Below are positions 1 to 23,631 of a stretch of DNA of 23,631 nt, in pieces. The DNA is taken from positions 1 through 23,631 of the forward strand of contig JBEKBM010000033.1 of NCBI GenBank assembly GCA_050015395.1, given 5' to 3'. Position numbers and translations under genes: made by a program. The stretch comes from Candidatus Bathyarchaeia archaeon (GTDB lineage Archaea; Thermoproteota; Bathyarchaeia; Bathyarchaeales; Bathycorpusculaceae). Below the pieces are notes generated by a model. It did not search any database and was not told where the DNA came from. It saw only the letters and a list, made by a program, of their open reading frames with translations. How positions within the stretch are numbered: position 1 is the first letter of the stretch; each line of letters opens with the position of its first letter.

Positions 1-143
1 TACTGCGACTTTTGCGATTAACACATTCACTATTACTGCTGTTGCTGGAGCTAATGGAACGATTAGCCCAAGCGGTTCGGTAAGCATCAACTATGGCGCC
101 AATCAAAGCTTTACTGTAACGGCGAGTACTGGCTACCACATTG
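1..143 (+). repeat. Intragenic direct repeat, copy A (copy B at 1105-1247)
   Basis: 142/143 nt identical to 1105-1247; the single mismatch is at 128 (A vs G). Confidence 0.9.
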
Positions 144-1378
144 CTGATTTCATGGTGAATGGCACTTCAGTGTTGGGTAGCGCGGTTGATGGTAAGTACA
201 CTGTTTCTGATGTTACTGAAGATACGATGATCTCTGTGAGTTTTGCGGTTAACACTTACAGCGTCACTGTTAACGTGGGTACTAATGGTTCATCAAATCT
301 TGCTTCTCAGACGGTTAATTGGAATTCTACGCTGGACTTTGTCTTTACGCCTGATGCAGGTTACCATGTTTCTAACGTCCTGGTAAACGGAACTTCTGTC
401 GGCACTGCTAACTCTTTGAGTATAACGGTTACTGAGGATACTTCTGTCGGCGTGAGTTTCGCGATTGACACTTTCGCTATCACTGTTACTCAGGGTGCTA
501 ATGGCCTGATTACTGGTCCAAGCTCTGTTAACTATGGTGCTTATACGGCTTTCACGATTGTTCCGTCTACTGGCTACCACATCGTTGATGTCGTTGTGGA
601 TGGCGCTTCTAAGGGCGCGGTTAGTTCATACACGATAAGCAATGTTCAGGCAGCTCACATGATTACTGCGATCTTTGCGATTAACACGTACACTTTGACG
701 GTGACTCAGAGCGCTAACGGCGTCATTGCTCCTGGAACAACCACTGTTAACTATGGCTCTAGTCAAAGCTTTACTATAACGGCGAATGCTGGCTATCATG
801 TTGTTGATGTCGTTGTGGACAGCGTTTCTCAGGGTGCAGTTTCATCTCACACCTTCACCAATGTTCAGGCAGCTCACATGATTACTGCGACTTTTGCGAT
901 TAGCACGTTTATTATTTCTGCTTCTGCTGGTGCTAATGGAACGATTAGCCCAAGCGGTTCTGTAAGCATCAACTATGGCGCTAGCCAGACCCTTACCATT
1001 ACGCCTAACGCGAATCACCATGTTGCAGATGTCTTGGTGGACGGCTCCTCGGTTGGGGCGGTAACCTCGTACACCTTCACTAATGTTGTGGCTGCTCACA
1101 GGATTACTGCGACTTTTGCGATTAACACATTCACTATTACTGCTGTTGCTGGAGCTAATGGAACGATTAGCCCAAGCGGTTCGGTAAGCATCAACTATGG
1201 CGCCAATCAAAGCTTTACTGTAACGGCGAGTGCTGGCTACCACATTGATGATGTAGTTGTGGATAGCGTTTCTCAGGGTGTAGTTTCATCTCACACTGTC
1301 ACTAATGTTCAGGTAGATTTTACGAATCTTCAGGCATCTCACATGATTACTGCGTTCTTTGCGATTAACATTACATAA
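2..1378 (+). CDS. Repeat-rich cell-surface protein (tandem ~73-aa beta-sandwich repeats, divergent InlB B-repeat / bacterial-repeat-like); 5'-partial
   Basis: The frame of ORF 152..1378 is open from position 2. Repeating unit F-T-I-T-x-x-x-G-A-N-G-x-I-x-P...GYHxxDVxVD...YTFTNVxAxHxITAxFAIN; rich in Thr/Val/Ser. Confidence 0.8.
   Translation, partial: TATFAINTFTITAVAGANGTISPSGSVSINYGANQSFTVTASTGYHIADFMVNGTSVLGSAVDGKYTVSDVTEDTMISVSFAVNTYSVTVNVGTNGSSNLASQTVNWNSTLDFVFTPDAGYHVSNVLVNGTSVGTANSLSITVTEDTSVGVSFAIDTFAITVTQGANGLITGPSSVNYGAYTAFTIVPSTGYHIVDVVVDGASKGAVSSYTISNVQAAHMITAIFAINTYTLTVTQSANGVIAPGTTTVNYGSSQSFTITANAGYHVVDVVVDSVSQGAVSSHTFTNVQAAHMITATFAISTFIISASAGANGTISPSGSVSINYGASQTLTITPNANHHVADVLVDGSSVGAVTSYTFTNVVAAHRITATFAINTFTITAVAGANGTISPSGSVSINYGANQSFTVTASAGYHIDDVVVDSVSQGVVSSHTVTNVQVDFTNLQASHMITAFFAINIT
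1105..1247 (+). repeat. Intragenic direct repeat, copy B
   Basis: 142/143 nt identical to 1-143. Confidence 0.9.
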
Positions 1379-1884
1379 CAACGACAATAATTGGAATAGT
1401 ATCCAACACTACCATAGTTCCCATCACACTCGAAGGAAACATAACTGCCCAGCAAATGTTGGGTAATGTCACAATCACACCAAACCAACCCACCGCGTCA
1501 ATCACAGTGTCCTTCACAAATAACAGGATCAAGCGGAACAGTGGGCTTTAGCAACATGACCCTTCCGAAAACTGCCCTACACTACGGCACAATCCCAGTC
1601 ATATATAGGACGGCACGTTGGCTCCAGACCAAGGCTACGCACAAGACGCCAACAACTTCTACGTGTGGTTCACAACGCAATTCAGCACACACCAAGTGAC
1701 AATACAGTTCGCAGTACCTCCAATGCCGTCAGCTATATCATTAGGACTTGTGCTTGCCATCGTCATAACCGTCGCCGCAATCATTTTAATCTTCATAGTG
1801 ATAGCCATCAGACGTAGAAGACGAAAGCCTGAAACGCCACCAAAACCTGACAGCGCATTACCAAAGCCTGAAACGCCCATTTAG
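1379..1884 (+). pseudogene. Frameshifted C-terminal domain + transmembrane anchor + basic tail of the surface protein
   Basis: Three frames join into one protein: TTIIGIVSNTTIVPITLEGNITAQQMLGNVTITPNQPTASITVSFT / ITGSSGTVGFSNMTLPKTALHYGTIPVIY / DGTLAPDQGYAQDANNFYVWFTTQFSTHQVTIQF...LGLVLAIVITVAAIILIFIVIAIRRRRRK. Shifts fall near 1375, 1518 and 1608. Confidence 0.75.
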
Positions 1885-1887
1885 AAA

Positions 1888-1940
1888 CGCCCGTTTTTGG
1901 GCTCATTTTCTTATTCTCATTTTTTTATTTTTATTATTCG
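1888..1940 (+). terminator. Putative terminator (short GCCC/GGGC stem followed by T-rich tract)
   Basis: gcccgtttttgggc then tcattttcttattctcatttttttatttttatt, directly after the stop at 1884. Confidence 0.4.
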
Positions 1941-2361
1941 AATTTTAAGTCGTAGCCTGTTTTCTTGCTGTAAGAAAGCAACCATGCTCATGAAAAGAAC
2001 CCAGCGTCTTATTCAAAATTGTGGTTCCGTTTGAATGGTTCCAAATTGCATGTTAAAGAGGCAAACGGCTTGTTGAGTAAGCTGCATTGTTCTTTCTGGA
2101 CAATTAGTCAACACTCTGAAAGTTGTATTTCTGTTGCACAATTTTCCAATGTGTAAGGGATTCGGTAAGGTTTATTAAGCATATATTGAGTGTTAATATT
2201 CAATACTGTTAGGTGTTGTAACAGTTGCCTAAAACAAAGGTTCATATCCTAAACCCGACTCAAATCAATAACCGAGATTCTTCTGCAAACAAAGAAGCAA
2301 CACCAAAACTGAATACTAACCTCTTTTCTATCTCCAAAAAAATCTCAGGAGCTTGTTAGAC

Positions 2362-2622
2362 ATGGCTAAAGTCAAACCAAATGAACACATATTCGGATTA
2401 CGACTAACTTTTCACAGCATAGGCATCAGCTGTCTAGCAGGAGCTGTCTTTCTACAAGTTCTAGTGTTTATGGATATCGCCTCTCAAGGCTTCTTCATGG
2501 GCGTAGAGAAAAACCCATTGATACTATACTCCGAATTAGCTATTACCTTCTTCTGCGTCATTTACCTCCTCCACCTATCTATCTCTAGAATCCTCTCACT
2601 TCTAAATTCAAGAACAAACTAA
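2362..2622 (+). CDS. Small membrane protein, 2 predicted TM helices, unknown function
   Basis: ATG at 2362 (alternative TTG 2353); two hydrophobic segments; pyrimidine tract after the stop (2635-2653). Confidence 0.6.
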   Translation: MAKVKPNEHIFGLRLTFHSIGISCLAGAVFLQVLVFMDIASQGFFMGVEKNPLILYSELAITFFCVIYLLHLSISRILSLLNSRTN

Positions 2623-3104
2623 AGAAACCCACAACCCTTTTCTTTTCTCTTTCAACGCCATGACAGACTCACATCATAAAAAAATAAACTCCAGCAAACA
2701 ATATATTAAGTTCATGGAGGCTGCTTCTCCAGCGCGTGAGCTATAATCATCGAGAGTTCCGATAATCAGGTTATGAAGTATTTGAAAAAAATTTGGTTTT
2801 CAAACTGAACATCTGGGCGAAATTTATTACCTTGCAGTAAAATGACCATTTCAATTGCAGAAGCTACTGGTTAATTCTTCTTGAGATATTTTTAGTTGAT
2901 TAATTTTGAAAGATTATAAATTCGATGTATGTATTTAGCTCTCGTTTTTTATCTTAAGGGTATTTGTGTGTGCTCAGCCTACCTACCCGGTCTACTAGAT
3001 GAGCCTAATATGCTTCAAATATGATTCAACATAGATGTGCATAGAACGAAGACCGCGCACTTTGCATGCAGAACGGTGCTTTTCAACATGGAAAAGTCAG
3101 TTTT

Positions 3105-3764
3105 TTAATGTAGAAAAAAAGCGCTAAAGAAGAAAAAACAAGAGCTAAATATACACAATTCGATTTTTATAAAAAGCCTAGCAGAATACCTGCCGCGTAT
3201 TAATCGGAAAATCTTGCGGGGAACGGCAACGTTATGCCCTCGATAATGAAAAACACTTAGTTTAAGCCAATCCTCTTTGCTTCCCTGTTCAACTTTCATT
3301 TCTCGGATTAAACTGCATTCAGCCGCTGCTTCATTCGAGTAGTATTTTATTTGGATTTCTTCTCCAAACCGCTTATACACATGCACACTGGGGTTTAGGT
3401 CCTCAAACAAGTCTCCATGTGTAGTGGCAACAATCACAGCCTTTCCTTGTTGACGCGCAATTTTCTGCAAATTAAAAGCGATAATCTTCGCTGTATCCCT
3501 ATCTAGGCATGCGGCGAACTCGTCCATCAGCCACCACTGCTTCCCACTCTCGATGAGCTTGGCAATTCTGTAACGGTACTTCTGTCCATCACTCAATTGA
3601 TTGTATGTACGCAGAAAAAGGAAAGCATCATTCAATCCAACTCTGCTCAGTAATTCTAAACCTTCTTCTACTGTTGCGCCGACTGTTTCAATCAAGGGTT
3701 TTTCAGGATCCACGGTAACCTCGGATAAATCAACGCCTTTCAACAAAAACAGTAAACCCAGCAT
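3105..3764 (-). pseudogene. Truncated ABC-family ATPase fragment running into the start of a GNAT-like domain
   Basis: ABC signature LSDGQKYR, Walker B WWLMDEF, D-loop LD and H-loop VATTHGD are present, followed by LSVFHYRGH...KIFRL. There is no Walker A, and both ends degrade into low-complexity sequence. Confidence 0.7.
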
Positions 3765-3907
3765 TGCCCCTCATATTTAAATCACCATGAAAATTTTAGG
3801 TCTGAACTGCACAGTAAGCCTAAAACACCTGTTATTGTGCAAATTATCATCTCAACGCCACCCGAGGCGGCTCCAATAATATAAAGTTATAAAACATTAT
3901 TAGCGTA

Positions 3908-4198
3908 GTGACTGAGAGAACGCTCTCACTTATTCAGCCCAGAATTAGCTTGGAGAGAAATAGATTGATAGATAAAAAAACAATCGATTTGCTTAAGCTC
4001 AGGGCTTTTTTACTTAAGAAAGCGAGAAGTTGGCTTGATAATAATGGTTACCTTGAGGTTATTCTGTGGTTTAAAAAAGATAATTCGCACAGTGGAAAAT
4101 GCCTATATTCTTTAACGGAAAAAGGCATGAGAACATTAGATATTTACAATGTTCCATCTGGAAAATGTTTAAACGCAACTGCAGAATCCAAGGGTTAA
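3908..4198 (+). CDS. Short, probably chimeric ORF: class IIb aaRS motif-1-like N-half + winged-helix wing-like C-half
   Basis: LLKLRAFLLKKARSWLDNNGYLEV resembles Asn/Asp/Lys-RS motif 1 but stops before xTP; YSLTEKGMRTLD resembles the C-terminus of a wHTH. AT-rich TATA-like sequence at ~3877-3895. Confidence 0.4.
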   Translation: MTERTLSLIQPRISLERNRLIDKKTIDLLKLRAFLLKKARSWLDNNGYLEVILWFKKDNSHSGKCLYSLTEKGMRTLDIYNVPSGKCLNATAESKG

Positions 4199-4226
4199 TA
4201 CAGCAAACTTGGGGTAAACACTAAAA

Positions 4227-4829
4227 ATGAGTGACAATCTGGTAACAAAATTGGCGAATCCAGCACCGCTAGGACTTTTAGGCTTTGGCGTAACTACTGT
4301 TCTGCTTAACCTAGTTAACGCAGGCGCTTTTCCTCTGGACACAATGATTTTAGCTATGGGCATAGCTTACGGAGGATTAGCACAGGTTATTGTTGGAATA
4401 ATGGAGTTCAGAAAAGGCAACACTTTCGGTACTGTAGCTTTCATGTCCTATGGCTTGTTCTGGTGGAGTCTCGTGATGCTTTTGGTTTTACCGAAGCTTT
4501 CGTTCCTCAGCGGATTCAGTGCTCCTTCTGCGACTTCAATGGCGGCATATTTCCTGATGTGGGGAATCTTTACCTTCGCAATGTTCTTTGGTACATTGAA
4601 GGCTAATCGCGCTTTGCAGTTCGTGTTCATGAGCTTAACTATACTATTCTTCATGTTAACAATAAGCGAGTTAACTAACAACCCAGTTCTCTTCGGAAAC
4701 GTAACATTCAATACAATCACTGGCATCGAAGGCGTCATCTGCGGCTTAAGCGCAGTATATCTCGGAATAGCTGAAATCTTAAATGAAGCCAACCATAAAA
4801 CAGTCTTGCCGATTTACCCTACAAGCTAA
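4227..4829 (+). CDS. satP: Acetate uptake transporter, GPR1/FUN34/YaaH (SatP) family
   Basis: Signature [27 protein letters not shown]...YGLFW; ~6 TM helices; adjacent to acs. Confidence 0.93.
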
Positions 4830-4870
4830 AAATAACTAAATTCTTTTTTTATTTTCTAAATAAAATGACT

Positions 4871-4885
4871 GAAAAACTTATATTC
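4871..4885 (+). promoter_or_regulatory. Putative archaeal BRE/TATA for acs
   Basis: gaaaaacttatattc ~30-40 nt upstream of the TTG at 4915, following a T-tract after satP. Confidence 0.45.
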
Positions 4886-4914
4886 TTTAGAGTTTACCCT
4901 TCCCAACAATTTGG

Positions 4915-6882
4915 TTGAGCGAAATGTCAGAAGCTAGTTTACCCTTCGACGAGAAGTTTAGTCCAAGTATTGCAAAATTTTCTGATGGAGAAAAACGAAA
5001 ACAAGAATGGAAGAAATCAATAAAGAATCCGCAGGAATATTGGGCGGAAAAAGCAAAAGCTATCGATTGGTTTAAGCCATTCAGCAAGGTCCTTGACGAT
5101 TCGAACCCGCCGTTTTACAAGTGGTTCCCTGATGGAGAACTAAACATTTCCTACAACGCCTTGGACAGGCACATGAAAAGTAACCTTAAAAACAAGCTTG
5201 CCTACATTTGGGAAGGCGAAATGGGAGAAGTAAAAAATTACAGTTACTATCAACTTTATCGAGAAGTAAACAAACTTGCAAAAGCCTTAAAAGAATTCGG
5301 CATCAAAAAAGGCGACCGCGTCGCAGTTTTCCTTCCCGTTATTCCCGAGTTGCCAATAACTTTGCTTGCAACAGCAAGAATCGGTGGAGTCCACATAGTA
5401 GTCTTTTCAGGATTTAGTGCTGAAGCATTAGCCGACAGAGTAAATGACAGCGGAGCAAAAATCCTAGTAACAGCAGACGGTTCCTTCCGAAGAGGAAAAT
5501 CAATCGCCATTAAAGACAACGCAGACCGTGGATTACCAAACATGCCTAATATTGAAAAAGTTATTGTTGTTAAACGGACTGGTCAACCTGTTCAGATGAA
5601 GGAAGGTAGAGACGTATGGTATAGTGATGCTCTTGCAAACGCAGGCGCAGACGCCTACGTGGAACCAGAAAGCATGAAATCTACCGACCCGCTATTCATA
5701 CTTTACACTTCAGGAACTACAGGGAAACCGAAAGGTGTTCAGCACGGGATAGGCGGATACCTTGTTTGGGCTTATTGGACGCTTAAGTGGGCTTTTAACC
5801 CAACTGACGAGGATATTTTTTGGTGTGTTGCAGACATCGGCTGGATTACTGGACACACATACAACGTTTATGCACCATTAAGCCTAGGCGTTACCGCATT
5901 CCTTTTTGAGGGTACACCTGATTACCCCGCGCAAGACCGATGGTGGGAGATAATTGAAAGGCATGGCATAACCATCCTCTACGGTACGCCAACCGCGGTG
6001 AGAATGTTCATGAAATTCGGTGAACAATGGGTAACAAAACATGACCTAAGCACCCTACGCATTCTAGGCTCAGTAGGCGAACCAATAAACCCTGAAGCGT
6101 GGAAATGGTACTACCGCGTCGTTGGCAAAGAAAAACTCCCAATAATTGACACCTGGTGGCAAACGGAAACTGGCGGATTTATGATTTCCCCCGCCTCAGG
6201 AATAGAACTCACACCGTTAAAACCTGGCAGCGCAACGTTCCCGATGCCGGCAGTCAACGCTGACATCTACGATGAGAAGGGACAGCCAGTACAAGCAGGC
6301 AATAAAGGTTTTCTAGTAATCAAATCGCCATGGCCTGGAATGTTGCAGACAATTTGGAAAGACCCCAATCGATTCAAGCAAACTTACTTTGGCAGGTGGC
6401 CAGGAATATACTATTCTGGCGACTATGCTGTCCGAGACCCTGAAGGCTACTTCTGGCTTCTTGGCAGAGCCGACGAAGTTCTCAAAGTTGCCGGACACCG
6501 CATAGGAACAGTAGAGCTTGAAAGTGCATTGGTTGCGCACCCAGCAGTTTCAGAAGCGGCAGTAATGGGCAAAGAGGACGCAGTGAAAGGCGAAGTTCCA
6601 GTAGCATTCGTTGTTCTGAGAAGCGGTTTCACGCCGTCAGAAGAGCTTCGTGCAGAACTCATTAAGCAGATTAGAACCGCAATAGGCCCAATAGCCACTC
6701 CAGACGCTGTTATTATAGTTAATAAGCTGCCCAAGACGCGAAGCGGCAAAATCATGCGCAGACTACTCAAAGCTGTACTGGTCGGAGCACCGCTTGGTGA
6801 CACGTCAACACTTGAAGACGAAGGCTCAATTGAAGACATAAAAGCAACATACAACGAGCTGCGAAAACAGGTAACTAAATAA
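4915..6882 (+). CDS. acs: Acetyl-CoA synthetase (AMP-forming)
   Basis: YTSGTTGKPKG, DIGWITGH, GEPINPEAW, DTWWQTETGG, GRADEVLKVAGHRIG, PKTRSGKIMRR. Alternative ATG start at 4924. Confidence 0.97.
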   Translation: MSEMSEASLPFDEKFSPSIAKFSDGEKRKQEWKKSIKNPQEYWAEKAKAIDWFKPFSKVLDDSNPPFYKWFPDGELNISYNALDRHMKSNLKNKLAYIWEGEMGEVKNYSYYQLYREVNKLAKALKEFGIKKGDRVAVFLPVIPELPITLLATARIGGVHIVVFSGFSAEALADRVNDSGAKILVTADGSFRRGKSIAIKDNADRGLPNMPNIEKVIVVKRTGQPVQMKEGRDVWYSDALANAGADAYVEPESMKSTDPLFILYTSGTTGKPKGVQHGIGGYLVWAYWTLKWAFNPTDEDIFWCVADIGWITGHTYNVYAPLSLGVTAFLFEGTPDYPAQDRWWEIIERHGITILYGTPTAVRMFMKFGEQWVTKHDLSTLRILGSVGEPINPEAWKWYYRVVGKEKLPIIDTWWQTETGGFMISPASGIELTPLKPGSATFPMPAVNADIYDEKGQPVQAGNKGFLVIKSPWPGMLQTIWKDPNRFKQTYFGRWPGIYYSGDYAVRDPEGYFWLLGRADEVLKVAGHRIGTVELESALVAHPAVSEAAVMGKEDAVKGEVPVAFVVLRSGFTPSEELRAELIKQIRTAIGPIATPDAVIIVNKLPKTRSGKIMRRLLKAVLVGAPLGDTSTLEDEGSIEDIKATYNELRKQVTK

Positions 6883-6900
6883 ACAGTCCTTAATTATTTT

Positions 6901-6916
6901 AAGTTAGGGCTAACTT
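6901..6916. terminator. Inverted repeat between convergent acs and dnaJ
   Basis: aagttag-gg-ctaactt flanked by A/T runs in the 53-bp convergent gap. Confidence 0.4.
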
Positions 6917-6935
6917 TAATGCGTCTAAAAAAGTG

Positions 6936-8045
6936 TTAAAAGTGGAATTTGTGGCTTTTCGTTTGCACTTCTGAATTGAATTCTTGTGCTAACTGCTCAA
7001 GAAGCGTTCGTTGCTGGAAAGTAAGTTTTTCTGGAACTGACATGCCTATGCGTACCAGTATGTCGCCTCTGCCATAAGCCCTGAAACGCGGCATACCTTT
7101 TCCCCTCAACGTTATAACTTCGCCTACCTGCGTTCCTGGATGAATCTTGACGGTTGTTGGTCCTTCAAGGGTGGGAACGGTTATTTCAGCGCCTAATGCT
7201 GCTTGTGGATAAGTGATTATGGCTACGTGCCATAGGTCGTCTCCTTCCCTTATGAATTGCTGGTGTTGCTTAACGTGAACGATGACATAGAGGTCGCCTG
7301 GTTCGCCATCGTTAGACGCCATTTCTCCTTCTCCTCTAAGCCTAAGCTGATAGCCTTCATCTATGCCCATTGGAACTTTAACGCTGATTTTACGGCGTTT
7401 CCTAACCCGTCCTGAACCACGACAAATACTGCATGGCGTTTCAATCAGTTTGCCTTTTCCTTTGCATGTTGGGCAAGCAGTCACTTGCACGTACATGGCG
7501 AAGCCGCTTTTGCGCATGTTTTGCACTTGTCCCGAACCGCCGCATCTTGGGCAAATTTTAGCGGAAGTGCCTGGGGCAGCGCCTGAACCGCCGCATACGT
7601 CGCATTTTTCGGTTCGTGGGATTTCGATTTCTTTTTCGGCTCCCTTTGCTGCATCTTCCAAGGTTATTTCAAGGTCATAAGCCAAGTCTTGGCCTACGTT
7701 GCTTCTTTCGCCTCCGAATCCCCCGCCGAAGAAAGTTCGGAAAATGTCGCCGAAGCCAGCATCTCTAAAAATGGAGTCAAAGTCGGCGCCTCTGAAAATG
7801 TCTTCTGATGTGTATCTTTGGTCAAAACCTGAATGGCCGAGGGTATCGTATTGTTGTCGTTTTTGGTCGTCGGAGAGAACAGCGTAGGCTTCAGAGATTT
7901 CTTTGAATCTTTCTTCTGCACCTGCTGACTTGTTTCGGTCTGGATGGAATTGCATTGCTAGTTTTCTGTAAGCGTCTTTAATTTGGTCTTTTGATGAGTT
8001 GCGTTGTACGCCTAGAACTTCGTAGTAGTCTCGTTTTTCAGCCAT
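6936..8045 (-). CDS. dnaJ: Chaperone DnaJ
   Basis: J-domain with HPD, G/F region, four CxxCxGxG repeats, C-terminal domain. Confidence 0.97.
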   Translation of the reverse strand: MAEKRDYYEVLGVQRNSSKDQIKDAYRKLAMQFHPDRNKSAGAEERFKEISEAYAVLSDDQKRQQYDTLGHSGFDQRYTSEDIFRGADFDSIFRDAGFGDIFRTFFGGGFGGERSNVGQDLAYDLEITLEDAAKGAEKEIEIPRTEKCDVCGGSGAAPGTSAKICPRCGGSGQVQNMRKSGFAMYVQVTACPTCKGKGKLIETPCSICRGSGRVRKRRKISVKVPMGIDEGYQLRLRGEGEMASNDGEPGDLYVIVHVKQHQQFIREGDDLWHVAIITYPQAALGAEITVPTLEGPTTVKIHPGTQVGEVITLRGKGMPRFRAYGRGDILVRIGMSVPEKLTFQQRTLLEQLAQEFNSEVQTKSHKFHF

Positions 8046-8077
8046 TAGATTTTACCGCTAAATCAGCATCTATTATT

Positions 8078-10003
8078 TTATTTGACTTTGTAATCTTCTG
8101 AATCAACCACTTTCTCTTCACCATATCCTTCAGGGCCTGGACCTTCAGGACCACCAGTTGGAGGCGGTTGCGGTCCTGCTCCTGCTTCTGGTCCTTGTCC
8201 TGGTTGTTGCTGTCCCTTCTGTTTTGCGTATTCTGCTGCTGCTTGCTGGTAAACAATTGTACCGACATCCTGCAGAACCTTTTGGAGCTCGTCAGATTTT
8301 GCTTTAACCTGCGCCATGTCGTTGCTTGCTAAGGCATTTTTCAGTTCTGTTACCGCTGCGTCAATTTTGCCTATTTGTTCCTGTGTAATTTTGCCTGTAA
8401 GATCTGTCTTTGTTCGTTCCGCCGTGTAAACTAGGCTGTCAGCGTTGTTGCGCAGTTCAGCTTCTTCCTTTTTCTTTTTGTCTTGCTCTGCAAATTGGTC
8501 GGCGTCTTTGATTAAACGCTCCTTTTCTTCTTTAGATAGCTTGGTGGATGCGGTAATCCGTATTTTTGATTCTTTTCCCGTGCCTAAGTCCTTAGCAGTT
8601 ACGTTCATTATGCCGTTCGCGTCAATGTCGAATGTCACTTCTATCTGTGGGACCCCTCGTGGTGCAGGCGGCAAATCTACGAGGTTAAACATGCCAAGTG
8701 AAACGTTGTCCGCTGCCATTGCACGTTCGCCTTGGAGCACGTGGATGGTGACTGCTGTCTGGAAGTCTGCTGCTGTGGTGAAGATTTGGCTTCTCTTAGT
8801 TGGGATGGTCGTGTTCTTGTCCATTACTTTAGTGAATACACTGCCCATGGTTTCAACACCGAGCGACAATGGTGTAACGTCAAGTAAAAGTAGGTCTGTG
8901 ACTTCGCCTGTTATAACTGCTGCTTGAATAGCTGCTCCTATGGCAACGCATTCCATGGGGTCAAGTCCACGTTCAGGTGGTTTGCCTAAGATTTGCTCAA
9001 CAAACCTTTGAACAAGTGGCATTCTGGTCATTCCACCGATTAAAATGATTTTGTCGATTCCTTGCGGCGTCAGTTTTGCGTCTTCAAGAGCTTTCAGAAG
9101 GGTAGGTTGTGTTCTTTGAACGATTGGTTGCGCTAAGGATTCCAGTTTTGTTCTAGTTAATGTTAGGTGTAGGTGTTTTGGTCCTGAAGCGTCTGCTGTT
9201 AGAAATGGCAGGTCGATGTCGGTGCTCATTAGCGTTGAAAGCTCGATTTTGGCTTTTTCCGCTGCTTCTTTAAGCCTGGGCATTGCCATTCTGTCGCCTG
9301 AGATATCTATGCCTGTTTGGCGTTTGAACTCGCCTAGAATGTAGTCCATGACTGCTTTGTCAACGTCTGTTCCGCCTAGTTGGGTGTCGCCGCTGGTGCT
9401 GAGTACTTGGAAGACTCCTTTGCCGAAATCCATTAACGTGACGTCGTGTGTTCCGCCGCCGAAGCTGAAAACGAGGATTTTCATTTCTTGCTGCACCTTG
9501 TCTATGCCGTATGCGAGGCATGCAGCTGTGGGTTCGTTGATTATTCGCATAACTTGGAAGCCTGCGATTTCTCCAGCATCTTTGGTGGCTTGACGCTGGT
9601 TGTCATTAAAGTGTGCTGGAACAGTGATGACTGCTTTGCGCATAGTGCCGCCAAGGTAGATTTCTGCGTCTTTCTTTATTTTTTGAAGTATAAATGCTGA
9701 GATTTGCTGTGGACTGTACTCTTTGCCGTAAACGTTAACTTTGTAGTCGGTTCCCATTTTGCGTTTTATTTCAAAAATTGTTCCTTCAGGGTTGGTGGCT
9801 GCTTGGCGTTTTGCCGGTTCACCTACCAAGAGTTGTCCGTCTTTTGTGAAGGCTACCACTGATGGGAACATTTTTCCCGCCATTGTGGGGCCTTCTGCGC
9901 TTGGGATAACCGTGGCGTGTCCGCCTTCATATATGGCGGCTGCTGAATTGGTTGTTCCCAAGTCTATTCCTAATACTTTTTCACTTGTTTTTTGATTACT
10001 CAT
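8078..10003 (-). CDS. dnaK: Chaperone DnaK (Hsp70)
   Basis: [53 protein letters not shown]. Lacks the N-terminal insert, as in archaeal/Gram-positive DnaK. Confidence 0.98.
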
Positions 10004-10540
10004 TTACTTTTTTTCCTCCATTTGATTACTTTGATTGTTTTTTGATGGTTTGACTGCTACTTTGACGATGGTGGGTCGAATCACTTTGCCCTTCATCATG
10101 TATCCTTTTCTTATTTCTTCAATTACGGTAGAGTCCGCTACATCGTCTCGCTCTACAGCGGCAATAGCGTTATGACGTGTGGGGTCAAAAACTTTGCCCT
10201 CTGGGCTTTCTATTGGAGTGACACCTTCTTGCTCAAGAACCTTTCTGAGCTTCTTTAAAGTCATTTCCACGCCTTCTAGCAAGGATTCGGGCGATGTTGA
10301 GATTTCTCCATTTTTGACAGCTAACTCCAGCTCGTCTACAACATCTAATAGTTGAATGACTAAGCGTTCAGTGCAGTAATTCTTGGTCTGCTCCGCTTCC
10401 CTATCAAACCGTTTCTTAAAGTTATCAAGGTCAGCCTGCAAATACCTAAGCCTAGTCAAATAGTCTTCTGAACGCTTCCTCTCGCAATCCAGAAGCTGCG
10501 CTAGGCATTCAACAGACTGCTCTTCCTGATCATCAACCAT
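10004..10540 (-). CDS. grpE: Nucleotide exchange factor GrpE
   Basis: RYLQADLDNFKKR, FDPTRHNA, KGYMMKGKVIRP; its stop abuts the dnaK start; GAGGAG upstream. Confidence 0.95.
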   Translation of the reverse strand: MVDDQEEQSVECLAQLLDCERKRSEDYLTRLRYLQADLDNFKKRFDREAEQTKNYCTERLVIQLLDVVDELELAVKNGEISTSPESLLEGVEMTLKKLRKVLEQEGVTPIESPEGKVFDPTRHNAIAAVERDDVADSTVIEEIRKGYMMKGKVIRPTIVKVAVKPSKNNQSNQMEEKK

Positions 10541-10683
10541 CTTACTCTATGCTCCTCTTGTTCAAAAGCAATCTAACAATCAAACAAAAAAATTTTTCTA
10601 TCCTTAAAAGGCTTTACATCTAAAATGTACGATAGTTAAGAAAAAAAGCACTAAAAATTGTAAAAAATTTAGTGACTTTTCGA

Positions 10684-13485
10684 CTAGTGTTTCAGCTGTT
10701 TCTTAACTTGTTCCTCAGCCGCTTTTACCGTTTCCTGCAGTTTGTCAGGTTTTGTTCCTCCGCCTTGAGCAAAATGGGGTCTTCCGCCGCCTCCGCCGCC
10801 AAAAATCGGCGCCACCTCTTTCACTATTTGGTTTGCGTTTACGCCTTTTTGCACCGCGTTTTCTCCAGCCATAACCATGAGTCTGCAGGTTTTTCCGTCA
10901 GAACCATAAAACAGCGTTACGGTTGCTTCGTTGCGCTTTATCATTTCAGTGGCGGTTTGTACCATGCGGTTAACGTCGATTACTTCGCCGAAGTCGCGTT
11001 TAACAATCGCTATTCCGTCCGCTTCAACGGTTGCTTCGCATGTTTTTGCCTGCCCAACTGTGCTCTCTTTTTCTGCTAATTCTTTTATTAGTCTGCGTTT
11101 CTCAACATTAGCCTCTTTCAGTTCTTTCACGATTTTCTCAGCTGTCTTATCCAATTTTTCCACAGGAGCCGTCAAAGCTTCTGAAACTTTCCACAGCAGC
11201 GTTTCCTGTTTCTGCACTGCTTTTAACGCTTCAAGCCCGACCGCGTAACCTAAACGTTCGACGCCGTCTTGAACGCGTTCAGTGTAAACGATTTTTACAA
11301 AGCCGACCTCGCCGGTGGTTCCCAGATGTGTTCCAGCGCACGCTTCCACGTCCCAGTCGCCAGTTTTCACCACTCGAATGTCTTTGCCGGGTACTGCACC
11401 GCCTTGGTAGAGTCTGAAGCCGTAACGTGCTTCCGCCTCGTTGCGCGGCAACCAAGTTGTCTCAACCTTCATGTTAGCTGCAATCGCCCCATTCGCCAAC
11501 ATCTCAATCTTATGAACCTCTTCAGAACTCAATCTTCTGTAATGTGAAATGTCAAGCCGTGAAGTTTCCAAGCCCTTCTGCGTACCAGACTGCCAAACAT
11601 GCTCGCCCAAAACTCGTCTTGCAGCCCCATTGATCAAATGAGTAACCGTATGCGCCTTCATCAACGCGTAACGCCGTTCCCAGTCGAGAACGCCGTGAAC
11701 AGTGCTGCCCTCCTTGAACGTTGGCGATTTGCCGAGTTTGTGCACTATTACTTTGCCAATCTTTTGGGTATCAACCACATCAAACTTTGAAGCGCCAACT
11801 GTTAGCCATCCGTGGTCTGCTGGTTGGCCGCCGCCTTCAGGGTAAAAGCATGTTCCATCCAACACCACGTATTTGCCGTTTATTATTTTGAGAACTTTAG
11901 CGTCGAACTCTTTCATGTACGTGTCAGCATAGTACAGTTGCTCTGTTGCTGGTAGCTGCTCTGCCTCTTTCTCGAGTGTTTTTTCTGCTTGGGTTTCTTC
12001 CTCTTCCGCGGGCTTGGTTGCTTGCATGTGACGTTTAGCGATTAGCGCGTAAAAGTTCTCCGGCAGCTCCACTTGCACGCCTTCTTTCTCAGCTGCCTGC
12101 TTTACGATTTCGGGTGGAAGCCCATGCGAATCATACAGTTCAGTGAGCGTGTCCATGGGTAGTTTGCCTGTGCCTTTCGCTTTCAACTCGTTAGCTATTC
12201 GCTTGACCATGCCTTCTCCGCGTTTGAGCGTGTCTTCGAACTTTTCCTCCTCAACTTTGAGCATTTCGATGATTTCATTTCGCATTTCTTTGATGTGTGG
12301 GAAGTCTTTCGACCAGCAATCAACCTGCATATCAACGATGTCGTAGAGTTTTGCTGGCTCCATGTTCAGCGTACGCAGTAAACGGTAGACTCTGCGGAAC
12401 AACAGCCGTGCCAAGTATCCTTCTTGGATGTTGGATGGGACAACGCCTTCGGAAAGCATGAAGCTCAACGTTTTAGTGTGGTCAGTTACTGCCCAAGCGT
12501 TCTCTATGGGAATGAGCACTTTATCAAGCGTTTCCATGTCAATTCCAGATAACTCTGACACGCGTTTTCTAGTGACAAGCCGATTCGCGTTTTTGTCAAC
12601 GCTAACCAGACCAGAATACTTCGCTACACGAGCCAGAAAATCGTTATCGACATTGGTTATTCCCGCCATGCTGAGAACTTTATCAAGCAAATTCCCGTAA
12701 ATTGCTTGGAACAGGCTTGGGACTCCTTGGCTAATCCAAGTGAAACGGTCAATGCCATATCCAGTGTCCACCGTGCGAATAGGCAACTTCACGAATTCTT
12801 CGCCGACAACCTTGTACTGCATGAAAACCAAAGTGCCAACCTCTAATCCGCGAACGATGCATTCCACGTCTGGACCAGCGTTGCCGCCGCCAACCCACAC
12901 ATCCTCCTTGTAGATGACCTCCTCAGATTTTATGCCAAGCACCTCAGTGGCGAAGCGGTGGTGAAAACGCACTGTTTCATCCTTCCAGTACACTTCTTTG
13001 TCAGGATAGTTGAATGCGTGTGCTCCGCCCATCTCGAAAATGGTTAAGTGCCTGCCAAAAGTTGGTCCAGTATTAGAAATATCCGTCAGCCTGATGCATG
13101 GCTGAGAAATCACCAGCGGGTTTGCAGGTGGCGGCGAAATCCCCTCGGTCACGTAGGGCTGGAAGTCAATTATGCTTGCATGCGTTAAGTAAATGTCTTT
13201 TCGCCATCTGGCAACAACAGGATAAGGCTTAATCCGCGTGTGACCTTCCTTCTCGAAGAAAGAAAGAAACGCCTCTCTCATCTCGGAAAGGCTAAAACTT
13301 TTCTTAGTGGCTGGATTATTAATGAAAGTGTAGTATCCGCACTCGTCGGAGCTGGATTCGCCGCAAGTTTCCTGCTCAGGGTTCTGAGTCCAATAGTATT
13401 CACCGCATTTTGGACAATGCTTCCTAACGAAACCTTCCTGTTTAAAGAATGGAAGAGCATAATCTTCTGCCGTAAACTGTTTCAA
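10684..13485 (-). CDS. alaS: Alanine--tRNA ligase (archaeal type)
   Basis: N-terminal CxxC, PYPVVARWR, QPCIR, GRHLTIFEM, DTGYG, editing HTVTH and CAGTH, C-terminal GGGGG..FAQGGG; TTG start with GGGGTG RBS. Confidence 0.97.
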   Translation of the reverse strand: MKQFTAEDYALPFFKQEGFVRKHCPKCGEYYWTQNPEQETCGESSSDECGYYTFINNPATKKSFSLSEMREAFLSFFEKEGHTRIKPYPVVARWRKDIYLTHASIIDFQPYVTEGISPPPANPLVISQPCIRLTDISNTGPTFGRHLTIFEMGGAHAFNYPDKEVYWKDETVRFHHRFATEVLGIKSEEVIYKEDVWVGGGNAGPDVECIVRGLEVGTLVFMQYKVVGEEFVKLPIRTVDTGYGIDRFTWISQGVPSLFQAIYGNLLDKVLSMAGITNVDNDFLARVAKYSGLVSVDKNANRLVTRKRVSELSGIDMETLDKVLIPIENAWAVTDHTKTLSFMLSEGVVPSNIQEGYLARLLFRRVYRLLRTLNMEPAKLYDIVDMQVDCWSKDFPHIKEMRNEIIEMLKVEEEKFEDTLKRGEGMVKRIANELKAKGTGKLPMDTLTELYDSHGLPPEIVKQAAEKEGVQVELPENFYALIAKRHMQATKPAEEEETQAEKTLEKEAEQLPATEQLYYADTYMKEFDAKVLKIINGKYVVLDGTCFYPEGGGQPADHGWLTVGASKFDVVDTQKIGKVIVHKLGKSPTFKEGSTVHGVLDWERRYALMKAHTVTHLINGAARRVLGEHVWQSGTQKGLETSRLDISHYRRLSSEEVHKIEMLANGAIAANMKVETTWLPRNEAEARYGFRLYQGGAVPGKDIRVVKTGDWDVEACAGTHLGTTGEVGFVKIVYTERVQDGVERLGYAVGLEALKAVQKQETLLWKVSEALTAPVEKLDKTAEKIVKELKEANVEKRRLIKELAEKESTVGQAKTCEATVEADGIAIVKRDFGEVIDVNRMVQTATEMIKRNEATVTLFYGSDGKTCRLMVMAGENAVQKGVNANQIVKEVAPIFGGGGGGRPHFAQGGGTKPDKLQETVKAAEEQVKKQLKH

Positions 13486-13575
13486 ACTTTTGGCACCCCG
13501 TTTGCTTGATTGTTTTCTTGGCTTTTAATGGGTTACGAGATTCATGCATTTAAATAATTTCGCTCAATTTTCAAA

Positions 13576-14919
13576 CTAAGAAGAATGCCAACACTCAATC
13601 ATTGGTTTTGGCTCATAGTACTGTTTTTCCAAGCCATAACGCCTTAATGGTTTAGTGAGATGTCTCTGTGACCTTGTCGAAGTCACGTATAAACCAGCGT
13701 TAAGCGTTCTAGGTAGGGCTGATTTTTTCTTGGTTAAGCCGCTATATTGCGCTCCGCATTTTTCACAGCGGAACCCTTGGTTTTTGCCCATGGACTTCAA
13801 GCGTTTACCGCAGCCTGGGCAGAGCGGATTCTCGAATACCGTTTTCAGCGCAAGGTTTAGGATGTTAATTTTTTCAAGGTTAATTGTTAACGGCTTGCTT
13901 GACGTTGGCTTATGCACTGCACCATAAACTTCAACGCTGTCGCCAACGATGAGTTCTCTTGCGATTTTCCGAAGGCTGCCAGTTGGTTCGTAAGCGGCGC
14001 AATCCACTTCCGCCAAATCATCCTTAATTGAAAAGATAACGTGGCGCAAGGGAACTATCCGCGGGTTCTGAGCAACAACGCCTTTAACGATAACTGAACT
14101 GTAAGGTTCAATTCTGCTTAATGCTTCAACAGGCTTTAGGTGGGCATCGGTGCCTTGGTTTGAACGGAAAATAACCCAGCGCTCAACAACTTCAAGCGGC
14201 TTAACCAGCCCGTAAGCTTTCTTCACTATTTCTGGCGATTCGCCTCTAATTCCGAAGAGAATTGGGTCTGGACCCCTCGGAGTAATGATTATCCTGTGCT
14301 TCTCTGAATCCACATTGTTAAAAGTGTAAGGCTGCAACTCCTTGTCCATTTCAAAAATTGATGCTTCATCAACTTTTCTTTTTGAGCCCAAATTTTCTGG
14401 TGTTCTGTAAGCTATTAGCTCGTAGGTGTGGTCGCAGTTGAGGGTTTCGCCAACGGCTGCCAACGCGCCAATGATGCCTCTGCAAGAGTTAAAGCCTAAC
14501 GCTTCAGCCCCAAACTTCTTGATTAGCGCCATTGCTTCCTTGAGTTTTACAATGCTTGTCTCTGTTTTTTTCGCAAAAACCCCGAGATCCTCGGGGATTT
14601 CTTGTTCCTTCAAAAAAACTATTCCAGGATCAGTGCCTTTCTCTTTGATGGCTGAGTTTTCTTCCCATAAAGTTATAGCTGACTCTTTTATTTGCTCTTC
14701 AAACGTGGCATCGTACTTGAATCTTAGGCATAGGGCGCCGTTGCCTCTTGTTTTCCAGGGCACGTTAGGATTAAGCCTGATCAAGCCTGGATAATCAATG
14801 AATCCAACGTGGAACTTTTCAAGCTCTTCAATAAGTAATGCCGCAAGATAGGTTGTGCAACCTCCCTTCGTTGAGTCTGTATCGTCCAGCCCAATGTGCA
14901 TTACCTGTTGCCTATTCAA
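13576..14919 (-). CDS. tiaS: tRNA(Ile2) 2-agmatinylcytidine synthetase
   Basis: IGLDDTDS..GGCTT, RLNPNVPWKTRGN, PRGPDPILFGIRG, NQGTDAHL, AAYEPT, Zn ribbon CPGC/CEKC, RHLTKP. The start may be the ATG at 14901. Confidence 0.95.
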   Translation of the reverse strand: MNRQQVMHIGLDDTDSTKGGCTTYLAALLIEELEKFHVGFIDYPGLIRLNPNVPWKTRGNGALCLRFKYDATFEEQIKESAITLWEENSAIKEKGTDPGIVFLKEQEIPEDLGVFAKKTETSIVKLKEAMALIKKFGAEALGFNSCRGIIGALAAVGETLNCDHTYELIAYRTPENLGSKRKVDEASIFEMDKELQPYTFNNVDSEKHRIIITPRGPDPILFGIRGESPEIVKKAYGLVKPLEVVERWVIFRSNQGTDAHLKPVEALSRIEPYSSVIVKGVVAQNPRIVPLRHVIFSIKDDLAEVDCAAYEPTGSLRKIARELIVGDSVEVYGAVHKPTSSKPLTINLEKINILNLALKTVFENPLCPGCGKRLKSMGKNQGFRCEKCGAQYSGLTKKKSALPRTLNAGLYVTSTRSQRHLTKPLRRYGLEKQYYEPKPMIECWHSS

Positions 14920-15004
14920 AGCAGTTGCTCTCCAAGCTAAATTAGAGAATGAAGCCGCGAAGGTAAAAAATATTGTTAGTCAGAAGCGAAGGTTAGTCTA
15001 TTAA

Positions 15005-15292
15005 TTATTGAAGAACGGGGTTTTGTTCAAAAATTACTTGCTCTTGCAGTGTTGTCGGATGTTTTTCGCTTATTATCATGGTTAGTTTTGAGTTTATTTT
15101 GCCGATTTTCTCGATTCTTTTTGTTACGATGTATTTGAGTTTCTCCATGTTGTCTGCTTTTACGTTTGCGATTATATCATAGACTCCCCAGAGGTGATGC
15201 GCTTCTTCGACACCTTCAATTTTTTTTAGAGCTTTCAGTACTTGATTTTCGGCTCCTATTTCGGTATTTAAGAGGACATAAGCTGTTGGCAT
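15005..15292 (-). CDS. Stand-alone Lrp/AsnC ligand-binding (RAM) domain protein, paralog 1 (with C-terminal extension)
   Basis: MPTAYVLLNTEIG...GVYDIIA..; no HTH domain; AAGGAG upstream. Confidence 0.85.
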   Translation of the reverse strand: MPTAYVLLNTEIGAENQVLKALKKIEGVEEAHHLWGVYDIIANVKADNMEKLKYIVTKRIEKIGKINSKLTMIISEKHPTTLQEQVIFEQNPVLQ

Positions 15293-15800
15293 TTTTCTTA
15301 ACAAACTCCTTTCATTTTGGGGGATGGGCGGTTGGATTCAGAGGTTTGGAGGATCTTTCTTGTTCAAGGGGAACGAAAAAAGGCTCAATGTGTGTCCAAG
15401 CTTCTTCATCCAACCTATAAAAAATTCTGTGCATCTGTTCACGGGGAGAGTTTCTATTATGATGTGGCTCCTCCCTGGCTTATCTTCGTGGATTTGCACG
15501 TTTACTTTCATTCTCTCACTGCTCCAGACGCACTGGAGTGCTAGATGAGTTGTACAAAATTTAAAATTATGTGACTAGCTTGATACAGTCACAACTTAAC
15601 ATTCATTTTGCGGAAGTTTGGAAGTTTTTGTTTGTTAAGCTTAATTTTAGCATAGTGGTTTCTGGCATGGACCTATAGTTCTTTTCCGTTTTGAAAGTCG
15701 GTTCCGCACCATGGGCATTTAAATTCTACTTTTATTAGTTATCGTTTTTACGTTTGTTTCTAGGTAATTTAAGGCTGTGTATGTATCATAAAATAACAAT

Positions 15801-15950
15801 CGCGGTTCTTTGAGGCTATTGTGAACTACCACCCTACAAGTAGGGTGGCTTCTCCAATCTAAGAGCAGTTGGAGTTCGGGATAGTTCACGCATACCCCCG
15901 AACAAAGGCATGTAACCTAAGTTCCTCTCAAGCTTCAAACCGATATTGAT
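15801..15950 (-). ncRNA. Predicted omegaRNA (reRNA) scaffold + guide of TnpB; 5' boundary uncertain
   Basis: TnpB omegaRNAs are known to overlap the tnpB 3' end and right end, with the guide taken from the flank. Here the scaffold ends ...GGTAGTTCAC at 15821 and the guide would be AATAGCCTCAAAGAACCGCG (15820-15801). Confidence 0.6.
15821..15852 (-). repeat. Right-end subterminal hairpin of the IS (ends in TCAC)
   Basis: Perfect inverted repeat ccaccctac-aa-gtagggtgg (15829-15848), preceded on - by GAAG and followed by TAGTTCAC. Confidence 0.85.
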
Positions 15951-16901
15951 AGCTCCGTTCAAATCAGCATTATACTCACCGTGACGACTACAAACGAAAA
16001 GACCCTGCGTCTTTCTGTTGCCTTCGAGACCGCAAACATGACAATCCCTGCTTGTGTACGCTTCACTCGTCGTTACTACGAGTACGCCCTTCAACGTTGC
16101 CTTATACGTTATCATCTGCGTCAAACGATAGAACGGCATGTTATCAACTATCCTTCGCATTCGCCGCCCCTTTTTCTGCGCCCTCTGCCGAATCCCCGTC
16201 AAGTCACCAAGCACAATTATGGCGTTTTCACGTTCAGCCTCATCCACAATGTCGCGACTAATCTTATGCAAAACAGCATCAACTTTACGATGCTCTGTGT
16301 CCTTGATTTTCCTAATAGTACCTAACGCTTTCTTCTCGCCAAGTCGTTTGCGAAGCCAAGCATAATGCCTACGAAGCCCACGAACCTTCCTGCCATAGAA
16401 ATGCGGATGCGAGACCACCCCATTGGAGAGCAACACGGTTGTTGCAATGGTTCTCTCACCCAAATCCACAGCAAGAATCCTGCTGAAAGCCAAATTCGCC
16501 TCAACCTCAATTTTAATGGCTACGTTGAGATAGAATTTTCCTTTGCGACGATACAATTTCGACTCACAAACCTTGAATTGCTCTGGAAAAGGTCTATGCG
16601 GCTTGATTGCTACCCAAAGCTGCCTCGTATTCTTGTTTGGGATTTTAGCCCAGAACTCAGAAACACTGTTGCATACTCGTTTAATTTTAAGAAGGTCATT
16701 TCTGATGCTGAGCGGATACTCCTGATTAGGTTTAACTGTTTTGTAGAATCGCTGTGCCTGCTGTTTGTTCGCAGAGTACAATCCAGAGTCTTCTTTGGTT
16801 TGCAAGAAATGTTGCAGGTTGTCGTACTCCGTGTTGAGAAATTGTTGTTTCCGCTTCGTCAATGATGTTACTCCGCACTGTATCGTCAGAGAGGCTTCCA
16901 T
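15834..16901 (-). CDS. tnpB: RNA-guided endonuclease TnpB (compact, rearranged RuvC-II)
   Basis: RuvC-I AVDLGE, bridge helix LHKISRDIV, VLGDL, SEAYTS, Zn finger CHVC...CSRH, RuvC-III NADLNGAINI. The stop codon lies inside the right-end hairpin. Confidence 0.93.
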   Translation of the reverse strand: MEASLTIQCGVTSLTKRKQQFLNTEYDNLQHFLQTKEDSGLYSANKQQAQRFYKTVKPNQEYPLSIRNDLLKIKRVCNSVSEFWAKIPNKNTRQLWVAIKPHRPFPEQFKVCESKLYRRKGKFYLNVAIKIEVEANLAFSRILAVDLGERTIATTVLLSNGVVSHPHFYGRKVRGLRRHYAWLRKRLGEKKALGTIRKIKDTEHRKVDAVLHKISRDIVDEAERENAIIVLGDLTGIRQRAQKKGRRMRRIVDNMPFYRLTQMITYKATLKGVLVVTTSEAYTSRDCHVCGLEGNRKTQGLFVCSRHGEYNADLNGAINIGLKLERNLGYMPLFGGMRELSRTPTALRLEKPPYL

Positions 16902-16937
16902 GTTTTCGAATCGATGTATTGGGTTTATTTAGTTTAT

Positions 16938-17100
16938 GTGCAAAACAGAAGTGCCAGCTACAACATCAACTACCACCTCGTCTGGTGCCCCCAAAGTACA
17001 GGAAACCAATTCTGGAAAAGCAAACTGTGAAATCCAAGCTACTACGTTGGAACAACAGGACCGCCTAAGCAGACATCATACAACGACATAGAAGAACAAA
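16938..17100 (+). pseudogene. tnpA: IS200-type Y1 transposase remnant (internal deletion, frameshifts, nonsense)
   Basis: RSASYNINYHLVWCP / KYRKPIL joined directly to WKSKL*NPSYYVGTTG and DIIQR-IEEQ. The HUH core is missing and the catalytic Tyr codon is damaged. Confidence 0.85.
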
Positions 17101-17112
17101 CTATACAAAAAC

Positions 17113-17165
17113 ACAATTCATCCTACCAACAAGTAGGGAGGTCTTCTTGCTGACTTCTCGATAAA
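17113..17165 (-). repeat. Left-end subterminal hairpin (degenerate) and TTTAT target motif
   Basis: cctaccaac-aa-gtagggagg (17122-17141; 2 mismatches); AAGA 5' of the stem on -; ataaa at 17161-17165. Confidence 0.75.
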
Positions 17166-17186
17166 AGAAAGGGAGTTTAAGTGATT

Positions 17187-17423
17187 TTATTTTTCTTCAA
17201 CGACGATCATTGTTAGAGTTGACCGTACTTTGTCTAGTCGTCGAATGCGCCACGTTACTATTTCTTTTAATTTATCCATGGTGTCTGCTTTGACTCTTGC
17301 TACTATGTCGTAGACTCCGTAAACGGCTGATGCTTCTTCAACACCCTCGACTTTTTTGAGTTCTTTCAGCACGTCAGATTCCGAGCCTATCTCGGTATTT
17401 ATTAAAACAAAGGCTGTTGGCAT
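17187..17423 (-). CDS. Stand-alone Lrp/AsnC ligand-binding domain protein, paralog 2
   Basis: MPTAFVLINTEIGSE...VYGVYDIVARV...IRRLDKVRSTLTMIV; no HTH. Confidence 0.92.
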   Translation of the reverse strand: MPTAFVLINTEIGSESDVLKELKKVEGVEEASAVYGVYDIVARVKADTMDKLKEIVTWRIRRLDKVRSTLTMIVVEEK

Positions 17424-17542
17424 ATCAATCCAATCCTATAATAACTGAGTAGTTAAGTGTGCATTAAAATGTTTCCTAGGAAGCACTCAAGTTACCGTTT
17501 GATTGTCATCTAAAATATATAGAAATTGGGAAAATTAACGTT

Positions 17543-18571
17543 CTACTTCTTTCGTATAATTTTTATACCTGCCCATTGCAAGGCTCCATAAGACACGAGG
17601 AGCCGGAACCATAGGCTCACAACCCTTGTCAGCAAAGTGACAGAAACACTCAGTGCCGCGGGGATTCCAAGTGCAGTAAATGAAATACTCATGATTAATT
17701 CAGGAAACCCGAAAAATATTACTCCCACCGTCTGAAGCGTCCCAGTTAAGGTGAATACAATGAGCACTTTATCAACGGGCACGGGGTAACCTAATGCAAT
17801 AAAAGTCAAAAATATAACAGATACTTCGAAAATAAAGCTTATAACGGCATATATGATGGGTTTAACTAGCGCTTTGGGATTAGCCTTCAATTGTTCCATG
17901 CCTAAATGAAATTTACCCAACACCTCTTCTGCTTTAAGCATGAAATTTTGAGGGGCCCACCTTTTTCTGAAAAAAGATGCTATGCGTATGCCCCAGTTTA
18001 GCAAGGTTTTGGTTGCTTTTGGCTTAAGGCTTACGTAGTAAACGATCAGTAGGGATAAAATTGAGAGAGCTAAGACAAGGGCAATTAAAAAGGTAACGAT
18101 GAAAGGCAAGGGATAACTAATAAGTACTAATCCTAAACCAAGACCTAAAGCAACAACAGTGATTGTTAGGGTAAAAATTTTTTGTCCAACGACAGAAGCG
18201 CCTATTTTTCCCGAAGCTTCATTTGAGTCCTTGGTTAAAAAATAAGTTTTAGATATTTCCGCAGACCATCCCAGTTGCGGAACTGTTGCGTCAAAAAATA
18301 ATCCAACCCATGTTAACAACAAAGCCTTTCGTTTGCTGATTTTTACGGATAAACTATTTAGCAAGTTACGCCAAACGAGCGAAGAGAAAAATGCATACAT
18401 AAAATATGATACAAAAGCAGTTGCATAATAAGCAAGATTTGTCCTTGAAAGTATGTCCACAACTTGTGCTGGATTGATGAAGAAGTAAAAATAAAGAATG
18501 AAGGCTATTAACCCTAATATTAAAACTGTAAGAATCACGTTTAGACGCAACGGTCTTTTAGCTGTGTTCAT
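17543..18571 (-). CDS. UPF0104 / lysylphosphatidylglycerol-synthase-TM-like flippase domain membrane protein
   Basis: 342 aa, ~8 TM helices, WRNLL..., FFDATVP..., E.SK, LLTRVVSLW. Confidence 0.8.
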   Translation of the reverse strand: MNTAKRPLRLNVILTVLILGLIAFILYFYFFINPAQVVDILSRTNLAYYATAFVSYFMYAFFSSLVWRNLLNSLSVKISKRKALLLTWVGLFFDATVPQLGWSAEISKTYFLTKDSNEASGKIGASVVGQKIFTLTITVVALGLGLGLVLISYPLPFIVTFLIALVLALSILSLLIVYYVSLKPKATKTLLNWGIRIASFFRKRWAPQNFMLKAEEVLGKFHLGMEQLKANPKALVKPIIYAVISFIFEVSVIFLTFIALGYPVPVDKVLIVFTLTGTLQTVGVIFFGFPELIMSISFTALGIPAALSVSVTLLTRVVSLWFRLLVSYGALQWAGIKIIRKK

Positions 18572-19089
18572 TTAGGTTTTCAAGCCTTTGATTAAACACT
18601 CAGCACCTAATCTATTAAGCGTACCCAACCTGTTAAGTCACATTTTTCACTTTATTTCTTAAGCATAATCGGAATCAGCAACCAAAGACGCTTAAGCTAA
18701 GAACTAAAAGAGCAAAAGGCTGATCAGTAGATCCGTAAGTGAGTTAAGCTTTGTGTGCTCTACTGCCTACCGGGTAGGTGTAGTTATATACGTTTTGACG
18801 GTACATTTTGACGGTGCAGTTGGGCTGGCGGTAACGTTTGAGTGGTTTCTTGGCTTGGATTGCTTGGGCTTCTGCGGGTGAACACTTTTAGGCGTCGTTG
18901 AAGGCTTTCAAGCAGCCTTAAGCTGGCTTGCAACTATGCTTAGCAAGTAAAAGCGTTATACCCAAGCAAGTGCCAGACACTTTCGGAACTACCGCTGATG
19001 ACTTGTCTGGTAGGAAAGTTACATTTTAGTTATAGGCAAATTAATTTCCGCATTGTAGAGCAAAAATAAGAGAGTGATAGTTGCCGGCG

Positions 19090-19323
19090 TTATTCTTCCA
19101 TCATTATCAGCGTTAACGTTGACCTGACTCTGCTTATGGTTCTTACTTTCCGCGTTACCGTTTCCCTAAGTTTTTCCATTGAATCAGCTGCTATTTTAGT
19201 AATAATATCATACACGCCATAAGAGTAGTATGCTTCTTCTACGCCTTCAATTTTTTTAATTTCCTCAAGAACTTCTTCTTCTGAGCCTGATTCAACGTTT
19301 ATCAATACAAAGGCTTTAGGCAT
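19090..19323 (-). CDS. Stand-alone Lrp/AsnC ligand-binding domain protein, paralog 3
   Basis: MPKAFVLINVESGSE...YGVYDIITKI...VRSTLTLIM; GGTGGAG upstream; no HTH. Confidence 0.92.
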   Translation of the reverse strand: MPKAFVLINVESGSEEEVLEEIKKIEGVEEAYYSYGVYDIITKIAADSMEKLRETVTRKVRTISRVRSTLTLIMMEE

Positions 19324-19450
19324 TTCTATCTCCACCCATATTTAGTGATCACTTAATTTAAAACATTTTTGCAACAAAAGACAATTTTCCAATCAAAATT
19401 TTTATTCTTTTATGTCTCATGTCAAACAAAGTAATGTTGATTCAGATAAA

Positions 19451-19694
19451 GTTGAGATTGGCCACTCTTTAATGTCTGAAGAACATGGTCCAAACGACCT
19501 TGTTAAGTATGCCCGTTTAGCTGAGGATCAGGCTTTACTTTTGCAACCTCTCAGACCATCCGAAGAAGCATGTGGAGGCTATTAAGAAATACTCGGATGC
19601 TGGTTTCAAAAAAGGGCTTCATGATGCTGGGTGCAATCAGGAAGGTGTCTTTAGGTTTTATATGGAGAAGGTTATTCCACAGCTAACGAGCTAA
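19451..19694 (+). pseudogene. Internally deleted F420-dependent LLM-class oxidoreductase (G6PDH-like family) remnant
   Basis: N-terminus VEIGHSLMSEEHGPNDLVKYARLAED-GFTFA-SDH is fused to C-terminus PKKHVEAIKKYSDAGF...NQEGVFRFYMEKVIPQLTS*. Not in the ORF track because of frameshifts. Confidence 0.78.
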
Positions 19695-19792
19695 GCAGGT
19701 CAGCACAAAATTCAAGTTTTAAGGGCATAGTTTGTTTTTTATTCAGAAATAGTCTTAAAGTTGATTTGATGATAGTATTTTGCGTAGTTTGT

Positions 19793-20977
19793 ATGCCGAC
19801 GAATTTGCCGCCTGAAGCGTTGGATAAGTGGGAGGAGGTTGAAGCTGCCCATACTCCCAGAGAGAAGATGGAGAAGATGCAGGAGTTCCTTAGCTGTGTT
19901 CCTCAGCACAAGGGCACGTTGAAGCTGCGGGGTCAGATTAAGAAGAAGATTGCTATTATCCGCAAGGACTTGGATGATAGGAAGCGGAAGGGCACGGGGA
20001 AGGGTGGCGGAGGACCGAAGCTTTTTGTTGAAAAGGAAGGTTCAGCTCAGATAGCGTTGATCGGCATGACCAACGTGGGTAAGAGCTGCTTAATGAGCGC
20101 TACAACGAATTCAAAAGTGCTTGTTACGCCTACGCCTTTCAGTACACATGAGCCAGTGCCGGGTATAATGAGTTATTTGGATGTACAATTCCAGATTGTT
20201 GAAGCGCCAGCGGTAATGGAAGGCAGTGCGGATGGACGTGCAGGGGGTCATACTACGCTCGGTTTAGCGCGGAATGCCGATGGCGTGATTTTGATGGTTG
20301 ATTTGTCTCGTGACCCGGTTGGGCAGTTAGAGCTGGTTTTGGGCGAGTTGGAGAAAAGCCGAGTACTTGTAAGTAAACCTAGTGGACGCGTGGACATTGA
20401 CCGCCGCCATGCTGGTGCGGCTTTGCGTATTATCCTTGTCGGTAAGCTTTTGGATTGTTCAATGCAAGATGTTGAGGATTTGCTACGCAGTTACAAAATA
20501 ACCGACGCCATAGTGCGAATCAGCGGTGATGCAAGGCTCGATGATGTGGAGGACGCTATTTTTGAGACCACGACATATAAGCCGGCGGTGGTTGTGGCGA
20601 ATAAGTTGGATTTGAAGGGTGCAGCGGCGAATCTGCGTGATTTAAAGCAGTATGTGAATGGGAAGATGCCTGTTGTCGCCATGTCATGTGAGCTTAAAAC
20701 TGGTATAGACGAGTTGGGGAAGGCGCTTTTTGATTCTTTAGGTGTTATTCGGATTTACACTAAGGAGCCCGGCATGAAGGTGCACAGTGACCATCCTTTT
20801 GCGCTTAGGCGCGGAGTCACGATTAATGATTTGGCGAAGAATATTCATAAGGAGTTTGTGTCGAATTTCTTGTTTGCGATGGTGTGGGCTAAGCGTTTGC
20901 CATTTAGTCCTAAGAAGGTTGGTTTAGGTTTCGTTTTGGATGATGGGGATATAGTAGAGATTCATACGAGAGTATAA
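19793..20977 (+). CDS. OBG-family DRG-like GTP-binding protein with C-terminal TGS domain
   Basis: MPTNLPPEA, PQHKGT, G1 GMTNVGKS, G4 NKLD, IRIYTKEPG, TGS end LDDGDIVEIH. ATG 19793 preferred over TTG 19766. Confidence 0.9.
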   Translation: MPTNLPPEALDKWEEVEAAHTPREKMEKMQEFLSCVPQHKGTLKLRGQIKKKIAIIRKDLDDRKRKGTGKGGGGPKLFVEKEGSAQIALIGMTNVGKSCLMSATTNSKVLVTPTPFSTHEPVPGIMSYLDVQFQIVEAPAVMEGSADGRAGGHTTLGLARNADGVILMVDLSRDPVGQLELVLGELEKSRVLVSKPSGRVDIDRRHAGAALRIILVGKLLDCSMQDVEDLLRSYKITDAIVRISGDARLDDVEDAIFETTTYKPAVVVANKLDLKGAAANLRDLKQYVNGKMPVVAMSCELKTGIDELGKALFDSLGVIRIYTKEPGMKVHSDHPFALRRGVTINDLAKNIHKEFVSNFLFAMVWAKRLPFSPKKVGLGFVLDDGDIVEIHTRV

Positions 20978-21316
20978 CATTACTGATGCACTGTTCATGC
21001 TAAGTTTGCTTGCGTTTAAGTTCCATTTTTTACTTTGGTGGTCAATGTTTACCTTTTTTTTGTTTACTCCGTAGTTGATCCAGTTTCCCAACAATGCTCA
21101 AAGTATTCTTAATATCATTTTTGGTAGCTGCCACCGCTGCAAAATGTGGCTTCTTCTCGATCGAATTTGCTAAAATTGGCGACGATAGAGCCTAAATATC
21201 ATGCAAAACAGTCTCAAACCCAATTGAAAAACAATAAACTTAAATTATCAAACGTACAACCAATACCCTGAGGCTTTAAGGCCTTAAATAATTGAAAAGG
21301 AGAAAAAAAGAAAAAA

Positions 21317-23631
21317 ATGTCTTTTATACAACTAGGACGCAATAAATCGAGAATCCAAACAATCGCAGCAATAGCACTAATGTTTTTCATGGCATCTTCG
21401 CTACTATTCGGCGCTAGCAACGTTAAAGCTCTAACCATAAGCACCAATCCAAGCTACTGTTTCGTCGCTGCTAATCCAAACCCCCTCGGTGCCAATCAAA
21501 CAGCGCTTGTTGACTTTTGGATGGCTGATGTAACCACATTAACATTCGGTAACGCAGGTTTCTTCTACAGTGGTGTAACCGTAGTAATAACACAACCTGA
21601 TGGAACCAACGTGACAAAAGGACCATACACGCTTAACTCGCTTGCAACAGGCTTCTTTGACTTCACCCCAACAACCACAGGCAACTACACATTCCAGATG
21701 ATCTATCCAGGACAAACTTTCGCGGCAATAAATGTTGCCTATGCAGCATGCGTGAGCCCGGTATACACACTTGTCGTGCAATCCTCACCGATAGCTGCTT
21801 ATCCGCAAACCCCCCTGCCAACCTCTTACTGGTCACGCCCAATCAACGCACAGAACTACTTGTGGAGTACAGTTTCTGGTAACTGGCTGATGTGCTCTTG
21901 GAACCTAACCGGCTCCGGAGAGTCTATTGCCCGAGCTTTCGACGACGGTTCAGCTTATGTCGGAGAAGGCGTGTCACCTAACAGTGCCCACATCCTATGG
22001 ACTAAACCACTATCCGCTGGAGGTCTAGTGGGTGGAGAATACGGCAGTACACCATACTATACAGGAGCATCTTACGAGATGTACTTCCAACCACCAGTAA
22101 TCGAGAACGGAATACTCTACTACAACACAATAATCGGTGGAGAACCTAGCACGGAAACTAACACCCCAAGCATCACCGCAGTAAGCCTGCAAACTGGACA
22201 GACCCTCTTCACTATTCAAGATGCAACCTTAACCTTCGGGCAAATCTACAACTACGTTTCACCTAACCAAAGTGGAGCTTTCGCTTACCTCTGGTCAGTA
22301 TCAGGCAGCACCTGGAAAATGTACGATGCAACAACAGGCAGCTATATCTTGACACTCGTCGGCGTTCCCTCAGGAGCTGCCATGCCATCATCCGACGGCA
22401 GCATTCTCGTCTACTCTTTGACTGCTAACGCTAATGGCTATGCACTATCACTATGGAACTCAAGCCAAGCTCTAGCCATAGATTCAACACATAACCCAGC
22501 GGAATCGAACGACTACTGGACGTGGAGGCCATACTCATGGACAACTGGATTTGCCGACGGTATTGTAAATGCTACCGGAACAACTGTGGATTCCTCTGGG
22601 ATTTTACAGAGCACTAACGGAACAATGTGGACAGTAGAAGAACCACAACCAATAGCAGGTGCAGTATTCACCCCAGCAAGCATATACGGTCCGGCGAGTT
22701 GGAGCCCCGGTCTAACCTTAACCCCTGTATTCAATCAAGGCGGTTGGTTTGACGGAAACGACATAGTTGCTGCAGCAATACCAGGAGGAATTATGAATGC
22801 TTTCTTTGGAGTGACATGGAACATAACCAGCACAACACCAGTATATATCGCAGGTTACAACATGGCAACAGGAGCCCAAGCTTTCAAGTCAACACTAACA
22901 CCACCCAGTGGTCTGCCAAATGACTTCGGAGCCACCATCGAAGAAACATACGAATTCAACGGCATCTACTACGTCTTCGTAAAGCAAACTCTGCAGTGGG
23001 CAGCATGGGACATCCAAACAGGCGGTGCGCCAATATGGGTTAGCACTCCATACAATAATCCATGGGGCGCTTATGCTCAAAGCGGCGGTGAAATGGTTGC
23101 TTACGGTCTCTTCTATGCAGCAGGTTGGGATGGTATGATCCACGCCTACAACGTGACTACCGGCGTACAAGAATTTGAGTTCAGCTCTGCAATCGCTGGC
23201 TACAATACACCTTATGGTGTCTATCCATTCTACGGCGGTATAACAGTGACAGCTGACGGCAAAATCTTTGCTCAAACTGGACAGCACGGTAACGGTGTAA
23301 CAACAATGTACCAAGGACAAGCACTATACGTTATCGACGCAACTACTGGAAAAAGCCTCTGGAACATGACGGGCTGGTTCAACAATGGCGCACTCGCTGA
23401 CGGCGTATGGGTCGTACAGAACAACTACGACAACCAAATCTACGCTTTCGGCCAGGGTCCAAGCGCTACAACAGTCACGGCGTCAGCCGGAGTCGGAAAC
23501 ACTGTAACTATTCAGGGAACAGTTACTGACCAAAGTCCTGGAGCTATCGGCACCCCAGCAATCGCTGATCAATACATGAGTACATGGATGGCTTACCTTT
23601 ACGAGCAGCAGGCACTTCCAAGCAACTTCCC
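21317..23631 (+). CDS. Large secreted PQQ-binding-like beta-propeller repeat protein (Bathyarchaeia type); 3'-partial
   Basis: Hand translation shows no stop from ATG 21317 to the window end (~771 codons). Signal peptide, then PLPTSYWSRPI, HILWTKP..GGLVGG, repeated D..TG...W blades, YDNQIYAFG.GPSATTV, GTVTDQSPG, TPAIAD..M..WM.YLY. Confidence 0.88.
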   Translation, partial: MSFIQLGRNKSRIQTIAAIALMFFMASSLLFGASNVKALTISTNPSYCFVAANPNPLGANQTALVDFWMADVTTLTFGNAGFFYSGVTVVITQPDGTNVTKGPYTLNSLATGFFDFTPTTTGNYTFQMIYPGQTFAAINVAYAACVSPVYTLVVQSSPIAAYPQTPLPTSYWSRPINAQNYLWSTVSGNWLMCSWNLTGSGESIARAFDDGSAYVGEGVSPNSAHILWTKPLSAGGLVGGEYGSTPYYTGASYEMYFQPPVIENGILYYNTIIGGEPSTETNTPSITAVSLQTGQTLFTIQDATLTFGQIYNYVSPNQSGAFAYLWSVSGSTWKMYDATTGSYILTLVGVPSGAAMPSSDGSILVYSLTANANGYALSLWNSSQALAIDSTHNPAESNDYWTWRPYSWTTGFADGIVNATGTTVDSSGILQSTNGTMWTVEEPQPIAGAVFTPASIYGPASWSPGLTLTPVFNQGGWFDGNDIVAAAIPGGIMNAFFGVTWNITSTTPVYIAGYNMATGAQAFKSTLTPPSGLPNDFGATIEETYEFNGIYYVFVKQTLQWAAWDIQTGGAPIWVSTPYNNPWGAYAQSGGEMVAYGLFYAAGWDGMIHAYNVTTGVQEFEFSSAIAGYNTPYGVYPFYGGITVTADGKIFAQTGQHGNGVTTMYQGQALYVIDATTGKSLWNMTGWFNNGALADGVWVVQNNYDNQIYAFGQGPSATTVTASAGVGNTVTIQGTVTDQSPGAIGTPAIADQYMSTWMAYLYEQQALPSNF

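Follow-up and report, generated by a model that had tools for sequence, protein, structure and literature searches.

In the 23,631 nt of the contig JBEKBM010000033.1 of a Candidatus Bathyarchaeia archaeon that were analysed (from here: the window), one open reading frame probably encodes a catalytically competent TnpB with a relocated catalytic glutamate, carried by an IS200/IS605 element together with an omegaRNA and a guide from the element's flank. Judged from its residue layout, this TnpB belongs to the published relocated-Glu sub-group. The arrangement itself has been in the literature since 2023 as that of a major TnpB clade; the anatomy of the element is the new part.

A reading of this DNA from the sequence only (from here: the sequence-only reading) had placed a compact TnpB at 15834–16901, and this assignment held. 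The intact frame of 355 aa matches the NCBIfam family guided_TnpB (NF040570) at E 1.7e-45 and 156 bits, where the cut-off is 100, hence above the threshold of a curated TnpB model, and the Pfam family Cas12f1-like_TNB (PF07282) at E 5.2e-18 and 65.4 bits (cut-off 26.3). Because of these matches the ORF is real and a chance ORF is excluded. The AF2 model has a mean pLDDT of 84.2, and its best Foldseek matches are Cas12f and TnpB ternary complexes. The protein is without an N-terminal extension, its relatives carry the names of Bathyarchaeota and other archaea, and the neighbouring genes TiaS, AlaRS and DnaK/DnaJ are those of an archaeal chromosome. No characterised Bathyarchaeota TnpB was found in a literature search judged by title and abstract. 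Two plus-strand ORFs antisense to tnpB (114 and 166 aa) were considered as genes and rejected, their length and position being unconserved in 10 related copies; the related copy L007 has no antisense ORF of at least 80 aa inside tnpB. The gene, the active-site residues and the zinc finger are located as follows.

15834–16901, minus strand: tnpB, 355 aa, intact (ORF list, translation, profile matches)
16464–16466, minus strand: RuvC-I Asp146 in RILAVDLGERT (codon-by-codon reading, conservation)
16206–16208, minus strand: Gly232 at the canonical RuvC-II Glu position, in AIIVLGDLTGI (codon reading, profile alignment, model)
16062–16064, minus strand: predicted alternative catalytic Glu280 in VVTTSEAYTSR (codon reading, co-variation, Fanzor2 end-point match)
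15981–16043, minus strand: CCCH zinc finger with C287, C290, C304 and H307 (codon reading, alignment of relatives)
15963–15965, minus strand: RuvC-III Asp313, NADLN motif within GEYNADLNGAI (codon reading, conservation)

The sequence-only reading had described both RuvC aspartates as intact, a Gly in place of the canonical RuvC-II Glu and a Glu 48 codons further on in the motif SEAYTS, and codon-by-codon reading found each of these residues where it had been placed. In the TnpB family profile, 'ivlGdL' pairs with 'iqmEDL', and 'tseaYTS' with 'idpqYTS', in solved Cas12f chains, and therefore G232 takes the canonical Glu position and E280 the position usually held by Pro. In the AF2 model, G232 is situated near the end of strand 227–233 and E280 immediately after strand 275–279. 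The RuvC-II Glu thus appears to have left the end of beta-4, where Gly232 now stands, for a position just after beta-5 (Glu280), and the predicted metal-binding triad is therefore D146/E280/D313. With this acidic triad, and with a zinc finger located between RuvC-II and RuvC-III, the protein has the split RuvC arrangement of TnpB proteins. The finger had likewise been read correctly, with CHVC at residues 287–290 and CSRH at residues 304–307; its fourth ligand is His in seven of 52 close relatives, a count that includes the query, whereas the remaining 45 have Cys.

The sequence-only reading had made its proposal of a rearranged site depend, among other things, on the conservation of the alternative Glu in homologues with the Gly; we followed this Glu through 76 cluster representatives, and the proposal was supported. 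The canonical Glu is absent from 62 of them (61 Gly, 1 Cys). All of these 62, and none of the 14 with the canonical Glu, have Glu at position 280; the 14 have Pro (10), Ala (2), Ser (1) or Asn (1) there, in agreement with the earlier statement that Pro is usual. D146 is kept in 75 of the 76 representatives, the remaining row being a gap, and D146, G232, E280 and D313 are all invariant among 52/52 closer relatives (query included). A further likeness comes from Fanzor2: positions 26–98 of the query fragment match residues 435–508 of chain 9b0l_P (E 4.4e-4), and by the alignment end points only, E280 corresponds to residue 467 and D313 to residue 501 of that chain. In the cryo-EM structure of the mimivirus Fanzor2, a triad of Asp324, Glu467 and Asp501 is described to hold Mg (PMC11832414). 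The rearranged catalytic site of Fanzors and some TnpB clades, to which the sequence-only reading had compared this protein, is accordingly a published layout that the residues reproduce. In a quick tree of the 76 representatives the relocated-Glu rows cluster, with 2 label changes where shuffling gave 13.1 on average; 0/500 label shuffles were as low as 2.

TldRs are small TnpB-derived, nuclease-dead repressors that can be without canonical RuvC residues. The sequence-only reading had named as its alternative a nuclease-dead binder of this kind. In that case the loss of the canonical Glu would have abolished cleavage, and the protein would be an RNA-guided DNA binder or repressor. Such a reading could draw on the Gly at the canonical position and on a single-copy gene that has no working transposase alongside, but a compensating Glu that co-varies perfectly with the loss and the retention of both D146 and D313 in all 52 relatives argue against it, and so does the activity described for TvTnpB and ApmFNuc with the same arrangement (PMC10530073). 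We regard it as most improbable, also in view of the surroundings of the gene, which are the following.

15821–17160, minus strand: whole non-autonomous IS200/IS605-type element, 1340 bp (empty sites)
17161–17165, minus strand: TTTAT (minus-strand reading), predicted TAM and insertion target, adjoining the 5' side of the left end (empty sites)
17101–17160, minus strand: left end (LE), its subterminal hairpin at roughly 17122–17141 (kept in 9/9 loci)
16950–17153, plus strand: divergent Y1 tnpA remnant (frame reading, alignment to the related locus L010)
16928–16934, minus strand: TATA-like box TAAATAA, about 27–33 nt upstream of the tnpB ATG (sequence)
15821–15955, minus strand: omegaRNA scaffold, overlapping the last ~40 tnpB codons (RNAalifold covariation)
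15801–15820, minus strand: flank, putative guide (divergence of all related loci after GTTCAC)

The borders are exact to the base. Two genomes of the same genus (G004 and G016) have an empty site with the two flanks joined directly, and in a metagenome contig (X21) position 15820 is joined to 17161, exactly 1340 bases being skipped. The empty sites read ...TTTTAT followed by the right flank, and the comparison shows insertion after TTTAT without a target-site duplication. At the right border, 21 related loci all end with GTTCAC and then diverge completely. On the other side, TTAT precedes the left-end core by 5–13 nt in 9/9 loci whose left end is present, and likewise in one loose-end contig; compensatory changes in the left-end stem are visible by eye. 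The hairpins of the left and right ends form a direct repeat with 88% identity. Subterminal hairpins in the same orientation, an insertion 3' of TTTAT, the absence of inverted terminal repeats and the lack of a duplicated target are the hallmarks of IS200/IS605 ends. TTTAT, which we infer from the insertion site, would act as the TAM.

The gene hence lies within transposon ends, and its putative guide is the transposon flank and not a host promoter, which argues further against a TldR-like repressor. Since the site is empty in the genomes of the same genus, the insertion is recent and the gene is not a domesticated host gene. The same evidence bears on another explanation, in which TnpB has left the mobile life of the element and been exapted for a host function, e.g. 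regulation or defence. The genome has one copy of the element, located in the intergenic spacer that separates two paralogous Lrp/AsnC-domain genes, and this vicinity of genes for ligand-binding domains would suit such a role. Nevertheless, a close homologue at E ≤ 1e-40 was present in 0/60 other genomes of the genus, the orthologous spacer is the one found empty in G004 and G016, related copies sit in unrelated flanks and the transposon ends are intact. We consider exaptation very unlikely, although slightly less so than a dead nuclease.

The last part of the element carries the signature of a structured RNA, ending at the right end and lying over the 3' end of the gene as in other TnpB loci. 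RNAalifold on 18 distinct sequences gave 31 pairs, and compensatory changes occur in 16 of these; the alignment cells were paired in 95.5% of cases, 0/500 shuffles reached the observed values and slid controls gave at most 5 compensatory pairs. Four covarying helices are found within 15924–15828, and a candidate long-range helix would pair 15955–15952 with 15826–15823, its lack of covariation support being due to the fact that it never varies. Third-codon-position conservation goes up over tnpB codons ~321–345. Just 13 nt of the scaffold extend beyond the tnpB stop codon, and its 3' tail ends ...GGTAGTTCAC at 15821. No Rfam family reached the gathering threshold anywhere in the window. The adjoining flank, which begins AATAGCCTCAAAGAACCGCG, would serve as the guide by analogy to IS200/IS605 TnpB systems; its length of about 20 nt is an assumption. 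Upstream of tnpB, TAAATAA is a possible archaeal promoter by its sequence, and TTAAATA, which resembles this TATA-like box, is kept in related loci.

In related loci an intact Y1_Tnp of 145 aa occupies the place corresponding to the divergent remnant; that of L010 matches Pfam Y1_Tnp with E 1.3e-40. The Y1 tnpA of the element studied here is dead. It has an internal deletion of about 210 bp in which the HUH motif is gone, no start codon, an in-frame TGA and an Asp where the catalytic Tyr should be, the frame at 16902 reading SASYNINYHLVWCP..FWKSKL*NPSYY..YNDIEEQ. The sole other Y1 transposase of the genome is of a different kind. With a single-copy element and a dead tnpA, excision may therefore have ceased here, and the natural target for the TnpB nuclease may be gone along with it. 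An identical tnpA deletion is present in the related locus L003, which has 85.6% DNA identity and is located at a different site in another genome. Therefore, tnpA-less elements of this lineage have persisted and moved, which suggests that elements consisting of TnpB and omegaRNA persist and keep moving over long periods.

With the transposase lost, the element might be a stranded relic whose frame is open only because the insertion is recent, and which is unexpressed or functionless and will decay. This would fit the absence of a cognate TnpA, the single copy and the frameshifts or stops in the related copies L003, L004 and L014 (assembly errors are possible in these), which indicate that members of the group do decay. 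It would also fit the RNA data: in library X24, for a small share of the query, no transcript of the exact element sequence was seen. The library did yield one 339-nt contig with 22 differences in 309 aligned bases, which derives from a related element and, DNA carry-over being possible, is a weak hint of transcription. On the other hand, none of the 114 columns conserved to at least 90% in 51 relatives is changed in this protein, no sequence of the alignment having a lower number of deviations (median 3 per sequence), and dN/dS within the family is 0.09–0.15 against 8 intact relatives, i.e. purifying selection. No damage is seen in the omegaRNA helices or at either end, and the deletion shared with L003 also speaks against a relic. 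A relic is unlikely in our view, albeit the least unlikely of the alternatives. For the TldR-like proposal the outcome was negative altogether, given the retained acidic residues, intact IS200/IS605 ends, conserved omegaRNA and this selection.

For a catalytically competent relocated-Glu TnpB we propose the following course of events. The element inserted after TTTAT in the spacer between the Lrp/AsnC-domain paralogues. The last ~105–135 nt of the element would fold as the omegaRNA scaffold, nearly all of it within the 3' end of tnpB, and transcripts continuing beyond the right end (15821) would carry the flank as their guide. TnpB and omegaRNA could then cut a TTTAT-flanked copy of the flank, that is, the emptied donor site; by this cutting, retention of the element would be favoured. 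This homing role, like catalysis and expression, is a prediction.

It is conceivable, if somewhat doubtful, that this mesophilic peat archaeon has an unusually minimal system, with a nuclease of 355 aa, an omegaRNA of at most ~135 nt that is nearly all in-frame and a simple TTTAT TAM. If active, and if free of collateral cleavage like other relocated-Glu enzymes, it would be a useful compact editor. Because biochemical work has demonstrated activity in an archaeal TnpB and cryo-EM has revealed the site in Fanzor2, the locus adds no new principle. Its base-exact borders, empty site, predicted TAM, guide start and covarying scaffold nevertheless make it a ready candidate for tests of small TnpBs. 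In addition, it illustrates the survival of non-autonomous IS200/IS605 elements after the loss of the transposase.

Among known systems, the closest likeness in residue layout is to the TnpB clade with Gly for Glu, designated RIIr-5 (Altae-Tran et al. 2023, PNAS, PMC10691335); the relocated-Glu clade is also called TnpB2 or pro-Fanzor (Jiang et al. 2023, Sci Adv, PMC10530073; PMC11832414). Shared traits are the Gly (G232 against the Glu of Cas12f 'mEDL'), the alternative Glu before the zinc finger, the association with a Y1 TnpA (present here as a dead remnant), the IS200/IS605 setting and, as for TvTnpB, an archaeal host. The spacing to the alternative Glu is given as ~45–50 residues for RIIr-5/TnpB2, and the co-varying Glu follows here at 48 residues. 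The small size of 355 aa, the His as fourth ligand and the deleted tnpA distinguish the present TnpB, although none of these differences is categorical.

TvTnpB from the archaeon Thermoplasma volcanium, which also has a relocated Glu, is reported to cleave DNA in vitro in a TAM-dependent manner, and the ApmFNuc mutant E467A to be dead (PMC10530073). According to the same source, the relocated Glu of TvTnpB is E323, the protein is encoded beside an IS605 TnpA and its omegaRNA is located at the right end; its experimental TAM is NTGAC, whereas TTTAT is predicted here from the insertion site.

Fanzor2 of Acanthamoeba polyphaga mimivirus (PDB 9B0L) shares the layout of Asp, relocated Glu and Asp, with a profile match of E 8.3e-11 and a Foldseek TM-score of 0.51, normalised to the query. 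It is described as a eukaryotic-viral protein of 520 aa with an NLS and an N-terminal extension, whereas the TnpB studied here is encoded on an archaeal chromosome and is without those parts; we therefore rejected membership in the Fanzors. TldR membership was rejected as well, since the protein has a conserved triad and its gene lies inside a transposon with intact ends. A toxin-antitoxin reading of the RHH/MazE-TnpB type was discarded because the upstream gene is the tnpA remnant and the zinc finger is present, while that clade is described with a changed RuvC-III and a missing zinc finger.

Finally, ISDra2 TnpB and Cas12f resemble the present protein in fold and domain order, and ISDra2 TnpB also in an omegaRNA over the 3' end of the gene and a TAM 5' of the left end, but they keep the canonical Glu on beta-4 and have Pro at the position of E280. 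Cas12f is linked to CRISPR arrays, whereas CRISPR-like repeats are absent from the window; as the Cas12f2 model NF049972 also matches with only 127 bits, far under its cut-off of 450, a Cas12f or CRISPR association was rejected, and the locus is best placed beside the relocated-Glu TnpBs of IS200/IS605 elements.

The tnpB reading frame (15834-16901, minus strand) encodes 355 aa, and the protein matched the NCBIfam model guided_TnpB (E 1.7e-45, 156 bits against a cut-off of 100) and the Pfam model Cas12f1-like_TNB (E 5.2e-18). The sequence-only reading had described a RuvC-II Glu relocated toward the zinc finger, and codon-by-codon mapping found its residue coordinates correct throughout, including the 48 codons from G232 to E280:

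16464-66, minus strand: RuvC-I aspartate, D146
16206-08, minus strand: G232
16062-64, minus strand: E280
15963-65, minus strand: RuvC-III aspartate, D313
residues 287-290 and 304-307: zinc-finger motifs CHVC and CSRH

When the family profile was aligned to solved Cas12f chains, 'ivlGdL' fell on 'iqmEDL' and 'tseaYTS' on 'idpqYTS'; hence the residue at the canonical Glu position of RuvC-II is G232, and E280 stands at the usual Pro position. The observation of a relocated Glu is confirmed.

Of 2215 candidates from a word-indexed protein search, 795 reached E ≤ 1e-3. From the 120 matches listed, 51 near-full-length relatives spread over 50-91% identity were hand-picked and aligned with the query, and D146, G232, E280 and D313 were invariant in all 52 rows. 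When representatives of clusters at 50% identity were searched exhaustively with HMMER, 4859 hits fell at E ≤ 1e-3; the query and 75 of the 150 matches listed, kept at 300-520 aa, formed a set of 76 rows, leaving out 74 fragments below 300 aa and one 1761-aa protein. In the latter (P0200), 15 distinct stretches match residues 250-311 of the query, around the zinc finger; it could represent either a mis-assembly or a repetitive fusion. Position 232 of the 76 rows held Gly in 61, Cys in one and Glu in 14. Glu at 280 occurred in 62/62 rows lacking Glu232 and in 0/14 rows with the canonical Glu, which carried Pro (10), Ala (2), Ser (1) or Asn (1) instead. The alternative Glu is therefore conserved where the canonical one is lost; this comparison, run as the refutation test of the earlier reading, favours it. 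On a quick tree of the 76 rows the relocated-Glu rows clustered: labels changed twice, compared with 13.1 times on average after shuffling (none of 500 shuffles was as low). The canonical row P0173 (Glu232, Pro280) was nested among them, which may reflect reversal or misplacement.

Built from the alignment of 52 rows, the AlphaFold2 model reached a mean pLDDT of 84.2 and a pTM of 0.76, with pLDDT below 50 only in the tail 333-355. According to DSSP, D146 lies within strand 141-147, G232 close to where strand 227-233 ends and E280 straight after strand 275-279, while D313 opens helix 312-327; we take this to be the beta-1/beta-4/beta-5/helix layout of the RNase H fold. The best Foldseek matches were Cas12f and TnpB ternary complexes, and the mimivirus Fanzor2 chain 9b0l_P ranked 36th. 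When the PDB was searched with a 103-aa fragment (residues 223-325), fragment positions 26-98 matched residues 435-508 of this chain. By arithmetic on these alignment end points rather than from a printed alignment, E280 corresponds to residue 467 (start offset) and D313 to residue 501 (one-residue length difference). According to the Fanzor2 cryo-EM paper (PMC11832414), Mg2+ is held by the triad Asp324, Glu467 and Asp501, with Glu467 shifted by about 50 residues.

The borders of the element were defined by comparison with related loci. DNA similarity to 21 of them ended at 15818-15821 in 20 and continued to 15810 in one (L023); L015 had no right-end match, and L005 is DNA identical to the window. 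The 21 loci represent 18 distinct right-end sequences, all ending in GTTCAC with complete divergence beyond. In the window the right end is at 15821, 13 nt past the tnpB stop codon. A left-end hairpin, a direct repeat of the right-end hairpin, was common to 9/9 loci reaching that far upstream. In two same-genus genomes, G004 and G016, the flanking Lrp/AsnC-domain genes are directly adjacent, and in their spacer ...TTTTAT leads directly into sequence homologous to the right flank in the window. These empty sites therefore define the insert as exactly 15821-17160 (1340 bp), located 3' of TTTAT, without target-site duplication. Independently, one low-depth contig of peat run X21 ran straight from 15820 to 17161 and so omitted exactly 1340 bases; it differs from the flank at 8 positions over 95 nt and thus comes from a related strain. 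In 9/9 loci and one loose-end contig, TTAT precedes the left-end core by 5-13 nt; in 8 of these 10 it is TTTAT. We infer TTTAT as the predicted TAM, exact for the window only.

The two flanking genes (15005-15304 and 17187-17423, both minus strand) are paralogous, each coding for a small Lrp/AsnC ligand-binding domain, with 74% DNA identity over ~170 nt, and are adjacent in same-genus genomes too. In three peat or wetland DNA runs the bin 17071-17147 showed ~3-4 times higher depth, and contigs of these runs departed from the window sequence at 17062 and 17139; those communities therefore contain other related left-end or tnpA-3' copies, one with the flank ...GGTTTAT.

Between left end and tnpB start, seven loci (L004, L006, L008, L010, L012, L021, L025) share a conserved stretch of ~470 nt. 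In L010, the locus whose ORFs were listed, this stretch encodes a divergent 145-aa Y1 transposase (Pfam Y1_Tnp, E 1.3e-40). The last ~12 codons of this intact tnpA (L010:408-845, minus strand) are encoded by the left-end hairpin, mirroring the tnpB tail encoded by the omegaRNA and right-end hairpin. The window and L003 share the same internal tnpA deletion of ~210 bp, and what remains of the gene in the window has neither start codon nor HUH motif, contains an in-frame TGA and has Asp for the catalytic Tyr.

Only one copy of the element exists in its 2.59-Mb genome. The genome's sole other TnpB (L031, C20:136-1245) is of the canonical type, RuvC-II carrying Glu and RuvC-III the motif DRDLN, and its sole Y1 TnpA (L030, C9:82-570) is of a different kind, apparently without the Tyr motif that is usual at the C-terminus. 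The two genes are located at the ends of contigs and may represent a single IS that the assembly broke in half. Close homologues at E ≤ 1e-40 were found in 0/60 other same-genus genomes, and close relatives occur in other Bathyarchaeota MAGs and metagenomes; given also its single copy, the element is therefore a recent insertion, horizontally acquired and probably immobile now. Related elements are multi-copy elsewhere: L013, L028 and L029, from one metagenome, have a common right end, and the flanks of L028 and L029 differ. The stretch itself was present in 23 peat or wetland DNA runs, among which may be the source sample.

The neighbouring genes are housekeeping genes (AlaRS, TiaS, DnaK, DnaJ). 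Within an ORF at 2-1378 (plus strand), a tandem repeat at 749-1313 (period 222, 2.5 copies, 73% match) suggests a protein with repeated ~74-aa domains. For a 771-aa ORF at 21317-23629 (plus strand), open at its 3' end, Pfam gave nothing at E ≤ 0.001; ORFs of at least 90 aa are absent from 1379-3104 and 18572-19765 (1.2-1.7 kb each), and no tRNA or Rfam family was found across the whole window.

The protein family is under purifying selection, with dN/dS of 0.09-0.15 over codons 1-320 against 8 intact relatives. At 114 columns at least 90% conserved in the 51 other sequences the protein encoded in the window showed no deviation (median 3, maximum 14 per sequence in the same alignment). On the other hand, three related copies carry frameshifts or stops: TAA at codon 48 plus several frameshifts in L004:3001-4072, a single frameshift near codon 49 in L014:1526-2613, and at least two frameshifts, one within the VLGDL motif, in L003:3001-4079. 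Such lesions could come from decay or from errors in long-read assembly.

The last 170 nt of the 18 distinct elements were aligned for omegaRNA analysis, and RNAalifold gave 31 pairs, 16 with compensatory changes:

15924-15828, minus strand: four omegaRNA helices
15955-15952 with 15826-15823, minus strand: fifth, long-range helix

In pair counting 95.5% of cells were paired, and 0/500 shuffles reached any of five measures; in slid controls the paired share was 35-45%, and compensatory pairs numbered no more than 5. The long-range helix is neither supported nor contradicted by covariation, because its sequence never varies. At codons ~321-345 third-codon-position conservation rises and amino-acid conservation falls, and dS is depressed at codons 321-355; the overlapping RNA thus shapes the low-confidence C-terminal tail. 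One 339-nt metatranscriptome contig spans 15821-16129, with 22 differences over 309 aligned bases, and continues past the right end for 23 unrelated nt, a weak hint that the 3' region and guide of a related element are transcribed.

By analogy with the established behaviour of IS200/IS605 TnpB systems, the tnpB transcript would be processed to an omegaRNA that carries the flank from 15820 as its 3' part. The complex would recognise TTTAT beside a guide match, that is, the joint left after element excision, and would cut there with the D146/E280/D313 site, so that cleavage would bias repair toward element retention. Since tnpA is dead, a natural substrate may be lacking for this copy.

RuvC-II rearrangement has been described by Altae-Tran et al. 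2023 (PMC10691335), for whom RIIr-5 is a major clade and the largest rearranged group, with Gly for the RuvC-II Glu, an alternative Glu compensating as in RuvX, and a reported mobility about equal to that of other clades. Jiang et al. 2023 (PMC10530073) use the name TnpB2 and place the alternative Glu ~45 residues downstream; in their work the mutation E467A abolishes ApmFNuc activity, and DNA is cleaved by the archaeal TvTnpB (E323) with the TAM NTGAC and without collateral activity. The Fanzor2 structure paper (PMC11832414) calls the group 'TnpB2 or pro-Fanzor'. The interpretation of 15834-16901 as a TnpB with a putative rearranged catalytic site is supported. As these descriptions already make the relocated Glu a clade character, the site is not novel, and the locus is a further example of the published clade type.
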